Shown here: positions 1-64,000 of the stretch, piece after piece
How the letters are laid out: each line of letters begins with the position of its first letter
Position numbering within the stretch: position 1 is the stretch's first letter
DNA from: Gemmatimonadales bacterium
Lineage (GTDB): Bacteria; Gemmatimonadota; Gemmatimonadetes; Gemmatimonadales; GWC2-71-9
Direction of reading: 5' to 3'
DNA: 64,000 nt
NCBI GenBank assembly: GCA_041615815.1
Contig: JBFJCP010000026.1
Coordinates: forward strand, 8,567-72,566
The notes under the pieces: model-generated
Database searches by the model: none
Told to the model about the DNA's origin: nothing
The model's input: only the letters and a program-made list of their open reading frames with translations
Program-made: the position numbers and the translations under genes

Positions 1-32
1 CCTCCTCGAGCTAGTGCGCAACTGACCTACCC

Positions 33-614
33 GTGACATGGATTCGGACGATTCCTCCCAAAGAGGCGGGCGGCGCGCTCCGGCGCATTTATGAGGCTAG
101 CCAGCACGATTTTGGCTTCATTCCGAACATTCGACGAGCGCTGAGTCTGAACCCGGAAGCGTTGCGAGCCTATACGCAGCTCAGCGGGGCCGTCTATGGT
201 AGTGGCCCGCTCTCTGAACGTGAACGAGAGCTCATCGCAACCGTAGTCTCTGCGCTCAACGATTGTCATTATTGAAAGGAAGCGCACGCAGAGTTTCTGC
301 GAACGGTGACCCGGGATGACGACTTGGTCAATGCCGTCAAGCGAGATTGGCGCACCGCAAATCTGAGCACACGAGAGCGCGCGATCCTATCCTTTTGCCA
401 AAAACTGAAGCTGACACCGAGCGCGGTGAGTGCGACGGATGCGGAAGCGCTCCGCGATGCGACACTCGATGACGCAAGTTTCTTGTCCGTGGTGATGGTC
501 ACGGCGTTCTTCCAGATGGCAACGCGCATCGCCGACGGTCTTGGCGTCGACTTGGATGACGAACTGACCAGGGGCACCGAAGCGTACCGGCGGTTCGTCG
601 CAAGGGGATCCTGA
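33..614 (+). CDS. AhpD/carboxymuconolactone-decarboxylase-family (peroxidase-related) protein, predicted selenoprotein with Sec at TGA 273-275
   Basis: ORFs 33..275 and 306..614 are in the same frame, with only TGA 273-275 between them. Readthrough gives ERELIATVVSALNDCHY-U-KEAH, matching the AhpD ExxxxxVSxxNxCxYCxxxH motif. 193 aa. Confidence 0.88.
287..301 (+). promoter_or_regulatory. Candidate bacterial SECIS hairpin
   Basis: CGCAGA-GTT-TCTGCG perfect 6-bp stem beginning 11 nt after the in-frame TGA; loop starts with GU. Confidence 0.6.
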
Positions 615-615
615 T

Positions 616-2109
616 ATGCCGGCTCTGACGGTTTGCATCCGAGCCAGCGTCACTGCTGCGCTGCTCTTCGGCACGGCGTGTCAGACATCCCAAGCCCCGT
701 TTGACGTGGTGCTTTCCAATGGGCGCGTCATGGATCCCGAGTCGGGATTGGATGCGGTACGACACGTGGGAATTCGTGACGGTCGCATTGGCGCCATCTC
801 CACCGCACCCCTCGATGGCCGGGAGATCGTGGACGCGGAGGGCCTCGTCGTCGCGCCCGGATTCATCGACCTCCACGCCCACGGACAGGACTCGCTGAGC
901 AATCGCTATCAGGCGCGGGACGGGGTGACCACCGCCCTGGACCTGGAAGGCGGCGTCTTCCCCGTCGCCGGCTGGTACGCCTCCCGCGAGGGTTCGGCGG
1001 TGATCCACTACGGTGCGACGGTCGGACACATCCCGGCACGGGTGAAACTCAAACACGAAATCGATGTCGGACATTTTTCCACGAATCCCAACGCGCTCGC
1101 ACGAGGATTCAACATCGCGGCGGCGACGTACGAGGCGGCGAGCCCAACCGAGATCGACGAGCTCTTGGGATTACTTGGGCAGGGTCTCACGGAGGGAGCG
1201 CTCGGGATCGGGATGGGGTTGGCCTACACACCGGGTGCCCGCCGGGAAGAAGTGCTCGCCATGTTCCGCGTCGCGGCGGCACGCCGCGTTCCCGCGTTTG
1301 TACATGTCCGCTCCGCTGGCGAGATGGAGCCCGGAAGTAGCATCGAGGCGGTGCAGGAGGTGATCGCCAATGCCGCAGCCACGGGGGCGTCGCTCCACAT
1401 CGTGCACATCACGAGCAGTGGAGGCCGGCAGACACCGCTGGCGCTCGAGATCATCGAAGGCGCCCGCGCCAGCGGGCTGGATGTGACCACCGAGGCGTAT
1501 CCCTACACCGCCTGGTCCACTTATCTCGAGAGTGCGCTGTTCGATGATGGGTGGCGCGAGCAATTCGGCATGGACTACGGGGATCTGCAATGGGTGGAGA
1601 CGGGCGAACGCCTCACGGCCTCGACCTTCACGTCCTACCGCCAGCGCGGTGGGCTCGTCATCGGGCACGGCATCCCAGAGGACGTGGCCGCATATGCGGT
1701 AGGTCACCCCGCCGTCATGATCGCATCCGACGGCCTACCGTTTCGCACCGGAGGAGAACACCCACGAGGGGCCGGGACGTTTGCTCGCGTGCTAGGCCAT
1801 TACGTTCGCGAGAAGCAGGCATTGGGATTGATGGATGCCTTGCGAAAGATGACGATCATGCCCGCGCAGCGCCTCGAAGCGCACGTTCCGGCCATGAGAG
1901 ACAAAGGACGCATCCGGCAAGGCGCCGATGCGGACATCACCGTGTTCGATCCCGACCGGGTCATTGACCGGGCCACGTTCCAGCAGTCGATGCGCTTCTC
2001 AGAGGGTATCGTGCACGTCATCGTGGACGGGACTTTCGTGGTGCGGGACGGAGAATCGCTGCCCGGTGTTTTCCCCGGTCGCGCCATCACGACGAGGTCA
2101 CCCTCATGA
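616..2109 (+). CDS. Amidohydrolase (N-acyl-D-amino-acid deacylase-like), probable lipoprotein
   Basis: PGFIDLHAH metal motif, IASDG, HPRGAGTFARVLG, GADADITVFDP; N-terminal LLFGTAC lipobox-like sequence. Confidence 0.88.
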   Translation: MPALTVCIRASVTAALLFGTACQTSQAPFDVVLSNGRVMDPESGLDAVRHVGIRDGRIGAISTAPLDGREIVDAEGLVVAPGFIDLHAHGQDSLSNRYQARDGVTTALDLEGGVFPVAGWYASREGSAVIHYGATVGHIPARVKLKHEIDVGHFSTNPNALARGFNIAAATYEAASPTEIDELLGLLGQGLTEGALGIGMGLAYTPGARREEVLAMFRVAAARRVPAFVHVRSAGEMEPGSSIEAVQEVIANAAATGASLHIVHITSSGGRQTPLALEIIEGARASGLDVTTEAYPYTAWSTYLESALFDDGWREQFGMDYGDLQWVETGERLTASTFTSYRQRGGLVIGHGIPEDVAAYAVGHPAVMIASDGLPFRTGGEHPRGAGTFARVLGHYVREKQALGLMDALRKMTIMPAQRLEAHVPAMRDKGRIRQGADADITVFDPDRVIDRATFQQSMRFSEGIVHVIVDGTFVVRDGESLPGVFPGRAITTRSPS

Positions 2110-2141
2110 GCGCGGGCTGACACCGCGACACGAGACAGGCG

Positions 2142-3305
2142 ATGAACGTCCATGTTGATCGTGGGTACGTCACCGATCTCCTTGCCGATTTGGTGCGCAT
2201 CAACTCGGTGAATCCAGCGTTTACCGACGGCCGTACCGACGAGCGGGAGATCGGATGGTACCTCGTGGATGTGCTGACCCACGTCGGTCTCGACGTGTCC
2301 ACGAGAGAACCGGAGACCGGGAGGCTCAGCGTCATCGGCCGTTATGACAGCGGCACCCCCGGCCCTCGCGTCATCCTCTACGCTCATGTAGACACGGTCG
2401 GGGTGGAGGAGATGGCGGCGCCCTTTTCGGCGGAGTTGCGGGAGGGACGGCTCTACGGGCGAGGGGCATACGACATGAAGGGCGGTCTGACGGCCTGCGT
2501 TGCGGCGGCCAAAGTGCTGGCCCAAATGGAACGCCCAACTCGCGGTGAGGTGCTCGTGACCGCGGTGGCGGACGAGGAAGTTGCTAGCATAGGCATGGCA
2601 GACGTGCTAGAGCAGGTCCGTGCGGACGCCGCGATCGTCACCGAGCCGACGGAGCTCGACGTCTGTATCGCCCACAAGGGGTTCTGCTGGATCGAGGTGG
2701 AAACGTACGGGCACGCGGCGCATGGCAGCCGCTTTGACCTGGGCGTCGATGCCAACATGCGGATGGGGCGTTTCCTCGCCCGGCTCGATCGACTCGAGCG
2801 GGAGCTGCGTCTCTCCACGGGCCATGGGCTCGTGGGTCCACCCTCGCTTCACGCCCCGATCATTCGTGGGGGGTCCGGGCCATCCACCTATGCAGCAAAG
2901 TGCCGCCTCGAGATCGAACGTCGCACGATCCCCGGGGAAAACGAGGCCCTGGCCATGGGGGAAGTGCAGGACATCGTACGGATCCTGCAGGAGGAAGACC
3001 CGACTTTCGATGCCCATGTGCGCAAGCTCATCGCCCGTGCCCCGTTCGAGATCTCTCGCGACACCCGCATCGTGCAGACGATCCGCCAAGCGGCCGGGAT
3101 GGTCCTCGGGGGGGAGCCCACGATCGTCGGGGCGCCGTATTGGATGGACGCAGCGCTGTTGCAGGCGGCCGGAATCGAGACAGTGGTGATGGGCCCTATC
3201 GGAGAGGGCGCCCACGCCGTCGAAGAATGGGTGGATGTAGAATCGGTCGCCGCCCTCGCCGAGATTCTCGTACACGCGGTCCTCGCGTATTGTGAGGAGA
3301 TCTAG
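2142..3305 (+). CDS. M20 family ArgE/DapE-like deacylase/peptidase
   Basis: AHVDTV, GRGAYDMKGG, ADEE, TEPT, G.AAHGS and AHAVEE motifs. Confidence 0.92.
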   Translation: MNVHVDRGYVTDLLADLVRINSVNPAFTDGRTDEREIGWYLVDVLTHVGLDVSTREPETGRLSVIGRYDSGTPGPRVILYAHVDTVGVEEMAAPFSAELREGRLYGRGAYDMKGGLTACVAAAKVLAQMERPTRGEVLVTAVADEEVASIGMADVLEQVRADAAIVTEPTELDVCIAHKGFCWIEVETYGHAAHGSRFDLGVDANMRMGRFLARLDRLERELRLSTGHGLVGPPSLHAPIIRGGSGPSTYAAKCRLEIERRTIPGENEALAMGEVQDIVRILQEEDPTFDAHVRKLIARAPFEISRDTRIVQTIRQAAGMVLGGEPTIVGAPYWMDAALLQAAGIETVVMGPIGEGAHAVEEWVDVESVAALAEILVHAVLAYCEEI

Positions 3306-3334
3306 CGCGTCGGTGCCCATCCCGGCCCTCGCGT

Positions 3335-4798
3335 CTATTCTCCCAGACTCTCGAACAATCGCCGCACACGCTCGTCGGCCGGACCGCCACCCCGTAATCC
3401 CAACGTGATGTATGCGGCCGTTGACAGCAGCATGGCTGGAAACAACGCGTGAATCCGGCTGCCGAGCGGCAGGTACTTCCATCCCACGAGCACGGCCACC
3501 CCCACCACGAACGACGCGATGACCGCTCGCCCGTTCCCTCGATGCCAATGCAAACCCAAGACGATGGCCGGCAGAAAACACGCGGCGTACAGGCTCCCGG
3601 AGAACGCGGTGAGGGTCACGATCTGTCCTGGCGGGTCGAGCGCGATCAGCGCGGTGATCACGGCAAACAGGGCCACGTACCACCTGGTTGCCCGAATCAT
3701 CGACGCATCCGTGCCCCCCGGACGCCAGACGCTCACGAGGTCACGCTCGCAGGTCGAGGCCATGACGAGCAGAACGCTGTCCAGAGACGACATGGCGGCG
3801 GCCACCATCGCGACCAGCAGAAACGCCGAGACGGCGGGATGGAAGACATTCCCCCCGCTCAACAGCATGGGGACCACGAGATCGGTGTCGGTGACAGGGG
3901 TGGCGAGAACGCGATGGGCATAGAGCCCAATCGGAAGAAGGAGCGAGTAGACCACGAGAAATGCGAGGGTCGATACCCACATCCCGGATCGCGTGGCACG
4001 GTGATCCTCGAGCGCATAGAACCGCGAGAGCTGCCGGGGCTCCACCACGAACTTCATCGTGCCGGCGACCACGATCCCGATGAGGACCGGAAACGGCATG
4101 GCAGCGTCCCATCGAAAGAGCGGTGTGGTGTCCGGGGACGAGCGCAGCACGTCGAGCGCGCCGAGCCCACCGGCGGCGGAGATGGTCCCGCCGAACAGCA
4201 GCAGAGCCGCAAAGACCATGACGACTCCCTGGACGACGTCGGTCCGCACCACGGACACGAAGCCCCCGACCGCCGTATACAACATCACGATGACGAGCAC
4301 AACACCGATGGCCAGTGGATACGGAACCTCGAGGAACACTTCCAGGAGATTGCCGATTCCCTTGAAAACGGCCGTCATGTAGAGGAAGCTGGAAAACAGC
4401 ACGATGAGCGCCGCCGCCACCCGCGCGGGAACACTGGAAAAACGGAAGCCAATGAAATCCGGGATCGTGACCGATTCCAACGACGCGGTAAATCGGCGCA
4501 GGCGGGGTGCGACCACGGCCCAAGCGACGATGCAGAACACGACGGCCACGGGTGCCAGTAACAGCCACGGGGCGCCGTACGCGTACGCCTGACCAGAAAA
4601 GCCGACGAAACTGTTGGTGCTCGAGTACGTGGCAAAAAAGGACAGGCCGAGGGCCACGCCGCCCATCGTTCGCCCACCCACGTAATAGTCGACGATGCCA
4701 CGAGTGCGCCGCTTTCCCTCGAGGGCATGGTATGCCATGAGGCCGGTGTAAAGGGCGAGCAGCGTGATGGCGAAACCGTGGGCCTCGAGCCATTGCAT
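3335..4798 (-). CDS. Sodium:solute symporter family transporter
   Basis: DYYVGGR, SFFATYSSTNSFVG, TIPDFIGFRF, VVRTDVVQG, AAAMSSLDS; many transmembrane segments; ATG 4798 preceded by GAGGTG. Confidence 0.92.
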   Translation of the reverse strand: MQWLEAHGFAITLLALYTGLMAYHALEGKRRTRGIVDYYVGGRTMGGVALGLSFFATYSSTNSFVGFSGQAYAYGAPWLLLAPVAVVFCIVAWAVVAPRLRRFTASLESVTIPDFIGFRFSSVPARVAAALIVLFSSFLYMTAVFKGIGNLLEVFLEVPYPLAIGVVLVIVMLYTAVGGFVSVVRTDVVQGVVMVFAALLLFGGTISAAGGLGALDVLRSSPDTTPLFRWDAAMPFPVLIGIVVAGTMKFVVEPRQLSRFYALEDHRATRSGMWVSTLAFLVVYSLLLPIGLYAHRVLATPVTDTDLVVPMLLSGGNVFHPAVSAFLLVAMVAAAMSSLDSVLLVMASTCERDLVSVWRPGGTDASMIRATRWYVALFAVITALIALDPPGQIVTLTAFSGSLYAACFLPAIVLGLHWHRGNGRAVIASFVVGVAVLVGWKYLPLGSRIHALFPAMLLSTAAYITLGLRGGGPADERVRRLFESLGE

Positions 4799-5092
4799 GA
4801 GGGCGCACACCTCTATTTAGTGGGGCCGCCGCCCAATTAACTCGCATTGTGGGCTCGAGCAACCCAAAGCGCGTCCAATACGCTCATCGCCGCGGGACCA
4901 CGGTGGACGTCGGCGGGATGCAGATGCCCGAGCGGCCGGAAGAACGGTTCGTCGAGGGGTGGTGGCTCGGGCGGGGTCATGGCTTCCCCGACGCCGCCCG
5001 GCGAGGGCTCCCCGTGGCCACGCGGCCTGGTCGGTGGGAATCCCAATACCTATAGTACAGGCGCCTGGACAGGACGACTGAGTATCTCAATC

Positions 5093-8059
5093 GTGAAGAA
5101 TCACTACGAGCGTGTGAAGGCCGCCCTGGCGGATCGCTACGCCTTGGTACGGGAGCTGGGGCGAGGTGGGGCCGCCACGGTCTACGTGGCAAAGGACCTG
5201 AACCACAACCGCGAGGTTGCGGTCAAGGTATTGCGGCCGGAGCTCACCGCGGCGGTGAGCGCCGAGCGCTTCCTGCGAGAGATCGAGATCGCGGCAAACC
5301 TGTCCCATCCCCACATCCTGCCAGTCTACGATTCGGGAACGGCCGGAGGGGTCTTGTACTACGTCATGCCGCTCGTGGAAGGCGAATCCCTGCGCGCTCG
5401 TATCAATCGAGAGACGCAATTGCCGCTTGAGGATGCGCTCAAGATCACGCGCGAGGTCGCGGATGCACTTGGCCATGCGCACAGCTACGGGGTCGTGCAC
5501 CGGGACGTGAAACCGGAGAACATTCTTCTTTCCGGGGACCACGCCATCATCGCCGATTTTGGGGTGGCGCGCGCCGTCGAGATGGCCGGAACGGATCGAC
5601 TCACGGAGACAGGCCTCGTCGTCGGAACGCCCGCCTACATGAGCCCGGAACAGGCCAGCGGCGATTCTCGAGTGGACGGGCGTGCGGATCTCTACTCCCT
5701 GGCGTGCGTGCTCTATGAGATGGTGGGGGGAGAACCGCCACACTCCGGTCCAACGCCGCAGGCCATTCTCGCGCGACAGCTCACCGGTGAAGTTCGGTCG
5801 CTGCGTCCGCTCCGCTCAACGGTCTCACCCGCGCTCGACCGCGCCATTCGCCGGGCGCTGGCTCCAGCGGCCGCAGACCGGTACCCCACGGCGAGCGACT
5901 TCGTCCGGAGTCTTGCTGCGGGCGAAGCCGAACCCACCACGCCGCCGGCGCGGCCCGTCGGTGCCCGGCTGGCGCTCGGTGTTGTCGGTGCGCTGGTATT
6001 GGGAGCCGTGGCCTACGTGGGGCTGGGTCGGGACGGCGCGGTCAGCTCCGTGACCGATGACCGGCTTGCGGTCGCCGTCTTTCCCTTTCGACCCACAGAC
6101 GCCGACGCGGCACAATGGTCCGAGCAGGTACCGGATCTCCTGGCCACGGTCCTCGATGGCACGCCGGAGGTCCGTGTTGCGGATCCGTGGTCGCTGTGGC
6201 GGACGCTACGTCCCGAGCGGACGGCCCGAGCGGTCAGTCCCGTGGACCCCCTCGAGGCGAGCGAGATTGCTGGCGACGCGGGAGCGGACCGGTTCGTCCT
6301 GGGTACCGTGACCGACGATGCGGGCATCATTCGCCTCAACGTTCGAGTGTATCGGGCCGGGGTCGGCGAACCGCTCCGCGCCTTCTTGTTCGATGGGCCA
6401 GCAGATAGCCTGGGAGGTTTGGTTCAACGTCTTGCCGTGGCGATCATTGGGGAGGTGTTTCCGCGGAGACCTGCCACGGACCTCCCCGGATCATCGGTTG
6501 CCGGCTACGGCACGCAGTCCGCCGACGCGCTCAAATCCTATCTCCGTGCCCGGGATGCGATGCGGCGCGGCCAAGTGGACGAGGCCGACGCGGCGATCGA
6601 CCAGGCAGTGGCCGCAGACTCGACATTTGCGCTCGCCTTGGTGGAAGCGACGACCATCAAGTCGTGGGTGATGTTTCTCAGCGGGGAGTTCTTCCGGGGC
6701 CTCATGGAGCTCGCCGAGCGGGCCGTGCGCTATAGTGACTCTCTGAGCGAGCGGAACCGCCTGCGCGCGAGGTCGGCCTTGGCCTCCATCCGAACCGACG
6801 GCATTACCGCTGCGGAAGCAGCGACACGGATCGTCCAAATCGACAGCTCGGATGTGGACGGCTGGCGCCGTCTGGCGTACTACCAGTCCGTGTATGGATG
6901 GCAGTTTGGTGCCGACGAGTACGACGCCGTTCGCTCGGCTGAGCGGGCCGTCCAACTCGACTCGACCTTCATCCCGTCGTTGCTCAGCCGCGCCTGGCTT
7001 TCGGTTACGTGGGAGAATCCCGAAGACATTCGCGTGCAGATGGTGCGATTGGGGCAGGTGGATACTACCAACGCCCTGGTACGGGCAACGTTGATCGCGC
7101 TGCGTGGCGTGCTGGCCGATGATCGGGAGTTCGATGCGCTCGCCGACACGATCGGCGCGGCACCGTTCCGGGAGTGGTTGACTGCCATTCGCTACCTTCG
7201 GTCGCTGCGCCCGAGCCGCGCCGAGGCGGTGCTCGATCGCCTGCGTGGCCGGGCGAGTCCAGGGACTCCTCAACGGGCGGTGCTCGGCGAAATCGCGCGC
7301 CTCAAGATTGCCGAGGGCCGTATCGCAGAAGTCGACTCGGGCATCGCGGCGGGGGACTACGAAGTCCAGGAACTCTATAAGAACCTGCGCCGCTTTTTCG
7401 TGGCAGCCAGTATAGCGGGCGTCGGCGACCCGGCCGTGAGTGAACGGGCTGTCGCCTGGCTCGAGGAGTACGTGCCACCGGATTCCGCGCTTCACTACTT
7501 CGAGACGCGCCCCGTCTGGTGGACCCTCTGGTTGGTGGGGGCCTATCACGCGACGGTCGGCGATACCCTGATCACACAGCGCTGGAAGGAGGCTATCGGG
7601 ACACTGCCGGCCGGCGGCACGTCGTCGGACTACCGTGGCGGACTTCAGGCCGACTTGGATGCCCGTGTCGCTGCACGTCGCGGCGATCTGACCGCTGCCG
7701 TCCCGCTGGCCGAGCGTGCCGTTCACTTGTGGTCCATCCATACCGACAACGACTGGGAAGCCTTGGCCGCGCCCGCCATGCGGTTCCACCTCGCGATGCT
7801 GATGCGAGCCACGGGGCGTCCGGACAGTGCCGAGGCCCTGCTTCACTCGCTCGTGCCGCCGACGACGTGGATGGGCTTCTACACCGCCCGAGCGTCCTAC
7901 GAGCTCGGTCAGCTGGCCGAGGCTCGTGAGGACTTCGAGGACGCGGCACGCTATTACCTGGCGGCTGTGCGCCTGTGGGAGCGGGGGGGCGCCGAGGTGC
8001 GCGAGTGGCGCGAACAGGCCACGCAGGGGCTTCGGCGCGTCGTCGGACGTCGGGGCTAG
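5093..8059 (+). CDS. Hanks-type Ser/Thr protein kinase with TM segment and TolB-N/TPR-like C-terminal region
   Basis: GRGGAATV, VAVKVL, HRDVKPEN, DFG, GTPAYMSPEQ; TM LALGVVGALVLGAVAYVGL; helical repeat tail. Start chosen at GTG 5093 (ORF is open from 4847). Confidence 0.9.
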   Translation: MKNHYERVKAALADRYALVRELGRGGAATVYVAKDLNHNREVAVKVLRPELTAAVSAERFLREIEIAANLSHPHILPVYDSGTAGGVLYYVMPLVEGESLRARINRETQLPLEDALKITREVADALGHAHSYGVVHRDVKPENILLSGDHAIIADFGVARAVEMAGTDRLTETGLVVGTPAYMSPEQASGDSRVDGRADLYSLACVLYEMVGGEPPHSGPTPQAILARQLTGEVRSLRPLRSTVSPALDRAIRRALAPAAADRYPTASDFVRSLAAGEAEPTTPPARPVGARLALGVVGALVLGAVAYVGLGRDGAVSSVTDDRLAVAVFPFRPTDADAAQWSEQVPDLLATVLDGTPEVRVADPWSLWRTLRPERTARAVSPVDPLEASEIAGDAGADRFVLGTVTDDAGIIRLNVRVYRAGVGEPLRAFLFDGPADSLGGLVQRLAVAIIGEVFPRRPATDLPGSSVAGYGTQSADALKSYLRARDAMRRGQVDEADAAIDQAVAADSTFALALVEATTIKSWVMFLSGEFFRGLMELAERAVRYSDSLSERNRLRARSALASIRTDGITAAEAATRIVQIDSSDVDGWRRLAYYQSVYGWQFGADEYDAVRSAERAVQLDSTFIPSLLSRAWLSVTWENPEDIRVQMVRLGQVDTTNALVRATLIALRGVLADDREFDALADTIGAAPFREWLTAIRYLRSLRPSRAEAVLDRLRGRASPGTPQRAVLGEIARLKIAEGRIAEVDSGIAAGDYEVQELYKNLRRFFVAASIAGVGDPAVSERAVAWLEEYVPPDSALHYFETRPVWWTLWLVGAYHATVGDTLITQRWKEAIGTLPAGGTSSDYRGGLQADLDARVAARRGDLTAAVPLAERAVHLWSIHTDNDWEALAAPAMRFHLAMLMRATGRPDSAEALLHSLVPPTTWMGFYTARASYELGQLAEAREDFEDAARYYLAAVRLWERGGAEVREWREQATQGLRRVVGRRG

Positions 8060-8147
8060 CATCACCACCCGTGCTTCCCTCCAACAGGGTACGAAGGTAG
8101 TCTAGAGCACGTTCGTTCCTGATCTCTCCCTGTCTCGTGGGCACATC

Positions 8148-11100
8148 ATGATGCACGAAGCCAAGCGTCTTGCAAAGTTCTGCGTTGCCATCCTTCTGGG
8201 TAGCGGCACTGCGCTCAACGCGCAAGAGATGCAGCTCGATCCCTCGCTCTATCAGAGCATGGAATGGCGCAATATCGGCCCGTACCGCGGCGGTCGCTCG
8301 GTGGCCGTCGCCGGAGTGACCTCCAAGCCGCTCGTCTACTACTTCGGCGGGGTGGGCAGCGGGGTGTGGAAGACGACCGATGCGGGGCAGACGTGGAGTA
8401 ATGTCTCCGACTCGACGTTTGGGACCTCGTCGGTGGGCGCGCTGGCCGTGGCACCGTCGGATCCCAACGTGATCTACGTCGGCATGGGGGAGCACGCGGT
8501 ACGTGGGGTGGCCACGTCCTATGGAGACGGTGTCTATAAATCGACCGACGCCGGAAAAACGTGGCGGCATATGGGGCTGCGGGAGACGCGGCATGTCGCC
8601 GCGGTGGTCGTGCATCCGACGAATGCGGATCTCGTCTATGTGGCGGCGCAGGGCGCCGTCCATGGGCCCACCGAGCACCGCGGTGTGTATCGGTCGAAAG
8701 ACGGCGGCGCCACGTGGGAACGAGTCTTGTACTTGAACGAGACCACGGGCGCCAGCGCGCTCAGTATGGACCGAACAAATCCCCGTATCCTCTACGCAGG
8801 CACCTGGGATCACCTGCGGCGCCCGTGGGAGGTGCGGAGCGGCGGCCCGGGCAGTGGCATTCATAAGTCCACCGATGGCGGTGACACCTGGACGAGACTC
8901 ACCAACGGATTCCCGGAGCTGATGGGGAAGACCAGCGTCTCGGTGTCAGCGGATCCGGAGCGGGTCTACGCCCTGGTGGAAGCCGATCCGGGTGGGGGGG
9001 TGTTTCGCTCCGACGACGGTGGCACGAGCTGGAAGAACATCAACGACAATTGGACGCTGAGGGCGCGCGCATGGTATTACATCCACATTCATGCAGACCC
9101 GCAAAACGCGGATGTCGTGTGGATCATGAACGCCCCACTCATGAAGAGTATCGATGGCGGCAAGAGCTTCACGCGGGTGCGCACGCCGCACGGCGACAAT
9201 CACGCGTTGTGGATCAACCCCACCAACAGCGAATACCTGATCAATGGCAACGACGGCGGAGCCAACGTATCGCTCAACGGCGGTACCACGTGGTCCACAC
9301 AACAGAATCAACCCACGGCACAGTTCTATCGTGTCAACACCGATAACCGGTTCCCGTACTACGTGTACGGCGGGCAGCAGGACAATTCGTCAGTCGCCAT
9401 CGTGAGCCGGACCAGCGGTCGCGGCATCGGATGGAAGGATTGGTATGCTGTGGCGGGTTGTGAGAGCGCCTATGTCGCATTCGACCCCGACAATCCCGCG
9501 CGCAACTATGGCGGGTGCTATATGGGACAGATAGAGGAATTCGACGAAGCCATCCGAGAATCGCACAATGTGATGGCCTATCCGTTCCTACCGGCTGCCC
9601 TCGCCTCCAGGGACATCAAATATCGCTTCAATTGGAATGCGCCGATCGTCGTATCCCAACACGACCCCAGGGTGATCTACCATGCGGGCAACGTGCTGTT
9701 GAAGTCCACGAACCGCGGCCGAAGCTGGGAAGAGATCAGTCCGGATCTCACTCGGGATGACGATGCCAAACAAGGACCCGGTGGGAGTCCGATCACCAAC
9801 GAGGGTGCGGGAGGTGAAATCTACGGCACGATCATGTACGTGGCCGAATCGCCGCACGATGCGGCCACCATCTGGACCGGGAGCGACGACGGACTCGTGC
9901 AGGTCACGCGGGACGGGGGCCGGAACTGGGCTAACGTGACGCCTCGCGACATGCCGGAGGGCATGGTCAATGCCATCGATGTCTCACCCCACGATCCGGC
10001 CGTGGTCTACGTTGCCTTCACGCGATACAAGTTCAACGATTTCACGCCACACATCTACAAGTCCAGAGACTACGGACAGAGTTGGACGAGGATCGTGAAA
10101 GGCATCGCGCCTGACGCATTCGTGCGGGTGGTACGCGAAGATCCGAAACGGCGGGGCCTCCTCTATGCCGGTACCGAAACGGGCCTCTATGTTTCCTGGA
10201 ACGACGGGGCCGACTGGCAGTCGCTGCAGCTTGGGATGCCGATCACGCCCATCACCGATCTCAAGATTCAAGGTCAACACAACGATCTCGTGGCAGCAAC
10301 GCAGGGCAGGGGATTCTGGATTCTGGATGATCTCTCCCCACTGCAGCAGATGAATCTTCGGATCGCCCGTTCACCGGTCCATCTGTTCGAGCCTCGGGAT
10401 GCGTATCGCATGGCGGGGGGTGGCGGGTTCCAGTTCCCCATGGCGAATGCAGGAAAGAACCCACCAGCCGGTGCGATCGTCGATGTGTATCTGACTAATG
10501 CGAGCGATTCGATTACGGTGACCATGGACGTGCTGGACCCTGCGGGCGCCGTGATCCGAACGTATTCGACCGATCGGGAAGCCACGACGGACTCGAGTTC
10601 TGTGATCAAGGTCAAGCAGGGGCATAACCGCCTTTCGTGGGACCTGCGGTATGAAACCCTCGAGAACGTCCCCAAGCTGTACACGTGGGGGAGTCTCCGC
10701 GGGCACCGCGTCGCGCCGGGGACGTACCAGATTCGCGTATCGCAGGGAGATGTGAGCGTCACCGTACCGGTGAGCGTGCGGCGTGACCCGCGTGTGGACG
10801 CTACCGATGCCGACTTCCGCGATCAAGATCGCTTCATCGCGCGGGTGTCTGCGGAACTGTCCGCGATCCACCAGGGTGTGATTCGTCTTCAGCAGGTGCG
10901 AGCGCAGGTGGAGGACCTCATGGAGCGCACCAAGGATGCCGCAGCCGGCAAACCGGTGGGGGATGCGGGAAAACACCTCGTAGCCGATTTGACCGCCCTG
11001 GAAGACTCGCTGGTGCAAAAACGGGTCGCTGACGGACAGACGGTGATCAACTTCCCATCCCGCTTGCGGTTTCAATACGTCTACCTTCGGGGGGCGGTCG

Positions 11101-11318
11101 ATGGCGCGGAGGGAATCGTGACGGACGGAGCCAAAGAGCTGTTTGGCGACCTTTCGGCGCGGTGGGCGCGACATGAGGCACAGCTCGAGGGGTTACTCGA
11201 TCCCCGGCTGGCGGGCTTCAACCAGTTGATCGCCGAGCAGGGAATCCCGGCGGTTATCGTGCCACAGCCCGCTCAGCGTGCCACGACGACGGCGGCTCCC
11301 GAGAGCGAGCCCCGTTAG
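8148..11318 (+). CDS. Secreted VPS10/sortilin-like BNR-repeat beta-propeller protein (putative glycosyl hydrolase)
   Basis: Signal peptide; WRNIGPYRGGRS; repeated Asp-box S.D.G.TW motifs. Confidence 0.88.
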   Translation: MMHEAKRLAKFCVAILLGSGTALNAQEMQLDPSLYQSMEWRNIGPYRGGRSVAVAGVTSKPLVYYFGGVGSGVWKTTDAGQTWSNVSDSTFGTSSVGALAVAPSDPNVIYVGMGEHAVRGVATSYGDGVYKSTDAGKTWRHMGLRETRHVAAVVVHPTNADLVYVAAQGAVHGPTEHRGVYRSKDGGATWERVLYLNETTGASALSMDRTNPRILYAGTWDHLRRPWEVRSGGPGSGIHKSTDGGDTWTRLTNGFPELMGKTSVSVSADPERVYALVEADPGGGVFRSDDGGTSWKNINDNWTLRARAWYYIHIHADPQNADVVWIMNAPLMKSIDGGKSFTRVRTPHGDNHALWINPTNSEYLINGNDGGANVSLNGGTTWSTQQNQPTAQFYRVNTDNRFPYYVYGGQQDNSSVAIVSRTSGRGIGWKDWYAVAGCESAYVAFDPDNPARNYGGCYMGQIEEFDEAIRESHNVMAYPFLPAALASRDIKYRFNWNAPIVVSQHDPRVIYHAGNVLLKSTNRGRSWEEISPDLTRDDDAKQGPGGSPITNEGAGGEIYGTIMYVAESPHDAATIWTGSDDGLVQVTRDGGRNWANVTPRDMPEGMVNAIDVSPHDPAVVYVAFTRYKFNDFTPHIYKSRDYGQSWTRIVKGIAPDAFVRVVREDPKRRGLLYAGTETGLYVSWNDGADWQSLQLGMPITPITDLKIQGQHNDLVAATQGRGFWILDDLSPLQQMNLRIARSPVHLFEPRDAYRMAGGGGFQFPMANAGKNPPAGAIVDVYLTNASDSITVTMDVLDPAGAVIRTYSTDREATTDSSSVIKVKQGHNRLSWDLRYETLENVPKLYTWGSLRGHRVAPGTYQIRVSQGDVSVTVPVSVRRDPRVDATDADFRDQDRFIARVSAELSAIHQGVIRLQQVRAQVEDLMERTKDAAAGKPVGDAGKHLVADLTALEDSLVQKRVADGQTVINFPSRLRFQYVYLRGAVDGAEGIVTDGAKELFGDLSARWARHEAQLEGLLDPRLAGFNQLIAEQGIPAVIVPQPAQRATTTAAPESEPR

Positions 11319-11334
11319 GGAAGGTGGCGCTGCC

Positions 11335-12177
11335 ATGCCGCACTGGTCATCAATTGTGTTTGTCATACTCGGCGGCGCCGTGTTTGGTGCGCCCCTCATG
11401 GGTCAGGGTGTGACCAAGTTCGTCCGCTATCACCATGAAGAACGGACGTCGTACGGGGTGCTGGAGGGCGAGAACGTTCACCAGCTGGAGGGCGATCTCT
11501 TCGCCTCCCCCCGGAAGAGCGGGCGCTCTGTCCCGTTGAACGCGGTCCGCCTTTTGGCGCCCGTGGAGCCGTCGAAGGTCCTCGCCATCGGTCGTAACTT
11601 TCGAAGCCACCTCGCCGGTCGTCCCATTCCCAGCGCTCCGGGGGTGTTCGTCAAGTTGCCGACGTCCGTGATCGGGCCCGGGGAAGCGATCGTCATTCCC
11701 GCTGATGCCCAGGACCTACACTACGAGGGCGAGTTGGTGATCGTGATCGGGAAGCGGGCCAAAAACGTTACGGTCGAGGACGCACTGGACTATGTCTTTG
11801 GGGTAACGGCCGGCAACGATGTGACCGAGCGAACCTGGCAGGATACAGACCTGCAATGGGCACGCGCCAAGGGGGCAGACACCTTCGCGCCACTCGGCCC
11901 CGCGATCGTCCGCGGTGTGGACTACGGTACGTTATTGATCCAAACTCGGGTAAACGGCGAGCTCAAGCAGTCAGAGCGCGCCAAAGACTTGATTTACGAC
12001 ATTCCGACGCTTGTCAGCTACATCAGTCGCTACATCACGCTGCTCCCGGGTGACGTGATCTTCACCGGCACACCGGGCTCGACCAGCGCGCTTGCACCCG
12101 GCGACGTGGTGGAAGTAGAGGTGGAGGATGTCGGTATCCTCCGGAATCCGGTGAAAGCGGCGACCGCGCGCCCCTAG
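11335..12177 (+). CDS. Fumarylacetoacetate hydrolase family protein with N-terminal signal-like sequence
   Basis: HYEGELVIVIG, GNDVTER, KGADTFAPLGP, LLPGDVIFTGTPG. Confidence 0.9.
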   Translation: MPHWSSIVFVILGGAVFGAPLMGQGVTKFVRYHHEERTSYGVLEGENVHQLEGDLFASPRKSGRSVPLNAVRLLAPVEPSKVLAIGRNFRSHLAGRPIPSAPGVFVKLPTSVIGPGEAIVIPADAQDLHYEGELVIVIGKRAKNVTVEDALDYVFGVTAGNDVTERTWQDTDLQWARAKGADTFAPLGPAIVRGVDYGTLLIQTRVNGELKQSERAKDLIYDIPTLVSYISRYITLLPGDVIFTGTPGSTSALAPGDVVEVEVEDVGILRNPVKAATARP

Positions 12178-12222
12178 ATGATGGGTGACCCCGTCCCCCG
12201 TCTTGCCAACTCTATCCGCGTT

Positions 12223-12651
12223 CTACTCCCCGATGTCGATATCGGGATCGATGACGACGACGTTGGTGTCACCGCCGACGACACACCACAGGGTGATGTT
12301 ATAGCGGTAGCGGCCAGACGCTCCCGGCACCATGTCGGCCGCCCGGGCCGGGTTGGTCTTGGTTCCGCGCCGCGGAGCCTGTTGCGTAAATGGCCAGCGG
12401 CCGGTCTTGGGCGTGATCTCGAGCGAATCCGAGCTGGCGTTTCCCTGCAGATTCCATTCGATATCGTCGCCGCGGGCGAGCCTGGCACGCCACGGGCGCA
12501 CGGACACGTTGATGGCGCCGTTGGCCGAACATCGAATATCGACGTTTACGGTCACGGTAGCCTCGCCGTCCGCCGAGCCGAGGTCGGTGCCACCGAGCGC
12601 CACCGTTGCGATGCCGAGGGCAGCAACCACCAGGATGGGAAGGGAGCGCAT
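12223..12651 (-). CDS. Small secreted hypothetical beta-rich protein
   Basis: GGAGGA RBS, hydrophobic signal peptide, two Cys, C-terminal VVIDPDIDI. Confidence 0.7.
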   Translation of the reverse strand: MRSLPILVVAALGIATVALGGTDLGSADGEATVTVNVDIRCSANGAINVSVRPWRARLARGDDIEWNLQGNASSDSLEITPKTGRWPFTQQAPRRGTKTNPARAADMVPGASGRYRYNITLWCVVGGDTNVVVIDPDIDIGE

Positions 12652-12806
12652 GAATCCTCCGCCGATTGGGGATAGTGGCGCTAGGTTGTAGGGCGAGACG
12701 CCGCTTCGCAAGGGGTCACAAGCTCTCGCGTGGTGGATCTCGCCAGTCCATCTTTAGGCATCGGCAATTGTTTGTTCCATCACCTTACCCACTCGTGACC
12801 TGACGA

Positions 12807-15251
12807 ATGGCCGACGAATCGATTCGTTCATCACAGAGCACTTTCGGATCGGAAGCCTCGGAGGTCATGGAGCATCCGGAGCGCATCGGTACCTACCGGA
12901 TCCTCCAGATCTTGGGCGAGGGGGGGATGGGTCTCGTCTATGAGGCGGAGCAAACCGAGCCGGTGGTTCGGCGCGTAGCGCTAAAAGTCATGAAGCCCGG
13001 TCTCGATACCAGGCAAGTCCTGGCCCGCTTCGAGGCCGAGCGGCAAGCACTGGCCGTCATGGATCATCCCAACATCGCCAAGGTGCTGGATGCCGGGGTG
13101 ACGGAGGCCGGACGGCCGTACTTCGTGATGGAGTTGGTGAAAGGCATCCCCCTCAACGATTATTGTGACTCCTTCAAGCTCTCCACCCGTGCCCGTCTCG
13201 TACTGTTCGTCGAGATCTGCCGGGCGGTGCAGCATGCGCATCAAAAAGGTGTCATTCACCGAGATCTCAAGCCGTCGAACATCCTCGTCAGCGAGCAGGA
13301 CGATCGGCCCGTCCCCAAAATCATCGATTTTGGGGTTGCCAAAGCCATCTCCCAACCGCTGACGGAACGCACGCTCGTGACCGAACACGGGCGGGCCATT
13401 GGCACGCCGGCCTACATGAGTCCCGAGCAGGCAGGTCTGTCCGGCTTGGACATCGATACGCGGACTGACATTTACTCACTGGGCGTCATTCTCTACGAGT
13501 TGTTGGTGGGCAGTCTCCCCGTCGAGCCCCGCGAGGTGGGGGGCATGCCCGAGTTCTTTGCGCAGCTCGTGATGCGGGAGACGGATCCCCCGACGCCGAG
13601 TGCCCGCTTCACGAGTCTGGTGGGACACCAACAGTCCGTGGCGGAATTCCGCCACACCGATCCCAAGTCGCTGATTCGCGAGCTGAGGGGCGATTTGGAC
13701 TGGATCGTGATGAAAGCGATGGAGAAGGAGCGGGCGAGGCGGTATGAGACGGCTAATGGGCTCGCGATGGACATCGAGCGACATCTGCAAGAAGAGCCCG
13801 TGTTGGCCCGGCCGCCGAGCGCTGCCTACCGCCTCTCCAAGTTCGTCGCGCGGAACCGAAGCGGGGTTGTTGCCGCGGCGATCGTCGCCATCGCGTTGGC
13901 AGGTGGTGCCGTTGCGGCCACGGTGGGTATGGTTCGGGCCACGCGTGCCGAGGCCGCGACCGCACGCGAAGCTGAGGCACTACGGCAAGTGTCGGGTTTT
14001 CTCGTTGGGCTGTTCGCGGTCAACGATCCCAGTGAGGCGCGCGGCAATTCGGTGACCGCCCGTGAGCTGTTGGACAAAGCGGCGGAACGGATCGATGTGG
14101 AGCTGGCGGAGCAGCCACAGGTGCAGGCGCGCCTCATGCTCACGATGGGAGAGGCGTACCAAAGCCTCGGCTTATACGATCGGGCCGCTCCCATGCTCGA
14201 GCGTGGGTTGGCGGTACGGGAAAATGTACACGGCGAAGACCACCTCCAGGTGGCGGAAGGACTCTTCATGCTCGCCGAGCTCTTCCGGAAGCAAGGGAAA
14301 TACGACGAGGCAGAACGTCTCTACCAGCGGGCCATGGCCATCCAGGAAGCGCGGCTCGGCCCCGCCGCTCCGGCACTGGCCGCCACGCTCGGTGGGCTCG
14401 GAACCGCGTACGTGTCGCAAGGGAAGTTTGATGAGGCGGAGCCACTCCTGGAGCGAGCGCTGGCCATCCGCGAGGACGCCTTCGCACCCGACCATACGGA
14501 TGTCGGAAGTAGCCTTGGAGCGCTGGGAAGCCTGTACACCCGGCAAGGGCGCTACGCGGAAGCCGACTCCATGTTCAGCCGGGAACTCGTGATTCGGGAG
14601 AAGGCGTTCGGTCCGGATCATCCCGACGTGGCGTACACGCTCAGCGATCTCGGTGGTGTCCGGTGGCTCCAAGGCAATCTCGAGGATGCGGACCGCTTCT
14701 TCCGACGATCGCTCGATATCCGGACGCGCATGCTGGGTCCTGACCACCCTGAGTTGGGTTCCATCCTCAACAACCTCGGGGTGCTGGCATGGACGCGGGG
14801 AGAGTATCGCGAAGCAGCTGGGCTGTACCAGCGAGCGCTGGACATCTATGCGAAGGCGCTCGGTCCGAACCATATTCGTGTAGCTGGCGCGCTCAATAAC
14901 ATTGCCGAGACGCATTGGAAGCTCGGGAACGTCGCCGAGGGAGAGCAATACTTCCGCCGTGCGCTGGCCATCAAGGAGGGGATACTCGAGCCCCTCCACC
15001 CCTCCTTGGCCATTACGCTCAACGGCCTCGCGAATCTGTACCGGGACGCCGGGCGCTATGCAGATGCAGCGCCGCTGTACCGGCGAGCGCTCTCGATTCG
15101 TGAGACGACTCTCGGCGCCACCGACCGTCACGTCATCGAAACGCTGTCCGATTGGGCTACCATGCTTCGGGCATCAGGTCAGGCCTCTGCGGCGGATTCG
15201 CTCCAAGCCCGGATCGATTCCATCAAGATGGAAACGGAGGGCGGATCGTGA
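12807..15251 (+). CDS. Ser/Thr protein kinase with TM segment and kinesin-light-chain-type TPR repeats
   Basis: GEGGMGLV, VALKV, HRDLKPSN, DFG, GTPAYMSPEQ; repeats such as RALAIRE..GPDHPDVA..L. Confidence 0.93.
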   Translation: MADESIRSSQSTFGSEASEVMEHPERIGTYRILQILGEGGMGLVYEAEQTEPVVRRVALKVMKPGLDTRQVLARFEAERQALAVMDHPNIAKVLDAGVTEAGRPYFVMELVKGIPLNDYCDSFKLSTRARLVLFVEICRAVQHAHQKGVIHRDLKPSNILVSEQDDRPVPKIIDFGVAKAISQPLTERTLVTEHGRAIGTPAYMSPEQAGLSGLDIDTRTDIYSLGVILYELLVGSLPVEPREVGGMPEFFAQLVMRETDPPTPSARFTSLVGHQQSVAEFRHTDPKSLIRELRGDLDWIVMKAMEKERARRYETANGLAMDIERHLQEEPVLARPPSAAYRLSKFVARNRSGVVAAAIVAIALAGGAVAATVGMVRATRAEAATAREAEALRQVSGFLVGLFAVNDPSEARGNSVTARELLDKAAERIDVELAEQPQVQARLMLTMGEAYQSLGLYDRAAPMLERGLAVRENVHGEDHLQVAEGLFMLAELFRKQGKYDEAERLYQRAMAIQEARLGPAAPALAATLGGLGTAYVSQGKFDEAEPLLERALAIREDAFAPDHTDVGSSLGALGSLYTRQGRYAEADSMFSRELVIREKAFGPDHPDVAYTLSDLGGVRWLQGNLEDADRFFRRSLDIRTRMLGPDHPELGSILNNLGVLAWTRGEYREAAGLYQRALDIYAKALGPNHIRVAGALNNIAETHWKLGNVAEGEQYFRRALAIKEGILEPLHPSLAITLNGLANLYRDAGRYADAAPLYRRALSIRETTLGATDRHVIETLSDWATMLRASGQASAADSLQARIDSIKMETEGGS

Positions 15252-15349
15252 TAACACCGTGGTCATCCTCGGCAGTGTTCCGTCGACATCCAGCACGCTG
15301 TCCTCTGCGCTCGCGCCGCCCGCCCTCGGTGCCCTGACTCCAGATCCGC

Positions 15350-16384
15350 TTGTCTCTCCCTGATTTCATTCGCTCGATGCCAAAGGTGGAGCTGCACGTG
15401 CATCTCGAGGGCTCCATCCAGCCGGAGACGTTGCTCGAGCTCGCGCGCCGACACCACGTGTCCCTCCCCGCTGACACGGTCCAAGGAATTCGTGATTGGT
15501 ATCGATTTACGGACTTCGATCATTTTGTCGAGATCTACTTGACGGTCTCCGCGTGTGTGAGAACGGTGGCGGATGTCGAACTCGTTGCGCGGGAGTTTTT
15601 GATCGGTCAAGCGAAGCAGAACATCAAGTACAGCGAGGTCACCTATACCGCGGTCACGCATTACCTGCAGAAGCAGCTCCCGTTCGACGATCAGCTGGCG
15701 GCGCTCAACCGAGCACGGGAATGGGCGGAGCGGGAGCTGGGCGTGCAAATGGGTTTGGTGATCGATATTCCGCGCAACCTCCCCGCCACCTATGGGCCAA
15801 TGATCGCGGACTGGGCCATCGCCGGAATGCAGGATGGGGTCGTTGCATTTGGGCTGGGTGGTCCCGAGGTGGGGAATCCGCCCGAGAAATTCGCGGATGC
15901 GTTCGAGCGAACACACGCCGCGGGGCTGCCGAGCGTTCCGCACGCCGGCGAGACGGAGGGGCCTGCGAGCATCTGGGGTGCCCTACAGCGGCTGAACGCC
16001 GTGCGGATTGGCCACGGCATACGCTGTTTGGAAGATCCGGCGCTCGTCCACGAGCTTCGTACGCGACAGATTCCGCTCGAAGTCTGTCCCACGAGCAACG
16101 TATGTCTCGGCGTCGCGCCAAGCATCGAAGAGCACCCCCTTCCACGTCTGCTCGAGGCAGGCCTGTACGTCACGCTGAACTCGGACGATCCTCCGATGTT
16201 CAACACGACGCTGACAGACGAGTATCTCGTCTGCGCGAGCGCCTTTGGTTTCGACAACGCGGTCGCGGAGCGTTTTGTCATCAGTGGTGTGCGGGCGTCG
16301 TTTTTGGCGCCCCAAGATCGCGAAGCGCTCGAGTCGACCATCGCAAGCGAGTTCACGCGGCTTCGAGCGACGTTCGCCGGCTAA
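15350..16384 (+). CDS. add: Adenosine deaminase
   Basis: PKVELHVHLEGS, HAGE, RIGHG, EVCPTSN, NSDDPPMF. Confidence 0.93.
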   Translation: MSLPDFIRSMPKVELHVHLEGSIQPETLLELARRHHVSLPADTVQGIRDWYRFTDFDHFVEIYLTVSACVRTVADVELVAREFLIGQAKQNIKYSEVTYTAVTHYLQKQLPFDDQLAALNRAREWAERELGVQMGLVIDIPRNLPATYGPMIADWAIAGMQDGVVAFGLGGPEVGNPPEKFADAFERTHAAGLPSVPHAGETEGPASIWGALQRLNAVRIGHGIRCLEDPALVHELRTRQIPLEVCPTSNVCLGVAPSIEEHPLPRLLEAGLYVTLNSDDPPMFNTTLTDEYLVCASAFGFDNAVAERFVISGVRASFLAPQDREALESTIASEFTRLRATFAG

Positions 16385-16400
16385 CGCTTTCTTCACCAGT

Positions 16401-16644
16401 CTCCTTGCGTACTACGACTCCGCGCAGGTGCTCGAGCGGCGACGCGCCACGCTACCGGCCGAGCCCACGGTTCCATGGCGAGCTGGGTCTGGCGTACGCG
16501 GGTCTCGGACGGCGAGCTGACGCGATCCGCGACGCGCAGGCCGCCGTGGATCTGCTCCCCGTTTCCAAGAATGCAATGTTCGGCATCGATTGGATTAATC
16601 TGGCGACCGCTGCGGGGTCACGAAGGCGCTTCGAGGGGTGGTGA
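16401..16644 (+). pseudogene. Frameshifted remnant of a TPR tail typical of kinase-TolB-TPR proteins
   Basis: AYYDSAQVLE...AEP in one frame, then one extra base near 16467, then RFHGELGLAYAGLGRRADAIRDAQAAVDLLPVSKNA in the next frame; no start codon. Confidence 0.6.
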
Positions 16645-16692
16645 CTACGGACGGCTAAGCCGGCTCAATCGACCAGGTCTGCAGTCCCTCGC

Positions 16693-17163
16693 TCACTCGC
16701 AGATGTAGCAGAACCCCGTCCCATCCACCGCTTCCGGCACGTCGCGCTCGGCGTTCACCAGGCACAGAAACCCGAATGGTTCGGCCGCGTCGGGAGGATT
16801 GCGAAATTGATGCGGGTCGCCGGGTGCCACATAGACGACGTCCCCAAAGCCCACCGCGTAGAGGTAGCAGCCGAACTGGACTTCGCCGTGGCCACGAATC
16901 GGGATGACCACGTGTTCATGCTCGTGTTTCTCGAGCGTGCTGTATCCCCCCGGTGCGATCTCGAAGTACCGCACGTGAAACCGTTGCGATTCGCCTCGCT
17001 TGCCTGAGAGCTCGCGGCGCGTGATGCCCTTCCACGTGTCTGTGGTTTCCTTGTAGGGCTCGAGTGGGATGTCCTTCCAGGAGAAATCGCCTCGATGCCG
17101 GATCACTTTGCTGTGGTTACCGGTAAGGGGTGGGTGCGGGGGATGCTTGCTCGGCGCGGTCAT
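16693..17163 (-). CDS. Cupin domain protein
   Basis: RYFEIAPGGYSTLEKHEHEH and GDVVYVAPGDPHQF cupin motifs; C-terminal CYICE. Confidence 0.88.
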   Translation of the reverse strand: MTAPSKHPPHPPLTGNHSKVIRHRGDFSWKDIPLEPYKETTDTWKGITRRELSGKRGESQRFHVRYFEIAPGGYSTLEKHEHEHVVIPIRGHGEVQFGCYLYAVGFGDVVYVAPGDPHQFRNPPDAAEPFGFLCLVNAERDVPEAVDGTGFCYICE

Positions 17164-17294
17164 GCGGCCTCGGTCTGTCACGTGGCGTCACGAAAAGTAA
17201 TACATCATCGGAAGCCACGAACCGGTCACGGTCTGGCCACGCTATCCCTACCCGGGCCAATCGCGTAGCTTTTGTCCCGTTCTCGCAAGGAGCG

Positions 17295-17591
17295 ATGGTG
17301 TCGGACGAGAAACCGCGGTTGGGGCCGTTTCTTCGCCACTACGGGCGGGAGGAGAAGAAGAGTCTTCGTGAGCGCCTGACTGAGGTCGCCCTCATCATCG
17401 GGGCCGTGGTCGGTTTCCTCATCGTGCTGGCAGGGGTGATGTGGAGCTTTTTCCGGTTCCCCATCGCTACCTTCATCGGGTTGGTCGTCGTCTGGGGAGT
17501 CGGCTTCCTCGTATTGAGGGTCAAACGGCAGCGGGCGAAAGCACAAGAGCGCGCGCTTCGCGACGCCCAGCTGCGAGATCGCGACCGGTAG
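17295..17591 (+). CDS. Small two-TM membrane protein
   Basis: AAGGAG RBS, two hydrophobic helices, basic C-terminal tail. Confidence 0.7.
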   Translation: MVSDEKPRLGPFLRHYGREEKKSLRERLTEVALIIGAVVGFLIVLAGVMWSFFRFPIATFIGLVVVWGVGFLVLRVKRQRAKAQERALRDAQLRDRDR

Positions 17592-17695
17592 CCCTGGCCT
17601 AGAAGCGCCAGCAAGCTCCTGGCCTCATACTCCCCAGTCCCTTCCCATCCCGGGCCCCAGCCTCAAGATTAGTGGCGCCATCCCCCGGAGGAATC

Positions 17696-20113
17696 ATGCG
17701 TGCGTTCCTGCTGATGGGGCTTACCCTCCTCCTGGCCCCGTCCCTCTCGGCGCAATGGACCCATCGGTATCCCAAGGTCGACGGCTTCCGGCACCACGTG
17801 TATCTCGAGGGCTACGAGCTTCCCACTCTCACCAGCGGACCCATCGATCCCGCACCCTCGCCCGACGGGCACACGGTCGCGTTCTCGTCACGCGGCTGGC
17901 TCTGGCTCCTCGCCCTGGAGACGGGAACGGCTCGGCGAGTAACGACCGGAGCGGCCATGGATTTTCGGCCTGCCTGGTCGCCGGCAGGAGATCGCCTGGC
18001 CTTTGTGCGAGATGACGGGTCGGACACGTGGATCGTGATCCTCGACCTCGCAACCGGTGAGGAGATCGTGGCCGTCAACACCCCCGCCATCGATCTCGAT
18101 CCGGCATTCGCACCGGATGGGGCCTCGCTCTACTACGCCTCGGCCGCGGCGGGCGACATCGATCTCTGGCGTCTCGACCTCGCCGAGGAAACGACGACGC
18201 GCGTCACGAGGGACCGGGGCATCGAGCTCAAGCCGCAGCCGCATCCCGATGGTGTCCGGGTCCTCTTCCTGGCCAAGGCTGGTCCCAACGACATTCGCTT
18301 GCTCGACACCCCGTCGGGCGAGCAGACGGTGCTCCAGACCGAGCGCATCGTCTCCATGACCCGACCGACCCTGAGCCCAGACGGTGCGCTCGTCGCGTAC
18401 AACTGGCCCACACAGGCACGCTACGAACTGAGGCTCCTTGCGCTGGACGACCCCGGCACGTCGGTGATGCTGACAGCGTCCGCGGGGCTTCCGCTTACGC
18501 CCGCGTGGAGCGCGGACGGACGATCGATCTATTTCGCGGAAGCGGACGACCGAGAGGTCATGGCACTCAAGCGGATCGACCGGGGCGGAGGAGCGGTCGA
18601 GGTCATCCCGGTGCGCCGTTGGGACTGGGGGGAACCCACCGCGGTTGTCCGAATCGCCACATACGTCAATGGGGCATCGAGGCCCGCACCAACGCGGTTG
18701 AGTGTGGTGGACGGGAACGGGCATCCGGCTGTTCCCTCAGCGTCTCAGAGCCGCTTTGACGGACAAAACGGGCGGGTATTCTTCTATTCGCCGGGGGTCG
18801 TCGAGATCACCGTGCCGGCCGGTTCGGTCACCGTGTCCGCGGTGCAGGGCATTACGACGCCAGAAGTGACCGTGACAGCGCAGGTGGACGCAGGTGAGGT
18901 GCGCGACATGGCCCTCACGCTCGAGGCCGTCTGGGATCCACGGGATGCCGGATGGATCTCGGGCGATCACCATTTCCATCTGAACTACGGCGGTCAGTAT
19001 CGACTCACGCCGGACGATCTGTTGCCGATGCTCGAAGCCGAGGCGCTCGACGTGGCGACGCCCCTTTTGGCCAATCTCCACAACCGATTCGAAGACCAAC
19101 ATCTCTGGAGCTGGCAGCACGCCCGGCGTCCGCTCGTGCAATTTGGCCAAGAGGTCCGGTCCCATTTCCTCGGCCATCTCGGCTTGATTGGAATTCGCGA
19201 GCTGTTCTGGCCGTGGATCTGGGGGCCGGGGTATCAGGTGTATGGTACGGACGATCGGCCCAACACCGTGCCGCTCGATCACGCGCACTCGCAAGGCGGC
19301 ATGGCGATCTACGTGCATCCGTTTGGTAGCGGCGACCCCTTTTCGCCCGAGGGGATGCTGCGTGTCCCCGTGGAGCTGGTAGTGGACGGTGTGCTGGGTG
19401 ACATGGACCTCCTCGAGGTTGCCTGCCTCTGGAGTGACGAATTGGGAACGAGCGAACTGTGGTATCGCATGCTCAACCTGGGTGTGCCGGTGGCTCCGTC
19501 GGCTGGCACCGACGTCATGAACAACTTTTACCGCACGATGGCTGTGGGCACGACACGCGTCTATGTGCATACGGGGGGTGAGGTGAATTGGCCCACGTAC
19601 CTCGCGGCGTTGCGTAGCGGTCGTTCCTTCGTGACCACGGGTCCGCTCTTGGACTTTGCGGTGGCGGGATCGCGGCCCGGGGACGCGGTGGTCGGGCGGC
19701 GCCGCGTAGAGTGGACGCTCGATCTTCGGTCGGCGGTACCCGTGGAGCGCGCCGAAGTGCTCGTCAATGGAAGTGTCGCATGGTCGGCGACGGGCCTGGA
19801 CGCTCCCGGCACCAGGTCGTACCGAGGCACTCTCGATGTACCCGAGGGTGGGTGGGTTGCCGCGCGCGTCCACGGCGGCCCAACGGGCTGGCCCGCGATG
19901 AGCACGTACGCGTTTGCCCATACCTCGCCCGTGTGGATCGGCACCGTGGGGAGCACCGATACGGGTGCACGACGGCGGGCCGCCCGCGACCTGTTGGCGC
20001 TCCTTGACGTGCAAGAGGGGCGTCTACAGGAAGCCTACGACGGTGTCCAGATCCCGCGTCTCCAGGCACGATTCGACGAGGCGCGCGCGCGCCTCGAGCG
20101 GGCGTCGCGATGA
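17696..20113 (+). CDS. Secreted TolB-like (PD40) propeller fused to a CehA/McbA-type PHP-like metallohydrolase
   Basis: Signal peptide; PAWSP/SPDG repeats; SGDHHFH, GQEVR...GHL, YVHP, AGTD, GRSFVTTGP, FAHTSPVW. Confidence 0.85.
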   Translation: MRAFLLMGLTLLLAPSLSAQWTHRYPKVDGFRHHVYLEGYELPTLTSGPIDPAPSPDGHTVAFSSRGWLWLLALETGTARRVTTGAAMDFRPAWSPAGDRLAFVRDDGSDTWIVILDLATGEEIVAVNTPAIDLDPAFAPDGASLYYASAAAGDIDLWRLDLAEETTTRVTRDRGIELKPQPHPDGVRVLFLAKAGPNDIRLLDTPSGEQTVLQTERIVSMTRPTLSPDGALVAYNWPTQARYELRLLALDDPGTSVMLTASAGLPLTPAWSADGRSIYFAEADDREVMALKRIDRGGGAVEVIPVRRWDWGEPTAVVRIATYVNGASRPAPTRLSVVDGNGHPAVPSASQSRFDGQNGRVFFYSPGVVEITVPAGSVTVSAVQGITTPEVTVTAQVDAGEVRDMALTLEAVWDPRDAGWISGDHHFHLNYGGQYRLTPDDLLPMLEAEALDVATPLLANLHNRFEDQHLWSWQHARRPLVQFGQEVRSHFLGHLGLIGIRELFWPWIWGPGYQVYGTDDRPNTVPLDHAHSQGGMAIYVHPFGSGDPFSPEGMLRVPVELVVDGVLGDMDLLEVACLWSDELGTSELWYRMLNLGVPVAPSAGTDVMNNFYRTMAVGTTRVYVHTGGEVNWPTYLAALRSGRSFVTTGPLLDFAVAGSRPGDAVVGRRRVEWTLDLRSAVPVERAEVLVNGSVAWSATGLDAPGTRSYRGTLDVPEGGWVAARVHGGPTGWPAMSTYAFAHTSPVWIGTVGSTDTGARRRAARDLLALLDVQEGRLQEAYDGVQIPRLQARFDEARARLERASR

Positions 20114-20511
20114 ACGACTTGAACCGCGCCCTCGGCCGGTTTCTCGAGGACCTACGATCGGGCAGCGATCGACGGTCGTGGGGAGATCGTCGCTCCGGCG
20201 ATCGACGCGAGATCACCTCGCCGGTGGCCCAAGAGCGTCGGCGCGCTTACGATCGGCGCACGGCCGATCGTCGCAGAAGCGAGCGGCGCAGCACCAGGTT
20301 CTTCGCGTTCACCGAGCGGGAACGGCTCGAGATCCACTCCATGTTTGCCGATCCCCGAGCGCTAGTCGCCTGTCCGCGTTGTGGTGGGCGCTTGCTCCTC
20401 GCCAGTCCCCGGGCCGGGGTGGGTGCTGATGTAATCTGCACGAGTTGTCGCGGACGGCTCCAGCTCATCTCGGGACGGCGGGGGGATCCCCCCGGTGAGG
20501 ACGGTCCGTGA
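20110..20511 (+). CDS. Hypothetical protein with DRR/ERR repeats and a CxxC...CxxC zinc ribbon
   Basis: ATGA overlap with the upstream stop; SDRRSWGDRRSGDRR...ERRRAYDRRTADRRRSERR; CPRC and CTSC. Confidence 0.65.
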   Translation: MNDLNRALGRFLEDLRSGSDRRSWGDRRSGDRREITSPVAQERRRAYDRRTADRRRSERRSTRFFAFTERERLEIHSMFADPRALVACPRCGGRLLLASPRAGVGADVICTSCRGRLQLISGRRGDPPGEDGP

Positions 20512-20542
20512 CCCGGCGCTTCACGATCGACCGCGGGAGCAC

Positions 20543-21652
20543 ATGATGGCGGAGGCACGATGGCACGATCTCGGTGCGGTTCAAGCATTGAAGCGAGTTT
20601 CTCTCCAACAACTTCGCGTCGGGCGTACCGCCATTGCGCTGTCCTTCCAAAACGGCGAGTTCGCCGCGATCTCGGGTACGTGCAACCACTCCGGTGGGCC
20701 CCTCGGTGACGGCCGGCTCGACGGCGAGTACGTGGTGTGTCCGTGGCACAACTGGAAGTTTCATCGGCGCACAGGAGAAGGTGAACCGGGATTCGAGGAC
20801 GACAGGGTACCACGATACGAATTGCGCGAACGTGGCGGACGGCTAGAGATCAATCTCTCCGCAGCCACGAAGCGGCATCGAAAGCCGCATGATCCGCACC
20901 CCCTCGAGCGGGTCGTAGACCGGGGCAATGGTCCGCTCCGCGTCGTCGGCATTTCCACCACGGTGATGGATGAGAAGAACCCGCGCTACTCGACATCCGA
21001 AGAGCTCTTGCGGACCGCCGTCAGTCATGCCGCCGCTCGAGGTGCGAAAACCCGCTGGATTGGGCTGAACGACCTGCAGTTTCGCGCATGCGAAGGGTAT
21101 TACTCCAAGAGCGCGCATGCGTGCACATGGCCTTGCTCGATCACGCAGATGGATCCGCAGGATCAGATGGACCGGGTGTACGAGGCGATTGTCCACTGGG
21201 GCGACGTTCTGATCATCGCCAGCCCGATCCGGTGGGGAAGCGCGAGCTCACTGTACTTCAAGATGACCGAGCGCCTGAACTGCGTGCAGAATCAGATCAC
21301 GATTCGCAACCGCGTGCTCATGCGGAACAAGACGGCCGCGTTCATCATCACCGGCGGTCAGGACAACGTACAGGCCGTGGCGGGGCAGATGCTGACGTTC
21401 TTCGCGGAGCTGGGTTGTGTGTTCCCCCAGTTTCCCTTCATCGCGCACAGCCGCGGGTGGGAGGCGGAGGACATGGAGCGCAACGTGTGGTATGTGCGGG
21501 AGAGTAGCGAGTTGCACGACGGCGCCCGCGAACTGGTGGAGCGTGCCATGGCGATGGCCCACGTGCTGCGCGAACGACCGGTATGCGGGGAGCAGGTGCG
21601 TCGTGCCGGCCGGAAAGCGGCGGGCGAGACGGCGCTGGCGGCCCGTCCATGA
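20543..21652 (+). CDS. Rieske [2Fe-2S] domain fused to an NADPH-dependent FMN reductase/iron-sulfur-flavoprotein-like domain
   Basis: CNH...CPWH Rieske ligands; flavodoxin-like IIASPIRWG and AAFIITGG; CEGYYSKSAHACTWPC cysteine cluster. Confidence 0.88.
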   Translation: MMAEARWHDLGAVQALKRVSLQQLRVGRTAIALSFQNGEFAAISGTCNHSGGPLGDGRLDGEYVVCPWHNWKFHRRTGEGEPGFEDDRVPRYELRERGGRLEINLSAATKRHRKPHDPHPLERVVDRGNGPLRVVGISTTVMDEKNPRYSTSEELLRTAVSHAAARGAKTRWIGLNDLQFRACEGYYSKSAHACTWPCSITQMDPQDQMDRVYEAIVHWGDVLIIASPIRWGSASSLYFKMTERLNCVQNQITIRNRVLMRNKTAAFIITGGQDNVQAVAGQMLTFFAELGCVFPQFPFIAHSRGWEAEDMERNVWYVRESSELHDGARELVERAMAMAHVLRERPVCGEQVRRAGRKAAGETALAARP

Positions 21653-21717
21653 CCAAGACGCTGAAGGCCATCGGCGGGTCCTCGATCGCTCGAATCGAAA
21701 CACAGGAGAACAGCCCG

Positions 21718-22530
21718 ATGTGGCAACGTGTGGTCCTCGTTCTGGTCGTCTTCCTCTCGAGCTGTTCGCCGGCTGAGCGCGCCACGGAGGGGGCCGTCAC
21801 ATCGTCCATTCCGGATGCCATCCTGGGCCAGGCACCACCGCCCCAGGGTCAGACCGTCACCTATCAAGCAGGGGACTCGCTGGTGCGGGGCTATCTCGCG
21901 GTCCCCGAAGGTGAGGGACCGTTCCCAGCGTTGATCCTGATCCATGAGTGGAATGGGCTGGTGGATCGAGTCCGACAGATGGCGGATGCGTTCGCGAGGG
22001 AGGGCTATGTGACGTTGGCGGCGGACCTGTACCGGAGCCGCACAGGGAGCAACCGAGACGAGAACATGGCGCTGGTCCGGGAAACTCGGGGCAACATGGC
22101 CGCCGTCATTGCCAACCTCGATGCCGCGCAACGGTTTCTCCGGGACCGTGCCGACGTGACTGGGAGGGTGGGCGTGATGGGCTGGTGCTTTGGCGGTGGG
22201 ATTGCCCTCAGCTATGCGCTGGGCGGGGAGCGCCACGATGCCACCGCCATCTTCTATGGTTCACTCGTGGATGATCCGGCCGAGCTTGCCAAGCTGGATC
22301 ACCCGGTGTACGGAACGTTCGCCGAGATGGATCAAGGGATTCCACCGGATCAGGTGCGACGCTTTGCCGCCACGCTCGACTCCCTCGGTATCCAGAACGA
22401 CATCCATATCTACGACGCCGTGAACCACGGGTTCTGGCTGCGTGTAGAGGAAGACAGGGAGCTTCGGGAAGCCCCGGCGCAAGACGCGTGGACACGGCTG
22501 AAACAGTTCTTGGGCCGCGTACTCGGGTAA
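21718..22530 (+). CDS. Dienelactone hydrolase family lipoprotein
   Basis: LIHEWNGL, GWCFGG nucleophile elbow, HGF; FLSSC lipobox; CAGGAG RBS. Confidence 0.9.
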   Translation: MWQRVVLVLVVFLSSCSPAERATEGAVTSSIPDAILGQAPPPQGQTVTYQAGDSLVRGYLAVPEGEGPFPALILIHEWNGLVDRVRQMADAFAREGYVTLAADLYRSRTGSNRDENMALVRETRGNMAAVIANLDAAQRFLRDRADVTGRVGVMGWCFGGGIALSYALGGERHDATAIFYGSLVDDPAELAKLDHPVYGTFAEMDQGIPPDQVRRFAATLDSLGIQNDIHIYDAVNHGFWLRVEEDRELREAPAQDAWTRLKQFLGRVLG

Positions 22531-22630
22531 CATACGAGGCAGACGGTCGGGCCGTCGTGGACGTGAGGTGGTGTTACCGCTATATACAAGAAGGCTCCCC
22601 ACCGTTCCCCCATGCCAGAGGAGCACCTGC

Positions 22631-23227
22631 ATGCGACTAGCATTTTCCAGCCTTCTCCTGAGTGCCGGCCTGATGATGCTGGCCCTCCAGCCGGCCGCCG
22701 CACAGACGATGGGCACGCCGCTCGACGTGGGAGTGATGGCACCCGACTTCGCCATTCCGGGCGGCACACGATACGGAGTACTGCGGGACCCGGTTCGGCT
22801 GAGTGACTTCCGTGGAAAGACGGTCGTGCTGGCGTTCTTCTACCGAGCGCGAACGCGTGGCTGAACGATTCAAATGAGAGCGTACCGTGATCAGTACGCA
22901 CAGCTGTTCCGCGGCGGCCGCGAGATCGTGCTCATCGCCATTAGCACGGATTCGGTGGCCGCACTGGCGTCATGGGCGGAGGACGAGGATTTTCCATTCC
23001 TCTTTGGCAGTGATCTCAATGCGGCGGTGGGTCAGCAGTATGGCGCATTCATCGATCGGGGTGAGCGCGGGTTGATCGACAACCGATCGCTGTTCGTCGT
23101 GGACGCGGAGGGTCGGATTGCCCATGTCCAGGCACCGTTTCGTGAGATCGATCCGCAGGCGTACACCGAGCTGGGAGAAGCCCTGGCCCGTATCGCGCCG
23201 CCCATGGACACAGAACCCGCGAATTGA
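22631..23227 (+). CDS. Exported peroxiredoxin (BCP/AhpC-TSA family), predicted selenoprotein with Sec at TGA 22862-22864
   Basis: In-frame readthrough gives G..APDF...LSDFRGKTVVLAFFYRARTRG-U-TIQMRAYRD...IAISTDS...FPFLFGSD...RSLFVVDAEGRI. The TGA occupies the peroxidatic Cys site of TxxC. Signal peptide ends AAA-Q. Confidence 0.88.
22880..22899 (+). promoter_or_regulatory. Candidate bacterial SECIS hairpin
   Basis: GCGTAC-CGTGATCA-GTACGC perfect 6-bp stem starting 15 nt after the TGA; GU at loop positions 2-3. Confidence 0.55.
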
Positions 23228-23250
23228 CCGATAAGAGTACCGGATCAATG

Positions 23251-23286
23251 CAACAGGGCCCGCCGTGCTGGCGGGCCCTACTGTTG
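23251..23286. terminator. Hairpin between convergent genes, probable bidirectional terminator
   Basis: AGGGCCCGCC-GTGCT-GGCGGGCCCT 10-bp stem with CAACAG/CTGTTG flanking complementarity. Confidence 0.65.
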
Positions 23287-23303
23287 TCACCGCCACCCCG
23301 AGA

Positions 23304-23852
23304 TCATTCCGTGCCGGCGCTCGTTGCCGCTGCGAGCACGCGCTGGATTGCGGCATCGATGTTCTGATCGGGTCCGGCTCCCGTGTACACCACGCGTCCC
23401 GCGCTGTCGAGAATGACGACGTAGGACGTGATGGGGGCCAGGAACGCACGCGTGGCTTTTCCCTGGCCGTCCCACAACACGCGAAACGGGATGGGATGTT
23501 TCTCGAGGTGCCGCCGGATCCTGCGCGGCGTTTGGTTCACGCCGACGCTGACGGCGATGAACTCGACGTCGTCGCCGTAGCGGGCGTGGGCTTCCCGCAT
23601 TCGGGGAAGCAGTGCCTCACAATTCTCGCACCATAATGCCCAGAACTCGAGCAGGACGGGCTTCTGACCGATCCACTGCCTCAGATCCACCGGCTGCCCG
23701 TCGAGATCCTCGATGGTGACCGGCTCCGGCGCGGCCCCGCGTGGAATGCCGATCTCGTCTTGGGCATGTAGCGCCGCGGCGGACGAGAGGACCGTGATCA
23801 GCGCTACGACCAGGGATGTGAGGTTTCTCGCAAGCCGATGAAGCACTTCCAC
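23304..23852 (-). CDS. TlpA/ResA-like exported thiol-disulfide oxidoreductase
   Basis: C-terminal part of ORF 23304..24788: signal peptide, DLDGQPVDL, LLEFWALWCENC, ILDSAGRV; GTG 23852 with AGGAG upstream. Confidence 0.88.
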   Translation of the reverse strand: MEVLHRLARNLTSLVVALITVLSSAAALHAQDEIGIPRGAAPEPVTIEDLDGQPVDLRQWIGQKPVLLEFWALWCENCEALLPRMREAHARYGDDVEFIAVSVGVNQTPRRIRRHLEKHPIPFRVLWDGQGKATRAFLAPITSYVVILDSAGRVVYTGAGPDQNIDAAIQRVLAAATSAGTE

Positions 23853-23881
23853 GGTCTTCTGTCTCCTCTGCCTCTCTGTCG

Positions 23882-24610
23882 TCACAGCACCAGACCCATC
23901 TGAATGAAGTAGTACTCCGCTATCGCCAACATTACCACCCCAGCGGCTCGTTTGATCCACAACATCCACGGTCCGGATTTGGGTAGCGCGGTGAGGAGAC
24001 CCGAAAACAGACCGACCGCCACCAGCAACGCCATCATGCCCATCGAGAACACGAACAGGTAGATGAACCCCCACATCGCGCTCCCGGTGCTCCCGACCCA
24101 TGTGAGCACCGCCGCAAAGGCTGGGGCGCCACAGGGAGCGGCGACGACGCCCGAGGTGGCGCCCAAGAGAAACACGGCGGGGTAGGACCCACCACCCAAT
24201 CCCCCCGCCCACGCCATGAGACGTTGCGGTGCCGAGACGGGAATCACACCCAGCATCGCCAATCCGAAGATCAGCAGCAGATTCCCCATGGCAAACCGGG
24301 CCCACGGGCTGGCGGAGACCGTTCCGAATAGCGATCCCGTGAGACCAGCAAGGAGCCCGAGGGTTGCATAGAGCAGGGCCAAGCCCGAGACGTAGGTCAA
24401 CGTGAGCGCAACCGTCCGACCGCGGGCAGCGTCGGGCCCCGCGGTGCCTCCGAGGATGCCCGCGGTAATGGGAATCATCGGATACACGCACGGGGTTAGA
24501 CTCGTCACGAGCCCCGCGCCGAACAACGTCGCGAGGGCGGCCACCGGCCGATGATTGAGGGCCTCCGTGAGTCCCTGCGCGAGACTGAACGTCAAATCGA
24601 GTTCGGGCAT
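23882..24610 (-). CDS. ccdA: Cytochrome c biogenesis/DsbD transmembrane-domain protein CcdA
   Basis: SLTPCVYPMIP and APCGAP conserved Cys motifs; about six TM helices. Confidence 0.88.
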   Translation of the reverse strand: MPELDLTFSLAQGLTEALNHRPVAALATLFGAGLVTSLTPCVYPMIPITAGILGGTAGPDAARGRTVALTLTYVSGLALLYATLGLLAGLTGSLFGTVSASPWARFAMGNLLLIFGLAMLGVIPVSAPQRLMAWAGGLGGGSYPAVFLLGATSGVVAAPCGAPAFAAVLTWVGSTGSAMWGFIYLFVFSMGMMALLVAVGLFSGLLTALPKSGPWMLWIKRAAGVVMLAIAEYYFIQMGLVL

Positions 24611-24786
24611 GTCGGCATGTTGAGGACTTGTGGGGCGACGTCATGGCCTGAGCGAACGCCGTTCGGAAAGGTAACCCGAGGTCCGACCCGGTGGCTTCCC
24701 CCCGGCTCTTCTCAGGCGGATTCCGTGCCCCCTGGTCCCCGGGGCAGTCCGGGCCTATTGTTTGGCGTCCAAACCGAGCCGCGTCC

Positions 24787-25731
24787 ATGAATGCGAACGT
24801 CGACCGCTTGAGGTCCGTCCTCCCGGCCCGCTACGTCCTCGAACACGAGCTGGGTGCAGGGAGTTTCGCCATCGGCTATCAAGCGCAGGATCGAGCCGCA
24901 GACCGGAAAGTCGTTCTCAAGGTCCTTAGGCCGGAGATCGCCGCCACGATCGATCGGGATCGGTTCTTGGCGGAGATCCGGGCTGCCACGGAACTCCAGC
25001 ATCCCAACATCATTGCGGTGTATGACGCGGGCCAAGCGGGCGAGTTCCTCTACTTTGTACGGCCGTTCGTGGAAGGGGAATCGCTCAGGGACTGGCTGGA
25101 CCGCGAGACCCAGCTCTCGCTCGACGACGCCATGCGCGTCACGCGGGAGGTGGCCGACGCGATGGGCTTTGCCCACAGTCACGGCGTGCCACATGGCGAT
25201 CTTCGCCCGGAGAACATCTTACTCAGGGATGGCCATGCGGTGGTTGGTGACTTCGGTGTCGAGCGGGCCGTGTTCGCCGCCGCCGCCGATAATCTCGCTG
25301 GACTCGCCAACATCGTCGATACCAGTTCCTACATGAGTCCGGAGCAGTTCCGGGGTCCGCGCCAATTGGACGAACGGAGCGACGTGTTCTCGCTGGGATG
25401 TGTCTTGTATGAAATGTTGGCGGGGCAACCGCCGTCCCACGCCGCACCCGAAGGGGACGGCGCAGGAGGGACGGGAAGTCCGCCGCCCGTCACCGACTTC
25501 CGTCCCGGAGTGCCGCCGGAGGTGGTCTCAGCCCTGGATCGGGCGTTGGCTGGAGATCCCGAGCGCCGGTTCGGCACGGCCGGGCAATTCTGCGAGGATC
25601 TGCGCGTCGTGCGACTCTCGACGGGAAAGTTCGCGCTGCTCAAACCAACGCCGTGGTATTCCGGCAAGATGCTGGGGACGCTGCTCCTCGTCGTCTTCAT
25701 GGCGATCGTCGCGCTGATCATGTGGCTCTGA
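24787..25731 (+). CDS. Ser/Thr kinase-like protein with degenerate motifs and a C-terminal membrane anchor
   Basis: GAGSFAIG, VLKVL, HGDLRPEN, DFG, DTSSYMSPEQ; hydrophobic C-terminal tail. Confidence 0.85.
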   Translation: MNANVDRLRSVLPARYVLEHELGAGSFAIGYQAQDRAADRKVVLKVLRPEIAATIDRDRFLAEIRAATELQHPNIIAVYDAGQAGEFLYFVRPFVEGESLRDWLDRETQLSLDDAMRVTREVADAMGFAHSHGVPHGDLRPENILLRDGHAVVGDFGVERAVFAAAADNLAGLANIVDTSSYMSPEQFRGPRQLDERSDVFSLGCVLYEMLAGQPPSHAAPEGDGAGGTGSPPPVTDFRPGVPPEVVSALDRALAGDPERRFGTAGQFCEDLRVVRLSTGKFALLKPTPWYSGKMLGTLLLVVFMAIVALIMWL

Positions 25732-25733
25732 CC

Positions 25734-27335
25734 ATGCGCTGGTTCCTCGGCTTCACGACATTGGCCGTCGCCACGGTGGTAGGGTGCAGCAGGGAGAATG
25801 GTGACGATGGGGTACCCCTCTACGATCTCGTGATCGTGGGTGGCACGATCGTGGACGGTACGGGCGCCCCGGGATTCCGCGCCGATCTCGGGATCGAGGG
25901 TGATCGGGTCGTTCGTGTGGCTCGGGAGGGGATTGCAGCCAATCATGGTGCTTCGGTGCTGCGGGCCGAGGGCCTGATCGTTTCGCCCGGCTTCATAGAC
26001 AATCACGCCCACATCCAAACGACCATCCACGAGCATCCGTTCGCCGAGAATTTCTTGCGGCAGGGGATAACGACGATCCTCGCCTCGCTCCACAGCGGCG
26101 ACCAACCGTGGCCGCTGCGCGCATACATTCGGTCGCTCGACATCGCGCCCAACGTGGGATTCTTTGCCGGTCATACATGGACTCGAAAGCAGATTCTTGG
26201 TCTCGAGAATCGAGATCCGACGGCAGCGGAGCTCGACGAGATGCGCACCCTCGTGGACGAAACGATGCGCCAGGGTGCGCTCGGTTTCTCGACGGGGTTG
26301 CTCTACGTACCGGCCAACTACGCAAAGACCGAGGAAATCATCGAGCTTGCGAAGGTGGCTGCACAGCATGGTGGGATCTATGTATCCCACATGCGAAACG
26401 AGGGCCCGGGGCTGATCGAGTCAGTGGCCGAGGTCATCAGGGTCGCTCGTGAGGCTGGGATTCCTGCGCAGATCAACCACCACAAGGCCGTGGGCGTGAG
26501 TCAGTGGGGTTGGTCGGCGCGGACGCTTGCCATGATCGACTCTGCCAATGCCGCAGGACTCGACATCCGGCACGATCTCTATCCGTACACCGCCTCCAGC
26601 ACGGGCTCCAGCATTCTGTTCCCGCAATGGGCCTTGGCCGGAGGGCAGGATTCGCTCGCGGCGCGGCTCGCGGATGCTGCCGTGCGAGCGCGCATCGAAA
26701 CCGAGATGCGGAGGATCATGCAAGAAGAACGGGCGGGGGAAGATCTCGCTCGCATCCAGTTCCGCGTGGTGCCATCGGACCGGCGATATGATGGGAAGAA
26801 CCTGGGTGACCTGGCGCGTGATCGGGGGCTGGCCAACACCGTGGAGACGGGAATCCAGCTCGTGATCGAACTCCAGCTCAAGGGTGGCTTCAGCGCCATC
26901 TATCACAGCATGGATGAAGGCGATGTAATCCGGATCATGCAGCATCCGCTGGCGATGATCGAGACCGATGGTGACCCCGTGGGCTACGGCATGGGGTTTC
27001 CCCATCCACGGAGCTACGGCGCTTTCCCTCGCGTCCTCGCACGCTACGTCCGGGAGCTGGGGGTCATCACCCTGGAGGAGGCCGTGAAGAAAATGACCTC
27101 CATGCCAGCTGACCAGGTCGGACAGCGGGAGCGAGGCCGAGTTCACGAGGGGGCGTTCGCCGACCTCGTCGTGTTCGATCCCGTTAGCATTCGGGACCGC
27201 GCGACGTACACCGATCCCCACCAGTACGCCGTGGGTATCCACCATATGGTGATCAACGGTGAACCGGTGATTCGCGAAGGTGCCTTCACCGGAGCGACCC
27301 CAGGGCGCGTCCTCACCGGCCCCGCGCGACCGTAA
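25734..27335 (+). CDS. N-acyl-D-amino-acid deacylase family amidohydrolase, lipoprotein
   Basis: PGFIDNHAH, SHMRNEG, YPYTASST, HPRSYGAFPRVL; VVGC lipobox. Confidence 0.9.
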   Translation: MRWFLGFTTLAVATVVGCSRENGDDGVPLYDLVIVGGTIVDGTGAPGFRADLGIEGDRVVRVAREGIAANHGASVLRAEGLIVSPGFIDNHAHIQTTIHEHPFAENFLRQGITTILASLHSGDQPWPLRAYIRSLDIAPNVGFFAGHTWTRKQILGLENRDPTAAELDEMRTLVDETMRQGALGFSTGLLYVPANYAKTEEIIELAKVAAQHGGIYVSHMRNEGPGLIESVAEVIRVAREAGIPAQINHHKAVGVSQWGWSARTLAMIDSANAAGLDIRHDLYPYTASSTGSSILFPQWALAGGQDSLAARLADAAVRARIETEMRRIMQEERAGEDLARIQFRVVPSDRRYDGKNLGDLARDRGLANTVETGIQLVIELQLKGGFSAIYHSMDEGDVIRIMQHPLAMIETDGDPVGYGMGFPHPRSYGAFPRVLARYVRELGVITLEEAVKKMTSMPADQVGQRERGRVHEGAFADLVVFDPVSIRDRATYTDPHQYAVGIHHMVINGEPVIREGAFTGATPGRVLTGPARP

Positions 27336-27478
27336 GCGGCGACTGGGCAATCCGGCGACCGACGGCACCGACAACGGGTGCAACAGACACTCCAGGTCGG
27401 CGGTCTTGGTCACACCAGAAGGATCCGGCGCGAGTGGTTCCTCGGGGTCGTGAACGGATCGCTACGTTGAGCTCCGTC

Positions 27479-28267
27479 TCACGGCATGAACCCCGTGACG
27501 GCAGTGAGACGCTGCCGGAAACGGCGGCTCAGACGCACGCGCGAGCCGTCCGTGAGGCGCATGCTGAAGTCACCATGCCCCGTCGGCTCCAGGTCCACGA
27601 TCCGGTCCACGTTGACGATCGTGGATCGGCTCACCCGGACAAACTGATTTGAAGCGAGTTGGCGGTCGAGCTCGGTGATGGTCGAGCGCAGCCGATACGT
27701 TTTTCCCGCAGCGAGGATTTTGACGTAGTTACAGTCCGCCTCGACGCGATCGATTTGTTCGACCCGCACCATCACGCTTCGCTCACCGGCGCTCACCAAC
27801 AGCCTGTCCGTGCGCGGCGTCTCGTGAGTGCGGAGATCACGAAGCACCGCCTGGAGTCGAGCGAGATCCTCGTTGGTACGCTGGCGCCGCGCGGCATCCT
27901 TTGCTTTTGTCAGTGCACGGGCGAACCGATCGGCGTCGAACGGTTTGAGGAGGTAGTCCACCGCACTCACGTCGAATGCCCTGATCGCATACTGGTCATA
28001 GGCGGTCACGAAGATGACGTGCGGGATCGCCTCCGCCGGGAGCGCGTCCAGCACGCGGAAGCCATCCCATTGCGGCATCTGGATGTCGAGCAAGACAATG
28101 TCCGGCGCCTCGTCCTGGATCACCTCCACGGCGCGACGGCCTTCGGAGACTTCGTAGATGACCCCGATGTCGGGATCGCTCTCGAGAAATCGTCGGACTT
28201 TCTGACGGGCCGGACGCTCATCGTCGACGATGAGGACCCGCAGGGTGTCATCGCGAGTGCGAGACAT
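27479..28267 (-). CDS. LytTR family response regulator
   Basis: IVDDE, LLDIQMP, FVTAYDQYA, DYLLKP; LytTR FVRVSRSTIVN and LSRRF. Confidence 0.94.
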   Translation of the reverse strand: MSRTRDDTLRVLIVDDERPARQKVRRFLESDPDIGVIYEVSEGRRAVEVIQDEAPDIVLLDIQMPQWDGFRVLDALPAEAIPHVIFVTAYDQYAIRAFDVSAVDYLLKPFDADRFARALTKAKDAARRQRTNEDLARLQAVLRDLRTHETPRTDRLLVSAGERSVMVRVEQIDRVEADCNYVKILAAGKTYRLRSTITELDRQLASNQFVRVSRSTIVNVDRIVDLEPTGHGDFSMRLTDGSRVRLSRRFRQRLTAVTGFMP

Positions 28268-29396
28268 CGTTCGCTGACGGCGTCGTCCGGTACGGAATGT
28301 CGATCGTCACCACCAACCCACCTCCCATGCCGTTGTGGAGCTCGAAGCTGTAATCGCTGCCGTAGAGATGGCGGAGGCGACGGTCGGTGTTCTGTAAACC
28401 GATGCCGCGTTGGATGAGCCGCCCCGCCGGCTCGGTGATGCCCGGTCCATTATCACGAATCTCCACGTGAAGGCGGCCGTTCTGCCGCCGAGCGTCCACC
28501 GTGATGTGGGCGGGCCGTTCGGGTCCTGGGTCACCATGCTGAAGGGCGTTTTCGACCAGGGGTTGGAGTAAGAACGGCGGAATCACTGCCGCTCCGACAT
28601 CTTCCGCGACCGCCGTCCGCACCTGCAGCCGCTCTGCAAAGCGCTGGCGCATGATGTCGAGATAGAGCCTCAAGGACTCGAGCTCCTCGCTGAGCGCCAC
28701 CTCGTGTCTCCCCTCCGAGCGCAGCGATCGCCGCAGGAGATCTGCCAGTCCCGAAAGCATCTTGTCCGCCGCCGCGGGATCCTCGTACATGACCGACGAT
28801 ACGGTGTTGAGCGCGTTGAACAGAAAATGTGGCTGGAGCTGTGATTCGAGACTTCGCAGCCGCACCTGCGTGAGCTCACGCTCCAACCGGGCCACCTGCA
28901 CCTCGCGATCTCGCGCCCGTCGATAGTGGTCGAACAGGTAAGTGAAGCCGACGAAGATCCCGTACCCGATCAGATCGTTCGGGAACTCCATAGCGTACCG
29001 GATCGACATGAGGCCGTAGTCGTAGGCGCCCAGTCCAACGGCCGCATACGTGAGTTGCCGCGTGATGGCATTCCACGTGGTATGAAGGACCGAGAAGACG
29101 ACGACACCCGGCAGATGCAGGCCAAACTTGCCGGACCAGTGTGGCAGAGTTCGGCGGAGGGTGCGCGTGTAGTAGACGACGAGCGGAAAGAGAAGGCCAG
29201 TACCGTACGCCCCTGTCAGCTCCTCGATCAGCTTCTCGTAGAACGGCTCGCGGCGCCCCCGCACGAAGACGTCGAGATAATAGTAACTGAACGTGAGGAG
29301 GCCGATCGCCGTCCAGAACGTGAAGCCGAGCGCCCAAACGCGCCATCCCCGGAGCCAACGATCCGGATCGGCCGGGGCATCGACGGGTCTCCTCAC
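28248..29396 (-). CDS. LytS/YehU-type sensor histidine kinase
   Basis: TM N-terminus; QLQPHFLFNALN, LQPLVENALQHG, DNGPG, GIGLQN; GTGA overlap with the upstream stop. Confidence 0.92.
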   Translation of the reverse strand: MRRPVDAPADPDRWLRGWRVWALGFTFWTAIGLLTFSYYYLDVFVRGRREPFYEKLIEELTGAYGTGLLFPLVVYYTRTLRRTLPHWSGKFGLHLPGVVVFSVLHTTWNAITRQLTYAAVGLGAYDYGLMSIRYAMEFPNDLIGYGIFVGFTYLFDHYRRARDREVQVARLERELTQVRLRSLESQLQPHFLFNALNTVSSVMYEDPAAADKMLSGLADLLRRSLRSEGRHEVALSEELESLRLYLDIMRQRFAERLQVRTAVAEDVGAAVIPPFLLQPLVENALQHGDPGPERPAHITVDARRQNGRLHVEIRDNGPGITEPAGRLIQRGIGLQNTDRRLRHLYGSDYSFELHNGMGGGLVVTIDIPYRTTPSANDVSHSR

Positions 29397-31336
29397 GGCC
29401 CTCCCGGAAGCGCGAACGCGACGAGGTAATCCCCGGTTGGGATGCCCCATTTACCTTGTCCTCCGGCGGCGATCACGACGTATTGGCGGCCACGGCCATC
29501 GAGGTACGTCATGGGGGTGGCAATCGCCGCCCGTGGGAGCGGGGCGCTCCACAATTCGGTACCGGTCGCGATATCATACGCGCGCAGCTTTTGGTCCATG
29601 CTGGCTCCGATGAACACCAAATCACCACCCGTGACGATGGCACCCCCGCCGCTCGGCCACCCCAGCATGGTGTCAGTGACGTCGGCGGGAAGGTGGAAGC
29701 CCGGTGGTGTCGTCCCAAAGGGTATCTCCCATGCGATGGCCCCGGTAGAGAGGTCGACGGCCGCCAATGTACCCCAGGGTGGCGGCGTGCAAGGCAGGCC
29801 GCTGGACGAGCGGAAGGTGCGCCGCCGCATGCCGAAAGGCGCTCCCCGCTGGGCGGCGTACTCGAACGGCCCACCGCGGGCGCGGACGGAAGCAAACGAA
29901 TCGCGTGGAATGAGCTCGACGAGCGTCGCCAGTCGATTGGTGTTTGCCACGATGAGCTGGCGCCCCGGATGGAACGCGACGCTCCCCCAGTTGTTTCCCC
30001 CGCTATTTCCAGGGAACATGATGGTGCCGCGGACGCTTGGGGGCGTGAAGATCCCCTCGGAGCGGGCTGCCGCGATCACCGCACGACACTCGGCGAGGTC
30101 CGCTGGGGTCAGACCCCACGCGTCCGCAGCAGTGATGGTGCGATGAGGGACGAGTGGCCGAGGAATCGTGGGGAACGGCTGGGTGGGCCACGCACGCTCA
30201 CCGGCAACGTCGCTGCGAGGCACCGGACGCTCCTCGATGGGAAAGAGCGGGTCCCCCGTTTCTCGATCGAGCACGAACAACGATCCCATCTTCGTTGCCT
30301 GGACAACGGCCGGGATCCGCCGCCCTCCTCGCTCGACCGTCACGAGCACCGGTTGCGCCGCGACATCGTAGTCCCAGAGATCGTGATGCACGGTTTGGAA
30401 ATGCCACACCACCTGACCGGTGGAGGCACGGAGCGCGACCACCGAGTTGGCATAACGGTTGTCGCCGGGACGCAGGCCGCCGTAGAAATCGGGACTGGGA
30501 CTGCTGGTGGGCACGAACACGAGGTCGCGTTCGGGATCCACCGTCATGACGGACCACGCATTCGCCGCTCCGGCCCGGAACCCCGTAGAGTCCCGAGGAA
30601 TCGGATCCCAGGCCCATCGCGGCTCACCGGTGCGCGCATCGAAGGCGCGAACCACGCCGCGTCCGGTGTCAACATTCCAATTGTCACCGATGGACGACCC
30701 CACGATGACCACGCCGTCGGTGACGATTGGCGGCGACGTGACCTGGTAATCCCCTTCGCCTTGCATCCCCACGGCCAGAGCCAAGTCGATCTGTCCAGCA
30801 CGTCCGAAGGACCGACAGGGCTGCCCTCGTGTGGCATCGACCGCGATCAGCCGGGCGTCGATGGTTCCGATCAGGATTCGGGCCGCACACTCGGCGGTGG
30901 CTGGTGCCTCCGGATCCCGCCACGCCGCGACACCCCGAGACGTCACCTCCGAGTAGCTTTGGCTGCGATCGACGCCCGGGTCGAAGATCCAGCGCTCCCG
31001 CCCGGTCGACGGATCCAGGGCGATGACCATCCCGAACGCCGTGCTGAGGTACAACACACCCTCGAAGTGGATAGGGGTCGCTTCGAACGTGAGCTTCCGG
31101 GCATCGTTCGCCCCCTGCCCGAGCTCGCCCGTGCGATACGTCCAGGCGATCTCCAGGTGCGTGACGTTGCCGCGGTGGATCTGACCCAAGGGCGAGTAGC
31201 GTGACCCCGCCAAGTCGAGGCCGTACGCCGGCCAATGGCTCGGCTCTTGAGCGTCGAGTGGGACGACAACGGCCAGGAGCAGCGGGATCAGTGCGTGACA
31301 TTTTGTCGTCCGCGCGTGGCATTCTGTGAAAGGCAT
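29393..31336 (-). CDS. PQQ-dependent (quinoprotein glucose dehydrogenase-like) dehydrogenase, soluble/exported type
   Basis: WPAYG...RYSPLGQI, FEATP, SRGVAAW, HHDLWDYD, PPWGTL, ATPMTY, QYVVIAAGG. Confidence 0.92.
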   Translation of the reverse strand: MPFTECHARTTKCHALIPLLLAVVVPLDAQEPSHWPAYGLDLAGSRYSPLGQIHRGNVTHLEIAWTYRTGELGQGANDARKLTFEATPIHFEGVLYLSTAFGMVIALDPSTGRERWIFDPGVDRSQSYSEVTSRGVAAWRDPEAPATAECAARILIGTIDARLIAVDATRGQPCRSFGRAGQIDLALAVGMQGEGDYQVTSPPIVTDGVVIVGSSIGDNWNVDTGRGVVRAFDARTGEPRWAWDPIPRDSTGFRAGAANAWSVMTVDPERDLVFVPTSSPSPDFYGGLRPGDNRYANSVVALRASTGQVVWHFQTVHHDLWDYDVAAQPVLVTVERGGRRIPAVVQATKMGSLFVLDRETGDPLFPIEERPVPRSDVAGERAWPTQPFPTIPRPLVPHRTITAADAWGLTPADLAECRAVIAAARSEGIFTPPSVRGTIMFPGNSGGNNWGSVAFHPGRQLIVANTNRLATLVELIPRDSFASVRARGGPFEYAAQRGAPFGMRRRTFRSSSGLPCTPPPWGTLAAVDLSTGAIAWEIPFGTTPPGFHLPADVTDTMLGWPSGGGAIVTGGDLVFIGASMDQKLRAYDIATGTELWSAPLPRAAIATPMTYLDGRGRQYVVIAAGGQGKWGIPTGDYLVAFALPGGP

Positions 31337-31442
31337 GGGATCGGTCCTTGTCCGGCGACCCTGGAAAGGTTCGAGCGCGCTGGGGGTGAGACCAGCAAGC
31401 TGGGACGACCGGGATCTACCCGGTACGGGTGGGACGAATGCC

Positions 31443-32012
31443 CTACGATCGGGGAAAATCTGTGCTCTCGAGAACCCGTTGCGCTTGCCGCAGATGTCGC
31501 TCGGCATGTACGAGGAGAATGACGTAGCAATCCGCCAGATTGAGGCGCAGCAGCGCCGTGACCGGCGAACGCGTCCTGACGCGCTTCATCGGAAGCTTGC
31601 GCGCCCGAACGAGGAGTTCGTCGAGCTTGCGGTGCGCTTCCTCGAATTCGCTGACCACCGCACTGGAGACCGCCGAGGCAGGAACAAATCCGCCGGGGAC
31701 CTTGAATCGCCTTCCTGGCGCCTGAAGAAGCCTCAGGAAGAGTCTGCCCATTAAGCTCGGCTCGAGGGTTTCCCCACTGCCGCGTGCCACTTTCCCCTCG
31801 GCTTTGACGATCGCGGACTCCATCACCGTGGCGTACTTCCTGGCCGTGACCGTGAGGTGATCGAGGCACTGGCCAACGCTCCACCGATCTGGTCCCGGCT
31901 TCCAGTTGAGCTCCTGAGGGGAGAGTTTGTGGGCAAGGTGCCTTGCGTGGGCACGCAGCGTCTCCAAGCCCTGATGCGCTTCGCTGGTGGTGGTAGGGAT
32001 CGCGCCTTTCAT
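31443..32012 (-). CDS. DinB family protein
   Basis: WKPGPDRWSVGQCLDHL and HAERHLRQ. Confidence 0.88.
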   Translation of the reverse strand: MKGAIPTTTSEAHQGLETLRAHARHLAHKLSPQELNWKPGPDRWSVGQCLDHLTVTARKYATVMESAIVKAEGKVARGSGETLEPSLMGRLFLRLLQAPGRRFKVPGGFVPASAVSSAVVSEFEEAHRKLDELLVRARKLPMKRVRTRSPVTALLRLNLADCYVILLVHAERHLRQAQRVLESTDFPRS

Positions 32013-32089
32013 CGGCCCTCACTCTCCAACTTGTCGGTACTACGGGTGGATACCATTCCTTCCGGTCCGACGTTCTGATTCCGCCGCGG

Positions 32090-33370
32090 TCAGAGCCGAG
32101 TGAGCGTCGCGAAGAGACGGTCCGCCTCCTCGTACGTATTCGCGAGATTGGGGGAGATCCGAATCGTGTTCAGCTCGGGCGTGGCGAATGCGCGGAAGAC
32201 AAAGCCGTGCTCGCGGAAGAGACGTTGAAACACATCGGTGCTCCGATGGCCTCGCACCTCGACGGCGTAGAGCGAAGCCCCGAGCTCCCAGTTGCGCGGT
32301 GAGCGCCATTCGACGCTCGGTGTGGCCGATGCCAGCGCCTGAAAGTGGCGGTGCAGTGCTCGGTAGTGTGTTTGTTTCTGTGTGCCATCCAGGGCCAATT
32401 GAAAGTCGATGGCGTCACCCAGCGTAACCAGCTCCGGGAGATTGCGGGTCCCGTAGTCCTCGAAGATGCGAATCGTCCCTTTCCAGCGGTCCTGTCCCCA
32501 TGTCACCCACATGGGGCGGAGCGTTTTTCGCACCGCTTGACCCACGTGCATGAGACCCAGGCCCTTGGGCGCCTGCAACCATTTGTGTGGGCTGGCGCAG
32601 TAGACGTCTGCCCCGATTCGACCGACGTCGACATCGAACATCCCCACGGTTTGGGCACCGTCGACCGCGACGAAGTCGACCCCGCGTTCACGAGCGAGCG
32701 CCGTCAGCTCCCGCGCCGGGTGGCGCAGACCGACGACGTTGTCCACATGTGGGAATACCAGCACCCTGGTTCGGGCAGAGATCTCGCGGTCGTAGATCTC
32801 GAGGATCCGTGCGGCATTCATCTGCGGCGCCTCGAGCACGGGAAAGGCAAAGCGTCGGACCGCGTAGCCTCGCACCGGTGCCACATGCTGCCAACAGATG
32901 CTGGCTCCGTCGTGATTGAGCGAGCTGAACAGGACTTCGTCGCCCCGTCCCAGAGGAAGTCCCCAAGCCAGGACATTGAAGCCCTCGGTCGTGTTGTGGG
33001 TGATCGCTATCTCGTCCGCTTCTGCACCGAGGTAGCTGGCGGCCTTGGCGCGTATGGATTCCCGGGTCTGCTCCCAGGCATCCCCCCACACGTACAGCCA
33101 CGGATTCCTCTCGCACAGTCGGAGATACTCGGTGTGTGCCTCGTGGACCACGCGAGGTACCGTCCCAATCGAGCCGTGATTGAGATAAGTGACACGGTCA
33201 TCGAGCAGGTAGCGGCTACGCAGAAGCGCGTACGGTTGATTCCCCAGTGAAGTCGTTCGTAGCTCGTCGAGCTGTTGCGCCAGCGCTTCGTCCGCTGCAA
33301 GGAGGGGTCCCATTGAGGCCGTGGCGGCGATCCCGGCCAGCTGTCTCAGAAACAGGCGTCGGTGGGTCAT
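32090..33370 (-). CDS. Class V PLP aminotransferase (isopenicillin N epimerase/cysteine desulfurase-like) with Tat-like signal
   Basis: HRRLFL leader; YLNHGSIG, NTTEG, VDGAQ, SPHKWL, GTRN, IRISP. Confidence 0.9.
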   Translation of the reverse strand: MTHRRLFLRQLAGIAATASMGPLLAADEALAQQLDELRTTSLGNQPYALLRSRYLLDDRVTYLNHGSIGTVPRVVHEAHTEYLRLCERNPWLYVWGDAWEQTRESIRAKAASYLGAEADEIAITHNTTEGFNVLAWGLPLGRGDEVLFSSLNHDGASICWQHVAPVRGYAVRRFAFPVLEAPQMNAARILEIYDREISARTRVLVFPHVDNVVGLRHPARELTALARERGVDFVAVDGAQTVGMFDVDVGRIGADVYCASPHKWLQAPKGLGLMHVGQAVRKTLRPMWVTWGQDRWKGTIRIFEDYGTRNLPELVTLGDAIDFQLALDGTQKQTHYRALHRHFQALASATPSVEWRSPRNWELGASLYAVEVRGHRSTDVFQRLFREHGFVFRAFATPELNTIRISPNLANTYEEADRLFATLTRL

Positions 33371-33571
33371 GGGACAATCTGCCGTCGGAAGAGGGAACGT
33401 GTCCGTCAACGGTATTCTGGATCAGAGGGAGAAACAACCAACGACCGCTAGCCGCTAACACCTATGCAACCAACTTGGTCGTGTTTGCCGCTGCCCAAAG
33501 CTCATGAGTATTTCACCCCGCCTTCACGTCGTCCCGCTACCATTAAACTGGGATAGTAGCAGGAGGTGGCG

Positions 33572-33775
33572 ATGGGCGGCTTCATCAGCATTAATCACCC
33601 TCGGCCCCCCCGCACCGCGGTGCGGAGAGACGGGGCGCCGGCCGCCAAGGCCGGTGAAGCGTTTCCCAACTCGAGTCCCCGGAAGCCGGAACCGGCGAGC
33701 GAGCGGCACGACCGCACGCTTCCGGCCGGGGAGCACCTCCATCAACTGTGGGTGGTGCTGGGACTCGACGACTGA
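33572..33775 (+). CDS. Small hypothetical protein (67 aa)
   Basis: Strong AGGAGGT RBS at 33561-33567; fills an otherwise empty gap; followed by a terminator. Confidence 0.55.
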   Translation: MGGFISINHPRPPRTAVRRDGAPAAKAGEAFPNSSPRKPEPASERHDRTLPAGEHLHQLWVVLGLDD

Positions 33776-33800
33776 TCATCGACTCCAGGGGGCACCGAAC

Positions 33801-33840
33801 GTAGAGCGCCCGGCCAAGCACCGGGCGCTCTACTGTTTTT
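33801..33840 (+). terminator. Rho-independent terminator
   Basis: GTAGAGCGCCCGG-CCAAGCA-CCGGGCGCTCTAC 13-bp perfect stem followed by TGTTTTT. Confidence 0.85.
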
Positions 33841-33861
33841 GTACCCGTTCGGCGATAGAGA

Positions 33862-34377
33862 TCAGCGTCGACTGGTGGCCTGCTCGCCAAAGAACGCGCG
33901 ACCGTGCCACGTCTCGCGGGCCGCCGTCTCCCACCGGCCCTCACGAACCGCACCAAGCGTCGTGATCGTGTTGTCAAACACGATGGTATCGGGACTGACG
34001 CTGCCCGCCTTGGCCATGTCCCGAAACTGCGCTCGATCAACCTGCCGTACCTCACGGTTGTCCCGATACCAGACGGGGGCATTGTCCGTCATCTTCACAC
34101 CCAAGTGCTCCTCGGCATCTCTCACCGTCCGCATGAGGCCGTCGATGGAGCAGCCGGAGGCCCCGGCAGACGACTCGTCCACGGCGACCATGAGGAATCG
34201 ATCGTCGTGCCACGCCCGGCCGTTACGCAGGGGTGAGCCATGGGCGGCCCAGGTCCCTAAGTAGGCGTCGATGTGCCGCATCAGTGTCTGGCTCTCCGCT
34301 GACGTCAGTGGGCGGGACGCGGCGAACACCCAAAGGCGTGCGTTGTCGGGAAGTTGGTCGAAGGGCACCAGGGGCAT
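33862..34377 (-). CDS. Conserved hypothetical protein (WAAHG / SGCSID family)
   Basis: LPDNARLWVF, WAAHGSPL, ASGCSID, VFDNTI, W...TWH pattern of a widespread uncharacterised family. Confidence 0.8.
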   Translation of the reverse strand: MPLVPFDQLPDNARLWVFAASRPLTSAESQTLMRHIDAYLGTWAAHGSPLRNGRAWHDDRFLMVAVDESSAGASGCSIDGLMRTVRDAEEHLGVKMTDNAPVWYRDNREVRQVDRAQFRDMAKAGSVSPDTIVFDNTITTLGAVREGRWETAARETWHGRAFFGEQATSRR

Positions 34378-34455
34378 CGCGGAATCTCCGTCGTTATCTT
34401 GCGGCGTTTCCCATTCTCAAATGTAACACGCCCGTTGCAGAGAGCGAACGTCTCT

Positions 34456-35127
34456 ATGATACGAGAGGAATACCTGGAGGTGGTTCGGACCGCCCGGTAC
34501 GCCGTGATGGGGTCCACCGGGAGCGGGGTGCGGGAAGTTTGGTTTGTGCTCCACGGGTACGGGCAGTTAGCATCGCGCTTTCTCCAACACTTTGCTGTGT
34601 TGGAGCATGAGGCTCGACTCCTCGTGGCACCCGAAGGACTGTCCCGCTTCTACATCGACCCCGAACATGTTCGTGGTGCCGCGGCCATGCGGGTTGGGGC
34701 CAGCTGGATGACGCGAGAGGACCGAGAAGTCGAGATCGGCGATTACCTGAAGTATCTCGACGCCGTCGCCGCGCACGTGCTGACTCCGCTCCGTGGCTCG
34801 AACCCTCGGATCATCGTCCTGGGCTTCTCACAGGGCGTCGCCACGGCATGTCGCTGGGCCGTGCTGGGAAGAACGCGCACGGACCGTCTCCTTCTGTGGG
34901 CCGGTGGCGTGCCGCCCGATCTGGACTTCCAGCACGCTCGCGAGCGCCTCGGCCCCCACGGACTGACCCTCGTCGTCGGAACTGCCGACTCGTACATCCC
35001 CGATGGTGCGGTGGAGCGCGAAAAAGCGCGCCTCGCCGAGCAGCGGATTCCTTATCAGCTCAAAACGTTCCCCGGGGGGCACGAGATCGATCCGGCGATA
35101 CTCACTGAGCTGGCCAACGAAGTCTGA
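34456..35127 (+). CDS. Alpha/beta hydrolase (phospholipase/carboxylesterase)
   Basis: LHGYGQ, GFSQG nucleophile, GGHEI. Confidence 0.9.
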   Translation: MIREEYLEVVRTARYAVMGSTGSGVREVWFVLHGYGQLASRFLQHFAVLEHEARLLVAPEGLSRFYIDPEHVRGAAAMRVGASWMTREDREVEIGDYLKYLDAVAAHVLTPLRGSNPRIIVLGFSQGVATACRWAVLGRTRTDRLLLWAGGVPPDLDFQHARERLGPHGLTLVVGTADSYIPDGAVEREKARLAEQRIPYQLKTFPGGHEIDPAILTELANEV

Positions 35128-35157
35128 GCGCGCGATATACGGGCGCAGTCGCTCTTC

Positions 35158-35661
35158 CTATCGCGGCTTTGTTCGTTGGCCCACGATGTCGGGCACTACG
35201 ACGATCAGCACAGCACAGATGGCGAAGAAAAGCATGTGATTCCAAAAGGGCGCACCGAAGCTCGTGTTGAGCCCTGGCAGCGTGTTCGGGAAGCCTTGGC
35301 CCGACAGGAGGCCGATCGTGATCTGGATGGCCGGCGCCGTGACCAGGGTGGTCAGCCAGCCGAGGATGAGCACCATCCCGGCCGCAGCACCCCACCGTGG
35401 TCCGCGCGCCGTGGGAAACACCGGGAGCAGCGTGAGGACGCCGAAGAAGCATGCGTAGGTGAGGGCCACGCCGAGATGGACGCCCCAGCCGATGGGCACG
35501 GCAAGCGATGTGGAGTATCCCCCCCGCTGAACGATTTGCGCGCCCATGAATTCGGCGATGTGCGTGTTGAACCCTTCGAGTCGTTGCGCGAGGACGAAAG
35601 CGAAGGCGCCGACCACGCCGCCAGCCGCGATCCAAGGCGCACGTCTCTGCCAGGGCTTCAT
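35158..35661 (-). CDS. Hypothetical membrane protein (about 4 TM)
   Basis: GAGGA RBS; hydrophobic helices containing GWGVHL and WNHML histidines. Confidence 0.7.
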   Translation of the reverse strand: MKPWQRRAPWIAAGGVVGAFAFVLAQRLEGFNTHIAEFMGAQIVQRGGYSTSLAVPIGWGVHLGVALTYACFFGVLTLLPVFPTARGPRWGAAAGMVLILGWLTTLVTAPAIQITIGLLSGQGFPNTLPGLNTSFGAPFWNHMLFFAICAVLIVVVPDIVGQRTKPR

Positions 35662-35790
35662 GACCTTTTCCTCACGAACGGGGACGCACGGGCTGGCGAG
35701 ATGCTCCAAGGTAGAGCGTGGTGCAACGATCGTCGAATGGTACCCTCATGACTGACCGGCAACGAGGCTTGCTTGGTCGTCCTCTGGTCG

Positions 35791-36774
35791 TCACGGCGTA
35801 TGCGCCGAGATGACCTGTCGGTCCACGTCGATGTCCTCGATGACGACGTCTCGAAAGCCCGCGGTCCCGAGCCACGCACGATACTCCCCGGCCGTGTAGG
35901 TGTTGCCTCCTTCCGTCCGCAGCAGCATGACGATGGCGAACCGGGCTGCCCGCGGGCTCATGCCCCGAACGAAGTCCGCGACGGCCACGAGCCCCAATGG
36001 CTGGAGCACCCTGTGAATCTTCTCGAGGAGCTTCGTGTTCTGTGCCGGTGAGTAGATGTGCGTGATGTTGCTGGCGAGCACGATGTCGAACGGGCCCGGC
36101 GGCAGGGCATCCTCCATGAAGTCGCCAGCCACGAGGTGGAGATCGGTGCGATGGCGGAGCCCGTACTCGTCCGCGGCAACGTCCACGACCTCGGGAAGGT
36201 CGAACAACGTGGCTTCGAGTCCTTCGGCCGCGAACGCGCCGCCCACATGACCAGGCCCAGCTCCGAGGTCCAGCACGGTGGCCGCTGTGGGTTGCCGCTC
36301 GAGGCAGTGCTGGACCAGGCGTCGGATCCTGGCTGCGGGCGCGGCGGCCATTCCGTCCAGGTAATGGCGCAGTTCCTCCCGGCTGCGCCGCTGCCTTCGC
36401 TCCCACGGGCGTCCCGAACGCAGACTGTCGGGGAGGTGTGTCCAGGCGCGGATGTTCTGGAGCCAGAGCGGAAGCCCGCCTGCCGCGTAGTCGGGCGAGG
36501 ATGGATCGGCGAGGTACCGTCGGCCCAACCGAGTTAACCCGTACCCTGCGTCGGTTCGGGTGACGATCGCCAAGTCCACCAAGGCGTCGAGGACGATCTG
36601 GGTCGCGCGGAGGTCGAGACCGGCACGATTCGCGATCGTTTCAGATCGCAACGGCCCGTCAAGCAGCGAGGCGAAAATGCCGACCTGAGCTGCTGCGGCC
36701 ATCGTCGCCACCTTTTCCGCGCCGTCCCGCATCTCATTCAATTCGATCCCGTCTGTGGAATGCACCTTGCGCAT
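35791..36774 (-). CDS. SAM-dependent O-methyltransferase (dimerisation domain plus methyltransferase domain)
   Basis: N-terminal wHTH; VLDLGAGPG, AGDF, SNITH. Confidence 0.9.
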   Translation of the reverse strand: MRKVHSTDGIELNEMRDGAEKVATMAAAAQVGIFASLLDGPLRSETIANRAGLDLRATQIVLDALVDLAIVTRTDAGYGLTRLGRRYLADPSSPDYAAGGLPLWLQNIRAWTHLPDSLRSGRPWERRQRRSREELRHYLDGMAAAPAARIRRLVQHCLERQPTAATVLDLGAGPGHVGGAFAAEGLEATLFDLPEVVDVAADEYGLRHRTDLHLVAGDFMEDALPPGPFDIVLASNITHIYSPAQNTKLLEKIHRVLQPLGLVAVADFVRGMSPRAARFAIVMLLRTEGGNTYTAGEYRAWLGTAGFRDVVIEDIDVDRQVISAHTP

Positions 36775-36843
36775 CTTTCGTCGTGTCGAGTGGCCGGCGT
36801 GTGAAGGCGTATTATATTTCGATTACCCCGCCGGGGGTTGCAC

Positions 36844-37599
36844 ATGCCAAACATTGCAGGGATCGTTGCCGGACTCGCGCTGACGCCGTTTGCCATCGGC
36901 GCCGCGCAGCAGACTGCATTCGTTGGCACGGTCACCGACTCCCTCACCCGCGATCCCCTCCCTGGCGTTTCCGTCGTTCTCGTCGAGCGCGAGCACGTCA
37001 CCAGCACTAACGCGGAAGGATATTTCTACATCGCAGGAATCGAGACCGGCGTGCACACGGTGCTCGTGCGGTTCCCGGGGTATGAGCCTTGGGCCGTACG
37101 GATCAACGTGCGCGTGGCCGAGCCCATCGAAGTGGACATCGGCCCAGTGGTTCTGACGCCGGTTGAGATACTCCTGCTCGACCCGGTGACGATCGAAGGC
37201 GAAACCGTCAAAGGCGGTCTCGCGGGATTCACCCGACGCATGCGGTCGGAAAAGGGCACCTTCATCACTGCTGACGACATCGAGCGGCTGCGGCCGCGTC
37301 GAACCTCGGACCTCCTTCGCATGGTCCACGGCTTCAAGGTCAATCGTGCCGGCGACGTGGCGAGCCTCAGAGGGATACCGTCCCTGCTCGAGGGTTTCAA
37401 CTCCTGCCCGGTAGAGTACTACATTGACGGGGTGCACTCCGGTATGGAGTCGATGGACAATATCATCCCGACGGCCATCGCAGGCATCGAGATCTACCGC
37501 GGACCCTCCACGACCCCGGCCATCTTTCTTGGCACGGGGAACCGCAAATGCGGCGTCATCGCCATCTGGACCAAGCACGGCTCCCGACGCCGTCGCTAG
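36844..37599 (+). CDS. Secreted carboxypeptidase-regulatory-like domain plus TonB-plug-like domain protein
   Basis: Signal peptide; GTVTDS...PLPGVSV...TNAEGYF; FITADDIER, YYIDG, IAGIEIYRG, CGVIAIWTK; no beta-barrel. Confidence 0.8.
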   Translation: MPNIAGIVAGLALTPFAIGAAQQTAFVGTVTDSLTRDPLPGVSVVLVEREHVTSTNAEGYFYIAGIETGVHTVLVRFPGYEPWAVRINVRVAEPIEVDIGPVVLTPVEILLLDPVTIEGETVKGGLAGFTRRMRSEKGTFITADDIERLRPRRTSDLLRMVHGFKVNRAGDVASLRGIPSLLEGFNSCPVEYYIDGVHSGMESMDNIIPTAIAGIEIYRGPSTTPAIFLGTGNRKCGVIAIWTKHGSRRRR

Positions 37600-37696
37600 G
37601 ACGCGTTTTCCCACTCCATTCCCGAAGCAGACAGTCCCCACACACGGCGCGGTTCTTGCTCGCCAAGGACCGGGATCGACGAATGGAGTCGTCTCA

Positions 37697-38890
37697 GTGA
37701 ACACCACCGTGAAGGCAATTGGCATCCTCGCCTTTGGAACGGTCTGGCTCGCTTCGGCGTGCAGCCGGGAGCACAATCCGGCGCCGGAGGGGCCCGAGCC
37801 ACGGCTCGAGACCGTCGCCAGTGGTTTGGAGTTACCGTGGGACTTGGAGTTTCTCCCCGACGGCCGAATCCTCCTCACCGAGAAGCCAGGGCGGATCCGG
37901 GTCATCCGTGACCGTCAGCTCCAACCGGAGCCGTGGGCCACGCTGGACGTCTACCAGAAGGCGGCGGCGGGCCTCATGGGGATCGCGCTCGCTCCTGATT
38001 TCGACGAGTCCGGCTACGTCTTCGTCGTCGGGACCTTCCGCGCGGGCGACACCCTCATGAACCGCGTCATCCGACTGACCGACCGGCACGGGAAGGGTGT
38101 CGATCCCGTCGTCTTGGTGGACAGCATCATCTCCGGCGTGACCCACGCCGGGGCGCAGCTGGCATTTGGTCCGGACGGCATGATGTACGTCACGTCCGGG
38201 GAGCTGGCCAATCCACCCATGTCGCAGGACATGGAGACCCTGGGATCCAAGATCATGCGCTTCCGTCCGGATGGGACCATTCCCGACGACAATCCGTGGC
38301 CGGGATCGCCGATCTACGTCCTTGGGACGAGAAATAGCCAGGGGCTTGCATGGCATCCGGAGACCGGAGACCTGTTTGCGACGGAGCACGGGCCCAGCGG
38401 CGCGGACTTTGAGAACTACTGGCATGGTGAGGACGAGCTCAACGTGATTCTGAGCGGGGAGAACTACGGTTGGCCGCTCGTGTCGGGGCTGTCCTCTGGG
38501 CTCGTGGATGATCCGCGGTTCGTCCCCCCTCTTGTGGAGTGGACGCCGGCGATTGCCCCATCGGGGCTGGCCATCTATACCGGCGACTGGCGGCCGTGGT
38601 ATGGCAACGCGTTCGTGGCTGGGCTCCGTGGCCAGCAGCTACGGCGTATTGTGTTGGCACATTCGCCGGAGCATCGAACGGGCTGGCGGATCGCTCGGGA
38701 AGAGGCCTACTTCGTGGGGAAACTCGGCCGTGTGCGCGCGGTCGTCATGGGGCCAGACGGCTATCTCTACATCACGACGAACAACCGCACGGCGTGGAAC
38801 GATGAGCCGGCGCCGGAGGATGACCGGCTGTTGCGCGTGATTCCCGCTGAAGACACGCCGGGCGACGACGTGGCCGCAACCTCCCGGTAA
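37697..38890 (+). CDS. PQQ-dependent sugar (aldose) dehydrogenase, GSDH family lipoprotein
   Basis: GLELPWDLEFLPDG, AFGPDG, RNSQGLAW, EHGP, DELN...NYGWP, IAPSG; LASAC lipobox. Confidence 0.9.
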   Translation: MNTTVKAIGILAFGTVWLASACSREHNPAPEGPEPRLETVASGLELPWDLEFLPDGRILLTEKPGRIRVIRDRQLQPEPWATLDVYQKAAAGLMGIALAPDFDESGYVFVVGTFRAGDTLMNRVIRLTDRHGKGVDPVVLVDSIISGVTHAGAQLAFGPDGMMYVTSGELANPPMSQDMETLGSKIMRFRPDGTIPDDNPWPGSPIYVLGTRNSQGLAWHPETGDLFATEHGPSGADFENYWHGEDELNVILSGENYGWPLVSGLSSGLVDDPRFVPPLVEWTPAIAPSGLAIYTGDWRPWYGNAFVAGLRGQQLRRIVLAHSPEHRTGWRIAREEAYFVGKLGRVRAVVMGPDGYLYITTNNRTAWNDEPAPEDDRLLRVIPAEDTPGDDVAATSR

Positions 38891-39176
38891 TCACGTCGGA
38901 GCACGCTCGTGCCCGAGGGTCACCACTCGGGTGAGCGTCGGCGATCCTCGAACCAGCGCGAGATCAACGACCTCGAGCCCCGGTCAACTAGCCGATCCCG
39001 AGGCGTTCCTCCGGGTGCTCCTCCCAGATGTCGCCACTGACGAAAGCTCCGGCGATGGCCGCCGGGAATCAGGCGCATGAGGCCCTTGCCGGCTCCCAGA
39101 GACCTCATTCGGGACGTGGTAGCCAGCGTGGCCACGCGGAGGAAACGCGACAGGATGCCTGCGGTGCGAGCCCCGC

Positions 39177-40787
39177 TCACTGGCCCGGCGCCGGAGCCGG
39201 CGTCAGTGCCTGACGGACCGGAGCTGGGAGAATTTCCCAGGCATACCGAATGTGCACGCCGCGTTGGGTACGAAACGGGTCTCCCGGGGTGGGAGACCGC
39301 AAGAACGCGTAGTGCACGGCGACGACGTGTTGATGGGCGTCGATGAGCGGACCTCCGCTGCCACCCACGGTCGTCGTTGCCGAGTGAATGACCTCGCTCG
39401 CCGTGGTATCGCTCACGCTGCCGTTCATGATGAGCGGCTGAATGAGTCGTCGCCTGGCCAATTCTTCCACAAGCCGGCGTTGATCGTCACCCACTCGCTG
39501 CAGGATCGTGGCACGTTCGGCCTGGTCGATGCGGAACAACAGGTTGAATGGTCCGGTGGGATAGCCAATGAAGATGAGCGGATCCCCTGGTTGCGCGGCC
39601 GCGGTTGCCGCTGCCAGCGGCAGCACCGGCGCCGAAATGGGATTCCCCAGGATTCTGAGTAACGCCACGTCCGCGGCGCGAGATACCGTCTCCACGACCA
39701 CGGGTGACGATCGGTCACCCGGTGGGAAGTAGGCCCTGAGATCGAGGATCCGGCCGGAGACGTCGAACCCTGCGGCTCGTATGGCATCCAGGTCGCTGTC
39801 ATCCTCCCAGGGTCGTGCCACGTGCCGGTTGGTGATCATCCAGCCCGTCGAGTCGATGAGAAAGCCGGTAGCGGTCCCGTCATGCTTGACCGGGGGGCCA
39901 GACCCGCCGAGCACGATTGCCGGGATCTCCTCTCCCCGGGGGCCGCGTCGGACGACGACCTTCCCAGCTTCGTCAACGGCGTAGCGCAGAAGGTCTCGTC
40001 CGTTGCCGTACCCATAGGAAAACACGATGAGGGCGACGCCGCGGGCATACTCGCGAATGGCTCCCAGGTCCACACGCGGATCGCGGGCAACGCTGCGCTG
40101 GGCGTCGTCCACCGCCTGCGCGAGGGAGTCGTACCGCGCTCCCACGGAGGCCATCTGCTGTTCCAGCGCCGAGCGGGACGAGCGCTCGCTGGCCAGAGCC
40201 ACGGAGAGGCCGGCGAGCTCCTGTTCCATTCGCTTCTTGCTGAACTGTTGCCAGGCCACCACGCCCAGGATGGCCACGACGCCCAGGATGGCCAAGGCCA
40301 CCAGCTGGCGCCCACGACGTTCGGAGCGTGCGTAGGTGATGGCGGCGAGTTCTCGCGTCGTTGCGAGCTGTGGGTTGGACTCTGCGCCGTCAGGCGCCAT
40401 GGCCTCGCGCTTGGTGCGCTCGATGAAGGCCAACGCCCGTCGCATGTCACCTGGATCCAGGGTCTGCGTGGTTCCCGGGGCGACGCTCATCACGAAGTGC
40501 GCCGCCGGACCGCCCGGCCCGAACTGCACGAGATCGCCGTCGTCGAGCGCCCGCTCGCTCACGCGGTCAGCGTTGACGAACGTCCCGTTGCGACTGCCGT
40601 CGTCCCGCAGCACGTAGGTGTCTTCTGCGGTTCTCGAGATGGTGGCGTGATGGGCCGAGACCAATACTTCATTGGCTTCGAAGGGGACGGTTCGATCGGT
40701 GGCACGCCCAAATGTCGTGGCGATCTCCGAAAGATCGACGGCGGTCCCGGCTTTGCTACCGGTGATGAAGACGAGTCGAGCGGGCAT
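39177..40787 (-). CDS. FHA domain - TM - coiled coil - trypsin-like serine protease
   Basis: FGR...VSAHHA...SRNGTFVN FHA motifs; TM segment; ATGF, TNRHV, DVALL, GGSGGP catalytic triad. Confidence 0.88.
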   Translation of the reverse strand: MPARLVFITGSKAGTAVDLSEIATTFGRATDRTVPFEANEVLVSAHHATISRTAEDTYVLRDDGSRNGTFVNADRVSERALDDGDLVQFGPGGPAAHFVMSVAPGTTQTLDPGDMRRALAFIERTKREAMAPDGAESNPQLATTRELAAITYARSERRGRQLVALAILGVVAILGVVAWQQFSKKRMEQELAGLSVALASERSSRSALEQQMASVGARYDSLAQAVDDAQRSVARDPRVDLGAIREYARGVALIVFSYGYGNGRDLLRYAVDEAGKVVVRRGPRGEEIPAIVLGGSGPPVKHDGTATGFLIDSTGWMITNRHVARPWEDDSDLDAIRAAGFDVSGRILDLRAYFPPGDRSSPVVVETVSRAADVALLRILGNPISAPVLPLAAATAAAQPGDPLIFIGYPTGPFNLLFRIDQAERATILQRVGDDQRRLVEELARRRLIQPLIMNGSVSDTTASEVIHSATTTVGGSGGPLIDAHQHVVAVHYAFLRSPTPGDPFRTQRGVHIRYAWEILPAPVRQALTPAPAPGQ

Positions 40788-40934
40788 GCGTGGTTGTCCC
40801 CAGGTGTGGCCGTAGCGTACCCGCTCCCGGGTGTCACTGTCAAGCAAGTCGAGGCGGGCTTTTGACAAATCTTTTACAATTATCGAGCAGCGGTCCGGAA
40901 CCCCAGGGGGTAGCTTTCAGTATTGAGCATAGGG

Positions 40935-41750
40935 ATGCGTAGCGTGCTGTCGTTCAAAAACTTGCGCGGGCCGGCGGTGCTCGCCCTGCTCGCGCTCGTT
41001 CTTGCGACGGGCGCCGCCGCTCATCGTGCGCATGTGCCTCCCGCATTGCCCAGTTCGAACGTCGAAACGTCAGTGACGGCCCGGCCCCCCGCAGGTCGGG
41101 TATTCTATTTCACCCGGGCGGTGTACAGCGATTATGCTGGCCGGCGCCGTGGGTCATGGAGCACGGATTATCCCAAGGCCGACCGACAGTTTCTGATCGG
41201 GCTCAAACATCTCACGATCATCGATGCCTATGAGGCTGAAAACGCCGTGCGGCTCGACGACCCGGACCTTCGACGATACCCCTTTCTCTATGCTGTCGAG
41301 GTCGGCTACATGGCGCTCACCGAGCCGGAGGTCCGTGGCTTACGGGACTATCTGTTGGCTGGAGGGTTCTTGGTAGTCGATGATTTTTGGGGCACGTTCG
41401 AATGGCAGAACTTCGAAATGCAAATTCGACGTGTGCTGCCCGAATACCCCATCGTCGACCTCGGCGCGGACCATCCGCTCATGAGCGCGTTCTACGATCT
41501 GTCCGAGATCCTGCAAGTACCCAATGTCCGGCTCGGCCGATCCGGAGGGCGGACGTGGGAGCGGGATGGCTACGAACCGGCCCTCCGTGGCATCTTCGAT
41601 GAACATGGGCGTCTCATGGTTGTGATTAATTGGAATACGGACCTCGGCGACGCATGGGAATGGGCGGAAGATCCGTGGTATCCGATACGGTTCTCCAACT
41701 TCGCGTATCAGCTGGGTGTGAACATGATCATGTACGGAATGAGTCACTAG
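40935..41750 (+). CDS. DUF4159 domain protein (copy 1)
   Basis: WSTDYPKAD, YPFLY, LRDYLLAGGFLVVDDFWG, NTDLGDAWE, GVNMIMY. Confidence 0.85.
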   Translation: MRSVLSFKNLRGPAVLALLALVLATGAAAHRAHVPPALPSSNVETSVTARPPAGRVFYFTRAVYSDYAGRRRGSWSTDYPKADRQFLIGLKHLTIIDAYEAENAVRLDDPDLRRYPFLYAVEVGYMALTEPEVRGLRDYLLAGGFLVVDDFWGTFEWQNFEMQIRRVLPEYPIVDLGADHPLMSAFYDLSEILQVPNVRLGRSGGRTWERDGYEPALRGIFDEHGRLMVVINWNTDLGDAWEWAEDPWYPIRFSNFAYQLGVNMIMYGMSH

Positions 41751-41752
41751 GC

Positions 41753-44050
41753 ATGGACGCGGCGTTCGAATCGGTGTTCGCCTTCCTGTTCAAGTACCGG
41801 CCCTTCGTGTTCGAAAAGGGCACGGTGGCACTTGGCGTGGCTTGGCCTGGACTGGTGTTAGCGTTGGGTGGGGGGGTGGCGGCCATCACTGTCTATCTCT
41901 ATCTGCGGTCGCCTGGCAAACTGCATCCAGCCGATCGGGGCGTGCTCACCGTGCTGCGGCTGGGTGTTGTGGGTCTCCTCACGTTCGTGCTCCTTCGTCC
42001 CTTGCTCGTCGTGGCCAGCGTCGTCCCCCAGCAGAACTTTCTGGCGATCGTGGTCGATGATTCCCGAAGTATGCAGGTCGCCGATGCCGATGGTCGTGCG
42101 CGCGCGGCCGTGGTGAAGGAGATGTTCGGTGCGGAAGGTGGGGACGTGGCCCGTGCACTCGCCGACCGATTCAAGTTGCGGTTCTTCAGATTTGATGGGG
42201 CCACCGAACGGGTGGAGGCCGTGGACGGACTGGCCTTTGCGGGCACGCGGACCGCCGTGGGTCAAGCGCTCGAACACGCCCGCCAGGAGTTGAGTGCCGT
42301 GCCGCTTGCGGGGATGGTGCTGGTGTCCGACGGTGCCGACAACTCGGATGCGGCCCTCACCGAGCCGCTGCTGCGGCTCAAGGCGAGCGGGCTGCCTGTC
42401 TATACGGTTGGCGTAGGCCGGGAGCGGTTTTCCAAAGACATCGCGTTGGGACGGGTGGAGACCCCGCGCCGCGTGCTGAAGGGCTCGACGCTGGTCGTTG
42501 AGCTCTACATTGGGCATTCGGGCTTCGGCGGGCAGACCGTGCCGGTCCAGGTCGAGAGCGATGGACGAATTGTGAGCACGGAGCAGGTGGTCCTTCCGCG
42601 AGGCGGCGAAACGGCGACGGTGCCGGTCCAGTTTCCGGCAGACGAGGCCGGGCCGCGGCTGTTTCGGTTCCACGTTCCGCCGCAGCCAGGTGAACTGGTG
42701 AAGGAGAACAACACCCGGGAAGCGCTGATCATCGTCGAGGGTGGCCGTCAGAAGATCCTGTACTTCGAGGGCGAGCCCAGGTTCGAATTCAAGTTCGTCC
42801 GACGCGCCGTGGCGGACGACCAGAACCTCCAGGTCGTGGGCTTCATGCGGATGGCGGAAAACAACTACGGGCGCTATCAGGTCGAAAGTCCCGACGAGCT
42901 CGCAGCGGGATTTCCGTCGACCCGAGAGGAGTTATTCGGGTACCACGGCCTGATCCTCGGTAGTGTGGAAGCGAGCTTTTTCACGCAGGATCAACTCCGC
43001 ATGATTGGGGAATTCGTGAGCCAGCGGGGCGGAGGCTTGCTCATGCTGGGTGGTCGCCATGCGTTTGCGCAGGGCGGCTATGGCGAAACCGCCGTCGCGG
43101 ACGCGCTCCCCGTCGTGATCCCACCGTTGGATCCCGTGGACGGGTCCCCGTCGGCCACCGAGATCAAGGTGGAACCCACTCCGGTGGGGGTGAGCCACCC
43201 GGCCACACAGATCGCCACCACTCTCGAGGCCTCGGCTGATCGGTGGGAAGCGTTACCACCGCTCACCACGGTCACTCCCATCCGCGACGTGAAGCCAGGT
43301 GCCAGCACGCTCTTGAGCGGCACCGCCACAACGGCTGACGACCGGGTCGTGGTCCTCGCAGCGCAACGCTACGGTCGGGGCCGGTCCCTTGCACTCCCCA
43401 TACAGGACTCCTGGCTCTGGCAGATGCACGCCGAGATTCCCATTGACGACCCGACCCACGAGCGCTTTTGGCAACAGCTCCTGCGGTGGCTGGTCAGCGG
43501 CGCCCCGGACCGTGTCATGGTGATGCCCTCAGAGGACCGCGTGGGCCTCGGTCGCTCGGTCACGCTGGCCGCCGAGGTCTCGGATTCGGCGTATCTCCGG
43601 CTCAATGGCGCCGAGGTGCGGGCCCGCCTCACGTCGCCGTCGGGCGTGGAACGCGATCTGACGCTTGAGTGGGCGGTGGACGAAGATGGGCGGTATGAGG
43701 TCGACTTCGTGGCCGACGAGCGTGGCCTGTATTCCTTCACGGTGGAGGCGGGCACGCGTGATGGGGTCGTGGGGGACAACCGTGGATACGTCTACGCTGC
43801 CGATCCCACCGACGAGTTCTTCGAGTCGGAGCTTCGCGCGGAAACGCTGCAACGGATTGCCGAAGAGACGGGTGGCCGGTACTACACCCAGCGGACCCTC
43901 GGCGGGTTGCCCGAGGATGTCCAGTACACCGAGAGCGGGACGACGGTGCGAGAAGAAAAAGATCTGTGGGACATGCCCGTCGTCTTTTTCCTCCTCGTCA
44001 CGCTGTTAGCGGCGGAATGGGGCTACCGGCGCCTCCGGGGGCTCGTATGA
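41753..44050 (+). CDS. Membrane protein with VWA domain and class-I glutamine-amidotransferase-like domain
   Basis: TM N-terminus; DDSRSM MIDAS and LVSDG; RGGGLLMLGG, YGRGRS, FWQQLLRWL; C-terminal TM ending AEWGYRR. Confidence 0.85.
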   Translation: MDAAFESVFAFLFKYRPFVFEKGTVALGVAWPGLVLALGGGVAAITVYLYLRSPGKLHPADRGVLTVLRLGVVGLLTFVLLRPLLVVASVVPQQNFLAIVVDDSRSMQVADADGRARAAVVKEMFGAEGGDVARALADRFKLRFFRFDGATERVEAVDGLAFAGTRTAVGQALEHARQELSAVPLAGMVLVSDGADNSDAALTEPLLRLKASGLPVYTVGVGRERFSKDIALGRVETPRRVLKGSTLVVELYIGHSGFGGQTVPVQVESDGRIVSTEQVVLPRGGETATVPVQFPADEAGPRLFRFHVPPQPGELVKENNTREALIIVEGGRQKILYFEGEPRFEFKFVRRAVADDQNLQVVGFMRMAENNYGRYQVESPDELAAGFPSTREELFGYHGLILGSVEASFFTQDQLRMIGEFVSQRGGGLLMLGGRHAFAQGGYGETAVADALPVVIPPLDPVDGSPSATEIKVEPTPVGVSHPATQIATTLEASADRWEALPPLTTVTPIRDVKPGASTLLSGTATTADDRVVVLAAQRYGRGRSLALPIQDSWLWQMHAEIPIDDPTHERFWQQLLRWLVSGAPDRVMVMPSEDRVGLGRSVTLAAEVSDSAYLRLNGAEVRARLTSPSGVERDLTLEWAVDEDGRYEVDFVADERGLYSFTVEAGTRDGVVGDNRGYVYAADPTDEFFESELRAETLQRIAEETGGRYYTQRTLGGLPEDVQYTESGTTVREEKDLWDMPVVFFLLVTLLAAEWGYRRLRGLV

Positions 44051-45045
44051 GCCGGACTCTCGCGGTGCTCGTCGTGCTGCTCCTCCTGCGTGTCGTTCCG
44101 GCCGCAGCCCAGACGCACCTGATCGTTATCAGCGGGATTGCCGGAGATCCCGCCTTTGCCACGGAGCTTCACGTCTGGGCTATGGGGTTGATCGAAGCGG
44201 CGCGGGAACGGTTTGGGGTACCAAGCTCGGAAATCGTCTATCTGGCGGAATCGCCAGACCGCGCCCCGGCGCACATTCGTGGGCGGTCTACGAAGGAGAT
44301 GGTGGAGCAGACCTTTCGCGAGCTCGCTGCACGCGCGTCGAGCGATGCCCAACTCATCGTCGTGCTGTTCGGACATGGGAGTTTTCGCAACGGCGAGTCC
44401 CGCTTCAATCTTCCCGGCCCGGACATGACCGCACAGGATTTTGCGGCGTTGTTGGACCTCTTCCCGACCCAACGCATCGGATTCGTGAACACGGCGAGCG
44501 CCAGTGGTGAGTTCGTGGCGGCCTTGTCGGGCGAAGGGCGGACGATCGTGACCGCTACCAAGAGCGGTTTCGAGCGAAACCGCACGCTCTTCGGGATGTT
44601 CTTCTCGGAGGCATTTGCGAAAGGGACGGCGGACGTCGACAAAGACGATCGGATTTCGTTGCTCGAAGCGTTTCAATACGCGAGGAGCCAAGTGGCACGG
44701 ATGTACGAGCAACAGAATCGGTTGTTGACGGAACATGCGGTCCTCGACGACAACGGTGACGGTCAGGGCACGACCGAGCCGGGGCCGGATGGTGCGGACG
44801 GGATGTTGGCCAAGGTGCTGTACCTCGCCGCTAGTGGAGCGGACACTCCCCGAGCCGGTGATCCGGCTCTCGGGGCGCTCTATCGTGAGCGCGATGTTCT
44901 GGAGCGCCAAGTCGCAGAGTTGCGAACGCGCAAAGACGCCATGGCACAGGACGCATACGAGCGAAAGCTGGAAGAACTCCTGGTGGCGTTGGCCCGTGCG
45001 TCTCGACGGATTCGGGAGCTCGAGGGATCGGTGGTGACCCCGTGA
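44047..45045 (+). CDS. Secreted caspase/legumain-fold-like hypothetical protein
   Basis: Signal peptide; VVLFGHG and FVNTASASG; DVDKDDRISLLEAF EF-hand-like motif; coiled-coil tail; ATGA overlap. Confidence 0.7.
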   Translation: MSRTLAVLVVLLLLRVVPAAAQTHLIVISGIAGDPAFATELHVWAMGLIEAARERFGVPSSEIVYLAESPDRAPAHIRGRSTKEMVEQTFRELAARASSDAQLIVVLFGHGSFRNGESRFNLPGPDMTAQDFAALLDLFPTQRIGFVNTASASGEFVAALSGEGRTIVTATKSGFERNRTLFGMFFSEAFAKGTADVDKDDRISLLEAFQYARSQVARMYEQQNRLLTEHAVLDDNGDGQGTTEPGPDGADGMLAKVLYLAASGADTPRAGDPALGALYRERDVLERQVAELRTRKDAMAQDAYERKLEELLVALARASRRIRELEGSVVTP

Positions 45046-47666
45046 GAGGCGCCGTGTTCACCGTCGGGCTGATGCTGCTGCTCGGTACTCCGCTCGGCGC
45101 GCAGCCGCCAGCGGCGCAGTCCGCCCTCATACGTGGGGATTACGATCGGGCCGTCAGCCTCTACGAGCGAGCCGTGGCCCAAGATCCCACCCCGGCAACC
45201 GTGCGTGGCCTCGCGCGCGCCTTGTCTGAGGTGGGGCGGTACGCGGAGGCGGAGCGCGTGGTCGAAGCCCATGCGACCCGGTTCGCACCCCACCTGTGGA
45301 ATACGCTGGGAGAGCTGCGGCTCCAGCGCGGCAAACTGCGCGAGGCCGAATCCGCGTTCAACCAGGCTCTCACGGAAGGCGCGACCGATAGTGTGATGGC
45401 CCGTTTCCAGCGCGCCGCCCTCTTCTATCGACGCGGAGCGCTCACCCGCGCGATGGCGGAGTTCGACACCTTCTTTGACGTGTACAATCGAGGACGCAAT
45501 CTCACCTCGCCCGAGCGTATGGCGGTGGCGCTTGCCATGCGGTACTTGAGCTTCGACGAGCCGCAGCGAGCCAAGGACGCGCTTCGTGCATTCGACGAGG
45601 CGATCACCGCGGATGGTAACAATCTGGAGGCGCGGGCGCGGTTGGGAGAATTGTTCCTCGAGAAATACAACGGGACCGATGCACTCGAGACCTTCAAGGC
45701 CATCCTCCAAGTCAATCCCAAATACCCGTGGGCGCTACTTGGTATGGCACGCACCAAGCATTTTGACGGATCGGATGAAAGCCTGGAGCTGGTGCAGCAG
45801 AGTCTCGAGGTCAATCCCAACCTGGTTGAGGCTCGGGCGTTTCTCGGTGCGCTCTACCTGGAGATGGAAGACTATGACGGCGCGCACCGAGAAGCTGAGC
45901 GAGCGCTGGAAACTGATCCCACGTCGCTGGACGCCCTGTCGATACTGGCCGCAAGCTACTTTTTCAGGGGACGGCGCGCCGAGTACGACGACACTCGGCG
46001 GCGCACGCTCGCCCTGAATCCCCGCTACGCGGATCTCTACAACACCCTGTCCGAGTTGAGTGCCCGCATCCGGCGTTACGGTGACGCGGTGGACTTTGCG
46101 CGGCAGGCCGTGACCATCGATTCCACGTCGTGGCGCGGCTACGCGTTGCTGGGCCGGAATCAGCTTCGCCTCGGAACCATGCACGATGGTGCGCGAAACC
46201 TCGAGAAGGCATTCGCGGGAGATCCGTTTGACGTGTGGACCAAGAACACCTTGGATCTGCTGGATACGCTCACACAGTATCGGGAAACGGTGTCGCCCCG
46301 CTTCCGCTTTGTGATCGATGCCAAGGAATCCGACCTGCTCTCGATCTACGCCGAAGTGCTGGCTGAAGACGCGTACGACAAGCTGGCTGCCCGCTACGCG
46401 TACCGGGCCCCGACCCCCGTGCGGGTGGAGATCTATCCGAGTCACGCCGATTTCTCGGTGCGGACCGTGGGTCTCGTGGGGCTCGGCGCTCTGGGGGTGA
46501 GTTTTGGACCCGTGGTGGCCATGGACTCTCCCTCGGCACGGGACGAGGGGCACTTCAACTGGGGATCGACGTTGTGGCATGAACTGGCTCATACCTTTCA
46601 TCTGGGTCTCAGCGACCATCGCGTTCCGCGGTGGCTCACTGAGGGTCTTGCGGTTCTCGAAGAGCGCCGGGCGCGCCCGGGGTGGGGGGACGACGTCTCG
46701 CCGGGGTTCCTCGTCGCATTCCTCCAGGATCGACTGGTTCCGGTCAGCGATCTGAATCGCGGGTTCACGAGGCCGGCCTATCCACAGCAGATCATCTACT
46801 CCTATTATCAGGCATCGTTGGTCTGTGAGATGATCGAAGAACGTCACGGGGTCGGAGCATTTCGAGCGCTCCTGGTGGGGTATCGGGACGGGAAGACGAC
46901 GGCCGAGCTGTTTCGCTCGGTGCTCGGCACGACACCGCGCCGGATGGACGGCGAGTTCGATGCGTACGTGCGTCGCCGATTCGGAGGAGCGCTCGACGCG
47001 CTCGGTCCTGCGGCGGCGGACGATCCGGAACGTCCACCGACGCCGGCGGCGCTCGCACTGCGCGCGCGGCGCGATCCCAACGACTTCGTTGCCCACTTGG
47101 TCACCGGGCAAGAGCTGGCACGCCAAGGGGACGTGGCTGCTGCCATTCCGTTTCTCGAGCGGGCCAAGGAACTGTTCCCGGAATACGCCGGAGCGGACAG
47201 TCCCTACTGGTTCCTGGCACAAATAGCGAAAGCGCGCGGAGACTTCGAGCGCGCCGCCACCGAGCTGGCGAACCTCACCGCCGTGAATGAGCGGCACTAT
47301 GACGCACTGCTGGAGCTCGGAAACCTACGACGGCAGCTCAACGACGAACTCGGGACCATCGACGCATTGTCGCGCGCCGTGTACCTGTATCCATTCGACA
47401 TGGAGCTCCACACGCGGTTGGCCGAACTGTATGCCGGAAGGGGCCGTTGGGCAGAAGCCGTGACCGAGCGCCGCGCGGTGCTCGCACTCAGACCGGTGGA
47501 CCGGGCCGATGCGATCTATCAATTGGCACTGACGTACTACCGGGCCGGCAACATACTCGAGGCGCGGCGGTACGTGCTGCAGGCTCTGGAACGCGCGCCC
47601 AACTTTGCCGAGGCACAGGAGTTGCTCCTTGCCATCCATGAGCAGCATCCGAGATCGGACCGATGA
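45042..47666 (+). CDS. Secreted TPR-repeat protein with peptidase MA-like HExxH domain
   Basis: Multiple TPRs; TLWHELAH...PRWLTEGLA gluzincin motif; GTGA overlap. Confidence 0.85.
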   Translation: MRGAVFTVGLMLLLGTPLGAQPPAAQSALIRGDYDRAVSLYERAVAQDPTPATVRGLARALSEVGRYAEAERVVEAHATRFAPHLWNTLGELRLQRGKLREAESAFNQALTEGATDSVMARFQRAALFYRRGALTRAMAEFDTFFDVYNRGRNLTSPERMAVALAMRYLSFDEPQRAKDALRAFDEAITADGNNLEARARLGELFLEKYNGTDALETFKAILQVNPKYPWALLGMARTKHFDGSDESLELVQQSLEVNPNLVEARAFLGALYLEMEDYDGAHREAERALETDPTSLDALSILAASYFFRGRRAEYDDTRRRTLALNPRYADLYNTLSELSARIRRYGDAVDFARQAVTIDSTSWRGYALLGRNQLRLGTMHDGARNLEKAFAGDPFDVWTKNTLDLLDTLTQYRETVSPRFRFVIDAKESDLLSIYAEVLAEDAYDKLAARYAYRAPTPVRVEIYPSHADFSVRTVGLVGLGALGVSFGPVVAMDSPSARDEGHFNWGSTLWHELAHTFHLGLSDHRVPRWLTEGLAVLEERRARPGWGDDVSPGFLVAFLQDRLVPVSDLNRGFTRPAYPQQIIYSYYQASLVCEMIEERHGVGAFRALLVGYRDGKTTAELFRSVLGTTPRRMDGEFDAYVRRRFGGALDALGPAAADDPERPPTPAALALRARRDPNDFVAHLVTGQELARQGDVAAAIPFLERAKELFPEYAGADSPYWFLAQIAKARGDFERAATELANLTAVNERHYDALLELGNLRRQLNDELGTIDALSRAVYLYPFDMELHTRLAELYAGRGRWAEAVTERRAVLALRPVDRADAIYQLALTYYRAGNILEARRYVLQALERAPNFAEAQELLLAIHEQHPRSDR

Positions 47667-47673
47667 GGGTGTC

Positions 47674-48444
47674 ATGATGTCACGATTGATTCTCGGCGTC
47701 GTGCTCGCGACGCTGCTGACCCAACCGCTCAACGCGCAGCGGCGTCGGGGAGGCGACGATGGTGACTACGCTCGGTTCAACGTCGCGTACGACGGACGCT
47801 TTACATTCGTGCGGCTGCGCTTCGATCCGATGGCTGGTTGGTCCGGTGGCGGAGGGTATTTTCGTGGTGACCAGAAGTGGGATCACGATTATCCACGGGC
47901 TGAGCGCAATCTCACCAAGATTCTCGACGAACTCACGGCCTTAACGCCATATCTTGGTGGTAGCAACATCCTCACGGCGGAAGATCCCGAGTTGTTCAAG
48001 TACCCCGTGGCCTATCTCTCGGAGCCGGGATTCTGGACCGTGAACGACAAGGAAGTGGAGAATCTGCGCGCGTACCTTCTCAAAGGCGGCTTCATCATCT
48101 TCGACGATTTTGCCGGGGAGCAGTGGTACAATTTCGAGGAAAAGATGCGGCGCGTATTGCCCGAGGCGCAGCTCGTTCCCCTGGATCCGTCCTATCCGAT
48201 CTTTCATTCGTTCTTCGACATCGAGGTATTGCCGGCGGCGCACCCCTACTGGGGGATGGCATCGGTCTATTATGGGATTTTCGAGGACAACGACCCGAGC
48301 AAGCGATTGATGGTGATCGTGAATTACAACAATGACATTGGCGAGTACTGGGAATGGTCCGACGCAGGGTTCGTTCCCATCGAGCTCTCCAACGAGGCGT
48401 ATAAGCTGGGTGTGAACTACATCGTCTATGCCATGACTCATTAG
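47674..48444 (+). CDS. DUF4159 domain protein (copy 2)
   Basis: WDHDYPRAE, YPVAY, LRAYLLKGGFIIFDDF, NNDIGEYWE, GVNYIVYAMTH; paralogous to 40935..41750. Confidence 0.87.
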   Translation: MMSRLILGVVLATLLTQPLNAQRRRGGDDGDYARFNVAYDGRFTFVRLRFDPMAGWSGGGGYFRGDQKWDHDYPRAERNLTKILDELTALTPYLGGSNILTAEDPELFKYPVAYLSEPGFWTVNDKEVENLRAYLLKGGFIIFDDFAGEQWYNFEEKMRRVLPEAQLVPLDPSYPIFHSFFDIEVLPAAHPYWGMASVYYGIFEDNDPSKRLMVIVNYNNDIGEYWEWSDAGFVPIELSNEAYKLGVNYIVYAMTH

Positions 48445-48465
48445 AGGAGCAATCGCATCACTCCG

Positions 48466-49494
48466 ATGACCGATACCAACGTGACACTCGACTCTCGAGA
48501 CGATATTGCCCTCGCGGACCGGCTCAAGGCGGGTCGCGATCGGATACTGGCTGAGGTCCGCAAGCGCATTGTGGGACAGGACGACGTCATTGAGCAGGTG
48601 CTGATGTGTCTGTTCGTCGGTGGCAACAGCCTCATCGTGGGCGTTCCCGGGCTCGCCAAGACCTTGCTCATCCGCACGATCGCCCAGGTGCTCGACCTCA
48701 AGTTTTCCCGCATTCAGTTCACGCCGGACTTGATGCCATCGGACATTACGGGTTCGGATCTCATTCAGGAGAATGCGACGACCGGCCGCCGGGAGATGAC
48801 CTTCGTCCATGGACCGATCTTCGGGAATATCGTGCTGGCGGACGAGATCAATCGGACACCTCCAAAGACCCAAGCGGCGTTGCTCGAGGCGATGGAGGAG
48901 CACAAAGTCACGGTACAAGGACGAACCTACGACCTCGATGAGCCGTTCTTCGTCTTTGCCACTCAGAACCCGATCGAGCTGGAGGGAACCTACCCATTGC
49001 CGGAGGCTCAGCTCGACCGCTTCATGTTCAATATCATCATCGACTACATGCCGGAAGAACACGAGTTGCAGGTGGTCCGTCAGACGACGGCCATCCAGAA
49101 TTGGCGGTTCGAACCGACGCTCACCGGGCCGGATATTGTCGGTTTTCAAGAGCTCGTGCGCAAAGTTCCCGTGCCGGAACCGGTACTCAAGTATGCAGTG
49201 GACCTGGTCCGGACGTCGCGGCCCAACAAGAACGGTGCGCCCGAATTCGTCACGCGGTGGGTTTCCTACGGGGCCAGCGTGCGGGCGGCGCAGTACTTGG
49301 TGCTGGGGGCGAAAGCGCGGGCGCTGATGCAGGGGCGGTACCACGTGACGTTTGAGGACATTCGTGGCCTCGCACATCCGGTTCTTCGGCACCGCATCCT
49401 CAAGAATTTCCATGCCGAGTCGGAGCAAGTCTCGGCTGATCGACTGGTGGACGAGCTCCTCAAGGCGGTGCCCGTTCCGGCTTCGGGCATGTGA
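48466..49494 (+). CDS. moxR: MoxR family AAA+ ATPase
   Basis: GVPGLAKT, RIQFTPDLMPSD, LADEINRTPPKTQ, ATQNPIE.EGTYPLPEAQLDRF. Confidence 0.96.
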   Translation: MTDTNVTLDSRDDIALADRLKAGRDRILAEVRKRIVGQDDVIEQVLMCLFVGGNSLIVGVPGLAKTLLIRTIAQVLDLKFSRIQFTPDLMPSDITGSDLIQENATTGRREMTFVHGPIFGNIVLADEINRTPPKTQAALLEAMEEHKVTVQGRTYDLDEPFFVFATQNPIELEGTYPLPEAQLDRFMFNIIIDYMPEEHELQVVRQTTAIQNWRFEPTLTGPDIVGFQELVRKVPVPEPVLKYAVDLVRTSRPNKNGAPEFVTRWVSYGASVRAAQYLVLGAKARALMQGRYHVTFEDIRGLAHPVLRHRILKNFHAESEQVSADRLVDELLKAVPVPASGM

Positions 49495-50384
49495 GCCGGT
49501 CTCGGTTTCTCGATCCCGCAACGCTCGCCAGGATCGACAATCTCGAGCTCCTGGCCAAGACCGTGGTGGACGGCTTCATCAGCGGTCTGCACCGCTCGCC
49601 GTATCTCGGCGTGTCCATCGACTTTGCCGAACACCGAGCGTACATGCCCGGAGACGACATACGCTGGATTGATTGGCGCGTGTTTGGGCGAACCGATCGA
49701 TTTTACGTGAAGCAGTTCGAGGCGGACACCAACGCGAACTTCAGCGTACTCCTCGACGTGTCGCGTTCCATGAGTTATCGGAGCGGCCCGGTAAGCAAGC
49801 TCGACTATGCGCGGTATCTGGCGGCGTGCCTCACGTACTTCTCACGACAACAACGGGATCGCGTCGGCATCGTGACGTTCGATCGGGAGATCGTCTCCCA
49901 CGTCCCACCCTCGGCGAGACACCTGGAGGTTGTGCTCCACACACTAGATCGCCTCGAGGTCGGCGGGGAGGGCGGCATCGAAGAGCCGCTACTCCGGATC
50001 GCCGAAGCCATGAGCCGCCGTGGCATTCTGGTCTTGGTGTCCGACCTCTACGAGGAGCCACAACGCGTCCTATCGGCGGTGAACCGACTGCGCCATCGCG
50101 GCAACGATGTCATCGTATTTCATGTCTTGGATCCCGCGGAGGTAGAGTTCCCGTTCGATGGCGCGCGGCATTTCGAGGACCTCGAGACCGGCGAACGCGT
50201 ACCGGTGGTGACGGAGCAATTGAGGGAGCAGTATCAGCGGTTGGTTGGTGAGCACATCGCAACCCTCTCCACGCTTCTTGGCCAAAATCGGATCGATTAC
50301 ACCCAGGTGAGCACGGTCACTCCGTTGGACTACGCGCTCTTCGACTACCTCAGCCGGCGCCAGCGTCTGAGTCGGGTGCGGTGA
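49491..50384 (+). CDS. DUF58 (VWA-like) protein
   Basis: GLHRS, FAEHRAY.PGDD.R.IDW, YVKQFE, DVSRSM, VSD. Confidence 0.93.
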   Translation: MSRSRFLDPATLARIDNLELLAKTVVDGFISGLHRSPYLGVSIDFAEHRAYMPGDDIRWIDWRVFGRTDRFYVKQFEADTNANFSVLLDVSRSMSYRSGPVSKLDYARYLAACLTYFSRQQRDRVGIVTFDREIVSHVPPSARHLEVVLHTLDRLEVGGEGGIEEPLLRIAEAMSRRGILVLVSDLYEEPQRVLSAVNRLRHRGNDVIVFHVLDPAEVEFPFDGARHFEDLETGERVPVVTEQLREQYQRLVGEHIATLSTLLGQNRIDYTQVSTVTPLDYALFDYLSRRQRLSRVR

Positions 50385-52459
50385 TGCCGTTTTCGTTTCT
50401 CGCCCCGTTGTTCTTGGCAGGCCTGGCCGCCCTGGCGATTCCCATCGTCATCCATCTTACGGACCGCGAGCGGCACGACGTCGTCCGCTTCCCGTCGCTC
50501 ATGTTCGTGGATCGAATCCCCCACAAGACGGTCCGGCGGCAACGAATCCGGCATTGGGTGCTGTTCCTGCTTCGGTGCGCGGCCATCGTGCTGTTGGTGA
50601 TGGCGTTCGCACGTCCGTTGGTTGAAGGTGCCGGCGTGATGGGAGCGTTCACGGCGGGGCGCGAGGTCGTGATTCTGATCGACCGCTCGCACAGTATGGC
50701 TTACGGTGATCGATGGGACCGGGCGGTAGCGGCTGCGCGCGAGACGATCAATGGATTGGGCGACCAGGATCGCGGTGCGCTCATCGCGTTTTCCGATCGG
50801 GCCGAGGCCCTGAGCCAACCGAGCGGCGACCTCGCCGTTCTGCGCGCCCTCCTCGCCCCATTGGATCCTGAAGACGTGCCCACCCGATATGGCCCGGCCC
50901 TCCAACTTGCAGCCCAGATGATGGAGCAAGCGCAGCTCCCACGTCGCGAAGTGGTGCTGATCAGTGATTTCCAGCGCACGGGGTGGCGTCCGGATGACGC
51001 GCCACGGCTCCCCGCCGGTGTGACGGTCAAGGCCATCAACGTGGCGGAACCGGGCGACGCCAACCTCGCGGTCACCGGCCTGACCATCGAGCGGACCGGT
51101 GGCTCCACTCGCGACCGAGTGGCCGTCTCGGCCCGGCTCGTCAATGCCGGGGGAAGCACCCGGGAGGCTACCGTGCAGCTTCAAGTCGACGGCCAGCAGG
51201 TGGAGACGCGGAAGGCGCAGTTGGATCCTCACGGTGCCACCACGCTCCATTTCGCCGCGGTCACCGTGCCGCGACGGGTGGCGTTGGGAAAGATCACCGC
51301 GGGCGAAGACCGGCTGGCGCGTGACAACCAATTCTTCTTCGTGGTCGCACCCTCCCAAGCGGTCCGCGTCGTCCTCATGCACCATCCCCGAGCCAGCGCC
51401 AGCGAGCGCGTGTACCTGGCCCGGGCCCTCGCGATCGGGAGCGATCCCCCCTTCGAGGTCGTCCACCGAACGCCGAGTCAGCTGTCTGTCGAAGACCTCG
51501 AGGGACGACCCGCAGTCGTGCTCAATGACGTGACGTGGCCCGGTGGGGCGGTGGGACGGCGTCTCGAGCGCTTCGTGGAGGAGGGCGGTCGCCTGCTGAT
51601 CGTCCTCGGGCCCCGTGCCACCCCAGCCGGCTGGAACAATCAACGCGTGTTCCCGGGGGTGGCCAGCTCCTCGGTGGATCGGTGGAGCGACCGCGGCGGG
51701 AACCTCAGCATCGTCGCAGTTGGCCACCCGGTGTTCGAGGTGTTCCGGGCACCGCGGAGCGGGGACTTCTCGACGGCCCGGTTCTTTCGATATCGGCTCG
51801 TCGAGCCAACAGATTCCGCAACGGTGCTGGCGCGGTATGATGACGGGGGAGTGGCACTTTTCGAATCCCGGGTGGGCGCTGGGACGGTCCTGGTACTCTC
51901 GACGACGTTGGACAACCGCTGGAACGACCTGCCGATTCAGCCGGTGTTCCTCCCGTTTGCCCATCAGTTGATGCAATACCTCGCCGGGTACGGGGCGTTG
52001 CGGCCATGGGTCACAGCGGGCCAGGTAGTGAACCTCGCAGACTATGTGGGTGGTGAAACGGCTGGGACGGCCACGGTTCTGGATGAGTTGGTGGTTGAAA
52101 CGCCCTCCGGGGAGCGGATCTTGCGGCGGTTCGAGCAGGAAAGTCCGTACCTGGAGCTTCGCGAGCAGGGTTTGTACCGCGTGCGTCCGCTGGACGATCG
52201 ATCCACCGCGCTGGCGACGATCGCAGCCAATCTCGATCCGGCGGAGACGGACTTGACGGTTGTCGATCCGGAGGAGGTCGTGGGTGCTGTGAGCACGGCC
52301 GGCAGCAGCGCGGACCAGGCATCCGCGGGTCTCGTGTTGACCCCGCAGGAGAGGGAACGTCGTCAGGGGCTCTGGTGGTATCTCCTCATAGGAGTGATCC
52401 TTCTGCTGCTGGCAGAGTTGACCCTCTCGAATCGAGCACGCCGGGCACCCCGGCGCTGA
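50384..52459 (+). CDS. BatA N-terminal double-TM domain plus VWA domain protein
   Basis: LAIPIVIHL...FPSLMF...LLRC...AFARP; DRSHSM MIDAS; LISDFQ; C-terminal TM. Confidence 0.9.
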   Translation: MPFSFLAPLFLAGLAALAIPIVIHLTDRERHDVVRFPSLMFVDRIPHKTVRRQRIRHWVLFLLRCAAIVLLVMAFARPLVEGAGVMGAFTAGREVVILIDRSHSMAYGDRWDRAVAAARETINGLGDQDRGALIAFSDRAEALSQPSGDLAVLRALLAPLDPEDVPTRYGPALQLAAQMMEQAQLPRREVVLISDFQRTGWRPDDAPRLPAGVTVKAINVAEPGDANLAVTGLTIERTGGSTRDRVAVSARLVNAGGSTREATVQLQVDGQQVETRKAQLDPHGATTLHFAAVTVPRRVALGKITAGEDRLARDNQFFFVVAPSQAVRVVLMHHPRASASERVYLARALAIGSDPPFEVVHRTPSQLSVEDLEGRPAVVLNDVTWPGGAVGRRLERFVEEGGRLLIVLGPRATPAGWNNQRVFPGVASSSVDRWSDRGGNLSIVAVGHPVFEVFRAPRSGDFSTARFFRYRLVEPTDSATVLARYDDGGVALFESRVGAGTVLVLSTTLDNRWNDLPIQPVFLPFAHQLMQYLAGYGALRPWVTAGQVVNLADYVGGETAGTATVLDELVVETPSGERILRRFEQESPYLELREQGLYRVRPLDDRSTALATIAANLDPAETDLTVVDPEEVVGAVSTAGSSADQASAGLVLTPQERERRQGLWWYLLIGVILLLLAELTLSNRARRAPRR

Positions 52460-52481
52460 CCCCGACCGAGGAGACGTCGAG

Positions 52482-55400
52482 ATGGCGTACCCCGCGAATC
52501 GAGACCAACTGCTCCGTATCGTGCAGAGCGTCCGCAGGCGCTGGCGCCTCAAGATCGTGTTTCGGGGGTTGGCCATCGCAATCGTGGGTGGTCTGATAGT
52601 CTTTGGAGTATCGGCGCTGGGGATCGATCGGTTCCACTTCAACCCAACGGCCGTCTTGGTGTTCCGCCTCGTGGCCTACCTGCTCGTAGCGGCATTGGTG
52701 GGTTGGTTCATGGTGCGCCCGCTGCTCCGGCGGGTCTCGGACGATCGAGTTGCGCTGTACGTCGAGGAACATGCGCCAGCACTCGACGGACGCATGCTCA
52801 GTGCGGTGGGATTCGCCGATACCGAGGAGCCCACCGCGGAGCTGTCACCGGCCTTTGTGGAACGGCTCGTTACCAGCGCCATTGAAGAGTGCGCCACCAT
52901 TGGGGACGGTCGAGACATCGACCGGCGGCCGCTGCTGCAATCGTCCGGCGTGTTGGCGGGGGCCACGCTCTTTGGGTTGGCGATGCTCTTCTTTGGGCCG
53001 GCCGCACTCCGGCTCGGCACCCGTACGCTGCTGACGCCCTGGGAATCTGCGAGCGAGCGCAGTCCATATTCCATTGCCGTGGTGCCCGGCGACACGACGA
53101 TCGCGAAAGGGTCGGATCTCCGTGTCACGGCGCGTCTCAACAATTTCGACGCAGGCCAAGTGGACCTTTCGGTCCGACGTGCGGGAGCTGCTGCTTGGGA
53201 GCGGTGGCCCATGACCGTGGACGACGAGTCGGGAGCGTTTGCCTTTCTGCTCTTCGACCTGGACGCGGTCACCGAGTACTACGTCGAAGCCGGGGGTGTC
53301 CGATCGTCGGTGTTTACGATCGACGTTGCCGAGCTTCCCCACGTTCAACAAATCGATCTCGAGTATCATTTCCCATCCTACACCGGCCTCCGCCCACAAC
53401 GGGACGAGGATGGCGGTGACGTCGCGGCGCTCGAAGGCACGAGAGTGATCGTGGAGATCACACCCACAATTCCGACGTCATGGGGTGCGATCGTCGTAGA
53501 CGAACGCGATACCCTTGCGTTGGAGGTTGGGGCGGCAGGGAAGCTGACGGGGGAGCTTCAGGTGCGACGAGACGGGTTCTATCGGATCTTGTTCCGAACG
53601 GCGACGAACAAGGTCGTGCCAGGCTCACCGGACTACGTCATCGATGCGCTGCTCGATCAGCCACCCTCCGTGGTCATTGCCAATCCAGGTCGCGACCTGC
53701 GCGTCACCGCGATCGAGGAAGTATTCACGGAAGTCGAAGCCGAGGACGACTACGGTCTCCGGCGGGTCGAGCTCGTCGTTGCCATCAATGGCGGTCCAGA
53801 AAAGACGACCATGTTGTACGATGGTGGGCGCCGGCGCAACGTGACAGCCAGCCATACGTTCTTCCTGGAAGAGCTGGGTTTGGAGCCGGGTGATCTTGTG
53901 TCCTACTACGCCCGGGCTACCGACACCGATGGTGTGAGCGGCCCGCATCAAACGGTCACCGACATCTATTTCCTGAACGTCCGCCCCTTCGAGCAGGAGT
54001 ATCGCCAGGCCGACCAGCAGGGTGGTGGTGGAGGGATGGGCGCGGGACTCAACAGTGCGCTCTCGGAGCGTCAACGACAGATCGTGGCTGCCACGTTCAA
54101 CCTCATTCGCGATCGCGAAACATACGGCGAGAAGGAGTTTCGCGAGAATCTGGCAACACTCGCCTTGGCGCAGGGCCGACTTCGGGAGGAAGTGCAGACG
54201 CTGCTCCGTCGCATCCGGAACCGGGGTGTCATCTCGTTGGACTCCACATTTTCCGCGATCGCGGGCGCTCTCGAAGAAGCCGTTGGTGCCATGGAAGTTG
54301 CGGAAAACCAACTTGGTGAGCGAAAGCCGGAGAGTGCACTCCCACCAGAGCGGCAGGCGTTACAACAGCTGCAGCGGGCGGAAGCGGTCTTTCGTGAGGT
54401 GCAGATCTCACGCGGCGATGGTGGGGGAGGGGGCGGTGGTGCGTCGAGCGCCGAGGAGCTCGCCGACCTCTTCGAGCTTGAGCTGGACAAGCTGCGCAAT
54501 CAATACGAGCAGGTGCAGCGGGGCGAACGCCAGCAGACGGATGCCCAGCTCGATGAGCTGATGGAGAAACTCCGCCAGCTTGCCAGACGCCAGCAACAGG
54601 AAAACGAGCGAATGCGGGCGCGGGCGGGCCAGCTCCAGCAGCAGGGGGGTGGGGGCGGGGGAGGGCAGCGACAGCTCGCCGAGGAGGCGGAGGAGCTGGC
54701 ACGACGTCTCGAACGCCTGGCACGTGAACAGGCCATGCCCGAGTTCGAAGAAACGGCACGAGAACTCCGACGCGCCGCCGAGGAGATGCGTCGAGCGGCA
54801 AGCAACGGGACGTCCGGTGCCAACCAGGGTCAAACTGCGCTAGACCGTCTCCGGGAAGCGCGGCGGCTGCTGGACGAGAACCGCTCGGCGGGGCTCGAAC
54901 GAGAGATCGGTGACGCGTTGCGTCGAGCGCAGCGCATGAGCGAGACCCAAGAACGGCTCACGGAAGATGTGGGACGTTTGGAGGCGCAAGATAGCGAAGC
55001 CCTCCGCCGGCTCCTGGAGCGCAAGGAACAGATGGCGGCCGAGGTGCGGGATCTGGAACGACAGCTCGACCGCCTCGGGCAGGAAACGCGGCGCGAGCAA
55101 CCCGATGCCTCCCGGAAACTTCAGGAGGCGGCGAGCGGCATCCGAGACACCAAGCTACGTGAGAAAGTGCTGTACTCACGGGGGGTCGTGCAGGGCCGCT
55201 CGCGAGAGTACGCCCAGAATTTCGAGGAGCAGATTCAGCAGGACCTCGACGCCCTTCGGGACCGCATCCAGGAAGCTCGCGACGCACTCGGTGAGTCACC
55301 GGAGCGGCGGTTGGCGCGCGGCTTGGATCGGACGCGCGACCTCGTCAATGCTCTGGAATCCCTCGATGCCAGGATTCGAGATAGGGGTGCAGAAGGAGAG

Positions 55401-56027
55401 CAGGGGCAACAAGGGCAACAGGGAGAACAAGAGCAGCAGGGGCAGGAAGGACCACCGGGACAACAAGGACAGCAGGGGCAGCAAGGACAACAGGGACAAC
55501 AAGGTCAACAGGGACAGCAAGGACAACAGGGACAACAGGGACAACAAGGTCAACAGGGACAGCAAGGACAACAGGGACAACAGGGACAACAGGGGAACGG
55601 CCAAACTCAGGCCGACGGCGGTCGCCGGTCACCAGGGGCCGATCCGACCACGTTGGGGGGGCTTGGGGATCTTCAGCCAGGGGATGCTCGCCAGTTTCGC
55701 CGGGAGCTCCGCCAGCGCGTGACTGAAGCGGACCAGCTGCGCCGCCAATTGGGGAACGAAGGTGTTGACGTTGAGGATCTCGAGAACATCATTGCGCGGC
55801 TCCGCGCGCTGGATGACCGGGTTGCCACCGGAGATCCGCGCGCGTTGGCGCAGCTGCGAAGCGAGGTCATCCAGGGGCTGAAGGAGTTCGAGTATGGTCT
55901 CCGGCGTCAGTTCGCCGGGGACGATGAGCGCCGCCTGCTGCTCGGCGGATCCGATGAGGTGCCCGACGGATACCGCGAGCTCGTAGAGCAGTACTACAAA
56001 GCGTTGTCGGAGCGATCGCGCCCCTAG
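52482..56027 (+). CDS. Large membrane-anchored coiled-coil protein (DUF4175-like)
   Basis: N-terminal TMs, Ig-like region ([23 protein letters not shown]), long Q/E/R coiled coils, C-terminal [16 protein letters not shown]. Confidence 0.85.
55461..55595 (+). repeat. Coding tandem repeat, 15 x 9 bp (CARCARGGN) encoding (QQG)15
   Basis: Units counted directly; includes a perfect 45-bp higher-order period across 55488-55586. Confidence 0.95.
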
Positions 56028-56290
56028 CCCTCAGCCCGGCGGCCTTTCGCTGGGGACACGTCGATGGCCAGCGCGAGAATGAGTCCCAGCACCGGCCAGA
56101 GGCTCCACACGCCTCCGAACCAATGCTGAACAGCGGTATACCAGAGAAGGGTCGTTGGGAGAAAGAGGAACCCGAGGATCGGCCAGAGCGCGGTGCCAAA
56201 GATGCCGGAAAACCAACCGGTGAACAGCCACAGGATAACGATCGCCAACCTGGGTGTGAGAAGCGCGAGTACGGCCAGGAAACACGGCAT
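56024..56290 (-). CDS. Small hydrophobic membrane protein
   Basis: MPC.LA.LAL..PR...WPILGFLFLPTTLLWY pattern; GAGGAAGGA RBS; last gene of the PPP operon. Confidence 0.8.
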   Translation of the reverse strand: MPCFLAVLALLTPRLAIVILWLFTGWFSGIFGTALWPILGFLFLPTTLLWYTAVQHWFGGVWSLWPVLGLILALAIDVSPAKGRRAEG

Positions 56291-56305
56291 AGGTCCTTCC
56301 TCTCG

Positions 56306-57064
56306 CTACGAGCGATGCTGGTAGCGGGTCAACCGTTGAGCCGCCTGCTGATCCAAGAACCACAGTAAATCCCCCGTCCGTGGCTCGATCCGGGCCGCAG
56401 GCAGGTCGACGTCGCCCTCGGAGGATTCCAACACTCGCGCAACCACCGGGGCCTTGCTCGCGCCCGTGGCCATGAACAGCACGGTACGGGCTTCTCGAAA
56501 CACCGGTGGCGTGAGCGTGATCCGGTGTGCCTTCAGAGACTCCACCCACACAGCCGTAACGAGGCGTTTGCGTTCTTCCCATGCCACGCTTTCCGGAAAG
56601 AGCGACGCCGTATGGCCGTCAGATCCGACGCCCAAGAGGACCAGGTCGAAGACCGGCAGCGCACCCGGTTCGAGTCCGAGAACTGCCCGAATCTCCTCCT
56701 CGTATTCCGTGGCGGCGACGTCGGGATTTCCTTCACCCAGCATTCGGTGCACGTTGGCAGAGGGGATCGGAATGCGGGAGAGCAGGATGCGGTCCGCCGT
56801 GCCGAAGTTGCTGTCTTCATGCTCCGGCGGCACGGCCCGCTCATCTCCCCAGAACACATGGACGTCCGTCCAGGGGATCCGATACCGGTATGGGGGATTG
56901 GCGAGCTGTTCGAACAGAAGGACGGGGGTGGAACCACCGGAGAGGACTAGCGTGACCCATCCGCGTTGCGCGACGCCGTCGTCGATGCGTGTGGCGATTT
57001 CCTCGGCCGCCGCGGCAGCGACGGCATCGGGATCGTGGTACACGCGGATACGGGGCGCCATCAT
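56306..57064 (-). CDS. pgl: 6-phosphogluconolactonase
   Basis: LSGGSTP, FWGDERAVP, SN, LLGVGSDGHTASLFP, RITLT. Confidence 0.95.
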   Translation of the reverse strand: MMAPRIRVYHDPDAVAAAAAEEIATRIDDGVAQRGWVTLVLSGGSTPVLLFEQLANPPYRYRIPWTDVHVFWGDERAVPPEHEDSNFGTADRILLSRIPIPSANVHRMLGEGNPDVAATEYEEEIRAVLGLEPGALPVFDLVLLGVGSDGHTASLFPESVAWEERKRLVTAVWVESLKAHRITLTPPVFREARTVLFMATGASKAPVVARVLESSEGDVDLPAARIEPRTGDLLWFLDQQAAQRLTRYQHRS

Positions 57065-57140
57065 CGGGCGGCGTGCCGTAACGATCGATGGCGTGTCAGC
57101 GTTTGCCGAACGCGTGCCATGAGGAACAGGCTGCCGGGGG

Positions 57141-58601
57141 TCACGCGCTCACTCGAATGGGTCCGTACCACCGATAGCCGTCTCGAGTAATCAGGTCATC
57201 GGCCAAGGTCGGTCCCCACGTCCCAGCCGCGTATGGGTGGACGTCAGCCGATCGCTCCAAGAGCGGGGTATAGAGGCGCCATGCAGCTTCTGCTTCATCG
57301 GCATGCACGAAGAGTGTCTGGTCGCCGTTCAGCACGTCGAGCAGGAGTGTTTGGTACGCGTCCGGAATATCGCCGAAGGCCTCACGATATTGAAACCGCA
57401 GTGGGAGCGTCTGCAAGGCGAAGGGCTCGCCCGGCGTCTTCACATCGATGCACAGGGCAAACCCTTCGTCCGGCTGAATCGTCAGGATCAAGACGTTAGG
57501 ATTCATCGGGCATCCGCCGAGGGAGTCGAACAGGCAGACCGGTGGCTGCCGGAAGGTCACCGCGATCTGCGTGAGCCGACTCTCCATACGTTTCCCCGTT
57601 CTGATGTAGAACGGCACACCCTGCCAGCGCCAGGTGTCGATCTGGAGGCGCAGTGCCACGAAGGTCTCGGTATTCGTGTCGTTGGGCACGTCCGGTTCGT
57701 GCCGGTATCCGACCACCGGCGCGCCGTTGATGTTTCCCTCGGTATACTGACCGAACACGACATCGTGCGGCTCCACCGGCGCAATGGAGCGAAGTAGCTT
57801 GACCTTCTCGTAGCGGACCGCCTCAGCGTCGTAGGAGACGGGCACTTCCATCCCGATGAGGGAGAGCAATTGCGTGAGGTGATTCTGGACCATGTCCCGA
57901 AGAGCGCCCACACGATCATAATAGCCGGCGCGATCCTCGACGCCGAGATTCTCCGCCACCGAGATCTGTACGTTGGCTACGCGGTCACGATTCCAGAGCG
58001 ATTCGAACATCGCGTTGGCAAATCGGAAGACCAGGAGGTTTTGTACGGTTTCCTTTCCGAGGTAGTGGTCGATCCGGTAGAGCTGGCGCTCGTCGAAGTA
58101 TTGGTGGGCAACGGCATTGAGCTTCTGGGCAGAAGCGAGGTCTCGCCCGAACGGCTTCTCGATCACGAGCCTCGTCCACCCGTCACTGCGGTTCAGCTTC
58201 GCTCCACCCAACGCGGTGATGGTGCCGGGAAAGGCCGCCGGCGGAAGCGCGAGATAGATGACGCGGTTGCCCGGGAGCTCATGACGCTGTTCGATCTCCG
58301 CGATCCGGGCGGCCAGCGCACGGTAGGACGCTTCATCGCCGCGCACCCCGATGTGGTAGAGACGGTCGTCGCACCACGATCGTAGGTGGGCACCACCCGT
58401 CTCGAGACCGTCCCGAGCCCATTCTCGGAATCGGTCGTCATCCAGCTCGGTATCGCGCGAGACCCCCAAGATGGCGTAATTCCCGTCCAGGAGTCCCTGG
58501 GCTCCGAGGCGGTGGAGGGCGGGCAGCAACTTCCGCCTGGTGAGGTCCCCGGTTCCGCCCACGATCACAAAGAGGTGCGGGTCCACCCGGTCTGATGGCA
58601 C
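57141..58601 (-). CDS. zwf: Glucose-6-phosphate 1-dehydrogenase
   Basis: GGTGDL, EKPFG, RIDHYLGKE, RDMVQNH, RWQGVPFYIRTGK. Confidence 0.97.
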   Translation of the reverse strand: MPSDRVDPHLFVIVGGTGDLTRRKLLPALHRLGAQGLLDGNYAILGVSRDTELDDDRFREWARDGLETGGAHLRSWCDDRLYHIGVRGDEASYRALAARIAEIEQRHELPGNRVIYLALPPAAFPGTITALGGAKLNRSDGWTRLVIEKPFGRDLASAQKLNAVAHQYFDERQLYRIDHYLGKETVQNLLVFRFANAMFESLWNRDRVANVQISVAENLGVEDRAGYYDRVGALRDMVQNHLTQLLSLIGMEVPVSYDAEAVRYEKVKLLRSIAPVEPHDVVFGQYTEGNINGAPVVGYRHEPDVPNDTNTETFVALRLQIDTWRWQGVPFYIRTGKRMESRLTQIAVTFRQPPVCLFDSLGGCPMNPNVLILTIQPDEGFALCIDVKTPGEPFALQTLPLRFQYREAFGDIPDAYQTLLLDVLNGDQTLFVHADEAEAAWRLYTPLLERSADVHPYAAGTWGPTLADDLITRDGYRWYGPIRVSA

Positions 58602-58603
58602 GG

Positions 58604-59512
58604 CTAGTCGGCCTTCCGAACGGCGTGTCCGCCGAACTGACCCCGGAGGGCCGCGAGCAGGCGGTCTGCGTATGATTCGTCATCGCGAGAGCGAAGACGC
58701 TGAATGAGGGACAGCGATATGACCGGTGCCGGGACGTCGAGGTCGATGGCTTCCGCCACCGTCCAGCGGCCTTCTCCCGAATCCGAGACGTAGGGAGCGA
58801 TCGTTTCGAGTTCTTGATCGGCTTGGAGTGCCCGCGCGGTGAGATCCAAGAGCCATGACCGCACGACGCTCCCGAACCGCCAGATCTCGGCGACCTGGTG
58901 CAGGTCCAGATCGAACTCCGTCTTGTGCTTCATGATGGAGAAGCCTTCGGCATAGGCTTGCATGAGCCCATACTCGATACCGTTGTGGACCATCTTGACG
59001 AAATGACCGGCACCGGCGGGCCCAACGTGTCCCCAGCCTCTCTCGGGCGCCGGAGCCAACGTCTCGAACAGTGGGCGGAGCCGCTCCACGATCGCGTGGG
59101 GTCCCCCAACCATCATGCTGTATCCCTCGTCGCGTCCCCACACCCCGCCGCTGGTTCCGACGTCGACGAAGTGCAATCCTGCGTTCTCCAGTGCTCGCGC
59201 GCGCCGCATGGTCTCCCTGTAATTGGAGTTGCCACCGTCGATAATCACGTCGCCTTGGGTAAGCGCGGGTGTGAGCGACGTAAGAACCTGGTCCACGACG
59301 GTGCCCGCCGGTACCATGAGCCAGACAGCCCGTGGCGTGGAGAGTGCGTGCACCAGCTCCTCCAGCGACGGCGCGCCGACGGCCCCCTGATCTTTTGCGC
59401 GTCGGACGGCGTCGTGGTCTCGATCGAATGCAACCACCTGATGGCCGCCGCTCACGAGCCGTGTGGCCATATTGGCGCCCATGCGCCCTAGACCGATCAT
59501 GCCGAGTTCCAT
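58604..59512 (-). CDS. gnd: 6-phosphogluconate dehydrogenase, decarboxylating (short type)
   Basis: GLGRMG, DGGNS, DVGTSGG, GHFVKMVHNGIEYG, SGEGRW, FGGH. Confidence 0.96.
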   Translation of the reverse strand: MELGMIGLGRMGANMATRLVSGGHQVVAFDRDHDAVRRAKDQGAVGAPSLEELVHALSTPRAVWLMVPAGTVVDQVLTSLTPALTQGDVIIDGGNSNYRETMRRARALENAGLHFVDVGTSGGVWGRDEGYSMMVGGPHAIVERLRPLFETLAPAPERGWGHVGPAGAGHFVKMVHNGIEYGLMQAYAEGFSIMKHKTEFDLDLHQVAEIWRFGSVVRSWLLDLTARALQADQELETIAPYVSDSGEGRWTVAEAIDLDVPAPVISLSLIQRLRSRDDESYADRLLAALRGQFGGHAVRKAD

Positions 59513-59524
59513 GGGTCTTCCTGT

Positions 59525-61144
59525 CTAGTCGAGCGCCCGGAGGAGCTGCTCCAGCCCCCGGGACACCGGTGATCCGAGATGGACGCGAAGCACGCGCCGC
59601 TCTCGCTGCTGGAGCGCGCGGTAGTCACCCACCGACTGTGCGCGAATGAGCTGGCCGAACGTGTAATCAGTTTCCGGTACAGGAACGTCGTGCGCCGGGT
59701 CGTCCACGAGCTGCAGGAACCGCCCAATATTGGGGCCGCCTTTGTGGAGTTGCCCGGTGGAGTGCAGAAAGCGCGGACCGTATCCCAGCGTGGTTGCGAG
59801 ACGGGTGCGCTCGAGCACGCAGTGGCGGAACTGCTGGAGCAGGGTCGTGGTTCCCCTCGTGGGTGCAAGGTACGCGTGAATGCCGACGTACTCGCCGGGT
59901 CCGGGATCGCGCAACCAGCGGCCCAGAGCGTCGGGTAGCGACTCGGAGTCGGCATTGACGGCTTCGACCTCGTCAGCGTCCGGCGATGCCCCTCCTCTCA
60001 TGGCAGCGCGCGCGAGTTCCTTGGCCAACTGCACGTCCGGCTGATTGAACGGTTGGATTCGCAGAATAGCCCCCGCAGCGGCGACCGCGACCTCCCAGCG
60101 CATCATCTCGGCGCCGAGGTGCTCCCCGCGCCCCATGGCAATGTGTGCGAATGGGTGTCCAGCGCGCCGCAGCGACTGACAGTCGGGGGCTGGCTCACCG
60201 TCGAGGGTGAGACACACGAAGAAGCGGTCGGCTCCATAGTTGGCGGCGTCTGTCATCGGTTCGTTGGCCACGGGCACGATGCCCCGTCCATCTTTCCCGG
60301 TGCTCTCAGCGATGAGCTGCTCGAGCCACGCCGGAAACGCATTGAGCATTTGAGAGGTCAGGAAGGTGACCTTGTCCCTCCCGGCCGCGGCCAGCTCGCC
60401 CAGGGCCGCACCGAGGCGCAGAGCCGCGCGCACGTCATGGGCCATCGGTTTGGCTCCATCGAGGAGCGCTCGAGCATCGAGCCCGATGAGGGCCGCTGGG
60501 ACGAGCCCGAAGGGCGAGAGCGCGGAATATCGGCCGCCCACGTCCACAGGGGCGGTGACCACCTGGCGGAAGCCTCGCTCCCGACCCAGGGCCTCGAGTG
60601 GCGTTCCCGGATCCGTGATCGCCACGAAGTGCTTCCCGGCAGACGTACCCTGGCGTCGCACGCGATCCCAGAACGTCTTGAAAAGCGAAACTGTTTCCAG
60701 GGTAGTGCCGGACTTGCTCGACACGACGAACAACGAGCGGGCAAGCTCGATCTGCTGCTCGGCCGTGCGGACGGCATCGGGATGCGTCGTGTCCAGCACG
60801 GTCAGGCCGGTGGCGTTTCTCTCCCCGCCGGCGACCGCGGCGAACACCTCGGGGGCGAGACTCGATCCGCCCATGCCCAGGAGCACGACGTGCCGGATCC
60901 CGTCTGCCCGTACCTGTTCGGTCAATCGGTGCCAGTCTGAGAGATGGGCGGTCATGGTGTTGGGGAGATCGATCCACCCGAGTCGGTCGGCGAGTTCCGA
61001 GACCGGCTCGGTGGACCAGAGTGCCGGGTCCTTGGCCTTCAGGCGTTCGGCGAAGCCTTGGGCACGCCATGTGGCAAGTCGAGCCTCCACCACATCGGCA
61101 TAGGGCCCCAACGAGAGAGTGGCGGCATTCGCCGTGGCGGTCAT
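59525..61144 (-). CDS. pgi: Glucose-6-phosphate isomerase (type usually seen as the Pgi half of Tal-Pgi fusions)
   Basis: RLGW, LGMGGSSL, SSKSGTT.ET, VGGRYSAL, EQLIAESTGK, PFNQPDV, GPRFLHSTGQLHKGG. Confidence 0.9.
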   Translation of the reverse strand: MTATANAATLSLGPYADVVEARLATWRAQGFAERLKAKDPALWSTEPVSELADRLGWIDLPNTMTAHLSDWHRLTEQVRADGIRHVVLLGMGGSSLAPEVFAAVAGGERNATGLTVLDTTHPDAVRTAEQQIELARSLFVVSSKSGTTLETVSLFKTFWDRVRRQGTSAGKHFVAITDPGTPLEALGRERGFRQVVTAPVDVGGRYSALSPFGLVPAALIGLDARALLDGAKPMAHDVRAALRLGAALGELAAAGRDKVTFLTSQMLNAFPAWLEQLIAESTGKDGRGIVPVANEPMTDAANYGADRFFVCLTLDGEPAPDCQSLRRAGHPFAHIAMGRGEHLGAEMMRWEVAVAAAGAILRIQPFNQPDVQLAKELARAAMRGGASPDADEVEAVNADSESLPDALGRWLRDPGPGEYVGIHAYLAPTRGTTTLLQQFRHCVLERTRLATTLGYGPRFLHSTGQLHKGGPNIGRFLQLVDDPAHDVPVPETDYTFGQLIRAQSVGDYRALQQRERRVLRVHLGSPVSRGLEQLLRALD

Positions 61145-61382
61145 AGATGTCACCCCTTCGTTATCGAGCTCGCAACGCCTCAGCATTGTATCTCACATTG
61201 CGGCGTCGCGGAACGCTCGCACTATACAGTGAAGCACCGCCGAACCGCGAGGGCTCGAGGGGCGACCCCCGTGCCGGGAACCCAGGGTGCTCACAGCCGC
61301 TTACGATGGCAAACATCTCCCACCACGGATCCGCCGCCGTCGTGGCGAGGGAAGGACTCGGCGGCGGGGACCAGGACACCGT

Positions 61383-62774
61383 ATGTCGGACCTTGAGAAG
61401 TACGATGGGATCGTGATCGGGACGGGTCAGGGAGGGAAGCCTCTTGCCGCGGACCTGGCACGCGCAGGGTGGCGGATGGCCATCGTAGAGCGGGAGCACG
61501 TGGGTGGGAGTTGCGTGAACGTGGGGTGTACGCCCACCAAAACAATGGTGGCCAGCGCTCGCGTGGCATACCTGGCACGTCGAGGGAGCGAATACGGGGT
61601 CGTCACCGGGCCCATAACGGTCGACCAAGCCGCGGTGCGGGCCCGGAAGCGGGCCAGAGTGGAAAGCTTCCGCTCCGGAAGCCGTCGCGGGCTGGAGAAG
61701 ATCGATCGGCTCGACCTCATCATGGGGGAGGCCAGCTTCCGGAGCTCGCGCCAGATCGAGGTGCGACTGCAGGATGGTGGCAAGCGCCGTCTCGAGGCAG
61801 AGAAGATTTTTGTCAATACGGGGGCCACGCCGACCATTCCCGATCTTCCAGGGTTGCGCGACGTTGCGTTTCTCGATTCGACGTCCGTCATGGAGGTCGA
61901 GACCGTTCCGGAACATCTCCTGGTACTCGGCGGTGGTTACATCGGGCTGGAATTCGGCCAGATGTTTCGCCGCTTTGGCAGTCGGGTCACCATCGTGCAG
62001 CGCGCCCATCAACTGTTGCATCGGGAAGACGAGGACGTGGCGGAGCAGGTTCGCCAGATCTTGGAGGAAGACGGCATAGAAGTCCTGCTCGACTCCGAGG
62101 CCGTGGCGGTCAAAGCGGCAGCGCCAGGGGTGATCGTGACCATTCGCACTCCGGGCGGTGAGCGGCGCATCCAAGCGACCGATCTCCTCGTGGCGGTGGG
62201 GCGGACCCCGAATACCAAGGCGCTCCGCTTGGAGGCTGCCGGCATCTCACCGGATCGCCGCGGGTTCGTCCCCGTCAACGAGCGACTCGAAACCGACGTT
62301 CCCGGGATCTACGCGCTCGGTGATGTCGTGGGGGGCCCAGCGTTCACGCACATCTCGTATGACGACTACCGCGTGCTCAAGGCGATTCACCTCGGGGGTG
62401 CCGACGCCAGCACAGCGGGCCGGCTCGTGCCGTATACGGTCTTCATCGACCCACAGCTGGGTCGGGTGGGCTGGAGCGAGCGTGAAGCTCGTCAGCGCGG
62501 CCAATCGTACCGCCTCGTGCAGATGCCGATGACGCACGTGGCCCGCGCGCTGGAGATGGATGAGACACGAGGATTCATGAAGGTGCTGATCGCGCCCGAA
62601 TCAGGACGAATTTTGGGCGCGGCGATCCTCGGTATCGAGGGGGGAGAGATCATGTCGATGCTGCAAATCGCCATGATGGGGGATCTACCCTACACGGCTC
62701 TGCGTGACGGGGTGTTCGCACACCCAACGCTCGCGGAGTCACTGAACAACCTCTTCATGCGGGTGGACGACTGA
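61383..62774 (+). CDS. Pyridine nucleotide-disulfide oxidoreductase (mercuric-reductase-like/RclA-like)
   Basis: [42 protein letters not shown]; lacks the MerA C-terminal CC. Confidence 0.9.
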
Positions 62775-62829
62775 AACAAGGACGGTCGCCGGATCGGAGA
62801 GGCTCCGGGGTTGGCCAGCCGAGGAGCGA

Positions 62830-63438
62830 ATGAGCTATCAGCATCTAGTGGACACCTACGAAACCGAACGCCTCAAGGTGCTCAGTGTGTGGAGCATGTT
62901 CGGGGATGCCGATCTCGGGACGCGTCCGCACCCCTCCGACCGGCGGGGCAGAAGCGTCCGCGAACACATGGTGCACCAATGTGTGAGCGAGGACATCTGG
63001 TTCAGGACCATGCTCGGAGTGGACGTGAGCGCCCCTCCGCTCCCGGACGTGGAAACCCGGCTCGAGTTCATCCGGCGCTACGCGTTGGACTCTGAGCGTC
63101 GGCTCGAGGTGCTCCGCCAAAAGACTATCGCGTGGTGGGAGACGGAAGTGCCCTTTTTCGACGTGACACGGAGCCGGGCGTGGGTCATGACACGCCGCAT
63201 CGTCCATACCGCGCACCATCGCGGTCAGCAGACCACCCTGCTCAGGATCCTCGGACGGGCGGTGTACAGCACCTACGGGCCAACCGCGGACACGGGCGGA
63301 CTGCTGCAGGATCGCGCTCCCACCATCTACCCCTATGGAGGCGCCGGAGAGCTTTTGGCTCGTGAGGGTGATGGGGGCCACAAGGCAGCGTTGCCGGTCC
63401 CCCCGCAACGCCCGCTCACCGAACGCCCACAGGATTAA
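62830..63438 (+). CDS. DinB family protein
   Basis: RSVREHMVH and HTAHHRGQ; GAGGAG RBS. Confidence 0.87.
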   Translation: MSYQHLVDTYETERLKVLSVWSMFGDADLGTRPHPSDRRGRSVREHMVHQCVSEDIWFRTMLGVDVSAPPLPDVETRLEFIRRYALDSERRLEVLRQKTIAWWETEVPFFDVTRSRAWVMTRRIVHTAHHRGQQTTLLRILGRAVYSTYGPTADTGGLLQDRAPTIYPYGGAGELLAREGDGGHKAALPVPPQRPLTERPQD

Positions 63439-63487
63439 GCCCGGGCGTCAAGTCCTGAGCGAACGGTCGGTCTCGAGGAATAAAGCG

Positions 63488-63576
63488 ACGGCGTGGCTGA
63501 GCCGGGAATTCGTGTGGTCCCGCTCGCCCCTCCCTGCGAGATCCCTGCTTGGCAGCAAGGCGCTCAACCACGCCGC
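63488..63576 (-). other. Predicted four-way-junction structured element (candidate ncRNA or palindromic repeat)
   Basis: 15-bp closing stem plus three internal hairpins; three plus-strand A.C mismatches become G.U pairs on the minus strand. Confidence 0.45.
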
Positions 63577-63685
63577 TGCTCGCTGGCAGATGGCAAAGTA
63601 GCCGAACGATCCAGCGCGGTGGTGATCAAGTGGTTCGCATCCGGTACGGAACGCGTCTGCCTCGCGTCAAGAGGCCGTAAACGTG

Positions 63686-64000
63686 TTACGCCTCGAGACG
63701 GTACCCGACCTTGCGCACCGTCAGAATGTGTCTTGGTCGGGACGGGCTCTCTTCGAGCTTGCGTCGCAGCTCGGCGATGTGCATGTCTACGGTACGCGTC
63801 ATCACCGCCGCGCTGTAATCCCACACCTCCTTGAGCAGCTCCAGACGAGAGGCGACGGCACCCCGGCGCTTCAGCAGGGCCTGGAGAAGATCGAACTCCT
63901 TGGGTGTGAGCGACACCTCGTGCCCGTCTCGCTGTACCGTGCGGGACGCGAGGTTCACGTGTATGGCGTCTCCAATCCGCTCTACCGCCGTGTGGGCCCC
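63686..64000 (-). CDS. OmpR/PhoB-type response regulator, C-terminal wHTH (partial, runs off the window)
   Basis: LTPKEFDLL, SR.ELL.EVW, TRTVDMHIAELRRKLE, ILTVRKVGYR; frame open to the window edge. Confidence 0.92.
   Translation of the reverse strand, partial: GAHTAVERIGDAIHVNLASRTVQRDGHEVSLTPKEFDLLQALLKRRGAVASRLELLKEVWDYSAAVMTRTVDMHIAELRRKLEESPSRPRHILTVRKVGYRLEA

Follow-up and report, generated by a model that had tools for sequence, protein, structure and literature searches.

The window analysed here is a 64,000-nucleotide stretch of DNA from an uncultured member of the Gemmatimonadales. Near its left end, a reading frame resembling the AhpD family is interrupted by an in-frame TGA at the position where relatives usually carry a catalytic cysteine. 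The question is whether this TGA ends a protein or is read as selenocysteine (Sec), and what the resulting protein would do. Taken as a whole, the in silico evidence makes it very probable that the locus is an AhpD-like selenoprotein gene with a SECIS-directed Sec81, whose product is likely a small selenol/thiol oxidoreductase. The features are listed in Table 1.

Table 1. Features of the AhpD-like locus, other genes of the window and related genes elsewhere in the genome under study (G000)
Feature	Location	Strand	Remarks
M29 aminopeptidase-like gene, 3' end	window 1-25	+	Stop at 23-25, 7 nt before GTG; language-model look-alikes only
AhpD-like gene (TIGR01926, PF02627)	window 33-614	+	193 aa, Sec at residue 81; from translation, HMM and predicted fold
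Glu66, relay glutamate	window 228-230	+	E in 136/154 homologues
C78-H-Y80-U81 redox motif	window 264-275	+	TGA 273-275 is the column of the second Cys
His85, relay histidine	window 285-287	+	H in 137/154 homologues; third codon base opens the hairpin stem
SECIS-type hairpin, 6-bp stem, GUU loop	window 287-301	+	Inside H-A-E-F-L-R codons
Amidohydrolase, NF006560/PRK09061 subfamily	window 616-2109	+	ATG at 616, 1-nt gap; over cut-off
M20 ArgE/DapE-type deacylase	window 2142-3305	+	PF01546; TIGR01910 212 bits, under cut-off 217.6
Sodium:solute symporter	window 3335-4810	-	
AhpC/TSA (BCP-like) peroxiredoxin, likely selenoprotein	window 22631-23224	+	T-R-G-U (TxxU); TGA 22862-22864
TGA-type AhpD-like paralogue	G000 C25:33697-34287	-	
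TGA-type AhpD-like paralogue	G000 C1:182311-182853	+	
TGA-type AhpD-like paralogue	G000 C2:9106-9492	+	
TGA-type AhpD-like paralogue	G000 C2:215059-215550	+	
Cys-form AhpD-like paralogue	G000 C28:26768-27181	-	
Crude-scan candidate, in-frame TGA and hairpin	G000 C31:24509	+	
Crude-scan candidate, in-frame TGA and hairpin	G000 C7:52233	-	
Crude-scan candidate, in-frame TGA and hairpin	G000 C13:59753	+	
Crude-scan candidate, in-frame TGA and hairpin	G000 C55:1025	-	
Crude-scan candidate, in-frame TGA and hairpin	G000 C4:111709	+	

Reading frame, family and fold of the AhpD-like protein

The sequence and its translation give one 193-codon frame, from a GTG start at 33-35 to a final TGA at 612-614, and the GTG-start N-terminus agrees with the family consensus MxWI. 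The in-frame TGA stands between N-D-C-H-Y and K-E-A-H. The preliminary description had held that nothing but this TGA parts two same-frame ORFs and that annotation would split the gene in two, and both points were confirmed. The ORF list cuts the frame into 33-275 (80 aa) and 306-614 (102 aa); protein libraries store the C-half as a 102-aa protein, 98% identical to that of the window, and the N-halves of relatives as proteins of 79-80 aa terminating at C-H-Y. Neither half is disrupted or out of frame in the genome under study, in G001 or in L211, and the same TGA is present in orthologues of two other assemblies and in four paralogues. Contig X1 crosses the stretch without a difference and contig X5 with one; both may themselves be the source of this DNA. 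Contig X6 was not counted as bridging the TGA because it begins only 13 bases before it.

With U scored as C, the read-through protein matched TIGR01926 at 144.4 bits (cut-off 81.8) over model positions 9-177 of 178, and in the profile search the PF02627 match ran across the TGA. Two models of related CxxU AhpD-fold (seleno)proteins also matched, and membership of both was rejected since the scores lay far below the cut-offs: NF041238 (AhpD_rel_CFYUT) scored 90.5 against 175, with only positions 151-347 of a model of about 357 aligned, and NF053654 (YciW-related) scored 33.4 against 310. A word-index protein search returned only four relatives, and a pattern search for related loci, in which one of six patterns presumed Cys at the TGA, returned a single locus from genomes and nothing from metagenomes.

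Residues E66, C78, Y80, U81 and H85 fit the pattern E-x11-C-x-(Y/H)-C-x3-H. This is the spacing of the known AhpD relay, which puts the TGA in the place of the second catalytic cysteine. Among 154 library homologues, which are related by descent and not independent, C78 is conserved in 119 and Y80 in 130, and 113 have Cys at position 81 (Glu66 and His85 in Table 1). The expectation that homologues would have Cys or TGA at this column held for these 113 and failed for 34 of the 147 that cover the column, where another residue stands (G 11, S 7, W 5, others); some of the W and G residues could reflect read-through of a TGA by the gene caller. P0008, the closest full-length library relative (41% identity, same clade, SH-aLRT 97), lies on a long branch and has F-A-Y-G in place of C-H-Y-U. 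It lacks both cysteines, so the CxxC/U motif is not universal in the subfamily; either both redox residues were lost, or the G is a read-through artefact. The tree was a quick version without rows shorter than 140 aa, and Sec and Cys forms interleave in it with many open forks, so no order of events was drawn.

AlphaFold2, run on an 87-row alignment, predicted an all-helical AhpD-like fold with a mean pLDDT of 97.4, in which the relay lies on a two-helix hairpin (helices 62-75 and 79-93). The best Foldseek match was Deinococcus DR1765 (PDB 6K40; TM 0.87, rmsd 1.4, 34% identity), which was also the best PDB sequence match (E 2.9e-29), with the E...CxYC...H motif aligned. The view that the window gene encodes one AhpD-family CxxU selenoprotein of 193 aa is strongly supported.

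The hairpin 3' of the TGA and the selenocysteine machinery

The perfect hairpin that had been described downstream of the TGA is present: CGCAGA-GTT-TCTGCG begins 11 nt past the TGA, and the loop G lies 18 nt past it. Its folding energy is ordinary (z -0.58), with 51 of 200 shuffles folding equally well, so the evidence for a SECIS element is positional and comparative. We defined a strict hairpin as one with 6 bp, a G as first or second loop base and a location 16-37 nt downstream. In the same genome, long ORFs ending in an ordinary TGA number 1194, of which 52 (4.4%) are followed by such a hairpin and only 4 have it in the exact register of the window. Recoding of the same peptide by genome codon usage produced the hairpin in that register 736 times in 200,000 trials (0.37%); with any position from 16 to 37 nt allowed, it appeared 356 times in 20,000 (1.8%).

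The comparison of 64 distinct genomic copies, which leaves out six matches gapped at the column and in which the counts are not independent owing to common descent, gave 52 copies with TGA, 11 with a Cys codon, one with GAC and none with TAA or TAG. A stem of at least 6 bp whose loop has G as its first or second base follows the column in all 52 TGA copies, with loops starting 16-24 nt downstream, and in 3 of the 11 Cys copies. For the 24 copies with the register of the window, the stem alignment has 93% of its cells paired and nine cells altered on both sides, with double changes that include G-C to C-G and C-G to A-U. The paired fraction, the number of double-change cells and the covariation score were each reached by 0 of 500 shuffles, and slid-register controls paired at 37-65%; two pair-count measures of the five did not beat the shuffles (275/500). 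Compared with an orthologue of 61% identity, the H-A-E-F-L codons are identical at 5 of 5 positions, against 41 of 113 synonymous-capable codons gene-wide.

Metagenomes were also scanned for C-x-(Y/F)-NNN-x3-H followed by the hairpin exactly as it stands in the window, any codon being allowed at the Sec position, and yielded at least 120 matches; among the matches listed, all 120 have TGA at the free codon and all 120 are AhpD-like, in 119 distinct peptide contexts. In the genome under study, selD has its own in-frame TGA and carries a near-identical G-U-U-loop hairpin. Judged by these sequence comparisons, the hairpin at 287-301 behaves as a SECIS element. Several AhpD subclades that are only 33-40% identical to the window protein (L153-L272, L025, L037, L039) have the identical 14-nt hairpin and hence H-A-E-F-L-R; it seems that the RNA signal dictates the protein sequence at this point.

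Sec insertion as proposed calls for selA, selB, selC and selD, and all four were found above their cut-offs in the genome, which is 95.7% complete: selA at 507 bits, selB at 362, selD at 368 and tRNA-Sec at 71.6. The tRNA-Sec has a TCA anticodon, which a default ARAGORN run found in no other tRNA. Long ORFs end in TGA more often than in any other stop codon (1200 of 2161), so the genetic code is not reassigned. Of 61 related genomes searched, 54 have a selA match above its cut-off, 52 a selB match and 53 a match to the tRNA-Sec model. A TGA-type AhpD-like match occurs in 27 of the 61, and every one of these 27 has at least one sel gene and 25 have selA; the two without selA are 85% and 91% complete. 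Three genomes (98-100% complete) without selA, selB and selC have Cys forms only. These genomes are kin and not independent, so the co-occurrence is to be read as consistency and not as a statistic. SelB delivers Sec-tRNA to a UGA that is followed by a SECIS element (PMC13326102, available portion). By this established bacterial pathway, SelB-GTP-Sec-tRNA(UCA) would bind the hairpin and insert Sec81. The UGA at 273-275 is almost certainly a Sec codon.

Gene neighbourhood, paralogues and alternative readings

The gene had been placed at the head of an operon, which is contradicted by the M29-like gene (L090:7410-8591) that ends on the same strand 7 nt upstream. This gene has no Pfam or NCBIfam match and is itself preceded by an aminotransferase class V gene and an Nramp-family transporter gene. 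The reported 1-nt gap to the amidohydrolase was correct, and gaps of 7, 1 and 32 nt make a single transcript plausible from the sequence. The search for a sigma-70-type promoter site in L024 found none and is uninformative here. The context had also been called unexplained; its neighbours are in fact conserved only within the genus. The gene order recurs in G001, inside a syntenic block of about 36 kb of unrelated genes. In G002, a third species of the genus, the orthologue (L124; G002:C12, about 57,950-58,250) is a frameshifted, truncated pseudogene, and a single deletion took the 3' half of the AhpD-like gene, the amidohydrolase gene and the M20 gene. The pseudogene still has the TGA and most of the hairpin, so the TGA here is not by itself proof of an intact gene, and the AhpD-like gene is dispensable.

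Outside the genus, among the best 30 loci per search, an AhpD-like gene lies within 1.5 kb of none of 28 amidohydrolase loci and none of 27 M29-like loci. The neighbours of the window gene occur at none of the 120 metagenome matches listed (38 and 41 of which have at least 1.5 kb downstream and upstream, respectively). Neighbour clustering of these listed matches revealed no redox partner shared among them; 21, 15 and 14 loci make up the largest real clusters, judged by sequence only. We rejected a function read from the operon because the neighbours recur only in the same genus, in the 36-kb syntenic block, and nothing ties the AhpD-like enzyme functionally to them. The preliminary description as a whole thus stands in its core, a 193-aa CxxU selenoprotein split by annotation, and falls in its account of the operon. 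As a separate observation, the M29-like gene adjoins a sodium:solute symporter gene in 14 of 28 loci (best 30), without an AhpD-like gene, and the conserved module is the M29-like gene with the symporter rather than with the selenoprotein.

Six AhpD-like genes were found in the genome, of which five, the window gene included, have TGA at the column and one has Cys. Each of the four further TGA paralogues has its own hairpin register. Within the window, the peroxiredoxin gene has a 6-bp hairpin 15 nt past its TGA; its product is over cut-off for PF00578 and under every NCBIfam cut-off, and blastn did not find the gene in the syntenic stretch of G001. By eye, its N-terminus is hydrophobic and signal-peptide-like, so the protein is possibly exported. 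A crude genome-wide TGA scan, which overlooked selD and one of the paralogues, gave 92 candidates, most of them false. Five of its candidates are given in Table 1, and we take them to resemble formate dehydrogenase alpha, a PrdB-like protein, a UxxC protein, an OsmC-like protein and one unknown.

These paralogues and the gene order bear on what the enzyme would do. Sec might be inserted into a substrate-specific selenol reductase, either a reductive dehalogenase like the debrominase Bmp8 or an enzyme repairing oxidised amino-acid derivatives, which would serve the peptidase, amidohydrolase and deacylase genes. The short gaps suggestive of one transcript, the single G002 deletion that took the 3' half of the AhpD-like gene along with the amidohydrolase and M20 genes, and the specialisation suggested by five divergent Sec paralogues in one genome fit this proposal, which we nevertheless consider unlikely: no AhpD-like gene lies beside the amidohydrolase and M29-like loci compared outside the genus, the neighbours occur at none of the 120 metagenome matches listed, the synteny with G001 extends over unrelated genes, and the Bmp8 fold match (TM 0.76, 16% identity) is far weaker than that of DR1765. 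A still bolder version, in which all five Sec-AhpD paralogues are substrate-specific and the window copy acts as a dehalogenase or oxidised-amino-acid reductase in a genus-specific transcript for peptide and N-acyl-amino-acid salvage, is slightly less likely again. If true, a substrate-specific role would mean selenoenzyme chemistry beyond that described for the AhpD-like family in the available portions of the literature.

A genuine stop, leaving a pseudogene or a natural split into 80-aa and 102-aa proteins, is highly improbable. The listing of the halves as separate proteins in databases and the TGA of the G002 pseudogene would suit it, but the break would fall inside the catalytic helix with loss of residues 81-91, His85 among them. 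Moreover, the halves stay intact and in frame in three assemblies or loci (G000, G001, L211), the column never holds TAA or TAG, and the hairpin is conserved at synonymous sites. Least credible of all is that a suppressor tRNA or an altered code makes UGA mean Cys or Trp, or that the TGA is an assembly error. The W or G at the column in some library homologues would suit this reading; these are single-base neighbours of TGA, or could be gene-caller read-through under codes 4/25. Against it, TGA is the commonest stop, tRNA-Sec is the sole TCA tRNA of the default run, and the TGA recurs in orthologues of two other assemblies and in four paralogues.

Relation to known proteins and probable function

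The preferred reading, an AhpD-like selenoprotein, places the gene in a catalogued family. The Sargasso Sea data yielded 27 AhpD-like CxxU sequences under the name 'AhpD-like protein' (PMC1088965), 'AhpD-like 1' selenoproteins from GOS comprise 299 sequences (PMC2398784), and a 2026 review enters AhpD-like selenoproteins under TIGR01926 (PMC13188914). According to the available portions of these sources, AhpD-like CxxU proteins are a predicted selenoprotein family listed since 2005, and the window gene is a further member. It shares with the catalogued family (COG2128/TIGR01926) the HMM, the CxxU motif, a UGA with an adjacent G-loop hairpin and widespread Cys homologues; there is no categorical difference, and what sets it apart is its uncultured Gemmatimonadales host with five such paralogues. 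The available part of the 2026 review does not mention Gemmatimonad-, and a literature search combining Gemmatimonad- with selenoprotein gave no title on this topic among those listed. The BSepDB tables, of which a part was available (PMC13326102), may already list this gene.

Of the characterised relatives, DR1765 has CxxC and does not need a SECIS element, whereas the window protein has CxxU. In the available portion of its description, the DR1765 mutant is sensitive to H2O2, protection needs its CxxC, and a lipoyl/lipoamide dehydrogenase re-reduction pathway is set out (PMC8945050). The relay of Pseudomonas aeruginosa PA0269, E36-C48-Y50-C51-H55, has the spacing of the window relay, which is numbered 30 higher; PA0269 has Tyr at the His132 position, as does the window protein, and the relay of M. 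tuberculosis AhpD is spaced identically (PMC3141380, in part). The folds of PA0269 and M. tuberculosis AhpD are shorter or differently ordered (TM 0.65 and 0.45). M. tuberculosis ahpD shares an operon with ahpC, whereas the window gene has no adjacent peroxiredoxin gene, the nearest being about 22 kb off. Assignment as a mycobacterial AhpD, an AhpC adaptor, was rejected because the motif is CHYU and not CSHC, TIGR00777 does not match and no AhpC-TSA gene is adjacent.

The product would be an all-helical AhpD-like protein with the five-residue relay. The Sec81 selenolate, activated by His85 and Glu66, would attack a peroxide or a partner disulfide, and Cys78 would resolve Sec81 as a selenenylsulfide. 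These roles of nucleophile, resolving cysteine and activating His and Glu reportedly come from work on M. tuberculosis AhpD. Re-reduction may proceed by a lipoyl/lipoamide-dehydrogenase or a thioredoxin route, and lipoamide dehydrogenase is over cut-off in the genome. General peroxide or disulfide reduction is the role that we favour with moderate confidence. The peroxidase activity measured for the Cys relative PA0269 is weak, as far as the available text goes (PMC3141380), so the true substrate may not be a peroxide.

The finding adds no new type of system. Public protein sets split this gene and its relatives, so that a single catalytic selenoprotein is counted as two defective proteins, and the annotation is corrected here to whole selenoproteins in place of two fragments. 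Sec use is common in the Gemmatimonadales, as seen from selA in 54 of 61 genomes, and AhpD-like selenoproteins have expanded there. The window protein is a short, clean monoselenol candidate for the biochemistry of a family that the available sources describe from prediction.

Follow-up and report, generated by a model that had tools for sequence, protein, structure and literature searches.

Does a peroxiredoxin gene with TGA in place of the codon for the peroxidatic cysteine, and tyrosine in place of the active-site proline, encode an exported selenoenzyme and, if it does, how might such an enzyme work without that proline and without a single cysteine to resolve it? The gene lies in a stretch of 64,000 nucleotides (the window, from whose first letter all coordinates are counted) of a Gemmatimonadales bacterium, a member of the Gemmatimonadota, which are an abundant soil and marine phylum. 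A preliminary description of the locus had read it as a periplasmic seleno-peroxidase without a resolving residue, hidden from normal gene callers.

A peroxiredoxin frame with an internal TGA

The gene and its residues are placed as follows, the rows mentioned being those of an alignment of 200 related genes described below:

22631..23227, forward strand: peroxiredoxin gene, predicted one-Sec BCP/PrxQ-like, 198 codons plus the stop TGA
22618..22623, forward strand: Shine-Dalgarno-like GAGGAG, 7 nt upstream of the ATG, by sequence inspection
22631..22702, forward strand: predicted signal peptide, residues 1-24, with cleavage between AAA and Q at 24/25, from sequence and hydropathy
22841..22843, forward strand: Tyr71 (TAC) at the Pro position of PxxxTxxC, from alignments to solved peroxiredoxins
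22853..22855, forward strand: Thr75 of the TxxU motif, Thr/Ser in 133/136 Sec and 64/64 Cys rows
22862..22864, forward strand: in-frame TGA at the peroxidatic position, putative selenocysteine 78, Cys in 115/119 aligned database homologues
23084..23086, forward strand: Arg152 (DNRSLF), the conserved catalytic arginine of peroxiredoxins, Arg in 200/200 rows

The frame runs from the ATG at 22631 to a stop TGA at 23225-23227 and holds a single internal TGA, codon 78, in the context FFYRARTRG-U-TIQM; rereading and translation bore out both this TGA and the absence of Cys from the 198-residue product. The proposed continuation of the thioredoxin fold beyond the TGA, with the Arg of RSLFVVD, was likewise upheld, as a Pfam AhpC-TSA match spans the TGA (residues 33-165, 86 bits against a cut-off of 26) and that arginine, Arg152, is kept in every row. 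Alignments to solved peroxiredoxins set codon 78 on the peroxidatic Cys, Thr75 on the Thr and Arg152 on the conserved Arg, and they agree with the earlier statement that the Cys codon is TGA and the Pro is replaced by Tyr. The structure predicted from a 50-sequence alignment reaches a pLDDT of 93.4, with BCP proteins as its best fold matches (TM 0.74-0.76); this model carries Cys in place of Sec and its input alignment holds mostly Pro forms, and prediction from the single sequence reached a pLDDT of only 43.8.

By a simple hydropathy rule the N-terminus resembles a Sec/SPI signal peptide, with Arg2 and a hydropathy reaching 2.2, in keeping with the signal peptide of the preliminary description, and the rule finds a signal-like N-terminus in 113 of the 136 Sec genes and 48 of the 64 Cys genes; export of the protein is predicted with high confidence. 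A promoter scan around the gene found none.

The standard code breaks the gene into one frame of 77 codons and another of 117, and gene callers do miss the full gene, for the databases hold the 77-residue half (on 32 contigs) and the 117-residue half (on 48) as separate proteins. Sequencing error at the TGA was excluded by contigs of two other studies that carry the same codon: one spans 22605-23213 with 0 differences, and the other, from a strain of a third study, spans 22820-23185 with 4 differences, none of them at the TGA (this comparison covered four of nine listed runs, one of these being a possible source).

Hairpin, decoding machinery and the spread of the TGA form

Shortly after the TGA lies the element that would direct its decoding:

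22880..22899, forward strand: SECIS-like hairpin in the coding region, 6-bp stem, 8-nt loop, GCGTAC-CGTGATCA-GTACGC

As described earlier, the hairpin starts 15 nt after the TGA; 21 nt separate the TGA from its loop, in which positions 2-3 are GU. The bacterial SECIS, in the model of a 2026 review (PMC13188914), has a loop of 3-9 nt with a G within its first two positions, a stem of 4-16 bp, 16-37 nt between UGA and loop and an energy of at most -7.5, and the hairpin falls within these limits on every count (8 nt, 6 bp, GU at 2-3, 21 nt, -8.5 kcal/mol), with no exact match to the finer loop sub-pattern that the review also describes. Folded by itself, the hairpin is not significant against shuffles (z = -1.9 at 34 nt, 7 of 200 shuffles being as good), windows of 51-80 nt gave no signal over shuffles, Rfam has no match in 22500-23400, and the sole flag of a terminator scan is this same hairpin read on the minus strand. 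The significance of the hairpin comes from its conservation across genes, not from single-sequence folding.

Relatives of the gene are widespread: at E <= 1e-20, 350 of 401 sampled Gemmatimonadota genomes match, a count that includes distant paralogues and the unpublished genome G157, which entered this tally alone. The 210 loci that were fetched had been selected so as to cover the best hits, most of those with Cys and divergent ones, which means that their proportions are not those of random sampling. They yielded 222 hits and, after removal of the spurious L192_2, duplicates and paralogues, 200 distinct genes. One of these, L178, is itself a paralogue, which counts of 64 Cys rows include and counts of 63 exclude. 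The 199 Gemmatimonadota orthologues consist of 136 with TGA (this gene included), spread over 62 genus-level groups, and 63 with Cys; counts of "stops inside" from the genome search were left unused, some of those TGAs being terminal (G126). Metagenomes gave 386 relatives, of which the best 80 include 78 with TGA and two with Cys, and a plasmid search for relatives found only distant matches. TGA is thus paired with Cys across homologues (of 119 in the databases 115 have Cys, while the 136 genome genes have TGA).

While the fetched genomes mostly have TGA (136/199), 165 of 169 full-length database representatives have Cys. The antioxidant gene is probably common yet stored as two fragments, with the consequence that protein databases show almost only Cys forms; across the sampled phylum the form with Sec is common and not a rarity. 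Five loci of genus g57 (L094, L095, L106, L174 and L187) each hold a tandem Sec copy and Cys copy. Two further sequences, P0014 and P0017, have Leu at the catalytic position and Phe at the Pro site with the hairpin-encoded residues intact, and are possibly read errors or dead copies.

Set against one another, the two forms differ sharply in the hairpin. All six stem pairs are intact in 136/136 TGA rows versus 5/64 Cys rows, the exact hairpin 20-mer occurs in 127/136 versus 0/64, the mean stem probability is 0.96 versus 0.18, and third codon positions inside the hairpin are 96-100% fixed in TGA rows versus 55-81% in Cys rows; four Cys genes share the seven residues that the hairpin encodes, none of them with the same letters. 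Just below the stem, the pair +15/+36 covaries: it is Watson-Crick in 49 of 62 TGA genus-level groups, where a permutation expects 17.4, and in 10 of 26 Cys groups, where 9.6 are expected. It is Watson-Crick in all 78 metagenome TGA loci (T-A 45, C-G 28, G-C 4, A-T 1) and unpaired, A/A, in this gene.

The selenocysteine machinery, which the preliminary description had named as a requirement, is present. The genome (95.7% complete) has a tRNA-Sec (C1:222338-222434; Rfam 71.6 bits, cut-off 47) together with selA (507 bits), selB (362.5) and selD (368, with one in-frame TGA), all above their cut-offs. Across genomes, selA occurs in 78 of 80 with the TGA form versus 2 of 48 with Cys only, a contrast in which kin genomes are not independent and which persists inside genera: in g11 selA is found in the one TGA genome and is absent from 13 Cys genomes, and in g31 it is found in four TGA genomes and is absent from two Cys genomes. 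Of genomes with a distant paralogue as best match, 26 of 30 have selA.

These data bear on two ways in which the TGA might not encode selenocysteine. If the TGA were a genuine stop, or a mistake in assembly, the gene would be a pseudogene or two small proteins. In favour of this are the separate database halves, an ATG located 9 nt past the TGA and the lack of significance of the hairpin alone; against it, the same TGA recurs in contigs of other studies and in 136 genes of 62 genus-level groups, it tracks selA, and the hairpin is fixed at synonymous sites and covaries only in TGA genes. The fold, moreover, is continuous across the TGA and either half alone would lack a redox residue. This reading, examined because the preliminary description had named expression of separate halves as its own refutation, is very improbable and is effectively refuted by conservation. 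A changed genetic code, with TGA read as Trp or Cys, has in its favour the Trp at this position in two database homologues (P0020 and P0085); cluster mates of P0085 end at the same codon, however, so that its Trp is the gene caller's reading, most genes of the window terminate at TGA as a normal stop, and the only tRNA with a TCA anticodon found in the genome is tRNA-Sec. We give such a code a negligible chance.

Judged from sequence, the TGA at codon 78 is very likely read as selenocysteine. SelB, bound to the hairpin (+16..+35), would deliver Sec-tRNA to the UGA; the signal peptide would direct the protein to the periplasm; and there the selenolate of Sec78, the sole redox residue of the predicted protein, held by Thr75 and Arg152, would attack a hydroperoxide and become a selenenic acid. 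The chain as a whole up to this point is likely, and the protein is, with good confidence, predicted to be a peroxide reductase.

Other candidate selenoproteins were seen in the same genome. At 33-614 of the window (forward strand) a second likely one, of a known kind, is an AhpD-like peroxidase-related gene with CxxU and a TGA at 273-275, which when read through matches TIGR01926 (144 bits, cut-off 81.8) and carries a short hairpin some 12 nt past its TGA. Two AhpD/CMD-like read-throughs with CxxU (C2:215260 and C2:9355 of genome G000; L297 and L298) are each followed, 13-15 nt on, by a hairpin whose loop contains GT. Genome-wide surveys by TGA plus hairpin and by coding score, with 145 and 782 candidates, were too noisy to serve as a selenoproteome and were rejected.

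The active-site proline in Sec and Cys forms

Among the 136 Sec genes, the Pro site is occupied by Phe in 71, Tyr in 36, Pro in 22, Ile in 4, Val in 2 and Ser in 1; that is, 114 are non-Pro, and 107 of these have Phe or Tyr. Pro is found in all 63 Cys orthologues and, counted before duplicate removal, in 85/85 Cys hits including distant paralogues. The metagenome relatives follow the same pattern, with Pro in both Cys genes and in none of the 78 Sec genes, and no other alignment column separates the Sec from the Cys group as well. Among 165 Cys proteins of the databases, 163 have Pro (one of them taken from the alignment of database homologues, the search pattern having passed over it) and two have Tyr (P0026 and P0178); in these two the hairpin-encoded residues are changed, so they look real.

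By building trees with the Pro and catalytic sites and the hairpin codons masked, we examined how often the two characters have changed. Parsimony requires at least 16 Sec/Cys changes and at least 14 Pro/non-Pro changes, and on a 105-row subset the AU test rejects a single clade both for the non-Pro rows (p 1.6e-5) and for the Sec rows (p 3.2e-5). A model of correlated change gains 48-54 likelihood-ratio units, compared with at most 8.6 in 23 simulations, although such tests overstate, the alignment is short and only 23 of 102 branches are starred. In simulations under independence the class of Cys with non-Pro was empty in 0 of 412 comparable draws (the null simulation with a Cys+Pro root gave only three). 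The fitted sequence is loss of Sec followed by an immediate return to Pro, a direction that depends on the root and that gene transfer could mimic. An independent-pairs test of the link between Pro and Sec found four pairs, on starred branches, and was uninformative (p 0.5). Three genera (g11, g31 and g97) hold non-Pro Sec and Pro Cys forms side by side. An upstream RNA structure as the cause of the codon change at the Pro site was considered and rejected, no Sec-specific structure having been found.

PMC3337327 describes the proline as a solvent barrier, and a possible reason for its loss is that a selenolate may need less shielding. There is precedent for requirements limited to Cys forms in the methionine sulfoxide reductases MsrB, as reported in PMC1278935. 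We hypothesize, with confidence a little short of even, that selenium frees the "absolutely conserved" Pro and that, when Sec is lost, Pro is regained for Cys, often by way of a Pro+Sec intermediate. In the proposed mechanism, selenium would make the Pro dispensable and let Phe or Tyr take its place, and lineages that lose Sec decoding would carry Cys, nearly always with Pro.

One alternative accepts the selenoprotein and takes the aromatic residue as the sign of a new function (on organic or lipid hydroperoxides, on peroxynitrite or as a redox relay), the Pro pattern then reflecting lineage or substrate. The predominance of Phe and Tyr (107 of 114) does look selected and not free, Pro is kept in 22 Sec genes, two proteins combine Tyr with Cys, and well-supported independent pairs are few. 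Thr/Ser and Arg, on the other hand, are kept throughout, the non-Pro rows do not form one clade, none of the 412 independence draws left the Cys+non-Pro class empty, and the two forms stand side by side in g11, g31 and g97; a new function is unlikely in our estimate.

If selenium does free the proline, these genes amount to a repeated natural experiment on the invariance of Pro and on the neighbours that a switch from Sec to Cys needs, in a cell-envelope selenoperoxidase that would be recycled with no resolving residue at all. The natural Sec/Cys by Pro/aromatic combinations make a four-mutant test of the invariant Pro, and of what Sec and Cys each need in the active site, directly possible. 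A 2006 survey (PMC1794560) suggested that exchanges between Cys and Sec are stabilised by residues nearby; it lists no Sec-to-Cys events for peroxiredoxins.

Reduction of the enzyme and its known relatives

The genes that could supply electrons lie immediately downstream and face the peroxiredoxin gene:

23255..23279, no strand assigned: 10-bp perfect inverted repeat, terminator-like, between the convergent peroxiredoxin and TlpA-like genes
23304..23852, reverse strand: TlpA/ResA-like thioredoxin with WCENC and a hydrophobic N-terminus, proposed periplasmic reductant (ResA 59.5 bits, under the family cut-off)
23882..24610, reverse strand: CcdA-like membrane electron transporter (DsbD_TM only; Pfam DsbD_TM 144 bits)

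A T-tail terminator scan did not pick up the inverted repeat. Among the 136 Sec loci, TlpA is adjacent and convergent in 57 and CcdA is in the locus of 58; one or both are convergent beside 59 Sec genes, from six families. Within flanks of 1-1.5 kb neither was seen for the other 77 Sec genes, nor for any of the 64 Cys rows. CcdA occurs widely in the phylum, in 69 of 78 further genomes. Distantly related to this gene is an exported Cys paralogue with Pro (L148-L156, L177-L185), which in 12 of 17 loci follows TlpA on the same strand; a tblastn search of this genome did not find the paralogue, and here it is the Sec gene that faces the TlpA-CcdA pair. Other neighbours of the peroxiredoxin are not conserved across loci, among them a Rieske domain fused to a flavodoxin-like FMN reductase domain (20543-21652, forward strand). 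Ser/Thr-kinase-like paralogues are many, both in the window (5093-8059, 12867-15251, 24787-25731) and on other contigs, with dozens of tblastn hits.

The earlier claim that the enzyme has no resolving residue stands in so far as the product has no Cys, and the mature region lacks Cys in 131 of 136 Sec genes; it does not mark the selenium form, since 63 of 64 Cys rows likewise lack a second Cys. With no second Cys in the Cys rows and no Cys in the Sec rows, this is a one-residue family. Lack of a resolving Cys is familiar among peroxiredoxins: according to PMC4749874, it applies to about one third of PrxQ and is found in all six subfamilies, and 1-Cys enzymes are resolved by a small thiol or another protein.

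We propose that the CxxC of the TlpA-like neighbour would reduce the selenenic acid directly, with CcdA supplying cytoplasmic electrons in the manner of ScsB-TlpA-PprX of Caulobacter, where TlpA is reported to reduce the periplasmic peroxiredoxin PprX (PMC3322552). The TlpA-like protein has roughly an even chance of being the direct reductant. Alternatively, the selenoperoxidase would be real and exported but recycled by something else (a small thiol, some other thioredoxin of the periplasm or a partner subunit); TlpA and CcdA would then be no more than neighbours, serving cytochrome c maturation. The pair does lie on the opposite strand behind a terminator-like repeat, 77 of 136 Sec genes lack it in their flanks, and CcdA occurs in most genomes anyway (69/78); engineered Sec-containing MsrBs without a resolving Cys were not reducible by thioredoxin in the account of PMC1278935, which together with the thiol- or protein-resolved 1-Cys peroxiredoxins (PMC4749874) offers precedent. 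The phylum nevertheless has two different exported peroxiredoxins that neighbour the same pair, TlpA and CcdA, each in its own arrangement, and TlpA does reduce PprX in Caulobacter (PMC3322552). We regard recycling by some other reductant as a possibility of lesser weight.

As to family, the protein has the PF00578 fold, Thr75 and the distal Arg152, and lacks the Pro of Pxxx(T/S)xxC, which, with the Arg, Poole and Nelson call "absolutely conserved", the motif being called "essential" for peroxiredoxins (PMC4749874); on a strict definition it therefore fails one peroxiredoxin feature. The clade belongs to the peroxiredoxins, as far as its sequences tell, and the gene is a variant within it, Pro being kept in 63/63 Cys and in 22 Sec orthologues. 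No NCBIfam peroxiredoxin model reaches its cut-off for this protein, and none covers the clade; the best-scoring family is BCP/PrxQ (NF006960, 65.4 bits, cut-off 140), and the PrxU model NF040737 gives 50.6 bits against 270. The protein is BCP-like, its best family and structures being BCP, and is not filed as BCP. Very likely it is a BCP/PrxQ-like one-Sec peroxiredoxin, of a known selenoprotein family. Two ordinary Cys peroxiredoxins with Pro, a two-Cys BCP and an AhpE-like protein, are encoded elsewhere in the genome (G000, C18:17088 and C32:30758).

A search of literature listings found no description of this family in Gemmatimonadota, nor of a peroxiredoxin lacking the Pro, though subscription papers or review supplements may list the family. 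The main text of PMC13188914 contains neither of the word stems "gemmatimonad" and "periplasm", and the review calls PxxxTxxU highly conserved in Sec peroxiredoxins. Sec peroxiredoxins with TxxU have been catalogued from 2005 or earlier (PMC1088965, PMC9312934, PMC13188914).

Four known systems come closest. With the bacterial Sec "Prx" family (PF00578/COG1225; prototype PrxU of Eubacterium acidaminophilum), as it is described, the gene shares the PF00578 fold, peroxidatic Sec, TxxU and a SECIS in the coding region; it differs by its predicted signal peptide and by the replacement of Pro, which is seen in 114 of 136 Sec genes. The BCP/PrxQ and 1-Cys AhpE proteins of known structure (PDB 2ywn, 2cx3, 3hjp, 3drn, 5enu and 1xvw) are its best sequence and fold matches at 22-29% identity, and this set is the nearest by both measures, scores leaving the choice between the PrxQ and AhpE subfamilies unsettled; all six have Pro and Cys in the alignments, and their aligned part has no signal peptide.

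Periplasmic peroxiredoxins have been known since 2012. PprX of Caulobacter crescentus, compared here through its description (PMC3322552), is likewise of BCP/PrxQ type; it has a signal sequence, which for the protein here is predicted, and draws its electrons from a TlpA-like thioredoxin and a transporter of the DsbD family, which here are the proposed source. It is a Cys enzyme with PxxxTxxC, a resolving Cys and ScsB, whereas here we find a putative Sec, no Cys, Tyr for Pro and a transporter of CcdA type. The predicted enzyme would add a selenium form to the known periplasmic peroxide reductases. The fourth is mammalian MsrB1 (Sec) against MsrB2 and MsrB3 (Cys), in which residues that the Cys forms conserve and need are reported to be dispensable in the Sec form (PMC1278935). 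MsrB1 has another fold and reaction and needs a resolving Cys, which the protein here lacks; and unlike in MsrB, the switch between Sec and Cys appears here to have occurred many times in nature. The locus is not a new kind of system: it presents an unusual and testable active-site rule within a known family.
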